Part shown: positions 1 through 64,000 of the stretch, piece after piece | Position numbering within the stretch: the stretch's first letter is position 1 | Layout: every line of letters begins with the position of its first letter | DNA from: Candidatus Pyrohabitans jungbluthii | GTDB taxonomy: Archaea > Hydrothermarchaeota > Hydrothermarchaeia > Hydrothermarchaeales > BMS3B | Assembly (NCBI GenBank): GCA_002010065.2 | Contig: MTMD02000008.1 | Span: 32,001-96,000 of the forward strand | Reading direction: 5' to 3' | Length of the DNA stretch: 64,000 nucleotides | The notes under the pieces: model-generated | The model's input: the letters and a program-made list of their open reading frames with translations, nothing else | Told to the model about the DNA's origin: nothing | Database searches by the model: none | Translations under genes and position numbers: made by a program

Positions 1-252
1 CAATGTGAAAAAATTGCCGGATGGTGTATGCCATTTCGATAGTTTAACATGATTTTTTATCGGAAGATCATATTCTCTAATAATTCTTTCAATATCAATA
101 TTTGGTGAAGAGTCAATCTTTACGGCGGTGTGTTCTCCTACAGACTTATTTTTTTCTATTAAAACAGTCTCCAAACCCTCTTTAGCGCAGAAGTACGCAG
201 CACTCGCACCCGCTGGCCCAGCACCCACCACAAGCACATCGCATTCTAACAT
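1..252 (-). CDS. FAD-dependent oxidoreductase, geranylgeranyl reductase-like (5' part only; continues off the window edge)
   Basis: Manual translation from ATG at 252 gives MLECDVLVVGAGPAGASAAYFCAKEGLETVLIEKK, a classic GxGxxG Rossmann start. Confidence 0.8.
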   Translation of the reverse strand, partial: MLECDVLVVGAGPAGASAAYFCAKEGLETVLIEKNKSVGEHTAVKIDSSPNIDIERIIREYDLPIKNHVKLSKWHTPSGNFFTL

Positions 253-337
253 GCTGAGAATAATGTATTTGCGCAATTAATAAAACTTACTCGATTTTCT
301 TTGCCATGTTAATTCCTAGCACTGTAACGGTGGTCAG

Positions 338-469
338 GTGGATTTGGAGAAGTGCGAAAACTGTCCCATACCAATAAACTACTGTGACGGACTCACCCGC
401 TACAAGTGTGGCGTCCAGCGAAAGGATGTGGAAAACTACTGCATTTACGACAAATACATGCAGAAGTAG
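338..469 (+). CDS. 43-aa cysteine-rich small protein (possible zinc-binding microprotein)
   Basis: GTG start preceded by a GGTGGT RBS-like sequence. Translation is MDLEKCENCPIPINYCDGLTRYKCGVQRKDVENYCIYDKYMQK*. It is below the ORF track cutoff. Confidence 0.5.
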   Translation: MDLEKCENCPIPINYCDGLTRYKCGVQRKDVENYCIYDKYMQK

Positions 470-701
470 CTGGTGGGGCCTCGTTATTAACCTTCTTCTC
501 CCAGCATTGGCGTAACTAACCTATAGGCTTTTGTCACCATGAATCTACCTGTCTGCCAGTACTCCCGTCAGAGCTGGTTAACTTACAGGGGGTATAACCT
601 TCTGAATCAACATTATTTGCCGTGGGCCTAGATCCCACGCTCTCTTTCTATGATTAATACCCTGCCTTCACAAAGATTTAAATAGTATGACCTATATAAT
701 T

Positions 702-726
702 TTGTTGTTAAGTGACTTAACAACAA
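702..726. promoter_or_regulatory. Perfect 12-1-12 palindrome, candidate operator of the TrmB-family gene
   Basis: TTGTTGTTAAGT-G-ACTTAACAACAA lies between a TATA-like TTTAAATA (677-684) and the ATG at 739. Confidence 0.6.
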
Positions 727-738
727 GGGAGTTTTACG

Positions 739-1560
739 ATGGAGAACAAAGAGGTCTCCCTGCTAATGGGGTTGGGACTAACAGAAGCCGAGGCCAAAGT
801 TTATATCAGGCTTCTGTGGGAAGGTTCAGTAACCGCCGGGGAGCTAGCCAAATTGACCAAGTATTCCCGTACGAAGGTATATGAAATCCTTGAAAAACTC
901 CAGAGGGAGGGGCTGGTGGAAAGCTACCCCACCAGACCCACTCAGTTCAAGGCTTTAGATCCCAGCGTCTCAATCCCCCTGTACGTCCAGCTCAAACGCC
1001 AAGAGCTTGAAACCGCCGAAAATCTCCTGTCTAGAAGCCTTTCTAAAATTTGGAACAAGAGACCCTCTCAGGATGCTCAGGTCTTTATCAATGAGGGTTT
1101 AAATAAAACCTCTGCCAAGTTTTTGGAGCTTATAAACCAAGCAGAAGAAAATATATATACCTTCATGGCATGGATATCAAGAGGGGAATATGATTCTCTC
1201 TTAGATGCCTTTAAAAAAGCCCGTGAAAGGGGAGTGGAGGTTTATATGGCGGTTTATGACAATCCTGATTTTAAGGATGGGGTATCCCCTGAGATGTTGA
1301 CTGAATTTTCAACTTATTCCCATGAGTTTTATCTTGTACCAAGAGACTTCCACCCATTCCCACTGCCGCCGGTAAAGCTTCTGGTGGTGGACGAGAGGGA
1401 TGTCAACATAGTTTTTGGAGACTACCTTGAAACCGGCTCACTGAAAGATGCGATTTCTGTCCACTACCACAATATATCAGGAATGGGTGTGGTGGCCAGG
1501 AAGATTGCACCCATGTGTTTCGAGACATTTTTTGCCAGGTTCAGGAGGGGCAAAGAGTGA
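739..1560 (+). CDS. TrmB-family transcriptional regulator
   Basis: N-terminal LGLTEAEAKVY...RTKVYEILEKLQREGLVE wHTH, followed by a PLD-like effector domain (RGVEV...KLLVVD). Confidence 0.9.
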   Translation: MENKEVSLLMGLGLTEAEAKVYIRLLWEGSVTAGELAKLTKYSRTKVYEILEKLQREGLVESYPTRPTQFKALDPSVSIPLYVQLKRQELETAENLLSRSLSKIWNKRPSQDAQVFINEGLNKTSAKFLELINQAEENIYTFMAWISRGEYDSLLDAFKKARERGVEVYMAVYDNPDFKDGVSPEMLTEFSTYSHEFYLVPRDFHPFPLPPVKLLVVDERDVNIVFGDYLETGSLKDAISVHYHNISGMGVVARKIAPMCFETFFARFRRGKE

Positions 1561-2549
1561 AAATTATCGAAACTCATGAGCTAACAAAGGAGTTCAACGG
1601 CTTAGTTGCGGTGGATAAGGTTACCTTCAGCGTAGAGCGGGGAGAGATATTCGGCTTTCTTGGTCCCAACGGCGCCGGTAAGACCACGACAATAAAAATG
1701 CTGACGACGCTTCTCCTTCCCACTAGCGGCACAGCGTACATCTCAGGCTTCGACGTTGTTCGCGAAGCTGCGCAGGTGAGGCGCAGAATAGGTTTAGTAC
1801 CTCAGAGGATTGTGCTTGAGGGTGACCTCACAGCAAGGGAGAATCTCCTCTTTCACGGCATGCTCTACGGCTTGAGCAGAAGAGATATTGAGGCAAAAAT
1901 TCCAGAGCTGCTGGAGCTTGTTGGTCTAAAAGAGCGTGCTGACAGCAAGGTCAGGACCTTCTCGGGTGGGATGAAGCGCAGGCTGGAGTTGGTTAAGGTA
2001 CTGCTTCACGAGCCAGAGGTAATCTTTCTCGACGAGCCTACAGTTGGCTTGGATCCACAGACAAGACGCAAGATCTGGGAGTACATACAGATACTAAACC
2101 GAGAGAGGGGAGTTACCATCTTTCTCACAACACACTATATGGAAGAGGCGGACTACCTGTGCAATAGGATCTGCATTATCGACCACGGAAAAATCCTCGA
2201 TATAGACACGCCACAGAGGCTCAAGGACAAAATCGGCGAAGGCGATATAATTGAGATGGAAGTTTCCGGCAAGGGAGAAAAGTTTGCACAAGCGCTGGAA
2301 AAAGAATGTGGCTGTCAGATAAAGAAGATGGAGGAGAACAGGATTACTATTACAGCCAGGCGAGGAGAATACGCCCTCAAAGAGATTTTCTTCCTCGCAG
2401 ACAAGCTTGGGGTTGAGGTAACCTCTATCTCCGTAAGGGAACCCACCCTAGAGGATGTGTTCATCCACTACACTGGTAGGGGAATTCGCGAGGAGCTGGT
2501 CCCGGGAAGCGGCATGATGAAGTATCTCACAAGGAGGCTCAAGCAATGA
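1557..2549 (+). CDS. ABC exporter ATP-binding subunit (DrrA/NodI-like)
   Basis: Walker A GPNGAGKT, signature FSGGMKRR, Walker B FLDEPT, C-terminal PTLEDVF. GTG start at 1557 overlaps the upstream stop. Confidence 0.93.
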   Translation: MKIIETHELTKEFNGLVAVDKVTFSVERGEIFGFLGPNGAGKTTTIKMLTTLLLPTSGTAYISGFDVVREAAQVRRRIGLVPQRIVLEGDLTARENLLFHGMLYGLSRRDIEAKIPELLELVGLKERADSKVRTFSGGMKRRLELVKVLLHEPEVIFLDEPTVGLDPQTRRKIWEYIQILNRERGVTIFLTTHYMEEADYLCNRICIIDHGKILDIDTPQRLKDKIGEGDIIEMEVSGKGEKFAQALEKECGCQIKKMEENRITITARRGEYALKEIFFLADKLGVEVTSISVREPTLEDVFIHYTGRGIREELVPGSGMMKYLTRRLKQ

Positions 2550-3661
2550 GCTTTCTCCGAGAACTCTACGTGGTGTTCTGGAAGGAGATGCTGCTATGGA
2601 TAAACAACCCCATGCTGCCAGTTGTAAGAGCGCTGGTATTTCCCATGATGTGGATAGTCATCTTCGGCTCCGCCTTTGGAGGCGAGGTGAACCACATTCC
2701 CCTGGCGGTTGTTCTCAGCGATACAAGCGAGCTTTCCATTGAGTACCTTAACGCCCTGAACATCGGCACCACACTTGACATAAAAAACACAAACCTGGCA
2801 ACGGCCCAGAAGATGCTGAAAAACCGCAAAGTCTATGGGATACTCTATATCCCCGAAGATTTCAGTAAAAAGCTGGCCGCGGGCGAGAAGGTGAGCGTCG
2901 TCTTAAGCCTGGACGAAACCACGCCCCAGATTTCCAGCGCCATTGTAGCGCACGTAACCAGCGCAACGCAATCCTTCTCAAAAAACATCGCCCTGGCTGA
3001 AAACAGGGTGGTGGTTGAGAAAAACACCCTTTTTGGCAGGGGGATAGAATACCTGGACTACTTAGCCCCCGGCGTGGTGATGATGACAATCCTGTTTTCT
3101 GCTCTCTTCTCGGGCGGACTCAACCTCATAATCGACCGCGAATTCGGCACCCTTACAATGCTTATGGTTTCGCCCGTCTCACGAGATGCGATAATTCTGG
3201 GCAAGATATTTGCAGGTGTGCTCCAGAGCATAACCAGTGGCGTGGTTGCGCTCGCTGTAGCCATGCTCATGGGCGTTCACCTGAAAAGCGGTGCCGCTGG
3301 TTTTCTACTGATGGTGCTCCTTATGTTCATTGCTGGCTTCGGTTTCATTGGGATGAGTACCGCCATCGGTACGCGCATATCTGAGCTGGAACAGCTCATG
3401 GTGGTGATGATGGTTTTATTAATGCCTATGTGGTTCTTGTCTGGTGGATTCTACCCCATTGAGTCGATGCCCGATTGGATGCGCCCCCTCGCGATTGTAA
3501 ACCCCATGACCTATGCCACAGACGCGGCGCGATCAATAATGATTCGCGGGATAATCTGGGAGACCCTTGCTCTTGACCTTGTAGTAATCACAACCTTTGC
3601 AGTGGCGATGTTCCTTATCGGCTCCTACTCATTCAAAAAAACTCTTGGAGGTGTAAAATAA
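2546..3661 (+). CDS. ABC-2 type exporter permease
   Basis: Multiple TM segments with the motifs DREFGTL...SPVS...GK and LSGGFYPIESMP.W...NP.TY. Confidence 0.9.
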   Translation: MSFLRELYVVFWKEMLLWINNPMLPVVRALVFPMMWIVIFGSAFGGEVNHIPLAVVLSDTSELSIEYLNALNIGTTLDIKNTNLATAQKMLKNRKVYGILYIPEDFSKKLAAGEKVSVVLSLDETTPQISSAIVAHVTSATQSFSKNIALAENRVVVEKNTLFGRGIEYLDYLAPGVVMMTILFSALFSGGLNLIIDREFGTLTMLMVSPVSRDAIILGKIFAGVLQSITSGVVALAVAMLMGVHLKSGAAGFLLMVLLMFIAGFGFIGMSTAIGTRISELEQLMVVMMVLLMPMWFLSGGFYPIESMPDWMRPLAIVNPMTYATDAARSIMIRGIIWETLALDLVVITTFAVAMFLIGSYSFKKTLGGVK

Positions 3662-3662
3662 A

Positions 3663-5219
3663 ATGAGGAGGGTATTAATAGTAGTTCTGGCTTTTACAGC
3701 CCTTTTAAATGTCGCGGCAGCGCAGATTGGCGGTGGACAATCGTTGATTATAACCGACCTGAAAATCACTCCAGCGGAGGTTCACCCCGGTGATAACTTC
3801 ACCCTCTCCTTTAAGGTTGTAAACGCCTGGGGGTGGGATAGATTTATTGAGGACGCGTACGTGCACCTGGAGGGGGGCTATCCCTTCCTTAAAATAAGCC
3901 CAACTCAGCCCCAGAGGCTCCGCGGCTTGGGGTATGACATAGACTGGTGGGTCAGCAGGGGCGCAGAGGTTAGCTACAACCTCAGCGTCGACCCAACTGC
4001 AGTGGCGGGTGTATATACCCTAAATGCGGTGTTCAGCTACACCCGTTACAGCGATGCAGTGGGCACAAAGGGCGGAGATGAGAGGTTCACAGAAGTTCAT
4101 CCCATAGCTATAAAGGTGGTGGGCAAACCAGAGGTGGAGGTGTATGTTAAGAGTTCTCAGCCAGAGAAGCCTCAACCGGGCGATACTATAACTCTCTCGC
4201 TCAAGGTGGCCAACCTGGGCAGCGATTATGCGAGGAATGTGTTGCTCTACGTAGGTGAACTTCCCGATATAGCTCCGGAGTGGAACAGCAGGGTCGTGTA
4301 TGTGGGCGACGTAGCACCGGAGGGCTCTGTCAATGCCCTGATTACTCTTGAGACTTCCTCCGAGCTTCTCCCGGGTGAGTATCTCCTGCCTATTGGTATT
4401 CTTTACCAGGATGGAAACGATAGGTGGGTGGAAAAAAATTCCAGCATAAAACTCACCATTCGCGGTGTGGAGGAGCTGGAGGTTTATGTGGAGTCGTCGA
4501 AGCCTGCAAAACCTACCCCGGGGGATGATATCACCCTCATCCTCAAGGTTGTTAACTATGGTTCCCTGCCGGTGAAGGAGGCTGTCCTGGAGGTTGGAGA
4601 GGCTCATGGCGTGGAGCCCCTGTGGAGCAGCCGGAGGATTTATTTAGGTGATATACCAGCCAAAGGCTCTACTCAGGCAAGGGTTGAGCTTGAGGCTGAT
4701 GAAAACACCACCACCGGAGACTACACGCTGCCGGTGAAGATATTCTCGCGGGGTGTCCTCACTAATATAAAAAGCATTGGAGTCACCCTCCACAGCGAGG
4801 CGGACTTTGAGATAAAGCCGGTGCAAAACCTGGTAAAGGCAGGTGAATCGGAGCAGATGGTTAGTTTTACAGTGAAGAATACGGGGACAAAAGCTGCGGA
4901 GGATATTAGGCTCACTCTGCGCGCAAACTATCCTTTCACGCCGGTGGGCAACGAGTACTATATAGAGCGCCTTGCTCCAGGAGAAGCCACAGTGGCGGAG
5001 TTCCATGTGGACGTAGATAGCGATGCGGCGAAGCAACGCTACCCCATTGACGTGGTGATAAAGTGGAAGGAAGAGGAAGACGACGAGGAGCAGATTGATG
5101 TTAAGTACTCATACGTGGAAGTGCTGAAGAAGGAGAGGAAGATTGCCTACTATGTTGCTGCACTACTCGGCGTAGTGGCTATTGCCGCCGCTTTGGTCAA
5201 GAAGAGGAAGAAAAAATGA
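3663..5219 (+). CDS. COG1361 / S-layer-domain-like surface protein with repeated Ig-like (CARDB-type) modules
   Basis: Signal peptide, repeated PGD.ITL.LKV.N.G modules and a C-terminal TM with basic tail KKRKKK. Confidence 0.75.
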   Translation: MRRVLIVVLAFTALLNVAAAQIGGGQSLIITDLKITPAEVHPGDNFTLSFKVVNAWGWDRFIEDAYVHLEGGYPFLKISPTQPQRLRGLGYDIDWWVSRGAEVSYNLSVDPTAVAGVYTLNAVFSYTRYSDAVGTKGGDERFTEVHPIAIKVVGKPEVEVYVKSSQPEKPQPGDTITLSLKVANLGSDYARNVLLYVGELPDIAPEWNSRVVYVGDVAPEGSVNALITLETSSELLPGEYLLPIGILYQDGNDRWVEKNSSIKLTIRGVEELEVYVESSKPAKPTPGDDITLILKVVNYGSLPVKEAVLEVGEAHGVEPLWSSRRIYLGDIPAKGSTQARVELEADENTTTGDYTLPVKIFSRGVLTNIKSIGVTLHSEADFEIKPVQNLVKAGESEQMVSFTVKNTGTKAAEDIRLTLRANYPFTPVGNEYYIERLAPGEATVAEFHVDVDSDAAKQRYPIDVVIKWKEEEDDEEQIDVKYSYVEVLKKERKIAYYVAALLGVVAIAAALVKKRKKK

Positions 5220-6166
5220 AACCAAGCGTAGACTACATCTCTGGTGAAAGCCTCTATCGCCCTGAAGTTGTAAGGTGGAGGCGTCGCATTGAGGAGCGCT
5301 ACATTCCGCCGGAGGACGCAGCCGTTGCAGTGCTCCTTCCATGCTCTGCCACAAAACCCTACTCGGCCTCGCCATCGCATCGCCGTTTCATCGCCGCTAT
5401 TAAGCGCGGAGCTAAAGGCAAGCGCAGCCTTGTGCATGAAGCAATAATGACCTCTCCTCTCGCCTTAGTGCCAAGAGAGCTGGAGAACCTCTATCCCGCG
5501 TGCTGCTACGACACCACCGTGACGGGGCACTGGAGCGAAGAGGAGAAGGAAGTCCTAGCTAAGGCGATACGAAGCTATGCGGCGAAGTTTAAGGGGGAGC
5601 TTCTGTGCTACGCGGGCGAAGCCTACGCAGAGGTGTGCGAGTCTCTTGGCATAGACGTCATAGCCAAAGATAACCTTCTCAGCGAGGACTCCCTTAAAGC
5701 CCTAGAGGAGCGCATCCGGGAGGCGCTTATGGACAAGCAAGGCACGGGGTATAACCCGCTTGAACCGCTAAGGAAGGTCGCAGATGTCCAGTTTGGCTTG
5801 GGCGCGGGCAAGGCACTCATCTGCGAAGGAGCAAGAGTAAGGAGGGGCAGGATATTCTACAAAGGCGAGCAGGTAGCGGCGATAAGTGAGAGGCACGGTT
5901 ACCTTGCACTCACACTGCGCGGTGGGGAGCTTCTCAGGGACTTCTCGGGCTACGTGGTGGAGCTCAGCTTCTTCCCAAAGAGCAATAACATTTTCACGCC
6001 AGGGATTGAGCATGCTGGCGAGGATATTAGACCTGGGGATGAGGTTATCGTAGTGTACGGCGATGAGGTGGTGGGCGTGGGCAAAGCGCTGCTCAACGGC
6101 AGTGAGCTTGCCAAGGCTGAGCGAGGCTTGGGCGTGGTGCTGAGGCACAGAAGGAAAGCTGCTTAA
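5216..6166 (+). CDS. arcS: Archaeosine synthase alpha subunit-like protein (DUF5591 + PUA)
   Basis: [13 protein letters not shown] and TSPL.LVPRELE..YP motifs, plus a C-terminal PUA domain (IRPGDEV...VGVGKA). Confidence 0.8.
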
Positions 6167-6236
6167 TTTCGCTTTCGGAAAACTTTACGATGTGAATCTT
6201 CAGCTTGCGATTGGTTCATTTTTATGGAGGTATACT

Positions 6237-6692
6237 ATGGCAAGGATGCACACCAGGCGAAGAGGTAAATCTGGTTCCACTCGCCCTTATCGCACTTCAC
6301 CCCCCGAGTGGATAGAGCTGAGCAAGGAGGAAGTGGAGGATATAATAGTCAAGCTCGCCAAGCGTGGCGAGTCGCCCAGCAAGATAGGAATAATCCTCCG
6401 CGACCAGTATGGCGTGCCTCTCAGCAGGTACGTCACCGGTAAGAAGCTGACAAAGACCCTTGAGGAGAAGGGCATAAAGTATCCCATACCCGAGGATTTG
6501 ATGAATCTCATAAGGAGAGCGGTGACCATAGACAAGCACCGCAAAGAGCACAAAAAGGACATGGTGGCAAAGCGCGCCCAGCAGCTTGTTGAGGCGAAGA
6601 TACGCAGGCTGGTGAAATACTACAAGCGCGAGGGCAAACTTCCGGCTGACTGGAAGTATAGTATTGAAACCGCAAAACTCCTGGTGAGGTAA
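6237..6692 (+). CDS. rps15: 30S ribosomal protein S15 (uS15)
   Basis: [14 protein letters not shown] and [11 protein letters not shown]; GGAGGT RBS before ATG 6237. Confidence 0.97.
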
Positions 6693-6724
6693 AAAACCCT
6701 CACCTTTTTATTTCGGGGAGCAGG

Positions 6725-8209
6725 ATGGAGGCTGTGCCGAAGAAGCTTGAGCATGATTTAGAAGAGGCGGCGGATTTTCTTCGAGATTATCTTGAGAGGG
6801 GGGGCGTTCCAAAGGTTGTCACCCATCATGATGCAGATGGGCTAAGCGCCGGGGCGATTGTTCACAGCGCCATTACCAAGGAGGGCTACCCCTGCCACAC
6901 ACGCTGTGTCAAGCAGCTTGAAGATAGGATTATTGCAGAACTAGCCGCAGAAAAGCCCGAGATGGTGATTTTCACGGACTTTGGCTCGGGACAGGTGGAT
7001 CTGATCCAGAAACATCTTAAAGATACCAAGGTGATTATCCTTGACCATCACCAGCCCAAGGAGGTTAAGGCTGAGATAGAGCACAACATCAACGCTCATA
7101 AATATGGCATCGACGGGGCGCGCGAAGTCAGTGGCTCGGGTATGGCGTACTTCTTTGCTCGCGCATTCTGCGATGGCTGTGAAGAGTTACCTGAAACCCA
7201 GTTCCGGGTGACGGAGCTTGCAGCACTTGCAATCGTGGGAGCGGTAGGCGACCTGCAGGATAACAGCGGCGCCTTCCACGGTCTGAACAGGCTGATAATT
7301 AAAGAAGGTGAAGCCGCTGGTGTGCTTCGCGTTGAGAAGGACCTCCGCCTCTTCGGCAGGCAGACGAGGCCGCTCTACAAGGCTATAGAATACACCACAG
7401 AGCCATTTATCCCCGGCTTAAGTGGAAGTGAGAGCGCGAGTTTGCAGTTTCTGAGTGAGCTCGACATACCTGTGAAGCGAGATGATCGCTTTGTAATGCT
7501 GGCTGATTTAACCCAGGAGGAGAGGCAGCGTCTGACAACGGCGCTGATATTGAAAATGATAGAGCACCGCGTACCACCGCGGATAGCTGAGAGCATTGTG
7601 GGCGAGGTTGTGACGCTGCTCAAAGAGGAGAAGCGCACACCCCTGCGCGATGCCAAGGAGTTTGCAACCCTGTTAAACGCCTGCGGGAAACACGAGCATT
7701 ATGGTATAGGCTTAGCGGTATGCTTGGGAGAAAGAGGCGAGCTATACCGCCGCTCCCTGGGCATGCTTCGGGAGCACCGTGAGTATTTGAGCACCTGCTA
7801 CAACTGGATAACCCAGAATCTGGACAAAATCAGAGACGAGGGCGCGGTGTATGCACTTCACGCGGGTGAGGAGATAGACGAGAACGTCATAGGCACCGTC
7901 GCCGGGATGGTGCTCAACTCCCGCATACTCAACCCCATAAAGCCCATAATCGCCTTTGCCGACGCCGAGGACGGCGAGGTCAAGGTCTCAGCGCGGGGAA
8001 ACCGCGAGCTTGTGGATAGTGGTCTCAATCTGGGCAAAGCGATGCTCTACGCCAGTGAGCTTGTCGCGGGAGAAGGCGGTGGCCATGACATCGCCGCTGG
8101 GGCAAAGATACCTAAAGGCAAGGAGGAAGAATTTTTAAAGCACGTGGAAGAAAAGATAAGGGAGCAGCTTGCCGTCCCGTCTCGCGAAGCGATAGGGGGA
8201 CGAAAGTAG
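6725..8209 (+). CDS. DHH-family RecJ/GAN(Cdc45)-like nuclease
   Basis: HHDADG, TDFG, DHH, GAVGD and C-terminal GGGHDIAAG motifs, in the conserved rps15-recJ-pcc1 context. Confidence 0.9.
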   Translation: MEAVPKKLEHDLEEAADFLRDYLERGGVPKVVTHHDADGLSAGAIVHSAITKEGYPCHTRCVKQLEDRIIAELAAEKPEMVIFTDFGSGQVDLIQKHLKDTKVIILDHHQPKEVKAEIEHNINAHKYGIDGAREVSGSGMAYFFARAFCDGCEELPETQFRVTELAALAIVGAVGDLQDNSGAFHGLNRLIIKEGEAAGVLRVEKDLRLFGRQTRPLYKAIEYTTEPFIPGLSGSESASLQFLSELDIPVKRDDRFVMLADLTQEERQRLTTALILKMIEHRVPPRIAESIVGEVVTLLKEEKRTPLRDAKEFATLLNACGKHEHYGIGLAVCLGERGELYRRSLGMLREHREYLSTCYNWITQNLDKIRDEGAVYALHAGEEIDENVIGTVAGMVLNSRILNPIKPIIAFADAEDGEVKVSARGNRELVDSGLNLGKAMLYASELVAGEGGGHDIAAGAKIPKGKEEEFLKHVEEKIREQLAVPSREAIGGRK

Positions 8210-8446
8210 ATGCACGCCCGAGCAGAGCTTGTGTTTCACTACGCCAGTGAGGAAGAGGCTTCACAAATAGCTTACCTCCTGGAGCTTGACAACCGCGTTG
8301 CCCCTAGAGGACTGAAGGTTAAAACTGAGCAGAAAGGTAAAGCGGTGGTAACCAATACGGAGCACACCAACGTAGGAACGCTCTTCGCAACCATAGATGA
8401 CCTGCTCTTCTGCGAGAAGCTTATAAGCGAGATACTGAGGCTGTAG
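8210..8446 (+). CDS. pcc1: KEOPS complex subunit Pcc1
   Basis: 78 aa with L..DN and L.ATIDDLL motifs; synteny after recJ. Confidence 0.8.
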   Translation: MHARAELVFHYASEEEASQIAYLLELDNRVAPRGLKVKTEQKGKAVVTNTEHTNVGTLFATIDDLLFCEKLISEILRL

Positions 8447-8448
8447 TC

Positions 8449-9729
8449 ATGCTTGACATAAACCTTTTCAGGGAAAATCCGGAGGTAGTGAGGAAGGATT
8501 TAAGAAAACGCGGCGCCCACGACAAGCTGAAGCTGGTGGACGAGATTATAGCTCTCGATAAAGAGTGGCGCTCCTCGCTTACTCGCCTGAATGAGCTGCG
8601 CAGGCAGCGCAATGTGCTGAGCAGAGAGATTTCTCAACTTAAAGCTAAGGGTGAGGACATCTCAGCGAAGGTGGCTGAGATTAAACGCCTGCCTGAGGAG
8701 ATTAAAGAGCTTGAGGCACGCGTAGATGAGCTCGAGGCAAGGCTGCGCAGCCTGCTGATGCGCATGCCCAACCTGCTTCACGAGTCTGTGCCCGTAGGCG
8801 AGAGCGAGGAAGACAACGTGGTAGTGCGCACCTGGGGAGAGCCTCGCGAGTTCGACTTCCCGCCTAGAGACCACATTGACCTCGCGCTGCTCAACGACCT
8901 CTTCGACATAGAGCGCGCCGCCAAAGTTGCAGGCTCGAGATTCTACTACCTGAAGAACCAGCTGGTGAAGCTGAACTATGCGCTCATAAACTTTGCGCTG
9001 GATTTCCTTGCAGAGAAGGGCTTTACCCTACTCCAGCCGCCCTACATGCTGCGCCGCGCTGCTGAGGAGGCGGCTACCGACTTAGCTGATTTCGAGGATG
9101 TGATTTACAAGGTGGAGGGCGAGGATTTATATTTAATACCCACCTCTGAGCACGCGATTCTCGCTATGCACATGGACGAAATCCTCGACGGCAAAGCCTT
9201 GCCCCTGCGCTATGCCGGCATAAGCCCGTGCTTCAGGAAGGAAGCAGGTGCGCATGGCAGGGATACCAAAGGCATCTTCCGCGTGCATCAGTTTGAGAAG
9301 GTGGAGCAGTTTGTGTTCTCTCGCCCCGAGGAAAGCTGGGATGAGCATGAGCGTCTGCTCGCCAACGCCGAGGAAGTGTACCAGAAGCTGGGAATACCCT
9401 ACCGCGTGGTGAACATATGCACCGGCGACATTGGTACGGTAGCAGCCAAGAAGTACGACATCGAGGCTTGGCTTCCGGGACAGGGTAAGTACCGCGAGGT
9501 GGTGTCCTGCAGCAACTGCACAGATTACCAGGCGAGGCGTGCGAGAATACGCTTCCGTGACTCCCCAAGCGAGCCAACGCAGTATGTTCACACCCTCAAC
9601 AGCACCCTAATTGCTACTGAGCGCACCCTTGTGGCGATCCTTGAGAACTACCAGCGAGAGGATGGGAGTATAGAGGTGCCCAAGGTACTGGTACCCTACA
9701 CCGGCTTTGAAGAGATTAGGGTGGAGTAG
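8449..9729 (+). CDS. serS: Serine--tRNA ligase (bacterial/standard type)
   Basis: MLDI..R start, LIPTSE, CFRKEAG, FRVHQFEKVE, SCSNCTDYQARR and HTLNST motifs. Confidence 0.97.
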   Translation: MLDINLFRENPEVVRKDLRKRGAHDKLKLVDEIIALDKEWRSSLTRLNELRRQRNVLSREISQLKAKGEDISAKVAEIKRLPEEIKELEARVDELEARLRSLLMRMPNLLHESVPVGESEEDNVVVRTWGEPREFDFPPRDHIDLALLNDLFDIERAAKVAGSRFYYLKNQLVKLNYALINFALDFLAEKGFTLLQPPYMLRRAAEEAATDLADFEDVIYKVEGEDLYLIPTSEHAILAMHMDEILDGKALPLRYAGISPCFRKEAGAHGRDTKGIFRVHQFEKVEQFVFSRPEESWDEHERLLANAEEVYQKLGIPYRVVNICTGDIGTVAAKKYDIEAWLPGQGKYREVVSCSNCTDYQARRARIRFRDSPSEPTQYVHTLNSTLIATERTLVAILENYQREDGSIEVPKVLVPYTGFEEIRVE

Positions 9730-9785
9730 AATAGTTGTGTCGCCAGTGCTGATGCTGAAGTCTTTTGCCTGAATGCCGGAGCTTA

Positions 9786-10115
9786 TTATACCCACCAGTA
9801 CCGAAGTACAGCCACAAATAAAATGCCTAAAATCACAGTCCAGAACAGGCTTTTTGTACGCCAAGCAACCAGCAGGGTGGGCAGGGAGGCGACCAGAAAT
9901 TCATTGCTCAAAGAAAGCTCCAGCTTCCCATCTGGCATTAACAACGCTGGAAAGAGCAGTGCTGATAGAACTGCAACTGGAACATACCTCAGCCAAGCAA
10001 TCACTGCCTTGGGCAGTGAAAATTTTGCCAGCACCAGTAAGGGTAATGCCCTAGGGATATAGGTTACCAGGGCCATAAGTAATATTGTCAGTGCTATTCT
10101 TTGCTCGATTTCCAT
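9786..10115 (-). CDS. azlD: AzlD-family branched-chain amino acid export protein
   Basis: TYIPRALP and WLRYVPVAVLSALL motifs; downstream of azlC. Confidence 0.85.
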   Translation of the reverse strand: MEIEQRIALTILLMALVTYIPRALPLLVLAKFSLPKAVIAWLRYVPVAVLSALLFPALLMPDGKLELSLSNEFLVASLPTLLVAWRTKSLFWTVILGILFVAVLRYWWV

Positions 10116-10810
10116 CTTTCCAGCATCACCCCCGATGTGGCTGCTATTACTGTGGCTCCTATTGTACTCCAGTGCCCAAAGCCAACAAGGTGCATAATAA
10201 CTGCCGCACCCCCTGCGAAAAGGCCCACCACCAGAAAGGTCTTGTTCTGCATCTGCATGAGTACCAATGCAATAAACATAGCAGGGAGGGCGAAGTCCAG
10301 TCCAAAGGTTTGTACATCTGTTATCAATTGCCCGGCTAAAGCCCCAAGAAAGCTCCCCGTTACCCAGCCTAAGTGGGCAGTACCATTTAGAGCAAAGGAT
10401 TCCATAAGTGGTGGCACAGCCTTTCTGAACTTGGTGCTATGTAAGGCGAAGGTTTCGTCTGTAATCTCATATCCAAACCAGGCCAGCTTCTTTTTAGACA
10501 CCCCTTTAAGATAGGGCACCAATGCGGCGCTCATGAGCAGGTGGCGCAGATTAACTATAAAGGTGGTGAGCACAATCGCAAGCATCCCTGCTCCTGCTCC
10601 AATCATCCCCACTGCTATAAGCTGAGCAGAACCAGCGAATACAAAAATCGACATGGCAGTTGCTTCAATTAAGCTCAGACCCACCTGCGATGCCAGTACG
10701 CCAAAGGCAAATCCTATGGGGAGGTAACCCAAGACGATGGGCGTGGCATCTTTAATGCCCCGTAGCACCGCAGCCTTGGGATCTGTGTTAGACAAAGACT
10801 GGAGATGCAT
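10094..10810 (-). CDS. azlC: AzlC-family branched-chain amino acid export permease
   Basis: GYLPIGFAFG, FAGSAQ, NLRHLLM and ITDETFA motifs. The start codon is uncertain. Confidence 0.88.
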   Translation of the reverse strand: MHLQSLSNTDPKAAVLRGIKDATPIVLGYLPIGFAFGVLASQVGLSLIEATAMSIFVFAGSAQLIAVGMIGAGAGMLAIVLTTFIVNLRHLLMSAALVPYLKGVSKKKLAWFGYEITDETFALHSTKFRKAVPPLMESFALNGTAHLGWVTGSFLGALAGQLITDVQTFGLDFALPAMFIALVLMQMQNKTFLVVGLFAGGAAVIMHLVGFGHWSTIGATVIAATSGVMLERWKSSKE

Positions 10811-10884
10811 GGAGTTTACCTTCTGCGCTGCAATATACAAAAAATTTTCTGGCTTTATTTTTGTTCTTTTTTAAAACAGAACAG

Positions 10885-12039
10885 CTACCCATCCCACAGC
10901 GGCGAAATTTTCCGAAGCTTGGCAACAACGCCAGGGAACTTGCTGAGCACATACTCTATATCGCGCTTCGTGGTCTCTCTCCCCAAAGTGAATATCGCGC
11001 TGCACTGGGCGCGCTGCGATGGGTAGCCCATCGCGAGCAGAATCGGCGAAGCGCGGAGTACCTGAGAGATGCACGCGGTGCCATTGCCCATGTATATACC
11101 CTCAAAGCTCAGCGCCATCATTAACGCTTCGCCGTCTACGCTCTCTACGATAAAGCTTGCATGGTTGGGCAGCCTCTTCTCCGGGTGCCCCGTCAGCTCC
11201 ACCTTCTCAACTTCAAGCACGCCCTCTATCAGCTTGTCCCTCAACCAGCGAACCTTCTCCACCTTGTCGAGATGCCTTAGTGCAAGCTCTGCTGCCTTGC
11301 CGAAGCCAACTATGCCGGCGACATTCTCAGTGCCACCCCTGCGCCCCTCCTCCTGAATGCCGGAGTAGATAAGCGGGACTATGCGCAGCCCCTCACGAAG
11401 GTAGAGTGCTCCCACACCCTTGGGACCATACATGGTGTGGGCAGAGATCGAAAGAGCGTCCACGCCCAGCTCCTTAACATCTACAGGTATGTTCCCCGCC
11501 GCTGCCACGGCGTCGGTATGAACAAGAGCACCCTTCTCGTGGGCTATCTCGGCGATTTCCTTCACCGCCTGCAGCGTTCCAACTTCGTAATTGGCGAGCA
11601 TCACAGAAACAAGTGTGGTTCTATCGGTGATAGCACTTTCAAGCTTCTCAACACTCACCTCTCCATAGGAGTTGACTGGGAGAAAGGTTACCACGTAGCC
11701 CTCCTTCTGCAGGGAACGGAAAGCATTAAGCGTGGAGTGGTGCTCTATCTCAGAGGTTATAACGTGCATACCCTTATTCTGGTTCGCCTTTGCTAAGCCT
11801 CTAATTGCCAAGTTATTCGCCTCTGCCCCCGAAGAGGTAAATATGATCTCGTTGGGCGAGGCGTTTATCAGCCTTGCCACGCTCTCGCGAGCGCGCTCTA
11901 TCGCCTCCTTGGCTTCAGCTCCAAGGTCATACATCCTTGAAGGATTCCCAAAGCTATTCTCAAGGAAGGGCAGCATAGCTGCGAGTACTTCCCTGTCAAG
12001 AGGCGTTGTCGCCATATGGTCAAGATATACGCGAAACAT
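10885..12039 (-). CDS. IscS/NifS-family cysteine desulfurase homologue (PLP lysine replaced by Thr)
   Basis: YLDHMATTP, GNPS, HTDAV, SAHTMYGPKG and catalytic-loop GTAC motifs. Confidence 0.88.
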   Translation of the reverse strand: MFRVYLDHMATTPLDREVLAAMLPFLENSFGNPSRMYDLGAEAKEAIERARESVARLINASPNEIIFTSSGAEANNLAIRGLAKANQNKGMHVITSEIEHHSTLNAFRSLQKEGYVVTFLPVNSYGEVSVEKLESAITDRTTLVSVMLANYEVGTLQAVKEIAEIAHEKGALVHTDAVAAAGNIPVDVKELGVDALSISAHTMYGPKGVGALYLREGLRIVPLIYSGIQEEGRRGGTENVAGIVGFGKAAELALRHLDKVEKVRWLRDKLIEGVLEVEKVELTGHPEKRLPNHASFIVESVDGEALMMALSFEGIYMGNGTACISQVLRASPILLAMGYPSQRAQCSAIFTLGRETTKRDIEYVLSKFPGVVAKLRKISPLWDG

Positions 12040-12040
12040 C

Positions 12041-12316
12041 TCAATCTACCGTTTTCTTTATGTAGAACTTGAAGAATTCTCCCGTGTCCTCAACACCTAT
12101 GAGTTCATTCCCCGTCTTTCTGCACCAGTCAGGTATATCAGCGAGCGCGCCCTCGTAGTCGGTCTGAAGCTCCAGTATCTGCCCCTTCTTAAGCTCCTTC
12201 ATGCGCTCTTCCAGGCGCATGAGGTGCATGGGGCACATGCGATAAACAACGTCCTCAACGGCGTCCGCCACGATGCCCTCGACGAACTTTATCTCTGGCT
12301 GCTTCTGCTCTGTCAT
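12041..12316 (-). CDS. TusA/SirA-family sulfur carrier
   Basis: CPMH (CPxP variant) and D..A..DIPDWC...GNEL motifs; directly upstream of the IscS homologue. Confidence 0.8.
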   Translation of the reverse strand: MTEQKQPEIKFVEGIVADAVEDVVYRMCPMHLMRLEERMKELKKGQILELQTDYEGALADIPDWCRKTGNELIGVEDTGEFFKFYIKKTVD

Positions 12317-12343
12317 GTTTATGAAGTAGTACATTACCCTATT

Positions 12344-12497
12344 TTATCTTTTGCGTAATCTTACTCCACGCAGCACGACCTTAGCCACATGCAAGAGATG
12401 CTTTGTTGGCAGGCATCCAACGTTTATGCAGGTTCCGGCTAACCTTACAGCGGAGTTATTAACAGGCAGATCTCAGCCTCAAGCTCGTTTGCTTCAT
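12344..12497 (-). pseudogene. Remnant of a class-I pyridine nucleotide-disulfide oxidoreductase (mercuric reductase-like)
   Basis: Minus strand reads ANELEAEICL, then a frameshift, then VNNSAVRLAGTCINVGCLPTKHLL. The ATG overlaps the copZ stop, the GxGxxG motif is missing and the gene is truncated. Confidence 0.75.
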
Positions 12498-13186
12498 TTC
12501 TTTTCCTCTTCTACACCCCTCGCACCGTAGCCAGCATCTCTCACAGCTTTAACGAACTTCTCCAAGCTTTCTTCCTCAGGTATTAGCATTTCAGCCTTTC
12601 CTTCGCTTAAGGAGACTTTCACATTTGTCGCCCCGGTGCTCTCCAGTGCGCCCTGAACAACGCCCACGCAGCCCTGGCAAGTCATTCCAGTAATCTCAAG
12701 CACAAGCCTTCTCAACTTCTGCTCCTTTGCCGCCTTCTTCTGCGCAGGCTTCACATTCGCCTCCCTGAGGTAGGAGTTTATTATGTCCTTCAGGTACCAC
12801 TCACAGCACCTTCCAGAGGGATTTGTGGTAATGCACCACTTGCCTTTGCCTGCGCCTGTTACCTCCTGCACTTCTTCTATGCTCGAGCAGCACCCCTCCT
12901 CGAGTATTGCCTTTCTCAGCATTTCATCTGTAACTCTATTGCAGTAGCACAGAGGCCTTGGCTCTGAATCTTCTTTAATCCCAACCCTGGTCTTAACCTC
13001 TGCCTTGGTGAGGTAGACCCCCGAGATGTTGTTGAAATACACCACATCGCATTCGCGGGAGGGGCAGAAGTAGAAATTCTCGTCTATCTTGCTCCAGTGC
13101 TCCTCCTTGACATGCACTCCCAGAGTTAGAGGCACAACCTTCATTCCCTCGCTACCGCAGTGTCTGCACACCTTTTCAGAACTCAT
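12494..13186 (-). CDS. Archaeoglobus CopZ-like metal chaperone (N-terminal Zn/[2Fe-2S] domain + C-terminal HMA)
   Basis: CxxC, FCPSRECDVVYF, PLCYC and C...NPSGRCC motifs, then GMTCQGC HMA motif. Confidence 0.85.
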   Translation of the reverse strand: MSSEKVCRHCGSEGMKVVPLTLGVHVKEEHWSKIDENFYFCPSRECDVVYFNNISGVYLTKAEVKTRVGIKEDSEPRPLCYCNRVTDEMLRKAILEEGCCSSIEEVQEVTGAGKGKWCITTNPSGRCCEWYLKDIINSYLREANVKPAQKKAAKEQKLRRLVLEITGMTCQGCVGVVQGALESTGATNVKVSLSEGKAEMLIPEEESLEKFVKAVRDAGYGARGVEEEKK

Positions 13187-13235
13187 GCTCTTATCCCCTT
13201 TTCAGATTGCCAGTTCATCTGCTTATGCTTCATGC

Positions 13236-13580
13236 TCATTCAACCATCACTTTAGCTATACCCTCCTCTCTCAGAATACCGCACTCCCTTAGCCAGGATT
13301 CGTAAAGCTGAATGTGGTTTTTAATCTTTGAAATCAGCTCTTTTATCTCGCCGTTGAGCCGGTATATCCGCCTCTTGCCGCGCCGCTCCACCTCCACAAA
13401 ACCGCAGTTTAGAAGACATCTCAAGTTGTGGGAAACTCTGCTCTGCTCATATCCCAGAGCGTCGCACAGCTCCAGCACAGACATCTCCCTTTCCATAAGC
13501 AGCATCACTATGTCAAAGCGCGTACGATTGGAGAGGACCCTTGCGAACAGTTTAAATGATTCATACATCATATGACGCAT
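13236..13580 (-). CDS. ArsR/SmtB-family metal-responsive repressor
   Basis: LSNRTRFDIV...QSRVSHNLRCLLNCGFV...RIYRL. Confidence 0.9.
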   Translation of the reverse strand: MRHMMYESFKLFARVLSNRTRFDIVMLLMEREMSVLELCDALGYEQSRVSHNLRCLLNCGFVEVERRGKRRIYRLNGEIKELISKIKNHIQLYESWLRECGILREEGIAKVMVE

Positions 13581-13589
13581 TTATCATAT
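13570..13589. promoter_or_regulatory. ArsR/SmtB-type operator ATATGA-N8-TCATAT
   Basis: Inverted repeat ATATGA cgcattta TCATAT over the arsR start. It matches the TGA-N8-TCA core of SmtB/CzrA operators. Confidence 0.65.
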
Positions 13590-13658
13590 ATAGTACATAA
13601 AGTTTACCCTTTCCAGAATGATTAACACCGCAACGCTCAGCTTTCAATTTGCAGTTTA

Positions 13659-14702
13659 TCAATGAATGTTCCTGTTCTCATAGCCTATTCCACGGGTGCT
13701 TATGTGGAATAGTCCGCGCTCTTCTCTAATCTCAAACCGCGTGCCAAGAATCTGCTCCGTCACAAAAATGTTGGTCTTAAGGTGTCCCGTTAACTCTCTT
13801 ACGGTAAACGCTGACCTTCCCTCGGCAAGGGCGAGGAATGGCACAAGCTGGTCAGCGAGGTGAGTATCCACGCATGCACCGCTTTCAATCTCTACCAAAA
13901 GCGCTCTGGCAGCTTCTTCTCCTACCTGCTCCGCAGGCTTGCCACGCTCACCAAGAGCGCTTGCTCCAAGACGGGTGTTCTCGTACATCGCCCAGAGCGC
14001 TATGCCAGTGCCCGTAGAGAAGTCCCGCCTCTCCTCGAGGGCGATTTCGGGGTTGTACTCTGCAAGAAGCTCGCTCGCGGCCTTCGCCTCGCGCTCAATC
14101 ACATGCCTTGGCAGGTTGCTTGCATGGGCTATGCCCCTAACTCCTAGAAACTTCCCCCGCTGGAGCAGTGCCATGCCTTTAAGCTTTTTAACCGGCTTTA
14201 CCTTAACCTTCACCTTCCCTCCACCCTTGGGGTAGTATCCCCTTGCAAGAATCTCAACTTCTGCGCTGAAGCCGAGCTTCGCCACCACCGGCAGGAGCAC
14301 ATGTTTGACGAAGTCTATTGGCGGAGACCACCTCACGTTAGTGCCCCCTTTAATTTCAAGCAGAACCTCACTTTTGGCAAATGCACATGGCAGAAGCAGC
14401 ACCTGCAGAATGAGGGAGACGCTACCTGCGGTGCCTATATCGATGCGTAGCCTCTGAGGTGTTATCTCCCCGGGCTCAAAGTAAACGCGGGTTGACCCAA
14501 CCTCTGCGCCCTCTACGCGGGCGTTGCACAGCCTTGCCAGAGCCTTTATTCCATGCATGTGCTGCGTTGCCAATCCGGGCTTTGGTCTATTTGCGCGGAT
14601 GTTTACAACCTCTACTGCCCTGCCGGTTATTGCGCTAAGCGCGAGCGCCGTACGGAGCACCTGTCCGCCGCCCTCGCCGTAGCTGCCGTCTATGCGAAGC
14701 AT
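13659..14702 (-). CDS. rtcA: RNA 3'-terminal phosphate cyclase
   Basis: IDGSYGEGGGQVLR, RGYYPKGGG and D.HLADQL motifs; start moved to ATG 14702. Confidence 0.95.
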   Translation of the reverse strand: MLRIDGSYGEGGGQVLRTALALSAITGRAVEVVNIRANRPKPGLATQHMHGIKALARLCNARVEGAEVGSTRVYFEPGEITPQRLRIDIGTAGSVSLILQVLLLPCAFAKSEVLLEIKGGTNVRWSPPIDFVKHVLLPVVAKLGFSAEVEILARGYYPKGGGKVKVKVKPVKKLKGMALLQRGKFLGVRGIAHASNLPRHVIEREAKAASELLAEYNPEIALEERRDFSTGTGIALWAMYENTRLGASALGERGKPAEQVGEEAARALLVEIESGACVDTHLADQLVPFLALAEGRSAFTVRELTGHLKTNIFVTEQILGTRFEIREERGLFHISTRGIGYENRNIH

Positions 14703-14765
14703 GATAATTACTGAGCGTGTGAGGTTTATAAAGTGTTGCAGTGACTTTGAGGGTGAATATGAAGA

Positions 14766-14784
14766 TTTCATAATTTTTATGAAA
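14766..14784. promoter_or_regulatory. 8-3-8 palindrome in the rtcA/amtB divergent promoter region
   Basis: TTTCATAA-TTT-TTATGAAA. Confidence 0.4.
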
Positions 14785-14883
14785 CTTTCTTATATTTTCT
14801 TAATTTTTCTCAAAAACTCTTATAAATTCATATTTTAACCAATCTCTGAAACTTCTACTCACAAGTAAAAGGAGGTAGTTATA

Positions 14884-16487
<1,604 letters not shown>

Positions 16488-16654
16488 CCCTCTACCAGGT
16501 GAATCATAACACTGCTCCTCGCTCCCTCTTTTATATTCCCTCTGCTAACCGTGCTGTGGCACTCGCCATTGTTGACAGGCCACCAGGCTGTGCGCAAGTT
16601 TTTTATCTGCAGGTAATACAAAGTAGAGTAGCCGGAGGTATCGCTCTGCAAAAT

Positions 16655-17215
16655 ATGACAAGCGCTAGGTTGGGGAAGAGGCTTACAATATTAGTCTTTA
16701 TGTTCATTCTGTTCGCAGGCTGCGCTTCTCAGCCCCATCTGGAAGAGCCCAAGACCCTTGATGTAAAGCCTGTGGTGGATTACTACTTCTTGGCTGAGTA
16801 TACCGGAAATTCAGGTGAAGGCTTTTATGTTGTAGCCGGGGATGTGAAGGAGGTTAAGGGCGCGCTGATGGAAATCCTCGCCGGGAAGGCGCCGAGGACA
16901 ACTTTTTCTGAGGATGAGAGTCTCAACCTCGTGGTGTTCCGTGGTGTTTTCAGCACAGGCGGCCACGGAATAAAGATAAACAGAGTGGAAAGGGTGGGTA
17001 ACACCTTTATCGTCCACGCCACCTTCACAGATCCTGGTAAGGGGACGATTGTAACGCAGGCCTTCACCCAGCCGACGGCGGTTATCCCACTTGGGAAGCT
17101 GCCAGCAGGTGGTTACTCTGCAGAACTGTATGTGAATAAGGTTGTATCTGGAGAGGGTAAGGAGGTAATAGAGGAAGAAAAATTGCATAAGCGCATTGAA
17201 TTTGTAGTAGAATAA
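16655..17215 (+). CDS. Lipoprotein with PrcB C-terminal (protease complex subunit) domain
   Basis: Lipobox LFAGC and the pattern G..STGGHGI.I..V...F.DP..G..VTQAFTQP...I. Confidence 0.75.
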   Translation: MTSARLGKRLTILVFMFILFAGCASQPHLEEPKTLDVKPVVDYYFLAEYTGNSGEGFYVVAGDVKEVKGALMEILAGKAPRTTFSEDESLNLVVFRGVFSTGGHGIKINRVERVGNTFIVHATFTDPGKGTIVTQAFTQPTAVIPLGKLPAGGYSAELYVNKVVSGEGKEVIEEEKLHKRIEFVVE

Positions 17216-17240
17216 ATTTTCTGGGAAGGGGGCATTGTCG

Positions 17241-17387
17241 ATGGAAACCAGTGTAAAATATGCTAGAAATAAATTGGTTACGTTTCATGTTCAGGGACGA
17301 GTAAGAGTATCAAAAATATAAGAAGATGGAAATGAGATTATGGAGGAGAGCGATGAGCATGCGATCATTGCTTTCACAGTTAAATAG
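17241..17387 (+). pseudogene. Possible degenerate copy of the 3' end of the PrcB-like gene
   Basis: After an in-frame TAA (17319-17321) it reads EDGNEIMEESDEHAIIAFTVK*, resembling GEGKEVIEEEKLHKRIEFVVE* of the upstream gene. Confidence 0.35.
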
Positions 17388-17426
17388 CTTAATCCTGCTA
17401 ATTCTAATAGAGAGTGGTGATTAGCA

Positions 17427-20400
17427 GTGACCATGGGAAAAAGGATTTCCAAGGTGAATCTGGCCTATATCACAACATTTATTTTATTTTGCGCATTTTT
17501 TACCGGCCTACCTTATTCTAATGCCCAGCCTCTCCCTTCAGAGCACAAAATCACAAAAAACCTTGCTGAAAAGGTCAATTCCGTTCCTCCTCAAGAAAAG
17601 GTCAGGGTCATTATAATCCTCAAAAAACCAGCGGGGCAGTTCCAAGCTCAAGCCGCTAGGAGTTTGGCAAAAAAGGATATACTGGAGAAGGGAGGGGAGG
17701 TCATAAGGGATTTTTCAATCTTTGAGGGCATGGCCGCAGAGATTCCGGCTTCTAGGGTAGAGGCACTGGCGAATAATCCCAATGTGGAATTAATTGTGGA
17801 GGATAGGCAAGTCAAAGCCTTCCTGACAGAAAGTGTCCCATTAATTAATGCGGATGATGTTTGGAACAAAATTCTGTCCGGGACCAATATAACAGGAAGA
17901 GGTCAGACGGTCTGCGTCATTGACACAGGTGTGGATTATACTCACCCTGATTTGGGGGGAGGCATGGGCATAGGCTTCAAAGTTCTGGGGGGATACGACT
18001 TCGTAAACAACGATAATGACCCGATTGACGATAATGGACACGGCACCCATGTGGCAGGGACTATTGCTGCAAATGGTAATTTAAAAGGAGTGGCACCTGA
18101 TGCGAACATAATTGCTATAAAGGTCTTGAATGCCTCAGGGTTTGGCTCTACGATAGATGTTCTGGCCGGAATAGATTGGTGCGTAAGCAATGCGAGCATT
18201 TATAATATAACAGTAATCAGCATGAGCCTTGGTGGCGACCTTTACACTTCATACTGCGATGATGAACTACTGGAGATCCCGTTCAGGGATGCCATTAACG
18301 CAGCGGTGGCAAGAAACATCACCGTTGTTATTGCCACAGGGAATGATGCCAATTATACTGCCATTTCCTCCCCCGCCTGTATCAAGAACGCCACAAGGGT
18401 GGGGGCTACTTATGATAGTAATATCGGTAGTCTAATAACTTGGGGTGACCCACCTATATGTACTGATACCACAACCTCTACCGATAAAATCACCTGCTTC
18501 ACCAATCGGGGGGCTAACTTTCCAGATATCCTTTTGGCACCGGGTGCTCTAACGAATTCAACTTATCTATCTAATGGATACGAAGAATTAGGCGGCACCT
18601 CAATGGCCACACCCCATGTCTCAGGTCTTATTGCACTTCTAAATCAGGAGTACAGGGCAATTTATGGCACAAATCCAACGCCAGATTATCTCTTCCATGT
18701 ACTGAACTCCACGGGAGTGCCAATCTACGACAATGCAACTGGAATGACATATTACAGAGTGGATGCCCTCACCGCCTACAACGCGATTGATCAGGTGCCG
18801 CCTGCAATAACCTTTGTTTTCCCAACTCCAGAAAACGCCACCCTTTGGGGCAAAACCTGGATTTATATCAATGTCACATTTTCTGAAAATGTGGACACAG
18901 CCATACTAGATTGGAACGGTACAAACTATACAATGCAAATGCTTGGAAGCACGGTTGCTTATTACAACGTCACAAACCTTTCCGAAGGTGATTACATCTA
19001 CATGGTATATGCAAACGACACCTCTGGTAATATGAATGTTTCTGAGACGAGGGTAATTACAGTTGACTTAACTCCACCTACAATAACCTTCGTAGCTCCT
19101 ACACCTGCCAACACCACCTCTGTGAACGTAAGCTATGTCTTTGTGAATATAACAGCATCTGAAATATTAAATCGCTCAATCCTTGAGTGGAACGGCACAA
19201 ATGAGACGATGCAGGGCTCAGGGTTAAACTGGTATCTGAATAAAACATACCTGCTCAACGGGAATTACACCTTCAGAGTGCATACTCAGGATTTAGCCGG
19301 GAACTGGAACTCCAGTGAAATAAGGGTGGTTGGGGTAGACGCCCCCCTTTTAATAAGCATAGAGTCGCCACTCAACAGAAGCTATCCCTCGCAGAATGTG
19401 CATTTCAACATAACTGCCAATAAACCTCTGGGAAGTGCTCTGGTTTCTATAGACGGCGGAGGCAATCACACACTAACCAACGACTCTATAATCCACTGGT
19501 ATAACACTTCGATATTTATAGCCGAAGGTCCGCATAACGCAACATTTTACGTTCAGGACCTCACGGGCGATGTCAACTCCTCAACTGTTTACTTCACAGT
19601 GGATGTAACCCCGCCAAATGTAAGCTTCATTGACCCCACACCGCCGCCTTATTACAACTCTTCCACACACAACATAACCATAAATGTCAGCCACGCGGAG
19701 CTTTATCCTGATACACTGATACTGAGCTGGAACGGTACCAACATCTCACAGGCATACAGCGGCAGCTACACCAACATCACCTTTGACAATCTCACGGACG
19801 GACGCTACTTCTACTACGTTTGGGTGAACGACACCGCAGGCAACTGGAACAGCACCGAGGTAAGGGTTGTTACCATAGACACCTCTCCTCCCGAGATAAT
19901 CAACATCACACCCGCCATCGGCTCCGGCGTTAAGGGCGTGGTAACAATAAGCGTGGTCGCTCGTGACGCTGGCGTAGGCGTCGCCTCTGTTGTTGCGGAA
20001 GTGTCGAACGCCACCTACTCGGAGGTGCTAACACTAATCAACAACGGCTCTGACGTGTGGTACAACGATACCTGGAACACCTCCGCATTGGCTGAGGGCG
20101 AGTACAACATAACCATCAATGCAACCGACTTACTTGGACAGAGCAACGCCAGTGAGTACGTCACGGTAATCGTGGACAGGACGCCTCCGGCATCGCTTGT
20201 GCTTTCCCCAATACCCAACAAGAACATCTCCACTACTGTGTACACCATCAACGGCACAGCGATAGACAATGAAAGCGGCGTGGCACGAGTATGGGTAAGC
20301 GTGGACGGCGGCTCAACCTGGGCGCTGGCAAATGGCACCCTAAACTGGAGCTACGAATGGAATATTCTGAGCGACGGCGGGTACAACATCACCAGCAAGG

Positions 20401-21557
20401 CAGAAGACAAAGCGGGTAACAACCAGACAACGCTTCAGTATGTGCCCGTCACTGTGGACGCAACACCACCCTCAATAACCCTCCTCCCTCCAACCCCTGG
20501 TGATGGTGACACGCTGAGCGCCGGCACAACCAGCGTCACCATAAACATCTCCATCAACGAAGCGCATCCTGCAACGTTAATATTAAGCTGGAATAACGTT
20601 AATCAGAGCTTCAACTACTCTTCCGGCTATGTGAGCATAACTAAAAGCGTTTCCAGCGGAAACAGCTACACCTTCTATGTCTGGGCAAACGACACCTTTG
20701 GCAATGCCAACGCCACGCCAAAGATAACCTTCTCCGTTGCCTCAAGCGGTGATAGCGGCGGCGGAGGTGGCGGGGGCAGAGGCGCAAGAGCGTGCAATGT
20801 TGCTGAGATTGAAAAGGTGTTCAAAGGTGAGAGTGCAACTGCAACCTTCGATGAGGAGTGTGTACCTGACATAAAGAACATAACCATCTTTGCTTCGCAG
20901 ACTCACTACTATACCACCATATACGTGGAGAGCTACAAGACAAAACCCGCGTGGGTGGTCTTTCCCGAGCCGTCGCAGGCGGTGTACAGGTACTTCAAGA
21001 TAAGGTATGAAAAGCCCAACACCTACATCACAAAGGCTGAGATAGTGTTTAAGGTGGGCAAAGCCTGGCTCATGGAGAAGGACATAAATCCCAATACCGT
21101 AGCGATGCTCAGATATGATAAGCGCTGGGAGGAGCTTGAGACGCAGCTTGTTGGCGAGGAGGAGGGTTACCTCCTGTACAGAGCCATTACACCTGGGTTT
21201 TCCTACTTCGCCGTGGTTGGAGAGGAAGGCTCGGGATTCAGCATCGAAGAAGAGGAGAAAGGGCAGAAGGAAGAGGAAGTTAAAGATGTTGAGGAGTTTG
21301 AGGAGTTAGCGCAGATTATGAGCCTCCTAGCAAAGAATGAGACGGTGGAAAAAACTGTAGAGAAAGGCAAATCGGAGGAGGCGCCTGAGAAAACGGAAGC
21401 AAATGTTACCGAAGAGGCAAAGCGGGTGGAAGAGAATGTTTCTGAGGCTGAGGAGACGGCAGAGGAAGAAAAAGGCATCTGCGGTCCCACGTCAGCGCTC
21501 CTTATAGCCCTGCTCTCCGCATTGGCAATAAAAGGGCTTACTCGCCCCTACCGTTGA
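17427..21557 (+). CDS. Cell-surface subtilisin-like S8 protease with Ig-like repeats, PGF-pre-PGF domain and CGP-CTERM anchor
   Basis: Triad IDTG / HGTHVAG / GTSMATPHV, I9-like propeptide, repeated D.TPP modules, TPGFSYFAV and C-terminal GICGP + TM. Confidence 0.92.
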   Translation: MTMGKRISKVNLAYITTFILFCAFFTGLPYSNAQPLPSEHKITKNLAEKVNSVPPQEKVRVIIILKKPAGQFQAQAARSLAKKDILEKGGEVIRDFSIFEGMAAEIPASRVEALANNPNVELIVEDRQVKAFLTESVPLINADDVWNKILSGTNITGRGQTVCVIDTGVDYTHPDLGGGMGIGFKVLGGYDFVNNDNDPIDDNGHGTHVAGTIAANGNLKGVAPDANIIAIKVLNASGFGSTIDVLAGIDWCVSNASIYNITVISMSLGGDLYTSYCDDELLEIPFRDAINAAVARNITVVIATGNDANYTAISSPACIKNATRVGATYDSNIGSLITWGDPPICTDTTTSTDKITCFTNRGANFPDILLAPGALTNSTYLSNGYEELGGTSMATPHVSGLIALLNQEYRAIYGTNPTPDYLFHVLNSTGVPIYDNATGMTYYRVDALTAYNAIDQVPPAITFVFPTPENATLWGKTWIYINVTFSENVDTAILDWNGTNYTMQMLGSTVAYYNVTNLSEGDYIYMVYANDTSGNMNVSETRVITVDLTPPTITFVAPTPANTTSVNVSYVFVNITASEILNRSILEWNGTNETMQGSGLNWYLNKTYLLNGNYTFRVHTQDLAGNWNSSEIRVVGVDAPLLISIESPLNRSYPSQNVHFNITANKPLGSALVSIDGGGNHTLTNDSIIHWYNTSIFIAEGPHNATFYVQDLTGDVNSSTVYFTVDVTPPNVSFIDPTPPPYYNSSTHNITINVSHAELYPDTLILSWNGTNISQAYSGSYTNITFDNLTDGRYFYYVWVNDTAGNWNSTEVRVVTIDTSPPEIINITPAIGSGVKGVVTISVVARDAGVGVASVVAEVSNATYSEVLTLINNGSDVWYNDTWNTSALAEGEYNITINATDLLGQSNASEYVTVIVDRTPPASLVLSPIPNKNISTTVYTINGTAIDNESGVARVWVSVDGGSTWALANGTLNWSYEWNILSDGGYNITSKAEDKAGNNQTTLQYVPVTVDATPPSITLLPPTPGDGDTLSAGTTSVTINISINEAHPATLILSWNNVNQSFNYSSGYVSITKSVSSGNSYTFYVWANDTFGNANATPKITFSVASSGDSGGGGGGGRGARACNVAEIEKVFKGESATATFDEECVPDIKNITIFASQTHYYTTIYVESYKTKPAWVVFPEPSQAVYRYFKIRYEKPNTYITKAEIVFKVGKAWLMEKDINPNTVAMLRYDKRWEELETQLVGEEEGYLLYRAITPGFSYFAVVGEEGSGFSIEEEEKGQKEEEVKDVEEFEELAQIMSLLAKNETVEKTVEKGKSEEAPEKTEANVTEEAKRVEENVSEAEETAEEEKGICGPTSALLIALLSALAIKGLTRPYR

Positions 21558-22689
21558 GAACTGAGCGTATCTTGTCGGTGCTGGAGCTTCTCAGTCTTTT
21601 CAGTATTACCCTTACGCCTCCATCCCTGTGCTGCATCTCCTCCACAATCACGCTCACACCCTGCCTTCGCAGGTAGGCGAGGAACTCCTCCAGCTCAGCT
21701 TCACTTGCAAAGTCAAGCTCATAGTCTTCGGTCAGAATCTCTCCCTGTCTAACTTTTTTGATGCTTTCCACCATTGGTAAGAGGATACTCTTCCCCAGCC
21801 TGAGTGCACGCTTCTCAAGCTCAGCCTCGCTTTCGTCCCACTCCACCGCCTGAAAACCCTCACGGATAATTCGCGAGAAGAAAAACTCCCTGCCGTACTC
21901 ATAGGGGAAGCGGAAGGCATAGGCGAGGTCACTGGCATTCGTCTGCGAAGAGGTGTACTTTATTGGCGGGAGCTTCATCTCAGGATCTTTAATAACCACG
22001 CCCTCTCTGCCCTCGGCGGCGAGTTCTTGCACAATCCTGAAGATCTCCCTTGTTGCATCGCCCTTATCAAAGATTCCGAAAAGCCTCACGTGTCTTAGCT
22101 CGTACTCCTCAACCAGGGCGTTCCTCTCCAGCACCGGCATGCTCTCATTGCTCTCCCTCTCGCGGAGGTCGAAGATAAAAAAGCCGAAGTCCCCTGCCTC
22201 AGGGTAGTGGTGCACCACATATGGGTTCTTCTCCCCCACAGCCTCACCGCACAGCATAAGCGAAGGATGCTCTTTAAGGAAGCGCTCAGTATTCCTGCTC
22301 TCCCTGAGCTTAGCCGTGGTATAGGGGCACACATAGCCGCCACGCGTTAGGGCAAGGAGCCTGCCCTCCACGAGGGCAACGCGCACATTGTAGCCGTTCA
22401 TTTTCTCCTCCACCGCAACGCGAGAGGAGAAGTGCTTCTTCAGCAGGGGCTCGAGGTAGAAGGCACGCTTAATCTTGGGAAACCCGCGGACAACGCTTAG
22501 CTCCTCGCCTAAGAATACGGCGGTGCCCCGCTCTATTCCAGAGACATCCTTCTTAAAAACAAGATAGCTGGGCTGGAAGTTTTTAACCAGCTGGATTGAC
22601 TGCCTCTCCAGCGCACCCTTCAGACGCCACTCCGCAACGCCCAGCTTCTCGGCTACTTCTGCAAGCCTCATTATGCCTACTTCACGCAA
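21538..22689 (-). CDS. ATP-dependent RNA ligase, Pab1020/Rnl3 family
   Basis: RGFPKIKR, motif I EKMNGYN, TRGG..CP, GREGVVIK and KYT motifs. Confidence 0.9.
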   Translation of the reverse strand: MREVGIMRLAEVAEKLGVAEWRLKGALERQSIQLVKNFQPSYLVFKKDVSGIERGTAVFLGEELSVVRGFPKIKRAFYLEPLLKKHFSSRVAVEEKMNGYNVRVALVEGRLLALTRGGYVCPYTTAKLRESRNTERFLKEHPSLMLCGEAVGEKNPYVVHHYPEAGDFGFFIFDLRERESNESMPVLERNALVEEYELRHVRLFGIFDKGDATREIFRIVQELAAEGREGVVIKDPEMKLPPIKYTSSQTNASDLAYAFRFPYEYGREFFFSRIIREGFQAVEWDESEAELEKRALRLGKSILLPMVESIKKVRQGEILTEDYELDFASEAELEEFLAYLRRQGVSVIVEEMQHRDGGVRVILKRLRSSSTDKIRSVLNGRGE

Positions 22690-23470
22690 GAAGCTTCACC
22701 AAGTCGGTTTTTGTAACTATGCCCGCCAGGTTGTCGCTAGCATCAACTATGGGTATACCAGAAAAGCCTCGTTCCAGCATCAAGCGAGCGGCTTCGCCAA
22801 CGGTCGAATCGTTGCTCAGCGTCACCACCGTCTGAGTCATGACATCCTCAACAATAAGGTTGCGCACCCTATTAGCCTGCTTGTTATCAGCGGCGCTCTT
22901 GAATGCTCCCAGGGCTCTGCCAAGCTGCCTTTCGGTGAGAATACCCACGATTCTCCCCTCTTCCACCACCACTAAGCGAGAGATGCCGTTGTCCAGCATT
23001 AATCTGCGAGCGTGTATCGCCCTATCCTCTGGGGAGACGGTGATCACCTGCTTGGTCATTACCTTCTCAACTCCCTCCTCGCTATCCTGCAGAGGCTTGA
23101 GCAGGTCGGTCGTCGTTACAATGCCCACAAGCTTGTCGTCATTAACCACGGGCAGGCTCTTTATCTTATGCTCAAGCATTAAGCGAGCAGCCTCACTCAC
23201 ATCGGCGTCTTTTCCAATGGTTATCACTCCTTTACTCATGGCCGTTGAGACGTGCAGGCTGCTGGGCAACTTGTTAGCATACCTGGAAGAGCCCATAACC
23301 TCGAGTATATCGTTGTCGGTAATCATCCCCACTATCTCGCCCTCATTTACAACCACAAGTCTCGAAATCCTGTGCTTCTCCATTAGCTCAAGCGCATCTG
23401 AGAGCTTCCTGTCCTTATCTATCGTCACAACCTCCTGCGTCATAAGCTCCTCTATTTTCATCCTCTTCAC
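22682..23470 (-). CDS. CBS-domain protein (four CBS)
   Basis: Four repeated M...ISRL.V / LVGIVT..D modules. Confidence 0.9.
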   Translation of the reverse strand: MKRMKIEELMTQEVVTIDKDRKLSDALELMEKHRISRLVVVNEGEIVGMITDNDILEVMGSSRYANKLPSSLHVSTAMSKGVITIGKDADVSEAARLMLEHKIKSLPVVNDDKLVGIVTTTDLLKPLQDSEEGVEKVMTKQVITVSPEDRAIHARRLMLDNGISRLVVVEEGRIVGILTERQLGRALGAFKSAADNKQANRVRNLIVEDVMTQTVVTLSNDSTVGEAARLMLERGFSGIPIVDASDNLAGIVTKTDLVKLLA

Positions 23471-24321
23471 CTCTCAACCATTGCCTTTAGGATATCACGC
23501 TTGGTTACAATCCCCTGAAGCTCAAAGGCATCGTTAACCACGGGCAGAGAGGAGATGTGGTGATCTAGCATTCGCTGCGCAGCCTTGGCAGAGTCTTCAT
23601 TCTCGTTAGCGGTGATAAGCTCACTGCTCATCACATCACCCGCGGTTACGAAGGGCAGTGTTTTGATGTACCGATACTTCGGGCGACCCCCCTGCTCTGG
23701 CTTCCTCACATATAGTACTCGCTTAGCTTTTATGCCAAGCACTGGATCTTCCAGCTCAAGTAAGCTGAGGTCAGTGGCGGTGACTATACCCACCGGCTCA
23801 GCGCCGTCGGTTATCACCACTCGGCTTATGCCGTTCTCAACCATCAGCTCCACTATGTGCGCAAGCGTGTGGTTCCTGTTTGCTGTTATTACATCTCGCG
23901 TCATTAGCTCGGAGGTTTTGTACATGCCCTCCATATTCTCCACATAGGCGCGGAGAATATCAGTTGTGGTTATTATGCCCACGAGCGAGTCATTCTCAAC
24001 CACGGGTATTGAGGAAATCCCCTTCTCAATCATAAGTTTCGCAGCTTCTTTTACTTCAGCATCAGGCGGGAGGGTTATAAGCCCCTTGGTCATTACGCGG
24101 GAACAGGCTACCTTATCTATCGGTCTGCGCCTCCACGGAGCGCGACCCTCGCCGAGACGGCGTGCCATGTCTTTCTGTGTTACTATTCCTACAGGTTTTC
24201 CCTGCTCCAGGATAACAACACGGGATATGTCGTTTTTAATCATTAAATTTCGAATGCGCTCAAGCGTGGCGTCGCTCTCTGCAGCTATAACAGGGCTCTG
24301 CATGTACTTCTCCAGCTTCAA
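23467..24321 (-). CDS. CBS-domain protein (four CBS)
   Basis: Four CBS repeats (ISRVV, ISSIPV, GIVT..D). Confidence 0.9.
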   Translation of the reverse strand: MKLEKYMQSPVIAAESDATLERIRNLMIKNDISRVVILEQGKPVGIVTQKDMARRLGEGRAPWRRRPIDKVACSRVMTKGLITLPPDAEVKEAAKLMIEKGISSIPVVENDSLVGIITTTDILRAYVENMEGMYKTSELMTRDVITANRNHTLAHIVELMVENGISRVVITDGAEPVGIVTATDLSLLELEDPVLGIKAKRVLYVRKPEQGGRPKYRYIKTLPFVTAGDVMSSELITANENEDSAKAAQRMLDHHISSLPVVNDAFELQGIVTKRDILKAMVER

Positions 24322-24334
24322 TTAAGCTCCCTCC

Positions 24335-25270
24335 TTAACTTACCAGTGCCCGCACCAGGTCGCGCTCTGTAATTATACCCAAAAGCCGACTATCTTCAAC
24401 CACGCACACGGTGCCAACGCCGGTATCTTCAATAATCTTGGCAACCTCGCCCAGGTCGGTGCCTTCTTTTACTGTGGGTACGTCTTTGCTCATTATTTCA
24501 GAAACACGGGTCTTGAGCACCTCATCCAGGCGATTCTTCACAATCTTTTCAAAAATGTGGTTTCTGCCTATGAACTCTATTATCATTCGCGTGGTGAGAA
24601 GTCCCTCAAGGAAGCCCTGACTCGTTACCGGAAGGCGTCTGAAGCTGTTCCTCACCATTATCTTTGTAGCATCTCCCAGAGTGGTGCCAGGCGTTGTTGT
24701 TATCACATTGCGACTCATGTACTCTTCCACGCGCTTGCCTGTCTTCTTGTCTGCGATAAGATAAACGAAATCGCGCTCTGTGACTATTCCTGCGACGCGG
24801 TTTTCATCATCCACCACCACAACGCCGCCTATCCTGGACTTGAGGATCTCCTCCAGGGCGTCGTCGATGCTTGCGCTTGTGGGAAGCGTCACCACATCGT
24901 TTACCATAATTTCATGGATTGATTCATTTATGGCGGCGAGGAAATTCCCCCCATACTTCTCGCTTATCAAGCGGGTCTTTTCATTCCCGCCCAGCAGGTC
25001 AATTATGTCGCTTGAGCCAATAATTCCCAAAAGCTTCTTGGTTCCGGGGTCAGCGACAGGCAACCTGCGAAAGCGGTACTTGGTCATGGTTTCGGCAGCG
25101 CCCTTTATGGTCATGGTAGGCGGGACAGTGACAACATCTTTGGTGGCGATGCTCATTATGCTACCAGATTTCTTGGAGATGTGGCTTTTGAAGTCCAGCG
25201 AACCCCTGTCGCGTGCCTGACTTATGGTGTACTTTTCCTTTCTCTTCATGTCCACATGCTCTTCCTGCAT
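24335..25270 (-). CDS. CBS-domain protein (four CBS, MJ1225-like)
   Basis: FRRLPV twice and GIVTERD; AGGAGGT RBS supports ATG at 25270. Confidence 0.88.
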   Translation of the reverse strand: MQEEHVDMKRKEKYTISQARDRGSLDFKSHISKKSGSIMSIATKDVVTVPPTMTIKGAAETMTKYRFRRLPVADPGTKKLLGIIGSSDIIDLLGGNEKTRLISEKYGGNFLAAINESIHEIMVNDVVTLPTSASIDDALEEILKSRIGGVVVVDDENRVAGIVTERDFVYLIADKKTGKRVEEYMSRNVITTTPGTTLGDATKIMVRNSFRRLPVTSQGFLEGLLTTRMIIEFIGRNHIFEKIVKNRLDEVLKTRVSEIMSKDVPTVKEGTDLGEVAKIIEDTGVGTVCVVEDSRLLGIITERDLVRALVS

Positions 25271-25537
25271 TTCATACCTCCTGGTGATGATCATGTAAGT
25301 GTTAAAAAAGTGGTTTCCAACCTCCCATGGCAAGTAACTTCACATAGGTATATCTAAAGACCCCAGCCATTGTTTTATATTTTTTGTTACATGGTTAATA
25401 AACCTTTGGAGCATCTTGCATAGATAACAGGCTATACCCCTGTAAGATATGAAAATGTCCTTATTGTTAAGATGAAGTTATTCAGACATAAACGATTTTA
25501 AAAAGCCTGCGTAGGTTATGCTTCCCCTTTTTATATA

Positions 25538-25792
25538 CCGCCGATCCGAAGACCGGTTTGAGCTAGCATAAGCCTGCGGTGAGAGCCGGGGCAAGTCGGC
25601 GGGAACACAGCGCGTATGGGCCCCTCCCCGAGAGTGCCTCGAGATGCAGGCGATGAGGGCGAGGACAACCACGCGCTGGAAAAGGGCTCGTCAGAAAATC
25701 CCTTTCTCTGTAGAGGGTCCCCGGGTGAGCTCAGGCGCTAGCCAGCGATGAGCTCCGGGAGTTAGAGAGCAGGGGACATGACGGGCCTGAAA
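25538..25792 (+). ncRNA. Three-hairpin H/ACA-type pseudouridylation guide RNA (HgcG/Afu-4-like architecture)
   Basis: Three basal stems: CCGCCGA/TCGGCGG + ACA, CAGCGCGT/ACGCGCTG + AAA, GGCTCGTCA/TGACGGGCC + AAA. Each has an internal pocket, an upper stem and an apical C-box-like (G)CGRTGA K-turn motif. Confidence 0.7.
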
Positions 25793-25861
25793 GAGCAATA
25801 CGCTGATTCTGTGGTCTTACGGTTTGGGGGTGAAATCTGGGAAAATTTTATATAGCCCTTT

Positions 25862-25889
25862 TTAGGCCTACCTAATTAGGTAAACCTAA
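25862..25889. promoter_or_regulatory. Tandem DtxR/IdeR-like iron boxes
   Basis: TTAGG-CCTA-CCTAA directly followed by TTAGG-TAAA-CCTAA, between the TATA (TTTTATATA ~25846) and the FTR1 ATG. Confidence 0.7.
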
Positions 25890-25902
25890 GAGAGTGAAAT
25901 AG

Positions 25903-26763
25903 ATGATTGCGAGCTTTGTAATAACCTTCAGAGAAGCGCTTGAGGCCGCGCTGATAATTGGGATAGTTGCCGCCTATCTCAGAAAGGTAGGAAGAAAAGA
26001 TATGGAAAGGTATCTCTTCATAGGCGTGGCCGGAGCAATTCTGGCGAGCGTCCTAGCGGGAGCTCTTTTCCTTCTGATTTACGGTGGCCTGGAAGGCAGG
26101 GCAGAGGAGATCTTCGAGGGCGTAGCCAGCCTGAGCGCAGCGGCTGTGCTCACCTACATGATATTCTTCTTTGCGAAGCATGCTAAAGGGATAAAGGGTG
26201 AGCTTCAAAACAAGGTCGACGCCTCGCTGGGCAGAGGTTCTGCATGGGGAATAGCTGCGCTGGCATTCCTGGCGGTGTTCAGAGAGGGCGTTGAGACGGT
26301 GCTCTTCCTGGGAGCAATCGCTGTAAAGGAGCCCTTAAGCACACTGGTTGGCTTAATAGCAGGTATCGTCGCAGTGACTGCACTCAGCATTGCAATGTTC
26401 GCTGGAATATACCGCCTCGACTATGCAAAGTTCTTCAAATATACGAGTGTCATCCTTGTGATCTTCGCCGCTGGCCTTGTTGCCTATAGTGTACATGAGC
26501 TGAATGAAGCAGGTATAATCCCGCCAGTAATTGAGCACGTATGGGACATCAACCCGCCGCCTAACGAGGACGGCACCTATCCAGCGCTGCACGAGAAGGG
26601 GATCATCGGCAGCATGCTCAAGTCGCTTATCGGCTACAACGGCAACCCCTCGCTCACAGAGGTGCTTGCATACCTCGGTTACTGGCTTACTGTGGGCTAC
26701 TTCCTGACAAGAAACTTCAGAGACACAAAGCAGGCGGCAGGCGCAAAAGCAGAGACACTTTAG
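25903..26763 (+). CDS. FTR1-family high-affinity iron permease
   Basis: Two RExxE motifs (FREALEA, FREGVET) and seven TM segments. Confidence 0.92.
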   Translation: MIASFVITFREALEAALIIGIVAAYLRKVGRKDMERYLFIGVAGAILASVLAGALFLLIYGGLEGRAEEIFEGVASLSAAAVLTYMIFFFAKHAKGIKGELQNKVDASLGRGSAWGIAALAFLAVFREGVETVLFLGAIAVKEPLSTLVGLIAGIVAVTALSIAMFAGIYRLDYAKFFKYTSVILVIFAAGLVAYSVHELNEAGIIPPVIEHVWDINPPPNEDGTYPALHEKGIIGSMLKSLIGYNGNPSLTEVLAYLGYWLTVGYFLTRNFRDTKQAAGAKAETL

Positions 26764-26900
26764 TGAGAGTTCACCTCTTTTCATTTCCTTTTTTAGCACC
26801 AATTCTCAATATTTGAGACTTTGTATGAGAAAAAAATGTTATATATGCACCACCCAGATTTCTTAAATAGGCCCCATAATTCCCCGAGAGGTAGATAAAG

Positions 26901-28337
26901 ATGAATATAAAGAGGTTGTTTTCTTTTCTGGCCATACCAGGTCTTAAAACCCTACCAAAAAAAGCGGGAAGGGAGGAGATTGTTGAAGTTAAGGCTGAAA
27001 CCGATGAGGACGTCATGAAGACAACTGCAAGCGTATTAGAAAACATGGGCGAAGCTTTTTACATCACAGATACCAGCCTCAGGATTATACATTTCAATCA
27101 AAAGATTGCAGAACTCCTTGGATATAAGCCCGAGGAGGTAATAGGCAAGTACTGCTATGACATCACCACCTACGTTGGCATTACCCCGGCATGCCACACA
27201 CCCAACTGCTCTTCCGTGGCGGTGTGCGAGGGTAGGGCTGAGATTATCAGAAGGGATGTGAGCCTTCAAACGAGAGACGGTAAGCGGATACCGGTGGAGA
27301 TAAGCACCTCACCAATAATCAATAGCAAGGGTGAGCGCATAGGTGCAGTGAAGCTGGTGAGAGACAAGCGTGATTTAAATGCAGTTATTGATAGCATTGG
27401 CGAAGCTGTAATGGTGATGGATGAAGAGCTGAAGATAACCTACTTTAATCCGGCTGCGGCAAAGCTGGCGAACGTGGATGTGGATGAGGCAATAGGGAAG
27501 TACTGCTACGAAATTCTTCCAGAAGAAGCCTGCCACACGGATGAGTGTCCTGCAAACAGGGTTCTTAAAGAGGGCAAGATAACAATCCAGACAATTAAAA
27601 GATCAAGTGCGGGAGATATACCTGCGGAGATAACCGCCTCGCCCATTAAGAATTCTAAGGGCGAATTTCTTGGAACGGTGGAGATAATAAAGGACCTCAG
27701 AGAGATGAAGGCAATAAAGGAGCTTGTGGAAAAGCTTCAGGAAGCAAGCTCCCACGTATCGGCAGTCTCAGAAGAGCTTGCAGCAAGCAGCGAAGAGATG
27801 ACTGCGAGCTTTGAGCATCTTTCCGAGACCATCGCAACCATAACTAGGGAGACCTTTGAGAACTCCAAGAAGGCAACCTCTGCCTCTGAGGCGATAAAGG
27901 AACTCGCCAGGATAAGCAAGGAGAACTCCGCAAGGGTGGCAGAGGTTGTAAAGGTTATAACAAAAATCGCCGACCAGACGAATCTGCTTGCACTAAACGC
28001 TGCGATAGAAGCGGCGCGCGCAGGTGAGCATGGGCGTGGCTTTGCTGTAGTTGCTGAGGAAGTAAGGAAGCTTGCAGAAAGCTCAGCGAAGGCAGCTGAG
28101 CAGATAGCGGAGATGGTAAGAGAGATGCAGATAGAGACTGAGAAGCGCACTCAGGAGCAGGTGGAGGCTATACTTGAGATCGCCCAGCGCTATGAGAAGA
28201 GCGCCAAGGATATCAACGAGGCCAACATCGCCACAGAGGAGCAGACCGCCAATATGCAGAGTCTCTCAGCTTCGGCGCAAGAACTGGCGAAGCTTGCCAC
28301 CGACCTCCAGGAGCTTGTTGACAAGTTCAACCTGTAG
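26901..28337 (+). CDS. Cytoplasmic PAS-PAS methyl-accepting chemotaxis protein
   Basis: Two PAS/PAC domains, hairpin tip [38 protein letters not shown], and no TM segments. Confidence 0.92.
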
Positions 28338-28346
28338 GGGATAGAA

Positions 28347-28826
28347 ATGAACGAGGCTGAGGAGCTAAAGCTGGTGGTTTTCAAGCTGGGCGATGAGGAG
28401 TACGCTGCAGAGGTTTCACAGGTGAGGGAGATAATAAAGCTTGAACGCATCACAAAGCTACCCCGTGCGCCTGAGTTTGTTGAGGGGATTATAAATCTCA
28501 GAGGACAGCTCACCACAGTACTAAACCTGAGAAAGCTGTTTAACTTGCCGGAGAGCGACGCTCCCAATGCTAGGATAGTGGTGCTCGACCAGGAGGAACC
28601 TACTGGTATAATAGTGGATGCAGTAACAGAGGTACTCAGCCTGACAAAGGATGAGATAGATAAGCCAACAAGAGTTTTCGGGATAGATGCTAGGTTCATA
28701 AAGGGCGTAGGAAAGAAGGACGACAGACTTATAATCATACTCGACCTGGATAAGATTCTAAGCCCAGAAGAGATAGAGCGCGTTCAAGAGGTAAGGGATG
28801 TGCTCCTGCAGGAGGTGAAGGAGTGA
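28347..28826 (+). CDS. cheW: Chemotaxis coupling protein CheW
   Basis: P.FVEGIINLRGQ and GIIVDAV.EV motifs. Confidence 0.95.
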   Translation: MNEAEELKLVVFKLGDEEYAAEVSQVREIIKLERITKLPRAPEFVEGIINLRGQLTTVLNLRKLFNLPESDAPNARIVVLDQEEPTGIIVDAVTEVLSLTKDEIDKPTRVFGIDARFIKGVGKKDDRLIIILDLDKILSPEEIERVQEVRDVLLQEVKE

Positions 28827-29194
28827 GTCTCAGGGTTTTAATAGCAGACGACGCAGCCTTCATGCGGAATATGCTGAAGAAAATACTGACGCAGGCTGGT
28901 TACGAAGTCGTAGGCGAAGCGAGCACCGGCGTGGAGGCTGTGGAGAAGTACAAGGAGGTAAGGCCAGACATCATGACGATGGACATAGTGATGCCAGAGA
29001 AGGACGGCATAGAGGCGGTGAGGGAGATAATCGAGTATGATCCGAATGCAAAGATAATCATGTGCAGTGCACTTGGGCAGCAGTCCATGATTATTGAAGC
29101 AATTCAGGCAGGTGCCAAGGACTACATTATCAAACCTTTCCAGCCTGCGAAGGTAATTGAAACTATTAAGAAAGTGGTTCACAGAACAAGCTAG
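28823..29194 (+). CDS. cheY: Chemotaxis response regulator CheY
   Basis: ADDAAFMR, MDIVMP, CSA and KPF motifs. Confidence 0.95.
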   Translation: MSLRVLIADDAAFMRNMLKKILTQAGYEVVGEASTGVEAVEKYKEVRPDIMTMDIVMPEKDGIEAVREIIEYDPNAKIIMCSALGQQSMIIEAIQAGAKDYIIKPFQPAKVIETIKKVVHRTS

Positions 29195-29203
29195 GATTTA
29201 AAA

Positions 29204-30205
29204 ATGTCGAAAATAAGGGTGCTTGTGGTTGATGATTCTGCGCTGATGAGGCGCGTGCTTACTGACATACTTAATAGTGTTGAAGATATTGAAGTGGTAG
29301 ACACTGCTGAAAGTGGGGAGGAGGCTGTAGAGAAGGTTGGGGAGCTTGCGCCCGATGTAATAATTCTAGATATACTCATGCCTGGAATGGGGGGCCTCGT
29401 TGCTCTCAATACAATTATGAAAACGAGACCAACGCCTGTGATTGTGTTCAGTTCCTATGACAAGCCAGACATAACCCTCGAGTCCCTCGAGAGAGGCGCA
29501 GTAGACTTTGTATCCAAGCCCGTGGGTGACTTAGAGAGGGTTGCCAGCGAACTCATAGAAAAGGTGAGAGTAGCTGCGAGAGTGGACGTGGGCAGGCTGA
29601 AGGAGAGAAAGGCTCCCATAAGAGAATTCAAAATCGTGGTTATTGGCGCCTCCACAGGTGGCCCCCGCGCGCTTGGTGAACTTTTACCCATGCTTCCTGC
29701 TGATTTAACCGCGGCGATTGTGGTTGTGCAGCACATGCCCCCAAAGTTCACCAGTTCGCTTGCGGCGAGGCTTAACAAAGTCTGCGCCCTTGACGTGAAG
29801 GAGGCGGAAGATGGCGAGGTTATCGCACCTGGAAAGGTGTACATCGCACCAGGAGGCTATCACCTCCTTGTTGAAAGGGAAATTGTCAATGGCAGCGAGG
29901 CGTTTCTAATAAAACTTGCCAAAGGAGCAAAGAGAAACAACGTAATACCCTCAATAGACACAACCATGGAATCTGTTGCAAAGGCTGCAGGTAATCGCGC
30001 CATAGGTGTCCTGCTAACCGGGATGGGGCACGACGGCGCTGCTGGAATGAAAGCCATAAGGGATGCAGGAGGTTTTACAATAGCAGAGGACTCCTCCACA
30101 TGCATTGTCTATGGAATGCCAAAAGCTGCTGCAGAACTCGGTGCCGTGAATAAGATTTTACCTCTCCATGACATATCAAAAGAGCTTACCAAGCAGGTGA
30201 CGTAG
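29204..30205 (+). CDS. cheB: Chemotaxis methylesterase CheB
   Basis: Receiver domain plus GASTGGP, VQHM and LTGMG.DG motifs. Confidence 0.95.
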   Translation: MSKIRVLVVDDSALMRRVLTDILNSVEDIEVVDTAESGEEAVEKVGELAPDVIILDILMPGMGGLVALNTIMKTRPTPVIVFSSYDKPDITLESLERGAVDFVSKPVGDLERVASELIEKVRVAARVDVGRLKERKAPIREFKIVVIGASTGGPRALGELLPMLPADLTAAIVVVQHMPPKFTSSLAARLNKVCALDVKEAEDGEVIAPGKVYIAPGGYHLLVEREIVNGSEAFLIKLAKGAKRNNVIPSIDTTMESVAKAAGNRAIGVLLTGMGHDGAAGMKAIRDAGGFTIAEDSSTCIVYGMPKAAAELGAVNKILPLHDISKELTKQVT

Positions 30206-30209
30206 GAAA

Positions 30210-32021
30210 ATGAACACTCAGAAGTATATGGACCTCTTCCTCGAGGAAGCAGGAGAACACCTGCAAAACCTGAATCGCCTACTTATTGAGCTTGAGGCAG
30301 ATCCAAGCGATGCAGAAGCAATTAATGAGATTTTCAGATCGGTACACACAATAAAGGGGCTCGCCGCAACTATGGGTTTTGAGAAAATCTCTACGCTCTC
30401 CCACCAGCTTGAAAATCTGATAGAGAGTCTGAAAGAAGCTAAGCGAGCCGAGCCTGAGGTAACAGACCTGCTCTTTGAAGGCATTGACCTCCTGGAGGCT
30501 ATGCTGAAATCTCCACAAGATGGGGAAGAGTTCACTGACCTGGAGTTTTTCCTTGAAAAGGTAAAAAGGGTCAAAAAGGAAGAAAAAATGGAAAGGAAAA
30601 GCCCCTTCCTGGAGCTTATCTCCCCGGGGGCAGGAAAGGCTAACTACGAGCTGAAAATAAGGCTGGAAGAGAGCTGTGCACTGAAATCAGTGCGCGCCTT
30701 CACTGTGCTGAAGAGCCTTGCAGAACTCGGTGACATAACTGCCACATTCCCTGACCCTGAAAAACTAGAAAATGAAGAATTTGGGAAAGGCTTTACGGTA
30801 CGTCTGCGCTCACAGCGAGTTGAGGAAGAAATCAAGAACAAGGTATTAGCCTTGCCTGAAATAGAGGAGGTAGAGGTTAGAAAGCTTAAGGAAAAGGTGC
30901 GAAAAAACCAGAGTATTAGGGTGGGCATAGACACCCTCGACACCCTGATGAATATCACCGGCGAGCTTATTATCAATCGCTCAGTTCTCGAGGAAATTGC
31001 AAAGAAGCATGAGCTGGAAGAACTTAAAGACGCTCTGGAGATGACAAAGAGGCTCACCACTGACCTGCAGTATGTGGTGATGCAGGCAAGGATGGTGCCT
31101 CTGAGCTATGTTTTTAGCACTTTTCCAAGGCTTATAAGAGATATCTCTAAAAAAGAGGGCAAAGAAGTGGATTTCAATATATATGGTGGGGATATCGAGT
31201 TGGACAGAGCTGTTATAGACGAGATCGTTGAGCCAATCGTCCACATTTTAAGAAATGCCGTCTCTCATGGAATTGAGTCTCCAGAAGAAAGGGAGAGGAA
31301 AGGAAAACCGAGGAGAGGCAGGGTGACCCTCTCTGCGGTTAAGGAGAAGGACCACGTTGTGATTTCAGTTGAGGACGACGGAAGTGGCATCGACTTGGAG
31401 AAGGTAAAGGAGACGGCAGTAAACAGAGGGCTTATATCCAGAGAAAAGGCTGCCACGTTGAAGCGCGAGGAGGTTTTAGACCTGCTGTTTCTGCCCGGCT
31501 TCAGCACCGCCAGCGAAGTAACAGAGATTTCTGGAAGAGGCGTTGGGCTGGATGCGGTTAAGAGTCAGATTGAATCCTTGGGCGGTCACATAGAGATTGA
31601 GACATATCAGGGAAAGGGCACAAAGGTTTCTCTGAGGCTGCCAATAACAATGGCAATACTTCAGGCTCTCCTCGTGAGAATAGGCGGCGTAACCTATGGC
31701 GTTCCAATATCCAACGTGCTTCGCGTGCTTGAAAGTACCAGCCTAAGGAAGCTGCACAACAAGCAAGTGATAAAGCTGGATGAGGAGATAATACCTGTGG
31801 TGCATCTGTTCAACGCTAATGAAGAGGGCAGATTTATTGTGGTGCTGGAAAAGGGAAACAAACGCACTGGCGTTACTGTTGATGAAATAGTGGGTATTCA
31901 GGAGGTGGTGCTAAAATCGCTCTCCGGCGCAGCGGCACGCCTTCATGAATTTGCAGGCGGTACCATACTAGGAAATGGAGATGTTGCCCTTATGTTGGAC
32001 GTAGGAAGTATCGTCGAATGA
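30210..32021 (+). CDS. cheA: Chemotaxis histidine kinase CheA
   Basis: HPt FRSVHTIKG, P2, HILRNAVSHG, GFST, SGRGVGLD and a C-terminal CheW domain. Confidence 0.95.
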   Translation: MNTQKYMDLFLEEAGEHLQNLNRLLIELEADPSDAEAINEIFRSVHTIKGLAATMGFEKISTLSHQLENLIESLKEAKRAEPEVTDLLFEGIDLLEAMLKSPQDGEEFTDLEFFLEKVKRVKKEEKMERKSPFLELISPGAGKANYELKIRLEESCALKSVRAFTVLKSLAELGDITATFPDPEKLENEEFGKGFTVRLRSQRVEEEIKNKVLALPEIEEVEVRKLKEKVRKNQSIRVGIDTLDTLMNITGELIINRSVLEEIAKKHELEELKDALEMTKRLTTDLQYVVMQARMVPLSYVFSTFPRLIRDISKKEGKEVDFNIYGGDIELDRAVIDEIVEPIVHILRNAVSHGIESPEERERKGKPRRGRVTLSAVKEKDHVVISVEDDGSGIDLEKVKETAVNRGLISREKAATLKREEVLDLLFLPGFSTASEVTEISGRGVGLDAVKSQIESLGGHIEIETYQGKGTKVSLRLPITMAILQALLVRIGGVTYGVPISNVLRVLESTSLRKLHNKQVIKLDEEIIPVVHLFNANEEGRFIVVLEKGNKRTGVTVDEIVGIQEVVLKSLSGAAARLHEFAGGTILGNGDVALMLDVGSIVE

Positions 32022-32030
32022 GGTGGTATC

Positions 32031-32645
32031 TTGGAAATCTATGAGATGACAGAGGAGCAACAGGACGCTTTTAAGGAAATTGGTAACATAGGCGCCGGAC
32101 ATGCCTCTACTGCCCTCTCAGAGATGATAAACAAGAGGGTAACAATGGTCGTGCCCAGGGCATACGTAATCCCCATTCAGCGCGTACCAGAGGTTATAGG
32201 CGGCTATGAGATTCCAATTGTGGGGATATACCTGAGTGTATTTGGAGACATACCAGGAAAGATACTTATTACCCTACCTGAGGAGACCGCCCATTATCTC
32301 GCCTCGGAGCTTTTAGGGGAGGAGAGCTCAGATGGGCTGGTATCTCCTATGGAGCAGTCCGCTCTGGAAGAACTTGGGAATATAATTTCTGGCTCATACC
32401 TCTCTGCCCTTGCAGAATTTTTAGGAAAGCGGTTTATTCCCTCTACGCCTAGCATGGCATACGACATGGCAGGTGCAATAGTTGACCTTCTCATTATCGA
32501 GCTCGGTCAGAAGGTTGACTACGCAGTGACGATAGAGACTCAGTTTATAATATCCTCGCGAAGTCTCTCCGGACAGTTTTTCTTCCTTCTTGATGCTGAC
32601 TCCTACAGAAAAATCCTAGAAAGCATAGGGATGTACCCGAAATGA
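32031..32645 (+). CDS. cheC: Chemotaxis phosphatase CheC
   Basis: DAFKEIGNI and SALEELGNI repeats. Confidence 0.92.
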   Translation: MEIYEMTEEQQDAFKEIGNIGAGHASTALSEMINKRVTMVVPRAYVIPIQRVPEVIGGYEIPIVGIYLSVFGDIPGKILITLPEETAHYLASELLGEESSDGLVSPMEQSALEELGNIISGSYLSALAEFLGKRFIPSTPSMAYDMAGAIVDLLIIELGQKVDYAVTIETQFIISSRSLSGQFFFLLDADSYRKILESIGMYPK

Positions 32646-33109
32646 AGCACAGCGTGGGCATAGGGGAGTACAGGGTAGTTAGGCCGCCTGCGGTACTTGT
32701 AAGCTTGGGCTTAGGCTCCTGTGTGGGCGTGGCTCTTTACGACCCGGAGAGGAAGATCGGCGGTCTGGCTCACGTCATGCTCCCATCCAGCAATGGTACT
32801 GAGAAAATTACAAACCCTGGGAAGTACGCCGACCAGGCGATAAAGCTGATGCTGGAGGAGATGATTAAACGTGGCGCTTCCAAGAGCAGAATAGTAGCGA
32901 AAATCGCCGGCGGAGCGACGATGTTCAAAAACTCCAAAAACTCCATAGGCGAGAGAAACGTTGAAAGTGTTAGAGAAATACTGAAAAAAGAAGGTATAAA
33001 AATAGTAGGTGAAGATACAGGAAAAAATTATGGAAGGAGCGTTGAATTCGATACAGAAACTGGCTTATTACATGTCAGAAGCTTTAAATATGGTGAAACT
33101 GTCCTTTAA
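32642..33109 (+). CDS. cheD: Chemoreceptor glutamine deamidase CheD
   Basis: GLGSCVG, AHVMLP, KIAGGA.MF and IGERN motifs. Confidence 0.95.
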   Translation: MKHSVGIGEYRVVRPPAVLVSLGLGSCVGVALYDPERKIGGLAHVMLPSSNGTEKITNPGKYADQAIKLMLEEMIKRGASKSRIVAKIAGGATMFKNSKNSIGERNVESVREILKKEGIKIVGEDTGKNYGRSVEFDTETGLLHVRSFKYGETVL

Positions 33110-33126
33110 TCAGGAGATGATTTGGC

Positions 33127-33945
33127 TTGTCCGGACAGAATAGGTTTTTTGAGTATGCTGGCGACTTTAAAAAGCTTCTCGATGAGATATCAAGAAATAC
33201 TGGTCTGAACTTGGTGGGATACCGGGATTCCTATCTCAAGCGCAGAATCGGAGTGAGAATAAAAGCAAATCGCCTCAAGTCCTATGATGAATATATTGAG
33301 TTTCTCAGGAAAAATCCCTCAGAATATGACAAACTCCTTGACAGACTCACAGTAAACGTAACAGAGTTCTTTCGCAATCCCAGCACCTTCGAAGCTTTCA
33401 GGTCAAAGGTGCTACCTGAACTATCCTCCAAGAGGGAGATAAGGATATGGAGTGCCGGATGTGCCTCCGGGGAAGAGCCCTATTCCATCGCCATAACTGT
33501 TTCTGAGTTTTTTGGGAGAGAGCTTGAAAGGCGTTTTATAAGAATATATGCCACAGATATAGATGGTTTGAGCTTAAGAAGGGCTATTAAAGGAGAATAC
33601 GAAGCTAAGAAGGTGGCTAATGTTGATAGTGATATGTTAAATAAGTATTTTATTAAGACTGGTGAGAAATATATGGTTAAACCAGAAATAAAAAGGATGG
33701 TAATCTTTGAGAAGCAGGACATTCTGAAGAGAAGGTGGATTAATTTCTTTGATGTGGTCTTCTGCAGGAATGTAGCCATCTATTTTTCCCGTGATTCCTT
33801 AGAAATTCTCTACGGAAATTTGTACGATTCCCTGCGCAAAGGTGGCTATCTCATTACCGGAAAGGTGGAATCGCTTGCCGGCGATATAAAAAGCCACTTT
33901 GAGGTGGTGGATAACAGAGAGCACATCTACAGAGCCTTAAAGTGA
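33127..33945 (+). CDS. cheR: Chemotaxis methyltransferase CheR
   Basis: TVNVTEFFR, WSAGCASGEEPYS and CRNV.IYF motifs. Confidence 0.95.
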   Translation: MSGQNRFFEYAGDFKKLLDEISRNTGLNLVGYRDSYLKRRIGVRIKANRLKSYDEYIEFLRKNPSEYDKLLDRLTVNVTEFFRNPSTFEAFRSKVLPELSSKREIRIWSAGCASGEEPYSIAITVSEFFGRELERRFIRIYATDIDGLSLRRAIKGEYEAKKVANVDSDMLNKYFIKTGEKYMVKPEIKRMVIFEKQDILKRRWINFFDVVFCRNVAIYFSRDSLEILYGNLYDSLRKGGYLITGKVESLAGDIKSHFEVVDNREHIYRALK

Positions 33946-33983
33946 GCCGCTCTTTCCAAGCCGGAGAAAGGAGCATCTACACA

Positions 33984-35297
33984 TTATTTGGCCAGTTCTT
34001 TAAGTATCCTTCTAACCTTTAAAACTATATCCTGTGGATTTTTGCCGAGAAGCCTTATCATAGGTTCCTTCCCCACTGCACCTTCATCATAGATGGCGTC
34101 TGGAAGCTCACCGTGATCCTCTATCGCCTTAAGTGTGCCCCACTCCATGGTACTAACTCCAGGTGGCTCATCATCTCTTGAAAAACTGGCAACCTTAAGT
34201 CCTGTCTCTTCTACCGCCTTTAGCGTCTCAGGGGAATACCTTATGTTTATAGCCGACCTTACGCTTGGGTGTTTGCGTGAAGCTGCGAGCAGAACCCTTG
34301 AGACGTGCTGGGAGGCTGCAAAACCAACGCAACCCGCAATTACAGCTCTACCACCAGCCTTTACTATCCTTCCTCTTATCCCAGCTACATCCTCTGCACC
34401 TTTCGGATTCGGAAGAGAGTAAACAAAGTTTATCCCCACCTCAGGTATCAATCTTTGGAAACCCGGGAGATTCACTACCTCCTCCACAGCCGCTTCTAAA
34501 TCCACAAGCACAGCATGCCTCATCGCTTCCCTTTCTATATTGATGAGCTGATTAAGAATTCGTGCACCCTTTCCTGGAGAATAAGAATACCTTATTGCGT
34601 CTGCAATATATTCCTTAGCCTTCTCTACAGCTTCCTTCAGCTCAAGCCCCTTTGCAAGGTATGCAGTTATAGCTGCGGAATAGGTACACCCAGTCCCATG
34701 ATATCTACCCTTATAGTACTCTGATGAGAACTCGTAAAATTCGCCTTCATGATAGAGTACGTCTACACCCCTGAGATGCCCGCCCTTTACAAGCACAGCC
34801 TTAGTATTTTCTGCAATCCTCAAAGCCGCTTCCCTCGCATCCTCAAGAGAGCGAATTTTTATCCCTGAGAGCACCTCCGCCTCATGTATATTGGGGGTAA
34901 CCAGCGCAGCTTTAGGCAGAAGGTGCTTTTTAAGGGCTTCAACCGCACTGCTCTCCTGCAATTTATCTCCAGATGTGGCCACCATTACAGGGTCAACCAC
35001 AAGGGGGTAATCGCCCACGTTATTAGCCACGAGCTTTATTATTTCCTCTGTGGCGAGCATTCCAGTCTTCGCAGTAGCTATCTCAAAGTCAGCGTGCACA
35101 GCTTCCATTTGCCTTTTAATAAAGCTCTGTGGAAGGTTGTGCACGCCCTCTACGCCCTGTGTATTTTGTGCTGTTACAGAGGTTATTACACTGACCCCAT
35201 GCACCCCAAGAGCGGCGAAGGTTTTGAGGTCTGCCTGAATCCCTGCCCCACCGCCACTATCTGCGCCTGCAATTGTCAGACATGTAACCTTTTTCAT
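33984..35297 (-). CDS. thiD: Bifunctional HMP/HMP-P kinase - thiamine-phosphate synthase (ThiD-ThiN fusion)
   Basis: AG.DSGGGAGIQAD, TPN..EA and HGTGC, then the ThiN domain (LIPEVG.N, GKEPMIR). Confidence 0.93.
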   Translation of the reverse strand: MKKVTCLTIAGADSGGGAGIQADLKTFAALGVHGVSVITSVTAQNTQGVEGVHNLPQSFIKRQMEAVHADFEIATAKTGMLATEEIIKLVANNVGDYPLVVDPVMVATSGDKLQESSAVEALKKHLLPKAALVTPNIHEAEVLSGIKIRSLEDAREAALRIAENTKAVLVKGGHLRGVDVLYHEGEFYEFSSEYYKGRYHGTGCTYSAAITAYLAKGLELKEAVEKAKEYIADAIRYSYSPGKGARILNQLINIEREAMRHAVLVDLEAAVEEVVNLPGFQRLIPEVGINFVYSLPNPKGAEDVAGIRGRIVKAGGRAVIAGCVGFAASQHVSRVLLAASRKHPSVRSAINIRYSPETLKAVEETGLKVASFSRDDEPPGVSTMEWGTLKAIEDHGELPDAIYDEGAVGKEPMIRLLGKNPQDIVLKVRRILKELAK

Positions 35298-35334
35298 AAC
35301 TCCACCTCTTAACCTGTTGCATTTTTAATTATTA

Positions 35335-35388
35335 AAACAATTTTGTAAATTTCAATTTTGTTTTATGGTATAAAAGATTATTGTAAAA
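35335..35388 (-). repeat. Left cluster of TTTACAAWAWTNTTT repeats (2 copies)
   Basis: Minus-strand TTTACAAAATTGTTT (35335-35349) and TTTACAATAATCTTT (35373-35387), upstream of the wHTH gene's TATA box. Confidence 0.55.
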
Positions 35389-35448
35389 GTAGAAAAGTTT
35401 ATATATCATGAAAAATATATAATACAAGGTATAATGAGGTGGTAAGAA

Positions 35449-35979
35449 ATGGAAGAATTGTTTTTACAAAAAAAGCCAAAAGAGATACTATTTTATCTTA
35501 AAAATCAGACCTCTGCAAATATATCGGAAATCGCGGTTAAAACGAACTCTACATATGCACATTCATTTAATTTGGTAAAGGAGCTAGAGGATCTTGGAAT
35601 AATAATAACAAAAAAGAGAGGGAGGTCAAAGGTTGTAACCCTCACAGAAAAAGGTAGAGAACTTGCTACTCTGCTGGAAGAATTCATCGAGGTGTTGAGA
35701 AGCAAGAAAACCACGTCGCGACGCAGAAAGAGGCATGAGTCAGCTAAAAAAACACCTATCAGTGCTTCGGATAGATTGACTAAATACTATGAAAATTTGA
35801 AGAAAATTTCGGAAAACATAAAAAGCGGTGATATCGACTCACAAAAGTCAAAAATTAAGAGGGTTGTTGGAAGATACCGGCAAATTATAAAGAAGATGAG
35901 GCCCAGAGATGAGAAAGGAAGACAGCTCAGGAAAGCTGCACTGATGGAAATAGAATCCATTTTAAAGAATTTGTCGTGA
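35449..35979 (+). CDS. Winged-helix DNA-binding protein with basic helical C-terminal extension
   Basis: NISEIAVKTNSTYAHSFNLVKELEDLGII...RGRSKVVTLTEKG; GAGGTGG RBS. Confidence 0.82.
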   Translation: MEELFLQKKPKEILFYLKNQTSANISEIAVKTNSTYAHSFNLVKELEDLGIIITKKRGRSKVVTLTEKGRELATLLEEFIEVLRSKKTTSRRRKRHESAKKTPISASDRLTKYYENLKKISENIKSGDIDSQKSKIKRVVGRYRQIIKKMRPRDEKGRQLRKAALMEIESILKNLS

Positions 35980-36027
35980 TTAACATAAGGGAAAGATATA
36001 TATCAGCAATATTTTGAAAATATAACC

Positions 36028-36888
36028 ATGGCCAGAGTGAAAAAGAGAAGCAAAGATGAAAATGTGAAAAAAGTTGCAATATATGTTAGAGTTTCCACTG
36101 AAGACCAAGCAAAAGAAGGTTTCTCGCTAAATGCGCAGCTTGAAAGGCTGCGCAGCTACTGCTCTGCGAGGGGGTGGAAAATTTACAAGGAGTACGTTGA
36201 TGACGGATATTCAGGCAGGTACACCAACAGACCTGCGTATCAGAAGATGCTTGAAGAGATGGACAACTGGGATGTGCTCCTCGTTTTGAAAATGGACAGA
36301 ATTCACAGGAATTCAAGAAATTTCATGGAGATGATGGAACTTCTTAATGAAAACAACAAAGAATTTGTGAGCATGACTGAAAGTCTTGACACCAGCACTG
36401 CAATGGGGCGTTTTGTTATGGACATTATACAGCGCATTGCCCAGCTGGAAAGTGAGCAGATTGGTGAGAGAGTGTACACCGGAATGGAGCAGAAGGCACG
36501 CACACCGGCGGAGCAGCTTGGCCAGGGGAGGCATCCCTACCTAGGGTTTGCCCATCCGTACGGCTACCATTATTCAAATGGAAAGCTCATAGTCAACCCA
36601 AAGGAGGCGAAGTACGTTAGGTTCATCTTTCACGAATATGTAAAGGGAAAGACTCTCGACGAGATATGCAGACAGCTCAATGAGATGGGAGTCCCTACAA
36701 AGAAAGGAGGAAAATGGGCAAAATATACGATTTCAAAGATTTTAAAAAATCCGATTTATGCAGGATATCTCGAATGGAACGGAATTATTAAAAAGAACAA
36801 CCACGAAGCGATAATTGACAAAGAAACATACAATAAAGCACAAAAGATAATTGAGAGTCGAGGGGGTACACCGGTATATATACCCTAG
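36028..36888 (+). CDS. Serine recombinase (resolvase catalytic domain + recombinase domain, no zinc-ribbon/coiled-coil)
   Basis: YVRVSTEDQ (catalytic Ser), DDGYSG, RP, DRIHR, PYGY, ILKNPIYAG and HEAII motifs; ends at 286 aa. Confidence 0.92.
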   Translation: MARVKKRSKDENVKKVAIYVRVSTEDQAKEGFSLNAQLERLRSYCSARGWKIYKEYVDDGYSGRYTNRPAYQKMLEEMDNWDVLLVLKMDRIHRNSRNFMEMMELLNENNKEFVSMTESLDTSTAMGRFVMDIIQRIAQLESEQIGERVYTGMEQKARTPAEQLGQGRHPYLGFAHPYGYHYSNGKLIVNPKEAKYVRFIFHEYVKGKTLDEICRQLNEMGVPTKKGGKWAKYTISKILKNPIYAGYLEWNGIIKKNNHEAIIDKETYNKAQKIIESRGGTPVYIP

Positions 36889-36900
36889 CTCTTAGTCCCG

Positions 36901-36926
36901 GTAAACAACGGTAGACCGTCGTTTAC
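36901..36926. terminator. Hairpin between the converging recombinase gene and the putative ncRNA
   Basis: GTAAAC-A-ACGG-TAGA-CCGT-C-GTTTAC, followed by an AT-rich run. Confidence 0.4.
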
Positions 36927-36939
36927 GTATATATAAATA

Positions 36940-37292
36940 AAACTGTACTGCACAAGCCCCGTATTATCCTACGAGTATTTCACCAAGTTTTGAGTGAAGT
37001 TTTAAACCCAGGATATAGGAACTCACAGTTAATGGAATAGAGAAGATCATGTTTCAAATGGTCCGTCATAACCTCAGCACAAATTTCGCAGAGGAATAAC
37101 TTGGCATAAGTTGGCGTCAAAACCTACAGTTTGTAAATTTTGTACTGTGAATCGAGAGACCCTAGTGACTGGCTGCTCTGGAGCGGTCCCGGAAGACCGC
37201 GTGATTTGCCCTGAGAGCGATTTTTTCACATCAGGGAAGGGTAACGTACCCGGAAAACTGCAGCAATTAAAAATTTTCCCTTTTAGGGTCAA
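36940..37292 (-). ncRNA. Putative novel ~350-nt multi-domain structured RNA
   Basis: Nested helices whose G-U wobbles work only on the minus strand, a TATA box ~26 nt upstream and a T-rich tract downstream (details in findings). Confidence 0.55.
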
Positions 37293-37315
37293 TATCCAGT
37301 GGCCTCTGTAGACTG

Positions 37316-37325
37316 TTTATATATA
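37316..37325 (-). promoter_or_regulatory. TATA box for the minus-strand RNA
   Basis: TATATATAAA preceded by purine-rich AAGACAAAAAC (BRE-like). Confidence 0.55.
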
Positions 37326-37570
37326 GTTTTTGTCTTGCTATATAGCAAGTATTGAGGGCGTACTAGCTTGTTGTTAAAGAAGGAGCTGCTAGATTCAGTG
37401 CACAGGAAGCCAGATCTGCGATGCCAATAATGGGCAAGTAAAATCCACAGAGATATACCCGTGAAGTATGGGAGTGGGTTGAGAAGAACAGCGGTGAGGA
37501 GAGAGACAACCACAACGTAAGCGCTCTTCCGCAGCCTATCTCCAATGTCATACGCCTTACACCATCTTTT

Positions 37571-37700
37571 ATTACAATAATGTTTACAAAGTGAAACAAT
37601 TTTTGTAAAAGGTTTCTACCTAATTATATGTTATATAATATATTTTTTACAATATATTTTTAAGCTAAGAACGATGAAATGTTTTACAATAATGTTTGCA
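37571..37700. repeat. Right cluster of TTTACAAWAWTGTTT-like repeats around an AT-rich core
   Basis: ATTACAATAATGTTT (37571), inverted TTTACAAAAATTGTTT (37594-37609), TTTACAATATATTTT (37646) and TTTACAATAATGTTT (37683). Confidence 0.6.
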
Positions 37701-37772
37701 AAATAATGAATATACAGGGAAGAGGTAACAAAAAACTATTGCCTCGGTAAAGATTGGTGATTTAGAAACTCT

Positions 37773-37856
37773 GCCGGGGTAGCCTAGCCCGGAAAGGCGC
37801 CAGACTCGAGATCTGGTGCTCGCAAGAGCTCAGGGGTTCAAATCCCTTCCCCGGCG
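37773..37856 (+). tRNA. tRNA-Ser(CGA)
   Basis: GCCGGGG/CCCCGGC acceptor stem, anticodon arm CCAGA-CTCGAGA-TCTGG, long variable arm GCTC-GCAA-GAGC and GTTCAAATC T-loop; CCA not encoded. Confidence 0.96.
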
Positions 37857-37941
37857 CTATAATAATGTTTGCATTATACTCTAGGGTAATGTATGCACCA
37901 CTTTTTTATATTCCCTCACCTCAATAAGTAGCGGTGATTGT

Positions 37942-38961
37942 GTGCAGCTGTTAAGCTGGGGAAAGCGATTAATTCTAAACCCCATATACTGGCCTAGCGC
38001 TGCGTCGCTTGCGAGCTTTATAGCACTTATAATATCTGGAATAGCACTGGGCTTCTGGTATGAACCTCACCCAAGCGTCGCCTATGAGAGCATAATATAC
38101 ATTGGAGATTATGTCGCCTTTGGACAGCTAATGTTGAGTGTACATCACTACGCCACCGATGTGCTGATAGCCTCAACCCTCTTGCATCTTATAAGAGTTT
38201 TCTTCATGGGCACTTACAAGGGCAAACTTTACGCCTGGACTGAAGGAAGCTATCTCATCTCCAAGCTCCAGCGCATTCATACCGAGGTAACAGAATTAAA
38301 ACTCGGCAATGCCTGGATAAGTGGCGTGGTGCTTCTTCTGATAACCGTGCTATTCCTCTTCTCCGGCTACCTGCTGCGCTGGGATGAGATAGGCTACTAC
38401 AGTATCCAGATAACCACCTCAATAGTCGCTTACACTCCAGTCATCGGCGACACCCTTCGCAGCCTGATTCTCGGCGGTAGTGAGATAACATCGCGCAGCC
38501 TGGCTAGGTTTTACATCGCCCATGCCATACTTCTCCCCCTCCTCTACCTTCTCTTCCTCGGACTTCATTACTATTACATAAAAAAAGCACGCTTCTACTG
38601 GCTTGAGGTAGGGGTGGGTAGTGTAACTTTGGGCTTTCTTCTGCTGGTGAGTGTTCTTAGTCCCTTTGGACTCGCTGCAAAACCATCTGCAGAGCTTACC
38701 GTGAGCCTAAAGCCACCGTGGCTATTTTTATGGCTCTATGTAATAGAGCGCGGCGTTGGATACATCTCGCCCCGCTTCAACTTTGTGAACATCCTGCTCC
38801 TTCTGAGCATACTCACCCTCCTGTTCCTGGTACCTTACATAGACTCGGGTGAAGAAAAACCTGAAACTAAGAAGAAACGAACCATTGTAGGCATCGCCAG
38901 CCTGACCTTTTTCATACTTCTCTCCATCATCGGCTACCTCTGGGAGGCATCCTCACCCTGA
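37942..38961 (+). CDS. Cytochrome b/b6-family protein (N- and C-terminal domains fused)
   Basis: Four heme His residues (SVHHY, LLHL, AHAI, GLHY), GYLL.WD, ..RFY..H, and KPPWLF at the PEWY position. Confidence 0.85.
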   Translation: MQLLSWGKRLILNPIYWPSAASLASFIALIISGIALGFWYEPHPSVAYESIIYIGDYVAFGQLMLSVHHYATDVLIASTLLHLIRVFFMGTYKGKLYAWTEGSYLISKLQRIHTEVTELKLGNAWISGVVLLLITVLFLFSGYLLRWDEIGYYSIQITTSIVAYTPVIGDTLRSLILGGSEITSRSLARFYIAHAILLPLLYLLFLGLHYYYIKKARFYWLEVGVGSVTLGFLLLVSVLSPFGLAAKPSAELTVSLKPPWLFLWLYVIERGVGYISPRFNFVNILLLLSILTLLFLVPYIDSGEEKPETKKKRTIVGIASLTFFILLSIIGYLWEASSP

Positions 38962-39125
38962 AGATACTCTCTGATTATGGCGATGCCAATCCCAACCAGT
39001 ACAAGACCCAGAAAGAAAGCGAAATAGTCCTCCCAGGTGTAAACCTTAACCCCACCTTCATTCTCCATGGCAAATGCTAGAGGGAGTGAGAAAACAAAAG
39101 CCAGCAGCGACAGCGTATTTTTCAT
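38934..39125 (-). CDS. Small membrane protein (signal peptide + one TM)
   Basis: MKNTLSLLAFVFSLPLAFA...YFAFFLGLVLVGIGIAII; directly downstream of the cytochrome c gene. Confidence 0.55.
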   Translation of the reverse strand: MKNTLSLLAFVFSLPLAFAMENEGGVKVYTWEDYFAFFLGLVLVGIGIAIIREYLQGEDASQR

Positions 39126-39157
39126 AAAATAAAAAAAGAAAGCAGAGTTTTTAAATT

Positions 39158-39526
39158 TTACTGCATTATAGCAGGAAGCTCGTGGCACTTCGTGCAGGTC
39201 GTCTGGATATCGTGGCACTCACTGCAGAAGTTCTTGTGCCCTTCAAACTTCTCAAACGCCTGCTTGTGCAAGCCTGTGCGCATGTCCGCTAAGGCAGGAG
39301 CGTCGTGACACTGATCGCACTTGCCTTCGCCGTGAAGCGCTACCTCTTCATAACCAGGAGCAGCTTCCTCTACAGTCTCCTTGGGTGCCTCTGTTGCTGG
39401 AGGCTGTGTAGCGGCAGGAGCCTCTGTAGCAGGCGCAGGAGCCTTGGTCTCGCCTCCACCACCGGTGCAGCCAGCAAAGGCAAGCACCAACAGTAGTATC
39501 CCTGCAGCAATCACAAACCGTCTCAT
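39158..39526 (-). CDS. Triheme c-type cytochrome lipoprotein
   Basis: Lipobox FAGC, Ala/Pro/Thr linker, CDQCH, CSECH and CTKCH; GGAGG RBS. Confidence 0.85.
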   Translation of the reverse strand: MRRFVIAAGILLLVLAFAGCTGGGGETKAPAPATEAPAATQPPATEAPKETVEEAAPGYEEVALHGEGKCDQCHDAPALADMRTGLHKQAFEKFEGHKNFCSECHDIQTTCTKCHELPAIMQ

Positions 39527-39697
39527 GTTTTCTCCTCCTTAAGTTTCCGTTCCATCATGACTACTTTCAATATAAATAAGTTTCGTGTAGATTCCGTATC
39601 TGTAGAGAACGAATATTTTTCGCTAGGCGCGTGTTGTACCACAAGCCATACCTATCCACAAACTTTATATAGAAGTTCAAAAACATAGGTAAAGGAA

Positions 39698-39718
39698 AAA
39701 GTTACTTAATGTAACTTT
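39698..39718. promoter_or_regulatory. 8-5-8 palindrome downstream of the thermosome TATA box (candidate heat-shock operator)
   Basis: AAAGTTAC-TTAAT-GTAACTTT; TATA TTTATATA at 39664-39671. Confidence 0.5.
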
Positions 39719-39744
39719 AACCCTTTGAAAATGGAGGTGAATAA

Positions 39745-41397
39745 ATGGTAGCACAGCTAGGTGGACAGCCAGTTTTAATACTCTCTGACAAGGCGCAGAG
39801 AACCTATGGCAGAGATGCGCAGCGCAGCAATATACTTGCGGCGCGCATAATCGCCGAGATAGTGAAATCAACGCTGGGTCCAAGAGGAATGGACAAGATG
39901 CTCGTGGACAGCATAGGCGACGTCGTGGTTACCAACGATGGTGTAACCATACTCAAAGAGATGGAGGTCGAGCATCCCGCTGCGAAGATGATGGTCGAAG
40001 TGGCGAAGACGCAGGAGGATGAGGTTGGCGACGGCACTACCACGAGCGTTGTAATTGCCGGCGAGCTTCTCAAAAAGGCTGAGGAGCTTTTAGACCAGGA
40101 TGTTCATCCCACAGTTATCGCCAAGGGCTACCGCATGGCGGCTGAGAAGGCAGAGGAAATCCTGAATAGCATGGCTGTGGATATCGACATAAGCGATGAC
40201 GAACTTTTGAAGAAGGTTGCATCCACGGCGATGACCGGCAAGGGTGCCGAGAAGGCTAAGGATTACCTGGCAGAGCTGGTTGTTAAGGCAGTTAAAGCTG
40301 TTGCCGAAGAGATGAATGGTGAGATAAGCATCGACGCGGACCACATTAAGATTGAGAAGAAGGTCGGCGGAGGAATAGAGGATACCCAGCTGATACAGGG
40401 CGTTATTATCGACAAGGAACGCGTACATCCAGGAATGCCGCGCAAAGTTAAAGATGCCAAGATAGCACTCATAAATGCTCCGATTGAGATTGAGAAGACA
40501 GAGTTCGACGCAGAGATACGCATAACCGATCCGAACCAGCTTCAGGCTTTTCTCGACGAGGAGGAGCGCATGCTCCGCGATATGGTGGAGAAGGTTAAAG
40601 CGAGCGGAGCCAATGTGCTCTTCTGCCAGAAGGGTATAGACGACCTGGCGCAGCACTTCCTTGCCAAAGAGGGGATCTTTGCTGTGCGCAGGGTGAAGAA
40701 GAGCGACATGGAGAAGCTCTCCCGCGCCACAGGGGCGAGGATAGTGACCAGCATAGACGACCTCAGCAGCGACGACCTTGGCTATGCAGGCGTAGTGGAA
40801 GAGGTTAAGATCGGCGACGACGAGATGGTGTTTGTGCGCGAGTGCCGCGATCCTAAGTCGGTGAGCATCCTCATCCGCGGTGGCAGTGAGCACATAACCA
40901 GTGAGGTTGAGCGCGCCATAGAGGACTGCCTTGGCGTTGTGCCGGCTGCGATTAGGGACAAGAAGATAGTGCCCGGCGGAGGCGCGCCAGAGATAGAGGT
41001 GGCGAGCAAGCTGCGCGACTACGCTAAAACTGTAGGCGGGAGAGAGCAGCTCGCAATAGAAGCCTTTGCCGATGCTCTTGAAGTCATACCACGCGCCCTC
41101 GCTGAGAACGCTGGCCTTGACCCAATAGACATGCTGGTCGACCTGCGCTCAAGACATGAGAAGGAAGGGCCAAACTACGGACTCAATGTTTACAAGGGCG
41201 AGGCTGTGGACATGTTAAAGGAGGGCGTGGTTGAGCCTCTCCGCGTCAAAACCCAGGCGATTGCCAGCGCCAGCGAGGTTGCTGTGATGATTCTGCGCAT
41301 CGATGACGTCATCGCTGCCAAGGGGCTGAGCAAAGAAGAGGCAGGCGGAGAAGGCGGAGAGATGGGTGGCATGGGCGGCGGCATGCCCATGATGTAA
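39745..41397 (+). CDS. ths: Thermosome (group II chaperonin) subunit
   Basis: [24 protein letters not shown] and GGM-rich tail. Confidence 0.97.
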
Positions 41398-42069
41398 TCA
41401 CAGCATGCCTTGATGCAGAGCAGTGCCAATTAATGCGCCGCTTACGCCTAGGCTTTCAAGCCTGGGCAGGTCTTCCTTTTTTATCCCCCCAGCGGCATAC
41501 AGCCGCGTCTTTTCTTTTTTCTGTTTATTTATCTTTTTGAGTGTTTTCCAGGGGACACTGTTGAGCGTGCCCACGCGTGAGAGGTCAAGGTAGATTATCC
41601 TCGTCACACCGACTTTTTCGAGCACTTTAAAGGCATCTATTGGCGAAGCTGGCAGAAAGGGCGAAAGTACCTCACCATCCTTAACATCCAGGCTTGCGAA
41701 TAGCTCATCTCCCCACCTCGCAACGCTCGCCTCAAAAACCTCTACGCTCTGCGCTGTCTCTGTGCCTATCACAGGGATGCATCCCAGCTGAGAAGCAAGC
41801 TCCAGCTCATCCTCGCTTCTTACGCCGTAGTCGAGAAGCACCTTTTTCAGTGAGGCAAGCTTTTCAAGGATCTCAAGGTTAGGCGAACGGCGCATTATCG
41901 CGTCGAGGTCTGCGACGTAAAGCTCTGGGTAGGGCAGGTTCCGGGCTATCTCAACAGGAGAGCTGCTCTTCGCGAAGACGCTTTTAAGCTCCCTGTAGCG
42001 ATGGCGTTCCCCACGAACTGCGTGCACAGCCTTGCCGTGCATTATGTCGAGGACAGGGATTATTTTCAT
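41398..42069 (-). CDS. HisA/HisF-related TIM-barrel protein (family associated with H4MPT/methanofuran C1 metabolism)
   Basis: IIPVLDI..G.AVHA..GER..Y, YVADLDAI, LDLSRVGT and GTALH motifs. Confidence 0.8.
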   Translation of the reverse strand: MKIIPVLDIMHGKAVHAVRGERHRYRELKSVFAKSSSPVEIARNLPYPELYVADLDAIMRRSPNLEILEKLASLKKVLLDYGVRSEDELELASQLGCIPVIGTETAQSVEVFEASVARWGDELFASLDVKDGEVLSPFLPASPIDAFKVLEKVGVTRIIYLDLSRVGTLNSVPWKTLKKINKQKKEKTRLYAAGGIKKEDLPRLESLGVSGALIGTALHQGML

Positions 42070-42130
42070 CTTATCGTAAATCAGTAGTAGCCTGCGCAAG
42101 GGTTTTTATCTCAGAAAATAAAACCAGTGT

Positions 42131-44359
42131 ATGCGCATCGAGCAGCTCCTTGAGCAGGGACTTCCGAGGCAGGTGGTTGAGCTTCTGCGCGAGCAGGGCA
42201 TAGAAAAGCTATTTCCGCCGCAGGAGGAGTCAATAAAGCGGGGGCTGCTCAGCTTGAAGAAAAATTTCGTCGTGGCTGTGCCCACCGCCAGCGGAAAGAC
42301 GTTAATCGCCGAACTTCTAATGCTGCGGAGCCTTCTGGAGCGAGGGGGGAAGTGCCTCTACATCGTCCCGTTAAAAGCTCTCGCTTCGGAAAAGCTTGAG
42401 GAGTTCAGGAAGTACGAAAAGCTTGGGGTAAAGGTGGGCGTCACCACAGGCGACTACGACGCCAGCGACGAGTGGCTGGGAAGCTACGATATAATTGTCA
42501 CCACAAGTGAGAAGGCAGACTCGCTGATACGCCACCGTACCTCGTGGCTAAGCGAGGTTAATGTCGTGGTCGCCGACGAGGTGCACCTGATCCACGACTC
42601 CTCTCGCGGCCCAACGCTTGAGGTAACCCTCGCCAGGCTGCGCCACCTCTCAGAGAATTTAATAATCCTAGCGCTGAGCGCTACGATAAGCAACGCTAAC
42701 GAGATCGCCTCGTGGCTAAACGCAGAGCTTGTAGAAAGCGAGTGGCGTCCTGTTAAGCTGCGCGAAGGGGTTTACCACGCGGGCGAAATTCTCTTTACTG
42801 ACTCCTCCAGGCGAGGTATCGACGCAAGCTATGCGAACGAGGCGCTCAACCTTGCGCTGGATACTGTAAAAGAAGGCGGTCAAAGCCTGGTGTTTGTGAA
42901 TACTCGCCGTGGTGCTGAGCGCTTTGCTACCGAGGCTGCGCCGAAGGTGAAGAGGCTGCTCAGCGAGGCGGAGAAGGAGGAGCTTAAGGAAATCGCCCAG
43001 CGTGTGCTTCATGTGCTCGCTGAGCCAACGCGGATTTGCAGGCGGCTGAGCAAAGCCGTGGCAGGAGGCGCGGCGTTTCATCACGCAGGCTTAGCTCCGG
43101 AGCAGCGCAGGCTGATTGAGCATGCGTTCAGGCGGAATTTAATTAAGGTGCTCGCAGCTACGCCAACTCTGGCTGCGGGTGTAAACCTCCCTGCAAGGCG
43201 GGTGGTAATCCGCGACTATCGCCGCTATGATTCTTCGCTTGGCTACGTGGAGATACCTGTGATGGAGATAAAGCAGATGGCTGGGAGAGCGGGCAGGCCG
43301 CGCTACGACAGGTACGGCGAGGCTATACTCGTAGCGAGGGCCGAGGAGGAGCGGGATTTTCTGCTTGAGCGCTACCTCTTGGCTGAGCCAGAGCGTGTTT
43401 ACTCTAAGCTAGCGGCGCTGCCAGCGCTTAGAATGCACATCTTAGCAAGCATTGCCACCGGCTACGCGAGCAGCTTCTCAGGCTTGGTGGACTTCTTCTC
43501 AAAAACCTTCTACGGGCATCAGCAGGAGGCGTACACCCTGGAAAGCTCCCTGCTCAGCGTGCTCGAGTTTCTTGAGCACGAGGGTTTTCTGCAGGAGGAA
43601 GAGGAGAAAATTGTGGCAACCCCCTTCGGAAAGCGGGTGAGCGAGCTTTACATAGACCCCCTGAGCGCTGTCACCCTGCGCAATGCACTTGAGAGAGCAG
43701 AGAGCGTAGCTACAGAGGCGATTTCCTATCTTCATGCGATTGCGAGATGCTCAGAACTTGGCACCCTGTACCTGAGGAAGGGCGAGTATGAGGAGTATCT
43801 CCCAAAGCTTCTGGAGCAGGAGAGGTACCTGCTCTTTCCGCTGCCCTCGCAGTATTACGAGGCTTACGCCTTCGAGCACTTCCTTGCAGAATTCAAAACA
43901 GCGCTCTTCCTGCACGACTGGATTGAAGAGCGGAGTGAGGAATACCTGCTGGAGAGGTACAACCTAGCCCCTGGCGATATTCACAGCAGGGTGGAGATAG
44001 CCGAGTGGCTGCTCTACGCTATGGAGGAGATAGCCAGGCTCTTTAATTTTAAAAAGAGGGAGGAGATCTCAAGGTTGAGGCTAAGAGTGAAGCACGGCAT
44101 TCGCGAAGAGCTTCTGGAGCTGGTGAGCCTCAAGGGCATAGGCAGGGCAAGGGCGAGGAAGCTTTACACCAGATTTAAAACTCTGGAGGAGCTCAGAAAG
44201 GCGAGCTTGAAGGATATAGCCTCTGTGCCCCTGATTGGAGAAAAGCTCGCTGCCAGCATAAAGGCACAGCTTGGCGAGAAGGTTACCCGAAGTCCCGCTT
44301 CAGGTAACGAAGTTAAGGCCACAAAGACGACGAAGCAGAGCACCCTCACAGGCTTCTGA
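42131..44359 (+). CDS. hel308: Hel308/Hjm DNA helicase
   Basis: PTASGKT, DEVH, LSAT, TPTLAAGVNLP, QMAGRAGRP, HhH GIGRARARKL and C-terminal PIP-like QSTLTGF. Confidence 0.95.
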   Translation: MRIEQLLEQGLPRQVVELLREQGIEKLFPPQEESIKRGLLSLKKNFVVAVPTASGKTLIAELLMLRSLLERGGKCLYIVPLKALASEKLEEFRKYEKLGVKVGVTTGDYDASDEWLGSYDIIVTTSEKADSLIRHRTSWLSEVNVVVADEVHLIHDSSRGPTLEVTLARLRHLSENLIILALSATISNANEIASWLNAELVESEWRPVKLREGVYHAGEILFTDSSRRGIDASYANEALNLALDTVKEGGQSLVFVNTRRGAERFATEAAPKVKRLLSEAEKEELKEIAQRVLHVLAEPTRICRRLSKAVAGGAAFHHAGLAPEQRRLIEHAFRRNLIKVLAATPTLAAGVNLPARRVVIRDYRRYDSSLGYVEIPVMEIKQMAGRAGRPRYDRYGEAILVARAEEERDFLLERYLLAEPERVYSKLAALPALRMHILASIATGYASSFSGLVDFFSKTFYGHQQEAYTLESSLLSVLEFLEHEGFLQEEEEKIVATPFGKRVSELYIDPLSAVTLRNALERAESVATEAISYLHAIARCSELGTLYLRKGEYEEYLPKLLEQERYLLFPLPSQYYEAYAFEHFLAEFKTALFLHDWIEERSEEYLLERYNLAPGDIHSRVEIAEWLLYAMEEIARLFNFKKREEISRLRLRVKHGIREELLELVSLKGIGRARARKLYTRFKTLEELRKASLKDIASVPLIGEKLAASIKAQLGEKVTRSPASGNEVKATKTTKQSTLTGF

Positions 44360-46457
44360 GCCAGCGCTCGTGGTACTCCTGGAATATCTCTTCCCCGGTC
44401 AGGTTGTACATAACCTGCATCTGCCACACGTGCATCTTATGGTAGTGCCGGTTTGCTTTATTTCCAAGGGCGTCGTAGTAGCTCCAGCCCCCGGCGTCGT
44501 ACTCGGGAAGAAATTTTATAAGTGCCTCAACTCCGCGCTGGTAAAGCTTCTCAGCCTCGCTGCTGTTGAAGTAGTCTGCATACTCCTTAAGCCAGAGGAG
44601 GGTGGTAATGAAGCCATTGAGAACATAGGGCGGCTCCTCTTTCACATACTCCGGATACCAGTAGTAGCCATCTCTGAGCTTTAGAAGACCTCCTTTCTCC
44701 ACTGGCACTGAAAACGCCTTAAGAGCCTTCTCTGAAGCCACCCTGTACTTCTCTTCCCCAGTGTACTTATAAGCCAGCATCAGTGCCTTGAGTATCCCTG
44801 CCTGACATAAGCTACCCCGCCAGCCTCTTTCAAGGTCGTAACCTGGCCAGGGGAAGGGGTACTCCCATATCAGGTAATCGCCTTTATCCACCGAGGTGTT
44901 CAGAAGGTAGTCCACAAGAAAAAGCGCCCTGGAGAGGTTCTCCTCGCTGCCCGTCTTTTCATACGCATAGAAAGCCTCTCTTGCAGCCTGGGCTATGCCA
45001 TGGGGAGCAGGCTGATAGCCGAGGTAAACACCGTCCACTGTGCCGTAGTAAATTAGGGGAATTTCACCTTCAACCAGGCTGTACTTTTTAACCTTTGAAG
45101 GCGAGGTAACGCCGATCTGAAGGGCGTATTCCCTGGAGAGGTAGGCAAACCTTAGCCTCTCGCAGGCGTCTTTAGCATTGAGGGCTTTTTTCAGGTAGGG
45201 CGTCTCTCCCAGAGCTTTTGCATCCTCTAAAGCCATGAAGGAGAACTCTTCAAGGTTTACCAATGCGTTAAGAAGTTCGCAGCGAAGCTTCGCCGGTGCC
45301 GTGCCCTTGCTATGCCTGGGATCGAGCAGGGCTTCAGGGGTTATCCCAGAAAGTCTGCCACGGTTGAGCACAACCACCTTACTAAAACCCTCCTCGGGCT
45401 CTCTGCCAATGGGAGAATAGTACACCACCACATCGTAGCTCTCCAGCTCAGAGAGGTTTGCTCTCTCCACCTTTAGCCCATAGCTCCTCAGAGCATAGAG
45501 GAGAAAACTTTCGTCGTTGAAGCTCTCCTTATTCGGGTTGTAATCCTCTCTTGGTTCAACAACTATGCCAACCTTGGGAGAGAACTCAAAGGGATTCTTT
45601 CCCAGCACGGGCACATAGCTGGCGATTTCACTGGCAGTTATAAACCTCACACCGGGCTTTGATTTAATGTACCTGATATTTTCTCTGAGAATTTTTATGG
45701 ACTCGTGATTCCAGTTTGTGGTGTGCAGCAGAGCAACAGCCACCACGGGGCCTTCCTCTTTCGCTGCTTGGTAAATATAATCAAAGCTTTTCATGTAGTG
45801 TTTGTTTATCTTCCTGGCCTTATACATGGGGTACTCAGGAAACCCACCTGTTATTATTAAACTCGTGGGCAGTAAGCTAAGGTTCTCCCTTATCAAAACT
45901 GGAAAGAAGGCTTTAGTTCTTGGGCTGGCGTAAATCTGGGGTGTGAGGTCGTAGCTTATGCCAGCCTCGCTCAGCACATCCCTCGTGGTCTCTCCTTCCA
46001 TGAGAGTTGGTGCTCTGAAAACTTTCCCTGAGTAATTGAAGTGCTGTTTAATCCAGGATATTGAGGAGAAAATTCTTTTCCTCTGCTGCTCTCTTTCCTG
46101 GAAGGTAAACTTCGCATGTCTGTCGCAGTGCAGCGATATGGGGTACTCGTTAACCCTCCCCACAACACTCAGGTTGTTTTTTACCGCCTCCCGCCAGTCA
46201 TCCACGGGCATTAAAATCTCCACCTTCCCCTTCAGTCCCTCCTCTTCAAAGATATCAAGCATTGCATCAAGAATGCCTCCGTGTATCCCGAGCAGGTCGT
46301 CCTTCTCCTCGGCGTCAACAGTTAAAACTAGGTAGAGCACAGGCGTGTGCACTGAGGTTTCGTCTTCATAAGAGGTTGTTTCAGGTGTTTCTAATTCTTC
46401 TCTGGCAGAGATTAAAATTATTAGAATAATCAGGATAATCAGCAATTTTTTTCTCAT
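44346..46457 (-). CDS. Membrane-anchored polysaccharide deacetylase-like domain fused to D-glucuronyl C5-epimerase C-terminal domain
   Basis: N-terminal TM. LTVDAE, HCDRH, FRAP and LH motifs are NodB-like. The C-terminal W.EY..., VLNGF, YD.G.WS.YD and YH..H..Q motifs are C5-epimerase-like. Confidence 0.75.
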   Translation of the reverse strand: MRKKLLIILIILIILISAREELETPETTSYEDETSVHTPVLYLVLTVDAEEKDDLLGIHGGILDAMLDIFEEEGLKGKVEILMPVDDWREAVKNNLSVVGRVNEYPISLHCDRHAKFTFQEREQQRKRIFSSISWIKQHFNYSGKVFRAPTLMEGETTRDVLSEAGISYDLTPQIYASPRTKAFFPVLIRENLSLLPTSLIITGGFPEYPMYKARKINKHYMKSFDYIYQAAKEEGPVVAVALLHTTNWNHESIKILRENIRYIKSKPGVRFITASEIASYVPVLGKNPFEFSPKVGIVVEPREDYNPNKESFNDESFLLYALRSYGLKVERANLSELESYDVVVYYSPIGREPEEGFSKVVVLNRGRLSGITPEALLDPRHSKGTAPAKLRCELLNALVNLEEFSFMALEDAKALGETPYLKKALNAKDACERLRFAYLSREYALQIGVTSPSKVKKYSLVEGEIPLIYYGTVDGVYLGYQPAPHGIAQAAREAFYAYEKTGSEENLSRALFLVDYLLNTSVDKGDYLIWEYPFPWPGYDLERGWRGSLCQAGILKALMLAYKYTGEEKYRVASEKALKAFSVPVEKGGLLKLRDGYYWYPEYVKEEPPYVLNGFITTLLWLKEYADYFNSSEAEKLYQRGVEALIKFLPEYDAGGWSYYDALGNKANRHYHKMHVWQMQVMYNLTGEEIFQEYHERWLRSL

Positions 46458-46493
46458 AACCCTCCTTCAAAAAGGAGGCGACTATAAACCTTT

Positions 46494-48077
46494 CTATCTG
46501 GAATTTCTTACCTGCCTGCTCAGCCACCTCACAAAGCGACGCATCTTCTTCTCCCGGGCGAGCTCAGCGTAAAGGTAAGCCTCATCCTTTGTACCCTCTG
46601 CAATCAATATAACCACCCTGCCCACGTCGCTCCTCCCGGTTCTCCCACGGCGCTGAATCGCCCGAATCTCGCTGGGCACGGGCTCATAAAAAATTACCAG
46701 GTCAACGCTGGGTATGTCCAACCCTTCCTCTGCAACGCTGCTGGCGACGAGAACGTTGGCTTCGCCCCGCCTGAAGCGTTCTAGCGCCTCGCTCTGGGTG
46801 CGCTGGTTCATCCCCCGTTCTTCGCCCCGGCTCGCCTGCCCTACGAAGCGTATGGCTTTTATGCCTTCGCCACGAAGCCTGTCCACGACTGTAGCGATAG
46901 TGTCGCGATACTGCACAAAAATTATGATAAGTGAGTCCGGCTTCTCCCGCAGCTGGCGCTTAACCAGATCCACCAGCGCTTCCAGCTTAACATGACTCTC
47001 CTCTGTGCTCTGAAGCTTTTCCAGCGCTTCGCTCAATCTCGAGTCTGAGAGGAAAAGCCTCTCGCCCCGCGAAGGCTTGGACTTATTCTTAAGCCTCTCA
47101 ACATATGCAAGCGCTGGCTTTGCTCCCTGAGTCTCTATTAACTCAAGAAGGTTGAAGGCATGCAGCGCGGCGGTCTGCATCAACAGCGCTGAGAAGAGAT
47201 AACCCTTATTTTTACTCCTACCCAGCCTCCCCCTTATCTCGTTGCCCAGCTCTATTATATCCTTCTTCGAAACGTAGCGCGCCTTTTTATAGCTCAGGAA
47301 TCCCATCCGCTGAAGCTTTGTGACATTATCCTCCAAAAACGCTTTCACGAGTTGCGCCGCTTCCTTTAACTCCTCAGGCAGTTTTACTTTATGCCAGTGG
47401 ATTTTCACCTCCTTGACATAGCTGCGCACATCGCCATCGCTGGGTAAGCGTGCTTCAACCTGTGCGATTTTGAGATTTTTCAACACCTCCTCTATCTTCT
47501 CTTTGTCTCCCCCAGGAGAAGCGGTAAGCCCCAGAATTAAGCCATCGTAACGCTGCGCAATTTTAACATAGGCGTAGTCGCCCACGCTTCTGTGCGCCTC
47601 ATCAAAGATAACCAGCGCCACATCGCTGAGGTCGTAGAGCTTTGACTCCAGGTCGTTAAACACCGTCTGAGGGGTGGCGAAGACCACACGGCTGTGCCTC
47701 CACGCATGGGCGCGCTTCTTCGCAGGTTGCTCGCCCGTAAAGACTGCCATCTCATCTTCGCGAAGCTTCATAAAGCGCCTGAAGCTCTCGTGGTGCTGCT
47801 TCACCAGCGGCTTTGTGGGCGCGAGGAATAGCACCTTTCCCCTGGAGAGCGCATCTAAAGCCACGAGCAGTGCAATCACAGTTTTACCAAGCCCTGTGGG
47901 AAGCACCACTAGGGTGTTGCCCTTCTTTGCGCTCTCTGCTATGACAAGCTGATACTCCCTCGCCTGGAGAGTGCGTTCTTTAAGCAATGGGTGCTCTACA
48001 TAGCCTTCTTCCGCTTCCTCTTCAGCTCTTTTCTCCTTAGCTTTGGCTGCAAACTCATCCAGGCGAAGCTGGTGCAT
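46494..48077 (-). CDS. Hef/FANCM-like DEAH helicase lacking the ERCC4 nuclease domain
   Basis: LPTGLGKT, DEAHR, LTASPG, EEGLDIP and QRRGRTGR motifs. The start is moved to 48077 because the upstream part of the ORF overlaps RNase P RNA. Confidence 0.9.
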   Translation of the reverse strand: MHQLRLDEFAAKAKEKRAEEEAEEGYVEHPLLKERTLQAREYQLVIAESAKKGNTLVVLPTGLGKTVIALLVALDALSRGKVLFLAPTKPLVKQHHESFRRFMKLREDEMAVFTGEQPAKKRAHAWRHSRVVFATPQTVFNDLESKLYDLSDVALVIFDEAHRSVGDYAYVKIAQRYDGLILGLTASPGGDKEKIEEVLKNLKIAQVEARLPSDGDVRSYVKEVKIHWHKVKLPEELKEAAQLVKAFLEDNVTKLQRMGFLSYKKARYVSKKDIIELGNEIRGRLGRSKNKGYLFSALLMQTAALHAFNLLELIETQGAKPALAYVERLKNKSKPSRGERLFLSDSRLSEALEKLQSTEESHVKLEALVDLVKRQLREKPDSLIIIFVQYRDTIATVVDRLRGEGIKAIRFVGQASRGEERGMNQRTQSEALERFRRGEANVLVASSVAEEGLDIPSVDLVIFYEPVPSEIRAIQRRGRTGRSDVGRVVILIAEGTKDEAYLYAELAREKKMRRFVRWLSRQVRNSR

Positions 48078-48131
48078 GGCATTACTTTGGCTGCGGTAAA
48101 TATAGCCCTTGTTAGTCTTTCTCTTTATAAA

Positions 48132-48492
48132 TGCCGAGCCGGAGGGCAGCTTACGCTCCTCCTTGGGAGGAGTGAGGAAACTCCGCCCATCTCCGCGGGA
48201 CCCGGGGGGCGCAAGCCCCGCGCCGAGAGGCGCAGCTCTGGAGCAGAAACGATACGCCGCGCAGGTGCGCCATGAGGCTGAAAAGCCGAGCTTGCCCTGC
48301 GATGGCGGTGAAACGGCCATCTCCGGGGATGCAAGCCCAAAAGGAGGCGTAACGCGACCCGCGGCGTGCCTCGGGTAGGGCGCTCAGACGAATGCTGCCG
48401 TAGGAACCACCCCTTAGATATGGGGGTGTAGAGAGGGGGCAGAGCCCCCTTCTGGTTCCTATAACAGAAGGCGGGTTACTCCCGGCACGGCA
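48132..48492 (+). ncRNA. rnpB: RNase P RNA
   Basis: GAGGAAACTCCGCCC (P4 5') and AACAGAAGGCGGGTTACT (P4 3'), GGTGAAACGGC, and terminal P1 TGCCG..GCCGG/CCGGC.CGGCA. Confidence 0.93.
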
Positions 48493-48542
48493 CCTTTCTT
48501 TCTCACGGCAACTTTTTATTTAACCGCGCCAAAATTACTCCC

Positions 48543-49160
48543 ATGGATATAAAGACCCTGAGGGAGGCTCTGCGAAGGGAGAAGATGTCTCCCTACCTTC
48601 AGGAGCTTGGCAGGGACTTCTACCGCGAGGCTCAGAAGCTTTTTGAAAGGATGCTGGAAGATTATAAGGCTGCAAAGGACTCTGACCTGACGCAGCTATC
48701 TCTAAAGCTGGCGGAGCTGGAGAATCTCAAAAACATGATAAACGACCTTTATGAAACAAGGGAGCGCAAGATTGTGTCCAGTGCTCTGTACTATGTAAAG
48801 TCTGGCGAAGAGGTTGAGTTTGACAACCTTACCGAAGAAGAGGAAGCTCTACTCAGGGAGATTATACGTGTTATCAAAGCGAGCAGAGAAAAAGTGCTCA
48901 CTGGATTTGTAAAAGGGAGAACTGGGGAGAGAGTCGAGGAAAGAAGGGAAGAGGGTAGAAAAGAAATAAGAGAAGAGAAGCGCGGAGAGATACCATTTAT
49001 CACAGTGAGGATTCTCAAGGACTTACCCTCGCTGGTTGGGGTGGATGGGAAAATTTACGGAGACTTCAAGGCTGAGGATGTGGTAACTCTCCCTGAGCCG
49101 AACGCAAAGATTCTTGTTAAGCGTGGAGACGCTGAGCTGATCTCAGTCGGAGACTCATGA
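48543..49160 (+). CDS. GINS complex subunit (Gins51/Gins15 type)
   Basis: L..L..DFY, R..KI and LT.EE motifs, plus C-terminal B-domain VRILKDLP..VG.DG..YG.F..EDVVTLP..NA. Confidence 0.85.
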   Translation: MDIKTLREALRREKMSPYLQELGRDFYREAQKLFERMLEDYKAAKDSDLTQLSLKLAELENLKNMINDLYETRERKIVSSALYYVKSGEEVEFDNLTEEEEALLREIIRVIKASREKVLTGFVKGRTGERVEERREEGRKEIREEKRGEIPFITVRILKDLPSLVGVDGKIYGDFKAEDVVTLPEPNAKILVKRGDAELISVGDS

Positions 49161-49281
49161 GATTCTTTTTTGTTTCGCAGAATAACAGCCACGCTAAAAC
49201 CGATAACTTTATATTTATCCCACATGAAAAATCATGACAAATGTTAATGTAAACTTAGGCTATACCGGCTGCGGTGGTATC

Positions 49282-50118
49282 ATGCAGGACGACGAGCTTG
49301 GTTATTTCCTCAAGGTGAGAGAAAAAGAGACCTTCTTCAGGCGTGAATCTGCCCGGGAGACGAGGGAGCTCAGGTACAACGCTGAGGCGTGCGTAGGCTG
49401 TGGGCTGTGTTATGAAGCCTGCCCCGTAAAGGCTATAAAGCTTGGCCCCACGGGTGCAATAGCAAGGGGTTTAATTGATGCGCCACCTATTGAGATAGAT
49501 GCGGAGCGCTGCGTTCTCTGTGGAGTGTGCAGCGCCGTTTGCATGTTCAACGCCATCGATGTGAGCGTTAATGGTACCTCTGTGAGAGGAAACCCCGAGT
49601 ATCCAAACTTCCTTCGCGCCTTCGTGTTCAACCAAGATAAATGCAAAATGAAGGACGAGAGCAAGGGCGAAGCCTGCGACGAGTGCAAGCGTGCCTGCCC
49701 CAGAGAGGCGATAACCTTCGCCGGCATTATTGAGAGAGGTGGGAAGAAAATAAACACCATAGAGCGGGACGAGGCGAAGTGCGTTTTCTGCTCTTCCTGC
49801 AGCGAAGCGTGTCCCACTCAAGCGATAGCTGTGGAGAAAGTGTTCGAGGGCGAGGTGAGGGTGGACCACGACACCTGCACCGGCTGCGCTTCCTGCGTTG
49901 AGATATGCCCCACTCGGGCAATGCATATGCCACGAGGTGCTCCCTGGGAAAAATCACCCAAGGTGGAGGTTCGCGAGCAGGTGTGCATCTACTGCGGCGC
50001 GTGCGAGCATGTTTGCCCTGTGAACGCGATTGAAGTGGAGCGCACCAAGGTGAACTACTCGCGAGGTGAGGAGCGCTCCTGGACAAAGAAGTGGGAAAAG
50101 ATATTCCGCGAGCTGTGA
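49282..50118 (+). CDS. fwdF: Formylmethanofuran dehydrogenase polyferredoxin subunit F
   Basis: Six 4Fe-4S-type Cys motifs; first gene of the fwd operon; GGTGGT RBS. Confidence 0.85.
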   Translation: MQDDELGYFLKVREKETFFRRESARETRELRYNAEACVGCGLCYEACPVKAIKLGPTGAIARGLIDAPPIEIDAERCVLCGVCSAVCMFNAIDVSVNGTSVRGNPEYPNFLRAFVFNQDKCKMKDESKGEACDECKRACPREAITFAGIIERGGKKINTIERDEAKCVFCSSCSEACPTQAIAVEKVFEGEVRVDHDTCTGCASCVEICPTRAMHMPRGAPWEKSPKVEVREQVCIYCGACEHVCPVNAIEVERTKVNYSRGEERSWTKKWEKIFREL

Positions 50119-50122
50119 TAGT

Positions 50123-50806
50123 ATGAGCTTCAAGCTTGAGATTGACCCGGAAGCCTGCCAGGGCTGTGGGAATTGCATCGTCGTGTGCCCTGTTAATGCA
50201 CTTAGCGATAGCGTAGCTGGTGGACGAGGAGACAGTGAGGATCGAAACTTTGGCGTTAAGGTAGGTGCTGTGCAGATATACGACCCGGAGTTCTGCACAG
50301 GCTGCGGAACCTGCGTGAATACCTGCGGCTATGAGGCGATAACGCTGAAGGCTGAGGTTGCGGAAGAGAGCAGGAAGGAGAAGGTGAAGATAGACGCCTT
50401 GCCTGCGACGGGTGACAAAGCGGAGGTTCTTAAGCTCATTGAGCGTGAGGGACCCCTCAGCATAGCTGAGATTGCTGAGAGGCTGGGTATTCCGCCGGCG
50501 AAGGCCGCAAGTGCTGTTTTTGCTCTGAAGAATGAGAACAAGGTATTCGAGTATGAAAAGCAGAGCGACGGACTAAGAGAGTGGTACACATACTCCACAA
50601 AGCCGCCGGCGAAAAAGGAAGAGGAGAAGAAGGAAGAGGCAGCTGCAGTTGTAAAAGTTGATCCGGCTAAGGCAAGGCGTGTGAGGCAGAGTCTTGCTAC
50701 TACGCTCGAGTCCTTCGATGTGGTTAAGATAAGGTTTCTGATAGAGACGGGCAAGCTGGACAAGGCTATTGAGGAGCTGGTGAGCCGGGTAAAGGAGGAG
50801 GCGTAA
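50123..50806 (+). CDS. fwdG: FwdG-like 2x[4Fe-4S] ferredoxin fused to a winged-helix domain
   Basis: CQGCGNCIVVCPVN and CTGCGTC motifs, then GPLSIAEIAERLGIPPAKAASAVFALK. Confidence 0.75.
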   Translation: MSFKLEIDPEACQGCGNCIVVCPVNALSDSVAGGRGDSEDRNFGVKVGAVQIYDPEFCTGCGTCVNTCGYEAITLKAEVAEESRKEKVKIDALPATGDKAEVLKLIEREGPLSIAEIAERLGIPPAKAASAVFALKNENKVFEYEKQSDGLREWYTYSTKPPAKKEEEKKEEAAAVVKVDPAKARRVRQSLATTLESFDVVKIRFLIETGKLDKAIEELVSRVKEEA

Positions 50807-50807
50807 C

Positions 50808-51203
50808 ATGGAGATCACGCTAATAACCGGTAGAACTGTGGCGCAAGGCGAGGCCATGGAGAAGGGGAAAATCGGAGAGGGCTTTACGAAAGCATGCGCT
50901 GTTATCGAGCTTGACCCTGAGGACATGAGCAAGCTTGGAGCATACGAGGGCGACGAGGTAAGGGTGAAAACCGACTCGGGTGAGGTTGTGGTGGTGGCGA
51001 AGAAATCCAGCTCAGCCCCTCATCCCGGGGTTGCATTTATACCTATGGGGCCCTGGGCGAATGTAATCGTGGGCGGCGATACAGAGAGCACAGGTATGCC
51101 ACCCTTCAAGGGCACAAAAGCGGAGATTACCCTCGCTAAAGGGGAGCGTGTGCTGAGCGCAGCCGAGCTGGTGGCCCAGATTTACACCAAGGATAAGGAG
51201 TGA
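50808..51203 (+). CDS. fwdD: Formylmethanofuran dehydrogenase subunit D
   Basis: TGRTVAQG, FIPMGPWAN and TGMP.FKG motifs. Confidence 0.93.
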   Translation: MEITLITGRTVAQGEAMEKGKIGEGFTKACAVIELDPEDMSKLGAYEGDEVRVKTDSGEVVVVAKKSSSAPHPGVAFIPMGPWANVIVGGDTESTGMPPFKGTKAEITLAKGERVLSAAELVAQIYTKDKE

Positions 51204-52540
51204 GGCTCATGCAAAGATATACCGACGTGATATGCAGCTTTTGCGGCACCCTCTGCGATGATATAGAGGTTGTGGTGGAGGATAATAAGATCGTCGATGT
51301 GAAGCACGCGTGCAGAATAGGCACGGCGAAGTTCCTGGCGAGTAACGACTATGAGCACCGCCTTCTTAAGCCTATGGTGAGGAAGAATGGCAAGCTCGTG
51401 GAAGTGAGCCTTGACGAAGCCATTGAGGAAGCTGCCAGGATTCTTAAAGACGCAACCAAGCCCCTGCTCTACGGGTGGAGTAGCACCAGCTGTGAGGCTC
51501 ATTCTGTTGGTGTAGAGCTTGCGGAGGAGTTAGGTGGAGTTATAGACAACACCACTACGGTATGCCACGGTCCCAGTGTGCTGGCTATACATGACGCTGG
51601 TTACATAAGCTGCACTCTGGGTGAGGTTAAGAATCGTGCTGATTTGATAATCTACTGGGGCGCCAACCCAATGCACGGGCATCCGCGCCACCTCTCGCGC
51701 TATTCCATATTTCCGCGCGGCTACTTCCGCGAGCGCGGACAGCAAGATCGCGAGCTTATTGTTATAGATGTGCGCAAAACCGACACAGCGAAGATAGCCA
51801 ACAAGTTCATAAAGGTGAACTACGGCGAGGACTACGAACTGATCTCGGCGCTGCGCAAGGTTGTTAATGGCGGCGAGCTTCGCGAAGAGAGCGTTGCAGG
51901 CGTCCCCAGAGAGGAGATAATCGCCCTGGCGGAGAAGATGAAGAATGCGCAGTTCGGCGTACTCTTCTTCGGCATGGGGCTTACGCAGAGCTACGGCAGG
52001 CACCGCAACATAGACAATGCGATTAACCTCGTGCGTGACCTGAATGCTCACACAAAGTTTGTGATTATGGCGATGCGCGGGCATTACAACGTTACAGGCT
52101 TCAACGAGGTGCTCAGCTGGCAGGCAGGTTTCCCATATGCTGTGGATTTCGGCAGGGGCTATGCGTGGTACAACCCCGGCGAGACCACAGCCAACGACGT
52201 GCTGCAGCGCGGCGAATGCGACGCCGCGCTGATCATCGCCAGCGACCCTGTCTCACACTTCCCGAGGAAGAGTATAGAACACCTTGCTAGAATACCCTTC
52301 ATAGCCATAGATATACACCCCACGCCGACGACGCAGCTTGCGGATGTAGTTATTCCAAGCGCCATCGCGGGCATAGAGGTGGAAGGTACCGCTTACCGTA
52401 TGGACGCCGTGCCCCTGAGGCTTAGAAAGGTTAAGGAGCCTCCCGAAGGTGTGCTCAGCGACGTTGAAATACTCCGCCGCATCCTTGCCAGAGTGAGGGG
52501 CGAGGAGGCGCTCACGGCGAAGGCGGAGGTGGCAAAATGA
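51200..52540 (+). CDS. fwdB: Formylmethanofuran dehydrogenase subunit B (W/Mo-bis-PGD; Cys ligand)
   Basis: CSFCGTLCDD, VCHGPS, MRGHYNV and GTAYRMD motifs. Confidence 0.95.
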   Translation: MRLMQRYTDVICSFCGTLCDDIEVVVEDNKIVDVKHACRIGTAKFLASNDYEHRLLKPMVRKNGKLVEVSLDEAIEEAARILKDATKPLLYGWSSTSCEAHSVGVELAEELGGVIDNTTTVCHGPSVLAIHDAGYISCTLGEVKNRADLIIYWGANPMHGHPRHLSRYSIFPRGYFRERGQQDRELIVIDVRKTDTAKIANKFIKVNYGEDYELISALRKVVNGGELREESVAGVPREEIIALAEKMKNAQFGVLFFGMGLTQSYGRHRNIDNAINLVRDLNAHTKFVIMAMRGHYNVTGFNEVLSWQAGFPYAVDFGRGYAWYNPGETTANDVLQRGECDAALIIASDPVSHFPRKSIEHLARIPFIAIDIHPTPTTQLADVVIPSAIAGIEVEGTAYRMDAVPLRLRKVKEPPEGVLSDVEILRRILARVRGEEALTAKAEVAK

Positions 52541-54243
52541 GTGGGCTCATCTTGAAGAACGGTTACGTTTACGACCCCCTCAACGGCATTAAGGGGGAGA
52601 AGATGGACATCTGCATAGAGAACGGGAAGATTGTGGAAGAGGTTAGCGATGCAAAGGTTATCGACTGCTCGGGTAAGGTGGTAATGCCTGGCGGAGTGGA
52701 GATACACAGCCACCTAGCGGGGGGCAAGGTGAACGTCGGTAGGATGCTTCGTCCTGAGGACCACCTCAAGAATGTTTACCCCAAGACGAAGCTCACCCGT
52801 GCGGCGAACGGCTATTCCACGCCGTCAACCTTCCTCACAGGCTACCTCTATGCGAAGCTGGGCTATACCACCGCCTTTACCGCGGCTCTACCCCCGCTCA
52901 TGGCAAGGCATACCCACGAGGAGCTTCACGACATACCTATGCTGGACAAGGGCGCGCTTACGCTGATGGGCAACAACTGGTTTATAATGCGCTACCTGAA
53001 GCGTGGTGATGTTGAGCTTGCCGCCGCCTTCGTTGCGTGGCTGCTCAAGGCAGTAAAGGGCTACGCGATAAAGGTTGTGAACCCGGGTGGAGGAGAAGCC
53101 TGGGGCTGGGGTAGAGACGTTCGCAGCCTAGACGACCCAGTGCCCCACTTCGATATAACACCCAGGGAAATAATCTCCGGTCTTGTTAAAGTTAATGAGA
53201 TGCTCGCCCTGCCGCACAGCATCCATCTGCACGCGAATAACCTGGGCAGAGTGGGCAATTTCGCCACGACGCTTGAAACAATGCAGGTGCCCAATGGCAC
53301 AAAACCTGCTCGCGAGAGACAGGTACTCCAGCTTACCCATGCCCAGTTCCACTCCTATGGTGGTGATTCGTGGAAGAACTTCGCCTCCGAGGCGGAGAGC
53401 ATAGCTAAGGCGGTGAACAGCAACGAGAATGTTATAATAGACATTGGACAGGTGGTCTTCGGCGACACAACGACGATGACCGCCGACGGGCCGATGGAGT
53501 ATTACCTTTCTTCCCTTACCGGCTTGAAGTGGGCAAACAAGAATATAGAGCTTGAGACATCGCCAGGGGTTACACCCTTCGTGTACTCAAAGCGCAGCCC
53601 GGTCTCGGCGGTGCAGTGGGCGGTAGGTTTAGAACTGGCGCTCCATATCAACGACGCCTGGAAGGTTCTGCTTACCACCGACCACCCCAATGGTGCGCCC
53701 TTCTTCAAGTACCCGACGATTATAGCGTGGCTTATGAGCAGCAAGTATAGGGAAGAGACGATGAAGGAAGTGCACAGCGCTGCACAGAAGAACACCACCC
53801 TCGCGACCATCGACAGAGAGTACGACTTCTATGAGATTGCGACGATAACCCGCGCGGGGCAGGCGAAGAGCCTCGGGATACAGGAGACGAAGGGACATCT
53901 TGGCGTGGGTGCTGATGCGGATGTAGCTGTGTATGACATTAATCCTGAGGAGATCGACCCAAGCAGGGACTACAAGCTCATTGAGGAGAAATTCGCCCGC
54001 ACCAGCTACACCATAAAGGGTGGCGAGATTGTTGTGAAAGATGGCGAGATAGTTAAGGTGGTACAGGGTAAAACGCTGTACATCGACGCCCGCGTGGATG
54101 AGAGCCTCGAGCGGGAGGTCATGCGGGATATAGACTACTACTTCAAGCGCTTCTACAGCGTTAACTTGGCCAACTACCCGGTGCAGGAGGTTTACCTTAC
54201 CAACCCCACACCTGTGCAGATAGACGCCACTAATGTAAGGTGA
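52537..54243 (+). CDS. fwdA: Formylmethanofuran dehydrogenase subunit A (amidohydrolase)
   Basis: HSH, KVVNPGG, HLHANNLG and TTDHPNG motifs. Confidence 0.95.
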   Translation: MSGLILKNGYVYDPLNGIKGEKMDICIENGKIVEEVSDAKVIDCSGKVVMPGGVEIHSHLAGGKVNVGRMLRPEDHLKNVYPKTKLTRAANGYSTPSTFLTGYLYAKLGYTTAFTAALPPLMARHTHEELHDIPMLDKGALTLMGNNWFIMRYLKRGDVELAAAFVAWLLKAVKGYAIKVVNPGGGEAWGWGRDVRSLDDPVPHFDITPREIISGLVKVNEMLALPHSIHLHANNLGRVGNFATTLETMQVPNGTKPARERQVLQLTHAQFHSYGGDSWKNFASEAESIAKAVNSNENVIIDIGQVVFGDTTTMTADGPMEYYLSSLTGLKWANKNIELETSPGVTPFVYSKRSPVSAVQWAVGLELALHINDAWKVLLTTDHPNGAPFFKYPTIIAWLMSSKYREETMKEVHSAAQKNTTLATIDREYDFYEIATITRAGQAKSLGIQETKGHLGVGADADVAVYDINPEEIDPSRDYKLIEEKFARTSYTIKGGEIVVKDGEIVKVVQGKTLYIDARVDESLEREVMRDIDYYFKRFYSVNLANYPVQEVYLTNPTPVQIDATNVR

Positions 54244-54247
54244 TAGG

Positions 54248-55036
54248 ATGAAGGAGGTTGTGCTTACCCCAAAGGAGCAGCCGAGCTATGGCTTAATCGC
54301 CGAGTGCATAAGTTGCGATGTGTTTGCCGGAAAAAGCATCGACGAGATTAAGGCTCTGCCCGTGTATTACGGCAATAAGCAGGGCGAGCTGGGAGACTTC
54401 TTTGAGATTAGTGGGGAGGTGGCGAGCAGCGCTGAGGAGCAGCGCATAGTTATAGCAGGGGACGTGCCCAAGACGCGCTGGATAGGTAAGGAGATGAGCG
54501 CCGGCGAGATTGTGGTTAAGGGCAGCGCAGAGATGTACGTCGGTGCCTGGATGCGCGGAGGTAAGATTATCGTGGAAGGCAATGTTGGCGCCTTCTCTGG
54601 CATGCTGATGCAGGGCGGCGAGCTTTACGTTAAGGGCAACGCTGGGGATTATCTGGGCTGCTCCTACCGCGGTGAGTGGCGCGGCATGCGGGGCGGCACG
54701 ATAATTGTCGAGGGCAATGCAGGCATGGAGGTAGGGCAGAACCTCAATGGAGGCAGAATTTTCGTAAAGGGTAGTGTGGAGAGCTTCGCCGGCGTGAGGA
54801 TGAAGAAGGGTCTGCTCGTGGTCGGCTCCGCTACTGATCGCGTGGGAGCGCAAATGGTGGGAGGCACCATAGTGGTACTGGGAAACGTTTTAAGGCTGCT
54901 CCCAAGCTTTGACCCCGCTGGCGAGGTGGAGAATCCAAGCGTCGCTGACGAGAGCTTTGAAGGTGTGTTTAACAAGTACACCGGCGACCACGCTGAGAGG
55001 CACGCGAAGGGCGTGCTTTACGTGAGGAAGGAGTAG
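54248..55036 (+). CDS. fwdC: Formylmethanofuran dehydrogenase subunit C
   Basis: Repeated G..M.GG.I.V.G beta-helix and YRGEWRGM. Confidence 0.95.
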   Translation: MKEVVLTPKEQPSYGLIAECISCDVFAGKSIDEIKALPVYYGNKQGELGDFFEISGEVASSAEEQRIVIAGDVPKTRWIGKEMSAGEIVVKGSAEMYVGAWMRGGKIIVEGNVGAFSGMLMQGGELYVKGNAGDYLGCSYRGEWRGMRGGTIIVEGNAGMEVGQNLNGGRIFVKGSVESFAGVRMKKGLLVVGSATDRVGAQMVGGTIVVLGNVLRLLPSFDPAGEVENPSVADESFEGVFNKYTGDHAERHAKGVLYVRKE

Positions 55037-55127
55037 TTGAGAATCAGGCGAAGCTGTATCAAAAAGGTCTGAATACCTTTTGCCCGCCTTTTTCATTTAT
55101 TTCCTTATTTGATTTTTACAAATTTAG

Positions 55128-58100
55128 CTACCCAATCCCCCTAATCTCCTCATAAAGCTCCCGTAGCGCCTCCTCATAATTCATCTCTCCCCTCTCAATG
55201 GCGTCCATCTTTTCCTCGAGTAGCTTTGTCCTCTCCTCTGATACGAAGTTACCATACCTGCGCGAAAGGTAGGTGTAGACCTCCTTCCCTAGCCTTGTGG
55301 GCAGGACTCTGCCGTTGCGCTCAACCACATACCTGCGCAGGAAAAGGCGGTCGAGTATTGTGGCGTAGGTGGAAGGTCTGCCTATGCCGCGAGCCTTCAT
55401 AAGCTGAATAATCTCAGCCTGGGTGAGAAGCTTCGCTTTTGGCAGGAGGAGCACCTTTGCCCTAGCTCTGATTCTGCCAAGAGGTAATGCCTTTCTCACA
55501 GGTGCAGCCCATCGGTAGAGCTCAACTGCTCTCCCCCTCGCCTCCAAAATGCGCTCCTCCTCGATGCTTTCCTCATCCCAGGCGACACGGTAGCGCGCCA
55601 CCTTAGCCACGAATGGCTTTGCCTGGCTTGCCATGAAGCGCCTGAATATTAAGTCGTAAAGCGCCAGGTGGCGCCAGGTTAATGCTTCTGCGTAAACCAC
55701 GCCCTCGCTTATCAATCGCTGCAGCGTCTCCTTGGGCACTGCCCTTGTCGGGCGAATGCACTCGTGCGCACCCTCGGCACGCCACTCTCTGCCGGCGAAA
55801 TCCTCGCCTAAGAATTCCCTCGCCAGCCTCAGTCCAACGTCGCTAACCCTAGTTGAGTCTGTGCGGTGGTAGGTTATAAGTCCGCTTTCGAAGAGTTCCT
55901 GCGCCAGCTTCATGGCATCCTTTGCAGGTATCTTGAGGATAGCGTAGGCGTCCCTGAGAAGGGTGTCTGTCGTGTAGGGTGGCAGAGGGGTGCGTTCTTC
56001 CTCCTTCTCCTCAATCAGAGAGATTTCCAGCTCCAGCTCTTCTCTGTCCACGCCCTCCAGGCTCAGCCCCAGCTCCTTGATCACAGCGACGCGCCTCTTC
56101 TGCTTGTGCTCTTCCGCGCGCCTGATAACCCAGCCCAGCACAGGTGTCTGAGCTCTGCCTGCGGAGAGGTTGGTTCTTGAGAAAACCTGCCACAGCTTCT
56201 GACTCAGGGTGAAGCCTATCCAGCGGTCCTCTATCCTTCGCACAATCTGCGCCTTCACAAGCCTCTCGTCTATGTCGCGGAGGTTGCTTAACGCCTCGCT
56301 TACCGCTCGTCTGGTAACCTCGTGGAACTCCGCCCGCTTAACACGACCGCAGCCCGCGAGAAGATTAGCTAGGTCCCATGCTATCTTCTCCCCTTCTGCA
56401 TCTGGGTCTGTGCCGATTATCACCTCGCCTGCGTCTTTTGCAAGCTTGCGAAGCGTCTCCACTCTGCGAGAAGCGTCGTCTATTGCAATGCTTCCGCATT
56501 TGGGGCAAGCCTCCGCAGTGAAGGTGAACTGGTAGCCGCAGTTTCGGCAGCGCTTTATGCTGGCATAGACCGGCACAAAACTGGAGTTGAGCTCTACTCC
56601 ATGAAAGCCTCGATCGGTTACCAGGTCCACCACATGACCTAAGCATGCGGTGACCAGAAGCACCCGTGTGGAGGTGGGCACCTCATACGCAATAAGCTCA
56701 GCTTCCTCGCCCCTTCGGAGCACGCGAACGCTGGGTTTGCCGAAGAATCGCGAGATCTGCCTTGCCTTTGTTGGACTTTCTACGATAAAAAGCGCAGGAG
56801 TTATCATTTCACTGAGCTTAGCTCTGCGTTTATACTGCACCCTGCTCTCATCAATCTCCCTTGCAAGCTTGGCGAAATCCACCTCCTCGAGGCTTTTAAA
56901 CTCTATATCGTAGTAGCTCGCACGCTGGATAAAGGCGTTGAGAAGTGCCTTATCGTTTTCAAGGAGGAATGAAGCACCCTTGGTAAGCCCTCCTGCGAAT
57001 AACCGTGAGGTTCTCCCAGAGCCCTGAATGTAGGTCCTGACGTCAGGGAATATCACCTCGCCCTCGCGGACAACCACGTCCTTCTCTTCCGTTTTTCCCT
57101 CCTTTACAAGCCTGCCAAGCACCTCACGAAGCCTCTTTTGAAGCTCTGCATCCCTCTCCAGTGTGGAAAGCTTTGGCAGAAACTCTTTAATCTCATCACG
57201 GTTCCTGAAAATAAGCGCAAGCACCCTGAGCATTCCGGGGCTCAAGCTATCTATTTCAGCGAGGCACAGCCTTATCGCGGGTGCGCCCACAAATATCGCG
57301 AAGCGTATGCGCTCCGGCAGGTCTAACCCTCGAACCAAGGTACCGTAGTAGTAGGAGGTGCCTATCAGGTGCTCGAGTTCGCCACGCTCAAAGGCTGCGA
57401 AGTCCCTTTTATCCCCAGAGCTTACAATGCCAACCTTGAGACCATTAAGGGCTTCATGCAGCCTCTCCGCCTCCTCAGCGCTCCTCGCGAAAATCAGCCC
57501 TCCAGAGCCCATTTTCCTGAGGATTTTCTTAATTATGCCAATGTTCTCATCGCTGACTGCGAAGTCCTCGACGTTGCGAAGCGCGTAGCTGGTTGCCCCC
57601 ACGTCAAAGTTCAGAAGCTCCCTGAAAAGCCTCGTCTGCTTCCCGGGCTTAGCCGTAGCCGTGGAAACCATGAGCGCACCCTTGGGTGAGCCCTTCCACT
57701 TTCCACCCTCGCGGGAGAAGCCCAGGAGAAGGAGAATCTTCTCCACATTTCTCGAGCCCTTAAGCACTGCATCCACGTCGTCCACGAAGATGAAGTTGAA
57801 ACTCCTGCCTCTGAGCAGGTCAAACCTCCTGGCAAGGAAGCTTGTTGTGGTAACAAGAATGCTGCATTTTCCCTGAGAAAGAAACTCAAAGAACCTTTCC
57901 TTCTCGTTCTTCTTGAGCTCCGAGTGGTAGTAGAGGACCCCTATGCCCTCACCATCGCCGTTGAAGGACGCGCTTAGCTCTGCTCTACCGGCATAGCTCC
58001 TTAAGCTCGCCACCACCTGATTCACGAGTAGCGTGGTGGGGAGCAGGATGTAGCTTCTTTTATTGTGCAGCGCAAGGAAGAGTGCCATCACAGCACCAAA

Positions 58101-58358
58101 GGACGTCTTCCCCACGCCAGTGGGCGCGACAGCCGCAAAGCTCTCGCCGCGAAGCACGCGCCGCGCCCAAAGCTGTTGGAGTGCCCTCGGTTCAGCAATG
58201 GTTTTCCTGAAAAAGCTCAGAAACTCCTCAACCAGTGCCTCCTCTTTTGTGAGGCACAGCAGCTTTCCCCGCAGCCTACATATCCCCTGCCCGGCTTCGT
58301 CTACGCTTAAATCACCGCCGCATTCGCTGCAGAGAGCCTCGTAAATAGCCTCGAGCAT
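55128..58358 (-). CDS. rgy: Reverse gyrase
   Basis: N-terminal Zn finger, APTGVGKT, DDVD, QGSGRTSR, TOPRIM VESPTKA, DPD.EGE and catalytic ITYHRTDS. Confidence 0.96.
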   Translation of the reverse strand: MLEAIYEALCSECGGDLSVDEAGQGICRLRGKLLCLTKEEALVEEFLSFFRKTIAEPRALQQLWARRVLRGESFAAVAPTGVGKTSFGAVMALFLALHNKRSYILLPTTLLVNQVVASLRSYAGRAELSASFNGDGEGIGVLYYHSELKKNEKERFFEFLSQGKCSILVTTTSFLARRFDLLRGRSFNFIFVDDVDAVLKGSRNVEKILLLLGFSREGGKWKGSPKGALMVSTATAKPGKQTRLFRELLNFDVGATSYALRNVEDFAVSDENIGIIKKILRKMGSGGLIFARSAEEAERLHEALNGLKVGIVSSGDKRDFAAFERGELEHLIGTSYYYGTLVRGLDLPERIRFAIFVGAPAIRLCLAEIDSLSPGMLRVLALIFRNRDEIKEFLPKLSTLERDAELQKRLREVLGRLVKEGKTEEKDVVVREGEVIFPDVRTYIQGSGRTSRLFAGGLTKGASFLLENDKALLNAFIQRASYYDIEFKSLEEVDFAKLAREIDESRVQYKRRAKLSEMITPALFIVESPTKARQISRFFGKPSVRVLRRGEEAELIAYEVPTSTRVLLVTACLGHVVDLVTDRGFHGVELNSSFVPVYASIKRCRNCGYQFTFTAEACPKCGSIAIDDASRRVETLRKLAKDAGEVIIGTDPDAEGEKIAWDLANLLAGCGRVKRAEFHEVTRRAVSEALSNLRDIDERLVKAQIVRRIEDRWIGFTLSQKLWQVFSRTNLSAGRAQTPVLGWVIRRAEEHKQKRRVAVIKELGLSLEGVDREELELEISLIEEKEEERTPLPPYTTDTLLRDAYAILKIPAKDAMKLAQELFESGLITYHRTDSTRVSDVGLRLAREFLGEDFAGREWRAEGAHECIRPTRAVPKETLQRLISEGVVYAEALTWRHLALYDLIFRRFMASQAKPFVAKVARYRVAWDEESIEEERILEARGRAVELYRWAAPVRKALPLGRIRARAKVLLLPKAKLLTQAEIIQLMKARGIGRPSTYATILDRLFLRRYVVERNGRVLPTRLGKEVYTYLSRRYGNFVSEERTKLLEEKMDAIERGEMNYEEALRELYEEIRGIG

Positions 58359-58399
58359 CACTCAAAAAAGCGGCGCCACCAGAGATAAATACTTTCCCA

Positions 58400-60319
58400 T
58401 CACTTTACCCTGAATACATCCAGGTTCTGCACCGCCCGCGTCTCGCTGTAGGTGCGCTTGTAGAGCGAGGATGCAAGTTCTATGCACTTGCTCTCCTCGC
58501 CATGGCAGGTGATTATGCGCTCTGGCTTTGGATTCAGTCTGCGCACGTAGTTGATTAACTGGTTGCGGTCGCTGTGCCCTGAGAAGCCCTCTATGGTGTG
58601 AACCTCCATGTTTATCGTCACAACCTTGGTCTTGCCGTTCTCCTTCATGGGGATCTCCTTCCATCCCTTCTGGATGCGCCTGCCAAGGCTGCCCTCTGCT
58701 TGGTAGCCCACGAAGATCAGCGAGTTCTTCTCGTCGTCGGCGAGGTGGCGCAGGTACTCAATGCTTGGCCCACCTGTAAGCATACCGGAGGTTGCCAGAA
58801 TAACGCTGGGTTCGCCGTCAATTACCTCCTTCCGCTTCGCTGTGCCAGTGACGCGCTTGAATATGTCGCTGAGGAACGGGTTATGCCCGCGGTGGAATAT
58901 CTCTGTTCGCAGCATCCGGTTGAGGTATTCAGGGTAGGTGGTGTGTATCGCTGTTGCTTCCCATATCATGCCGTCCAAGTAGACTGGTATCTCCTCAAGA
59001 ACGCCATTGTTAACGTAGTCCTCCAGTGTGAGCATAAGCTCCTGCGCTCTGCCAACGCTGAACACAGGCACGAGAACCTTACCCTTGCGCTCTATCGTGC
59101 GCCTTATTATCTTAATAAGCTCCTCCTCGGCGCGTCTTCGACTCGGGAGAATGTCGCGCTTGCCGCCGTAGGTGCTCTCGATTATTAGCGTCTCCAAGCG
59201 GGGAAAGCGGAAGTTCGCGGGCTCAAGCAAGCGGGAGCGCTCAAACTTTATGTCTCCTGTATATGCCAGGTTGTAGAGCCCATCGCCGATATGGAAGTGT
59301 GCTATGGAAGAGCCCAGAATGTGCCCTGCGTTGTGAAGGGTTAAGCGAACATCTGGCGCAATGTCTGTGACATCTCCATACTCAAGGGGAATGACGTACT
59401 TGAGCATCTCCTTTATGAACTTTCGCGGGTAGGGTGGCTGCCTGCCTTCGCGCTCCACAACGTCGAGGTAATCCCACTGGAGCAGAAACATCAGGTCGCG
59501 AGTGGGAGGTGTGCAGTACACTGGACCCTCGTAGCCCATATAGTAGAGAAAAGGCACAAAGCCGCAGTGGTCAAGATGGGCATGGGTAATCACCACCGCA
59601 TCAAGCTGCTGGATGTCAAACTCAGGTATGTTCAGGTAGGGGTATGCCTTCTCAGAATCGCCGGCAGCAACGTTAACACCGCAGTCTATTAAAATCCTGC
59701 TCTCAGGTGTGTGGAGGTACATGCAGGTTCGCCCTACCTCGCGGAAGCCACCTAAAGCGGAGACACGTATCCAGTATGTATCCCTCGGGCGGGTGGAGCG
59801 GTGTATCCTTCGCCCTATCTTGAGAAGAATCTCCTTGCGCTTGTCGCTGCTCGCAAGGAGCTGATGGCGAATGCTCTTAACTATCTTTGACTCAATGGGC
59901 GGCGCACGTCTCACGCGGGGGAGCCAGCCTATAGCGACACGAATATCATTTAGCGTTTTCCCAGCCTTGCCTATAACCAAACCCGGCTTTATAGCCTCTA
60001 TGATAACCTCACCGAAGACAGGGTCGAACTTTATGTCTGTTATTCCCGCTTCCTCAGGTACAATCTCCTTTATCTTCTTTATTGCTGTCTCCTCGTCGCT
60101 TAGTACGCTGGAATCTGGGCGTATAATTATGCGTTTGCGTATTATCTTTGCAAGTTCTTTAATTATGTTGCTGTCCGCTGCAAGCACCGCTGGGTTTTTA
60201 GAGTACAGTACAAGCTCACTACCTTCAAAGTCCACCTTGGTAATCAACGCAGAGGCTGGAACGTTTTCCTTTACTATGCTTTTAATCTCCTCCAGTGTGT
60301 CTCTGGCTCTCATAAGCAC
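58400..60319 (-). CDS. fttA: Beta-CASP ribonuclease aCPSF1 / transcription termination factor FttA
   Basis: N-terminal KH domains, HAHLDH, GHILGS and GFSGHSD motifs. Confidence 0.95.
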   Translation of the reverse strand: MLMRARDTLEEIKSIVKENVPASALITKVDFEGSELVLYSKNPAVLAADSNIIKELAKIIRKRIIIRPDSSVLSDEETAIKKIKEIVPEEAGITDIKFDPVFGEVIIEAIKPGLVIGKAGKTLNDIRVAIGWLPRVRRAPPIESKIVKSIRHQLLASSDKRKEILLKIGRRIHRSTRPRDTYWIRVSALGGFREVGRTCMYLHTPESRILIDCGVNVAAGDSEKAYPYLNIPEFDIQQLDAVVITHAHLDHCGFVPFLYYMGYEGPVYCTPPTRDLMFLLQWDYLDVVEREGRQPPYPRKFIKEMLKYVIPLEYGDVTDIAPDVRLTLHNAGHILGSSIAHFHIGDGLYNLAYTGDIKFERSRLLEPANFRFPRLETLIIESTYGGKRDILPSRRRAEEELIKIIRRTIERKGKVLVPVFSVGRAQELMLTLEDYVNNGVLEEIPVYLDGMIWEATAIHTTYPEYLNRMLRTEIFHRGHNPFLSDIFKRVTGTAKRKEVIDGEPSVILATSGMLTGGPSIEYLRHLADDEKNSLIFVGYQAEGSLGRRIQKGWKEIPMKENGKTKVVTINMEVHTIEGFSGHSDRNQLINYVRRLNPKPERIITCHGEESKCIELASSLYKRTYSETRAVQNLDVFRVK

Positions 60320-60393
60320 TTCCTCTTTTTAATTGAAATAAAATAATGAGAGATAATTGAGATTCTAAAGAAGGGAGAAGGGATAAAATCCCT

Positions 60394-61032
60394 TCAGAGG
60401 GTTTCTATTATCTCGTTTACTTCCTCTTCAGAAAGCTTTGTAGCTTTTTCCTTCGTTATTTTAATCACGTCTATTCCATTTCCTGTCATTGCATCGCGCT
60501 CCAGAGCGGCACGTATTGCGCGAATCGCAACCTTTGTTGCTGCATCTATATCCATGTCCTCCTTGTAAGCGTCCTCCAGCACGCCGTAAGCGTAGGGCGA
60601 GCCAGAGCCGGTGGCGATTACCCTGTCCTCAATGGCGCTGCCAAGTGGATCCAGAGAGTAGAGCTTAGCTCCGGTCTTGTCCACACCGCCTATTATAAGC
60701 TGCACTATAAGCGGGAAGTAGCGCGATGAGAATAGCACATTACCCATGAGGGTGGATATAGCCTGGACGCCTATCTCCTCACCCTTTCGCATCCTGTAAA
60801 GCCTTGCCTCGGCGCGCATCCACCTTATGAGTGCCTGAGCGTCGCCCACTGCCCCAGCCACTGTCGCAGCCAGGTGCTTGTCTATTATAAAGCTCTTCTG
60901 CACCACCTTGTGGGCTATCAGCGTACCCATTGTAGCACGCTTATCGCTGACAAGCACCACACCATCGCTTGTGGCTAGCCCCACTGTGGTGGTTCCCTTC
61001 ATGTATTCCTTTACCCTTTCCACGGCCTCCAT
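60394..61032 (-). CDS. psmB: Proteasome beta subunit
   Basis: Propeptide + GTTTVG, D.RAT and TGSGS motifs; conserved linkage to aCPSF1. Confidence 0.96.
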   Translation of the reverse strand: MEAVERVKEYMKGTTTVGLATSDGVVLVSDKRATMGTLIAHKVVQKSFIIDKHLAATVAGAVGDAQALIRWMRAEARLYRMRKGEEIGVQAISTLMGNVLFSSRYFPLIVQLIIGGVDKTGAKLYSLDPLGSAIEDRVIATGSGSPYAYGVLEDAYKEDMDIDAATKVAIRAIRAALERDAMTGNGIDVIKITKEKATKLSEEEVNEIIETL

Positions 61033-61146
61033 TAATTAACCTCCAAGAAAAAGGGAGTAAAACCAGTTTGTTACTACTATTGAGGGTTTTCCCATATATA
61101 AATATTACTATAAAAATGCGAGAAGTTAAGCGCAAATCTGAAAAAC

Positions 61147-61866
61147 ATGAAAAAAATCTTCGGTGAGGCAGCTTGCATAATCGGGGATGCTCTAGTAGTG
61201 GCTGATCTCCACATGGGGGTGGAGAATGAACTACGAAGCCAGGGTTTAAGGGTGCCCTCCCAGAGGGTAAATATGGAAAGAAGGCTGCTTGACCTCATCG
61301 AGAAAACGAATGTCAAGAGGGTTGTGATCCTAGGCGACCTGAAGCACAGTATACCAAAAGCGAGCTGGCAGGAGTACGCCGAGGTTCCGCAGCTTATTCA
61401 TGCTCTTGAAGCTAGGGCAGAGTTGGTTGTGGTGAAGGGGAACCACGACGCCAGCATAGAGAGGCTGCTCCCCTCCACTGAGGTGGTGGACAGCCTTGTG
61501 ATAGGCGACGTGCTGCTGGTGCACGGGCACATGCGTGCGAAGAGCTTGGACTTCACGCGAATAGTGCTGGCACACAATCACCCGGCGGTGGAGTTTGTGG
61601 ACGAGCTTGGTGGAAGGATGCGTGAAAAGGTCTGGCTGGAGCTGGAGTTCAGAGAGGAGGCGCTACTAAAGCTTGGTTTGGAAAGGAGTCCCCGCATAAC
61701 TGTGATGCCCGCCTTTAATGAGCTTATTGAGGGCGTGCCATTTAACAACGTGACTCAGGGTCAAGGACCGCTGCTGAGGGAAGAGCTGGTGGACTTAGGG
61801 GAGGCGAGAGCTTACCTCCTGGACGGCACGGAGCTTGGCAAACTGAAGGAGCTTGCACAACTTTAG
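61147..61866 (+). CDS. Calcineurin-like metallophosphoesterase
   Basis: DLHMG, GDLKH, GNHD, HGH, HNHP and MPAFN motifs. Confidence 0.9.
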   Translation: MKKIFGEAACIIGDALVVADLHMGVENELRSQGLRVPSQRVNMERRLLDLIEKTNVKRVVILGDLKHSIPKASWQEYAEVPQLIHALEARAELVVVKGNHDASIERLLPSTEVVDSLVIGDVLLVHGHMRAKSLDFTRIVLAHNHPAVEFVDELGGRMREKVWLELEFREEALLKLGLERSPRITVMPAFNELIEGVPFNNVTQGQGPLLREELVDLGEARAYLLDGTELGKLKELAQL

Positions 61867-62690
61867 TGCACCGCACCAGCGAGGAAGGAGAGCAGGGCGA
61901 TAAACATCGCCACCTTTATATATCTGGCGCTTTTGGCAGGGTCGCGTTTTTTTAATAGTACTGCGAGAGAGTAGAGGAAGATCGCATCTGCGATGCCCAC
62001 AATAGGTAGGTAGAAGACGCCAAGAATATTCATGTGGTAGGGAAGGGGGCTAAGAAGCACAGCAGCTAGTAGGAACGCAGACGCGACGTAAGCGCTCCTC
62101 CGCGTGCCTATCCTCACCGGTAAGGTTCTACACTCACCCCGGTCGCCTCTCAGGTCTGCGATGTCCTTTACAATTTCTCGGGAGGTGTTGGCAAGCGCTG
62201 CGAGAGCGACGAAGATGAGCGTCGCCTTAGGTTGAGACGTGGCAATGCCGCCATAAAGAAAGGGCGAGGCTACGAGGTAGCTAACTGTAAGGTTCTTGCT
62301 CAGCCCGCCAGCGCGCTTTATTCTCCATGCATACGAGTAGAGTAGCGCAGAGTTGAAGGCTGCCAGGAAGAAAGCAGCAGGGCTTATTAGTAGCGCAAGC
62401 GCAATGCCTGAAGCAAAGAGAAGTAACGCGTAGTTCCTCGCCACCCACCTCTGCAGCGCACCTCGAGGGAGCACCCTGTGAGGGGCGTTTATCTTATCTA
62501 TATCATAATCGTAGTAGTCGTTTATCACATTGCCAGCGCCGCACACCATGAAGGCAATAACGCACGCGAGAGCCACGTCAGCGCTGAAGTTGCCAGAGGC
62601 TATGCTTGCCCCGAGAAACACCGCAAAGGCTGCCATTGCACAGTTCACAGGTCTGAGGATTTCTAGATAGGCGCGCATACCACATAACAC
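61863..62690 (-). CDS. Digeranylgeranylglyceryl phosphate synthase (UbiA family)
   Basis: RP.N, NDYYD..ID..N.P.R.LPRG and REIVKD..D..GD motifs. The true start may be ATG 62678. Confidence 0.9.
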   Translation of the reverse strand: MLCGMRAYLEILRPVNCAMAAFAVFLGASIASGNFSADVALACVIAFMVCGAGNVINDYYDYDIDKINAPHRVLPRGALQRWVARNYALLLFASGIALALLISPAAFFLAAFNSALLYSYAWRIKRAGGLSKNLTVSYLVASPFLYGGIATSQPKATLIFVALAALANTSREIVKDIADLRGDRGECRTLPVRIGTRRSAYVASAFLLAAVLLSPLPYHMNILGVFYLPIVGIADAIFLYSLAVLLKKRDPAKSARYIKVAMFIALLSFLAGAVH

Positions 62691-62782
62691 CGCCTTGCAG
62701 AGGTGCTATATAGGTGCAGCCATGAATATAAATCCCTTTCTATAATGGTTATTGGTCGTTAAAGGTGGAAATAAAAACTGAC

Positions 62783-62855
62783 AGCCCCGTGGTGTAGCGG
62801 TCAATCATGCGGGACTCTGGATCCTGCGACGGCGGTTCGAATCCGCCCGGGGCTA
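62783..62855 (+). tRNA. tRNA-Gln(CTG)
   Basis: AGCCCCG/CGGGGCT acceptor stem, anticodon loop CTCTGGA and GTTCGAATC T-loop. Confidence 0.96.
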
Positions 62856-62997
62856 TCCAGGGGAGGGGAATGCCCCTCCCCTTCGGTATACCCCTCCCCG
62901 ACAGGGATACGAGGGAAAATACTATGGAAACATAGCGGTATTTAGCGTTAGCGAAAATACTGCAATATGATGATGCAACTGTCTGCAGTTGCGTTCT

Positions 62998-63014
62998 GAA
63001 TCCGCCCGGGGCTA
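62998..63014 (+). repeat. 17-bp direct repeat of the tRNA-Gln 3' end (att-like)
   Basis: GAATCCGCCCGGGGCTA is identical to 62839-62855. Confidence 0.85.
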
Positions 63015-63187
63015 CTTACACTTTTTGATTTCAGTAAAATGATAGTTGCATGCCTGTTATATCAACACGGGAAGGTAATAACTGACAGACAATTATATAC
63101 ACAGGTCTTTTTAAAAAAATCAACAAAAAATATTATCCTTTCCAATCAAAAAAGGAGGGGAACATGCGGCAAAGCCGCATGCTCTCT

Positions 63188-63748
63188 TTACATCTTCATT
63201 TCGCCTTCGCTACCCATATCCATGCCTTGCATGCCGCCCATCATCATTCCAAGGCTCTTTATAAGCTCTGGGGTAATGTCCTCGTAGGTTATCACCTCAC
63301 CGCCATGCTGCGAGGCAAAGGCATGGGCGTCTTCGCTCTTGGCAAAGGGCACAACATCATCACCCATAGGCCCCTGCACGTCGCTGCCCTTCACGTAGTA
63401 CGCCTTCGTCGCGTCGGTGTACTGCTTAGTAGCATAGTCGGTCACAAAAATCGCGGCTATGTCATTCTTGTTAATCCACTGCTTCGGCTCGTTTTTGTTG
63501 CTCAGGCCAAGCACAAACTTGAACATATCCTTGGGGGAGTCGAAGTGGTAGCGCTCGCCGTTCTTGAGCACCACCTGCGCACGCCACTCTGGATACTTCG
63601 CAGGCATCATACCGCACACCGGGCATTTGTCATTCATCGTTGGCTCAACAGGGGTAACCGCGGCGGGCTGTGCCTTCTCCGCAGGCGCCTTGGTGCATCC
63701 AGCAAATAAAAGCATGGCCATGGCGCTTATGAGGATTATCGTTCGCAT
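63188..63748 (-). CDS. nosL: NosL-family copper-binding lipoprotein
   Basis: Lipobox FAGC, CPVCGM, FDS..DM, A.YV.GS...GPMG, F...HGG and Met-rich tail. The start is uncertain (63748-63766). Confidence 0.85.
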   Translation of the reverse strand: MRTIILISAMAMLLFAGCTKAPAEKAQPAAVTPVEPTMNDKCPVCGMMPAKYPEWRAQVVLKNGERYHFDSPKDMFKFVLGLSNKNEPKQWINKNDIAAIFVTDYATKQYTDATKAYYVKGSDVQGPMGDDVVPFAKSEDAHAFASQHGGEVITYEDITPELIKSLGMMMGGMQGMDMGSEGEMKM

Positions 63749-64000
63749 CAACCTCAAATTATCCACCTCCTTATTTTTTAGTGATTTTTCTATTTAAAAA
63801 TGTTATATTTATAATTAATCATTGAAAGCGTTCCATGGTGAAAAATGCCTAGTACCCCCAAATGCAATATTGCCATATATGCGTAATATCGCGTTTAAAC
63901 GCGTAAATAAAATAAAAATTAAAAATTTATGGAGACATCATCCACATCCGAGCTTGTGCGGCGGAACGGTGGTTATCACTGGAGTTTTTGATGCTGCATC

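Follow-up and report, generated by a model that had tools for sequence, protein, structure and literature searches.

Among serine recombinases, Tn3/gamma-delta resolvase with res, Sin, and the beta recombinase with six resolve multimers at a site beside their own gene, and the crossover sites of such plasmid and transposon resolvases are approximately 26 to 28 bp long with a 2-bp core. On chromosomes, the single-recombinase Xer systems XerS/difSL, XerH/difH and archaeal xerA/dif each link one recombinase gene to a single-copy dyad site, as described in parts of PMC5357621 and PMC8371274. The pertinent passages of PMC5357621 also give a 2-bp crossover spacing for serine recombinases, place archaeal dif 122 to 180 degrees from oriC and report that some Xer genes are linked to their own dif site.

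The locus described here lies in a window of 64,000 nucleotides (our term for the whole stretch of DNA that was analysed) from Candidatus Pyrohabitans jungbluthii, whose genome, G000, comprises 1.99 Mb in 15 contigs and is 99.95% complete. We propose, tentatively, that the locus could well be a vertically inherited chromosomal resolution module resembling Xer/dif and not a mobile element, its function being one that we infer. The module may substitute for the usual XerA in separating joined chromosomes. An earlier note on this DNA had offered three functions, namely an inversion switch, dimer resolution or a minimal integrative element; of these, dimer resolution is the one favoured by the comparative data.

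Gene content and domain architecture

The locus contains a wHTH gene (35449-35979, plus strand), called as an ORF with weak wHTH matches in Pfam, followed by a serine recombinase gene (36028-36888, plus strand) that matches PF00239 and PF07508. Farther downstream lies a tRNA-Ser(CGA) gene (37773-37857, plus strand; Rfam 56.9 bits), which is a conserved downstream neighbour of the module in the phylum. The two co-oriented genes and the adjoining tRNA-Ser had been reported in the earlier note and are confirmed by the ORF calls and by the Pfam and Rfam matches. The reported absence of transposase, TnpB and phage genes inside the stretch also agrees with the ORFs and with the domain and profile searches, and no TnpB-like ORF was found in 35.3-37.9 kb. 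The stretch had further been called AT-richer than its flanks, where G+C is approximately 0.46-0.51. This is true at both ends (G+C 0.29-0.38 over 35250-36150 and 0.34-0.44 over 36600-37800) but not in the middle of the recombinase gene, where a G+C of 0.42-0.48 is near the flank level and hardly different from it.

The recombinase is a protein of 286 aa in which a catalytic domain is followed by a Recombinase domain (RD). The match to the Resolvase catalytic domain PF00239 starts at residue 16 (E 3.8e-40; 137.8 bits against a cut-off of 23.3), the match to PF07508 has an E value of 1.8e-25, and residues 176-282 align to the RD of A118. The catalytic domain of TP901-1 matches with 109.5 bits and phrog_95 with 337 bits, the recombinase spanning positions 81-362 of the 651 in the latter profile. 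Its C-terminus lies 4 to 8 residues past the RD match, at the point where the zinc ribbon and coiled coil of large serine integrases would start, and both are absent in the Pfam, A118 and phrog_95 alignments. The same architecture is found in all 120 of the 120 relatives listed, which are 219 to 335 aa long and have PF00239 and PF07508 as their sole Pfam domains.

Six residues (Y19, R21, S23, D90, R91 and R94) are invariant in an alignment of 38 sequences. We take these to be the catalytic residues, with roles assigned from what is known of resolvases, and their invariance argues for an active enzyme. The earlier description of the locus as a compact module for site-specific recombination, with a short serine recombinase at its centre, is supported. 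The assignment to the IS607-family transposases was considered and rejected: NF033518 scored 54.8 bits, below its cut-off of 110, and matched nothing beyond the catalytic part. With this score and with the zinc ribbon and coiled coil absent, the recombinase can be called neither IS607-like nor a full large serine integrase, in agreement with the earlier note.

The wHTH protein has 176 aa. Its AF2 model (pLDDT 82.3) starts with a winged helix, continues with a long helix and a disordered basic linker and ends in a three-helix bundle. None of its Pfam or NCBIfam matches rises above the family cut-offs; the best Pfam match, HTH_45, has an E value of 3.1e-5 and the others are weaker. The top PDB folds for the model are AF1382, pNOB8 AspA, Sso10a and MarR/PadR, and the first approximately 90 residues match the AspA, Sso10a and AF1382 folds with Foldseek E values of 5e-6 to 1e-4 and target-normalised TM scores of 0.7-0.87. 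The C-terminal bundle is conserved and has no match. Among 11 aligned orthologues, 18 columns are invariant. From the modelled fold, we infer that the protein is an AspA/Sso10a-like dimeric DNA binder.

The wHTH and recombinase genes form an operon-like pair, and they overlap or abut in four relatives (G014, G016, G019 and G022). Their predicted co-occurrence was seen in the first relatives sample, where 16 of 20 loci fetched around recombinase matches contained the wHTH gene, in agreement with the family HMM.

A dyad site at the 3' end of the recombinase gene

Just 3' of the recombinase stop codon lies a 26-bp palindrome, GTAAACAACGGT-AG-ACCGTCGTTTAC (36901-36926), that the earlier note had overlooked. 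It has 12-nt arms around an AG core and is a candidate binding and crossover site of the recombinase. No second 26-bp site was found in G000 at up to 6 mismatches. Ten Hydrothermarchaeota genomes and five Thermoplasmata loci have the site by the 3' end of the recombinase gene; in the first relatives sample, nine genomes each had one credible site, within approximately 90 nt of that end. Two more matches with 2 mismatches (G008 and contig C206 of G034) lack the core and look like chance, and a reversed control pattern matched one genome. The core CGG-TAGN/NCTA-CCG also lies beside recombinase genes in G012 and closes the tandem recombinase operon in five Thermoplasmata loci (L041, L042, L043, L050 and L066).

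When 15 sites are compared, the CCG at half-site positions 3-5 and the A at position 12 are present in all 30 half-sites, and 14 of the sites retain the central AG/CT. The variation at positions 6-7 is asymmetric, a pattern more in keeping with recognition by a protein than with an RNA stem. For the A118 integrase complex, part of PMC3783163 describes an RD helix that touches base pairs 10-11 and a zinc-ribbon motif at 16-24 (attP) or 11-19 (attB). The 26-bp size fits a recombinase that has no zinc-ribbon domain. The CGG-core palindrome was missing from 20 of 27 Thermoplasmata loci, two of which have near variants, and it did not rise above the control level in five whole genomes of the Thermoplasmata order in which the recombinase is nearly universal.

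These observations must be weighed against a second reading, in which the recombinase is a conserved host protein with another job, for example rearrangement between the palindrome and a highly diverged partner site, or a role purely in DNA binding or regulation, and the palindrome is a terminator, a hairpin or an autoregulatory operator. We consider it unlikely, but it deserves weight. In all cases the palindrome follows the operon at its 3' end, the expected place of a terminator, most Thermoplasmata loci have other palindromes or none after the genes, and approximately seven good genomes of the phylum have neither the module nor XerA. However, the catalytic residues are invariant in the 38 sequences, and two classes share the inner CCG, the A at position 12 and the asymmetric AG core. 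The middles of the arms tolerate mismatches that would weaken a stem, such as two adjacent ones in G033, and the lack of a second site in G000 likewise speaks against this reading. Archaeal termination, moreover, is not known to need hairpins.

In the resolution reading that we prefer, a recombinase dimer would bind the 26-bp site and cut at the AG dinucleotide. Since there is a single site per chromosome, its partner would be the same site on a sister or concatenated copy of the chromosome. Recombination between the two would then resolve dimeric or multimeric chromosomes to monomers, the task of XerA/dif in other archaea. It is not obvious that a simple dyad site would bias the reaction towards resolution, and accessory subsites are a normal requirement of serine resolvases. 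As a more speculative step, the wHTH protein might favour resolution by shaping the DNA in the vicinity of the crossover site.

Repeat arrays and candidate operators

The repeated motif described in the earlier note is real and specific to the locus: the 13-mer AATAATGTTTRCA occurs three times in the 1.99-Mb genome, each time within the same 300 bp at the locus. With up to 3 mismatches allowed, the 15-mer has 8 matches in the window where 2.43 are expected, a count reached in 1 of 100 shuffles. The mostly opposite orientation of the end clusters was also seen, the left copies being on the opposite strand to most of the right-end copies. The left cluster of the 17-nt motif TTACAAWAATGTTTRCA (35332-35386) has minus-strand copies at 35332-35348 (3 mismatches) and 35370-35386 (4 mismatches), and the span 35333-35365 is made palindromic by a weaker partner on the plus strand. 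Equivalents lie 30 to 117 nt upstream of the wHTH gene in G003, G002, G016, G005 and G007. The cluster is followed by a TATA-like AT-rich stretch and the wHTH 5' leader (35393-35445, plus strand), read from the sequence as a putative promoter.

The right end is organized around two sites. R1 (37572-37608) consists of motif copies placed head to head with a 3-nt centre (plus at 37572, minus at 37592), and its position is kept at approximately -200 from the tRNA in G003, G014, G019 and G016 (-158 in the last). R2 is a perfect motif copy (37684-37700, plus strand) 89 nt upstream of the tRNA, and its position (-78 to -103) is also used in G003, G002, G014, G019 and G016. Between R1 and R2, the block AATATATTTTTTAYAATATA is conserved in relatives. 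A TATA-like AT-rich block at 37613-37657, where a leftward promoter is possible, is the right arm of I1, a 45-nt inverted repeat whose arms (35401-35445 and 37613-37657) are 78% complementary; similar inverted pairs are present in L021, L022, L031 and L033. An extra motif copy directly 3' of the tRNA (37857-37873, plus strand) is, among the genus genomes read, common only to the window and G004, being absent in G003 and G002. The tRNA-Ser region of G004 seems in addition to be an island recipient, with a 3' tRNA fragment next to a katG-like gene that G000 lacks.

The earlier note had assigned the repeats to the recombination system. This assignment failed in relatives, where the motif clusters track the wHTH gene and not the recombinase: at least three matches were present in 8 wHTH-bearing loci, 0 to 1 in three family-f8 loci that lack the wHTH gene and none in 27 Thermoplasmata loci. 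Because the repeats occur where the wHTH gene occurs and not where the recombinase occurs, the 17-nt repeats are probably wHTH operators. The wHTH protein would sit on the motif arrays and regulate both the operon and the second promoter-like block. The clusters are unlikely to be crossover sites because their 17+3+17 geometry has an odd centre.

The same odd 3-nt centre bears on the inversion switch, in which the motif clusters and the 45-nt inverted repeats (35.33-35.45 and 37.57-37.66 kb) would be the sites between which the wHTH-recombinase segment flips. Inverted repeats of 34 to 45 nt do flank the module in five genomes (G000, G003, G002, G016 and G005), and in the Hin system the recombinase gene lies inside its own invertible segment, which counts for such a switch. 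We nevertheless regard it as very improbable. The orientation of wHTH gene, recombinase gene and tRNA-Ser is identical in 8 of 8 wHTH-bearing loci that reach the tRNA, and the motifs are gone where the wHTH gene is gone while the recombinase is still kept. A search for the inversion or excision junctions that the earlier note had suggested found none among the contigs of four sequencing runs, which gave only the reference arrangement and one indel, with no strand-changing joints reported; in run X6, a 19-kb contig spans 34300-37776 and has the reference order, although contigs can miss rare variants.

The spacer between the dyad site and the tRNA

A converging structured RNA had been proposed for the DNA downstream of the recombinase gene. 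We found no support for it: the tRNA alone was matched in Rfam at E<=1 over 33000-40000, the central approximately 630 bp showed no conservation in two same-genus genomes, and a UbiA-like remnant lies inside. Nor did the RNA prove to be a conserved, co-occurring component of the module in relatives. Folding of 36886-37772 gave z scores of -3.4 (minus strand) and -0.6 (plus strand), based on only 20 shuffles. Within the spacer, a 233-bp piece (36936-37168) varies between strains; it is missing in an approximately 90%-identical strain, where a contig of run X8 joins 36935 to 37169, and it has no similarity in G002 or G003. Farther right, 37289-37600 (minus strand) is a decayed C-terminal fragment of a UbiA-family (DGGGP-synthase-like) gene, as judged by blastn to an intact UbiA-type paralogue whose ORF is at 61863-62690 of the window (37414-37540 against 61986-62112; 70% identity, E 1.3e-7). 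The remnant is frameshifted, and its reading frame differs between G000 and the 93%-identical copy in G001. The spacer between the dyad site and the tRNA promoter region is junk-tolerant DNA and not an RNA gene.

Such variability would be explained if the palindrome were an attachment site on the host chromosome at which the recombinase captures or releases circular DNA, in an integron-like or attB-like manner. Within the genus, the DNA to the right of the site holds the UbiA remnant in G000 and G001 and an rve transposase fragment in G002, and it is approximately 400 bp shorter in G003. The 233-bp indel in the strain of run X8 and the many MAG contigs that stop at or within the module could be taken in the same sense. 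We consider this docking function improbable, however, since the indel begins 9 nt past the site and not at its centre, and the variable DNA, which consists of pseudogene and IS debris with no cassettes, is not bounded by half-site copies. Close relatives of the recombinase are also nearly absent from viral contigs, being present in 2 of 2.9 million; both of these contigs are 4 to 5 kb long and carry a tandem pair.

Inheritance and genomic context

The module, consisting of the wHTH and recombinase genes, recurs across Hydrothermarchaeota families, usually upstream of tRNA-Ser(CGA), which adjoins the recombinase in 10 of 16 extended loci (window not counted). Recombinase orthologues (E<=1e-40) are present in 10 of the 21 phylum genomes with at least 90% completeness. 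Identity of the recombinase is 85% in the genus, 75-78% with the sister genus and 63-69% with other families, and that of the thermosome is 88-89% in the genus and mostly 69-79% elsewhere; on these sequence identities, recombinase divergence tracks the thermosome. G003 has the same flanking genes as G000, ThiDN and cytochrome b, and ThiDN also flanks the module in G002, G005 and G007.

This pattern bears on the earlier suggestion that the locus is a minimal integrative or mobile element inserted beside tRNA-Ser, to us the least probable of the readings considered. Adjacency to a tRNA, the AT-richness relative to the flanks, the kinship of the recombinase to phage integrases (phrog_95) and the island apparently received by the tRNA-Ser region of G004 would all suit such an element. 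Several observations speak against mobility: the recombinase gene is single-copy in the 99.95%-complete genome, synteny with ThiDN and cytochrome b is kept in the genus, divergence follows the thermosome, and in one Thermoplasmata order the family is nearly universal amid housekeeping genes. The module is 5' of the tRNA, and no direct repeat derived from the tRNA flanks it. No close relative was seen to have ThiDN and tRNA-Ser joined by an empty site and a clean att scar, no circular junction reads were found, and no phage or island genes and no attL/attR pair were found around the recombinase, which has one symmetric site in conserved chromosomal synteny.

In that Thermoplasmata order, the recombinase is present in 97 of 101 genomes, nearly all with a tandem pair, and three of the 101 genomes reach the XerA cut-off. 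Neighbours of the gene in Thermoplasmata include the thermosome, Hsp90, HMG-CoA reductase and RFC genes. Over 196 Thermoplasmata genomes, 106 have the recombinase only, 76 XerA only, 9 both and 5 neither, so that XerA is lacking in 106 of the 115 genomes with the recombinase and present in 76 of the 81 without it. This complementary pattern is clade-structured and may reflect as few as two or three independent gains and losses. When contig C1 is taken as the whole chromosome and genome sizes are rounded, the gene lies 0.36-0.50 of the genome length (approximately 130-180 degrees) from the best orc1/cdc6 gene in all 10 Thermoplasmata genomes that carry it on a large C1. Each of those 10 genomes has a second, weaker Cdc6_C gene 54 to 775 kb from the recombinase, within approximately 270 kb in nine of them. 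In G000, the orc1 genes are on contigs C2 and C7 of the 15.

No XerA was found in G000, where the single clear tyrosine recombinase reaches 87 bits (cut-off 220) and, at 96 bp from tRNA-His, is placed like an island integrase. Among the 21 Hydrothermarchaeota genomes with at least 90% completeness, one (G012) has a canonical XerA above the cut-off, alongside the recombinase, and G022 has the recombinase together with XerA-like genes of 182-188 bits. Both a recombinase orthologue and a canonical XerA are absent from approximately seven good genomes (G008, G009, G013, G015, G017, G035 and G036), so that the module is either dispensable there or other enzymes serve.

Comparison with known systems

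Of the transposable elements, IS607-family TnpA shares the serine recombinase catalytic domain and is also found in archaea, but it carries a MerR-like HTH at the N-terminus and is usually partnered by TnpB, whereas the recombinase described here has a C-terminal DNA-binding domain, no TnpB and a single copy. Its best sequence relatives are the large serine recombinases and integrases (TP901-1, A118/LI, phiC31 and SPbeta). The zinc-ribbon and coiled-coil domains that it lacks are those that set attP/attB selectivity and directionality in the large integrases, and where these have an attL/attR pair, the module has one symmetric site and no phage or island context.

Small resolvases and invertases are of approximately 180 to 200 aa with a C-terminal HTH_7; the 286-aa recombinase has the RD in place of that small C-terminal HTH, and Gin and resolvase match its catalytic part only. 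The small resolvases also use adjacent accessory subsites or HU-like proteins, whereas the only candidate accessory sites of the module, the wHTH motif arrays, are approximately 250 to 1,570 bp away (approximately 250 bp in G003, 646 to 1,570 bp in the window). Its replicon is a chromosome, unlike those of the plasmid and transposon resolvases. AspA (the centromere-binding protein of pNOB8), Sso10a and AF1382, whose folds resemble the N-terminus of the wHTH protein, are dimeric DNA binders, some of them acting on palindromic sites; the wHTH protein has in addition the basic linker and the conserved C-terminal three-helix bundle.

The module differs from the Xer systems in its enzyme, which is a serine and not a tyrosine recombinase, making it at most a functional analogue and not a member. 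Its candidate site is arranged as 12-2-12 and that of Xer dif as 11-6-11, and its function is a presumed one. Thermoplasmata use two paralogues, or a catalytic protein with a Zn-finger-RD partner, and Hydrothermarchaeota add the wHTH protein. The module is nevertheless like XerS/difSL, XerH/difH and archaeal xerA/dif in linking one chromosomal recombinase gene to a single-copy dyad site, and both are vertically inherited core genes. In Thermoplasmata relatives the gene may lie roughly opposite the presumed origin, and the phyletic pattern of the recombinase is complementary to that of XerA.

Organization and conservation of the module

The genome of Candidatus Pyrohabitans jungbluthii (G000; 1.99 Mb in 15 contigs, 99.95% complete) has its nearest named relatives among MAGs labelled Hydrothermarchaeota or Methanobacteriota. 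The module is flanked on the left by the thiamine gene thiDN (33984-35297, minus strand) and on the right by a cytochrome b gene (37942-38961, plus strand). An AT-rich leader separates thiDN from a winged-helix (wHTH) gene of 176 aa (35449-35979), which is followed by a serine recombinase gene of 286 aa (36028-36888), a 26-bp palindrome (36901-36926), a spacer of about 640 bp, a 200-bp block of repeats and TATA-like sequence (37572-37772) and tRNA-Ser(CGA) (37773-37857) with one further repeat copy after it. ORF, domain, tRNA and Rfam evidence bore out both genes and the tRNA-Ser as the earlier note had described them. The lower G+C that it reported for the whole stretch is clear for the wHTH gene with its leader and for the intergenic parts, and not clear elsewhere in the module. 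A 45-nt inverted repeat, 78% complementary, pairs 35401-35445 with 37613-37657. Downstream of the tRNA, adjoining the cytochrome b gene, 39158-39526 (minus strand) encodes a small secreted protein whose CxxCH motifs (CDQCH, CSECH, CTKCH) point to a multi-haem cytochrome c.

The recombinase gene is single-copy in G000. Orthologues were found in 10 of the 21 phylum genomes with at least 90% completeness, and some recombinase match was present in 27/41 genomes of a looser sample of relatives. The recombinase shares 85% identity inside the genus, 75-78% with the sister genus and 63-69% with other families; thermosome identity falls in the same order, from 88-89% in the genus to mostly 69-79% elsewhere. 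The neighbours are less conserved than the recombinase (ThiDN 62-65%, cytochrome b 76%). Both flanking genes are retained around the module in G003, as in G000, and ThiDN flanks it also in G002, G005 and G007. The co-occurrence of the two genes, which the earlier note had proposed to survey, was borne out: the wHTH gene adjoins the recombinase gene in 16 of 20 loci, commonly with an overlap of a few bases; tRNA-Ser(CGA) adjoins the recombinase in 10 of 16 extended loci. The comparisons show vertical descent of the module.

The inversion or excision that had been envisaged at this locus was not seen in the contigs of four sequencing runs, where one indel and one diverged stretch were the only joints at the module (starts, ends, strand and rare variants are invisible in such assembled Logan contigs, and the uncovered stretches in runs X9 and X10 carry no weight). 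A 19-kb contig from one run (X6) spans the module in the reference order. A scan of viral contigs gave 6 loci, only 2 of which were close relatives; these are short contigs with the tandem recombinase pair and are therefore probably chromosomal fragments. We are confident that the locus is a conserved chromosomal module.

Several MAG contigs (L005, L014, L019, L024, L030, L036, L069 and L087) terminate within or beside the module, which could reflect population heterogeneity or AT-rich repeats. In a sister species (G004, thermosome identity 96%), the contig that carries thiDN terminates exactly at the wHTH start. Contig C5 of that genome (locus L085, ~187-2690) carries a katG-like gene of 730 aa, absent from G000. 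After it come about 23 nt of the tRNA-Ser 3' end, then the same post-tRNA motif copy as in G000 and cytochrome b, an arrangement that resembles an island insertion at tRNA-Ser(CGA).

The recombinase

The recombinase consists of a Resolvase domain and a Recombinase domain (RD, PF07508). The closest solved structures are the catalytic domain of TP901-1 and the RD of A118, and the protein matches positions 81-362 of the 651-position phage-integrase profile phrog_95. It stops where the zinc ribbon would begin, so that the zinc-ribbon/coiled-coil of large serine integrases is missing, as had been noticed from the sequence. Nor is the protein IS607-like: the DNA-binding domain lies at the C-terminus, and the score of 54.8 bits falls below the cut-off of 110. 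A PADLOC search with the recombinase returned no match.

In an alignment of 38 sequences, the motif YxRVSTEDQ has invariant Y, R, V, S, T and Q, and every residue of the block KMDRIHRN (K, M, D, R, I, H, R, N) is invariant. The catalytic domain contains long near-identical runs between two archaeal classes.

Many relatives have a second gene after the recombinase gene (L024 2977-3807; L030 6786-7448; L047 4820-5548; L033 6338-7063 and 5578-6252). In some genomes it combines a Zn-finger-like N-terminus (CxxC...CxxC) with an RD, the catalytic domain being absent. In G005 and G007, separate genes encode the RD and the Resolvase domain, and a different palindrome lies between them.

The 26-bp palindrome as a candidate recombination site

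The palindrome, GTAAACAACGGT-AG-ACCGTCGTTTAC, overlaps the recombinase stop codon or sits directly after it. A whole-genome search of G000 found no second copy at up to 6 mismatches. With a degenerate pattern and at most 2 mismatches, each of 9 genomes had one credible site, always at the 3' end of the recombinase gene; two further 2-mismatch matches were without the core and look like chance, and the reversed control pattern matched 1 genome. The core CGG-TAGN/NCTA-CCG with dyad arms was also found 3' of the recombinase genes in G012 (Hydrothermarchaeota sample). Of 27 Thermoplasmata loci, 5 carry it in the same place and another 2 have near variants. Five whole genomes from the Thermoplasmata order in which the recombinase is most nearly universal were searched with T-N6-CGGTAGACCG-N6-A at up to 1 mismatch; matches did not exceed the reversed control, and no such site was found in that order.

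Among the 30 half-sites of 15 sites, the CCG at positions 3-5 and the A at position 12 never vary, and 26 have T at position 10. Positions 6-7 are variable and frequently asymmetric, and the centre is AG/CT at 14 of the 15 sites. In the A118 complex, according to passages of one report, contacts of the zinc-ribbon domain fall at base pairs 16-24 or 11-19, those of the RD at base pairs 10-11 (PMC3783163). The conservation pattern and the 12-2-12 geometry fit a dimer of a serine recombinase with an RD and no zinc ribbon, and the palindrome is probably the site of the recombinase.

The direction of the AG core relative to the recombinase gene is opposite between close relatives whose arms are unchanged (G033 vs G034, loci L026 vs L027; and L041 vs L043). 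Since its orientation differs in this way, the site cannot need a fixed orientation to a neighbouring element. The flipped core may come from loop flipping by template switching in the palindrome, or may be a trace of recombinase action.

The motif arrays and the winged-helix protein

The repeat described by the earlier note is real: a 13-mer, AATAATGTTTRCA, has 3 copies in the genome, all of which fall inside 300 bp at the locus. The opposite orientation at the two ends also stood, as degenerate copies are present upstream of the wHTH gene on the opposite strand. Copies of the 17-nt motif, TTACAAWAATGTTTRCA, are arranged head to head in pairs at a spacing of 20 nt. Read in genomes of at least 4 families, these pairs precede the wHTH gene by 30-117 nt and the tRNA by about 200 nt (158 in G016) and about 80-100 nt. 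At least 3 matches were found in 8 wHTH-bearing loci, compared with 0-1 in three loci of one family (f8) without the wHTH gene and 0 in 27 Thermoplasmata loci; the motif therefore goes with the wHTH gene, not with the recombinase. A half-site shared by the motif and the palindrome was considered, GTTTAC being present in both, and rejected because the hexamer faces inward in one and outward in the other.

An AF2 model of the wHTH protein (pLDDT 82) has a winged helix, a long helix and a three-helix bundle. The N-terminal part resembles in fold AF1382, AspA (the centromere-binding protein of pNOB8), Sso10a and MarR/PadR regulators, and PADLOC returned generic wHTH (CARF-HTH) matches only. It is moderately likely that the protein binds the 17-nt motif, as predicted here. 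We infer that it autoregulates its operon and controls a second promoter-like block between the motif sites R1 (37572-37608) and R2 (37684-37700). Near-matches to the motif elsewhere in G000, as pairs or a palindrome (C6:36261-36373, C12:37509-37543 and C10:27676-27693), may be extra targets of the wHTH protein.

In the three f8 genomes another small divergent gene replaces the wHTH gene. It encodes a conserved protein of 112-115 aa with no Pfam match (L025 5561-5908, L026 2555-2893, L027 7205-7543) and is transcribed away from the recombinase gene in divergent orientation, immediately upstream of tRNA-Ser(CGA).

The spacer

The converging structured RNA of the earlier note found no support. 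At E<=1 over 33000-40000, Rfam matched the tRNA only, plus one chance lncRNA match. The intergenic stretch is poorly conserved, with only the first ~50 nt and the last ~200 nt retained in two same-genus genomes, and it contains a decayed gene: 37289-37600 is a frameshifted C-terminal remnant of a UbiA/DGGGP-synthase-like gene. An intact paralogue (61863-62690, 275 aa) lies 24 kb away, about 90 nt from tRNA-Gln. The spacer also bears a 233-bp strain indel, as 36936-37168 is missing from the run contigs of a ~90%-identical strain. For the predicted fold of 36886-37772, z was -3.4 for the minus and -0.6 for the plus strand (20 shuffles only); given the lack of conservation of the stretch, this was not taken to support an RNA. 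In G002, the spacer between the palindrome and tRNA-Ser holds a 143-aa fragment of an rve-type (DDE) transposase (L022 1291-1722).

Distribution of the recombinase relative to XerA

The resolution of chromosome dimers is generally attributed to tyrosine recombinases of the Xer type. XerA is found in most archaea according to passages of two reviews (PMC5357621, PMC8371274). The recombinase family comprises 3,792 proteins at E<=1e-20, of which the best 120 are 219-335 aa long, have only the two domains and carry generic names. Thermoplasmata have two tandem paralogues amid thermosome, Hsp90, HMG-CoA reductase and RFC genes. Among 101 genomes of one methanogen order of this class (the order of locus L057), requested at >=95% completeness, 97 have the recombinase, nearly all with two matches; the XerA cut-off was reached in only 3, and 8 had no tyrosine-recombinase match whatever. 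Class-wide, with XerA called at E<=1e-50, 196 Thermoplasmata genomes divide into 9 with both, 106 with the recombinase only, 76 with XerA only (including G166, flagged unpublished) and 5 with neither. By the curated XerA cut-off, the recombinase was present in 3 of 73 XerA genomes. Recombinase and XerA are thus complementary in Thermoplasmata; the pattern is clade-structured and does not necessarily represent many independent events.

Canonical XerA is near-absent from Hydrothermarchaeota with or without the recombinase. About 7 good genomes lack the two alike, and both are present in G012 and G022. A genome search of G000 found no XerA. Its sole clear tyrosine recombinase (C6 ~73764-75142; L073 1243-2451) has 402 aa and a C-terminal zinc ribbon, and lies 96 bp from the 3' end of tRNA-His; relatives have 0-8 copies per genome. 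This protein was considered as a divergent XerA and rejected on its score (87 bits against a cut-off of 220), zinc ribbon, tRNA-His site and varying copy number. It is probably the integrase of an integrated element.

In ten Thermoplasmata genomes, picked for a recombinase match far along contig C1, the recombinase and the best-scoring orc1/cdc6 are separated in 10/10 by 0.36-0.50 of the genome length, as rounded (~131-179 degrees); each of the ten also carries a weaker second Cdc6 gene at 54-775 kb from the recombinase, in nine of them at no more than ~270 kb. Passages of the same reviews place archaeal dif 122-180 degrees from oriC and describe some Xer genes as linked to their site (PMC5357621, PMC8371274). 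Cumulative GC skew on contig C8 tracks gene orientation, and its local minimum about 11 kb from the palindrome is uninformative.

Proposed function and comparison with known systems

The comparisons establish the gene content, the intact catalytic residues, the single conserved site at the gene end and the co-occurrence of the motif arrays with the wHTH gene. For the function of the module, we tentatively predict dimer resolution. A recombinase dimer would bind the 26-bp site, and two occupied sites on a dimeric or multimeric chromosome would then come together in synapsis. Cleavage of four strands at AG, subunit rotation and religation would yield monomers. Regulation of expression, and perhaps a bias of the reaction, would come from the wHTH protein or, in other lineages, from the second paralogue. 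A bare dyad site alone gives no bias toward resolution over fusion. Directionality in these FtsK-less hosts would be controlled by lineage partners, namely the second paralogue, the Zn-finger-RD protein or, together with its operator arrays, the AspA-like wHTH protein. On a broader scale, short serine recombinases without a zinc ribbon may have displaced XerA as the system for dimer or multimer resolution, using the adjacent 26-bp AG-core dyad, in most of the one Thermoplasmata order, other Thermoplasmata clades and part of Hydrothermarchaeota.

A 2021 review describes archaeal serine recombinases, in the passages concerned, as known in transposons and not fully studied (PMC8371274). The open-access literature searched contained no account of this recombinase family or of a serine-recombinase Xer analogue; within that literature, the system would, if the prediction is true, be the first chromosomal serine-recombinase counterpart of Xer/dif. 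The family is large, highly conserved, uncharacterised, chromosomal and largely exclusive with XerA. As a resolution system, it would explain chromosome separation in XerA-less archaea, and a very small serine recombinase with a 26-bp site would be a possible genome-engineering tool. Whatever the function, a serine recombinase that belongs to the core genome and has a conserved site of its own is a new and directly testable object.

By sequence, the recombinase is a truncated relative of the large serine integrases, from which it differs in the absence of their defining zinc-ribbon/coiled-coil and of a mobile context. It belongs to the family of neither the XerS/difSL-type single-recombinase modules nor the plasmid resolvases, but resembles both in its proposed function.
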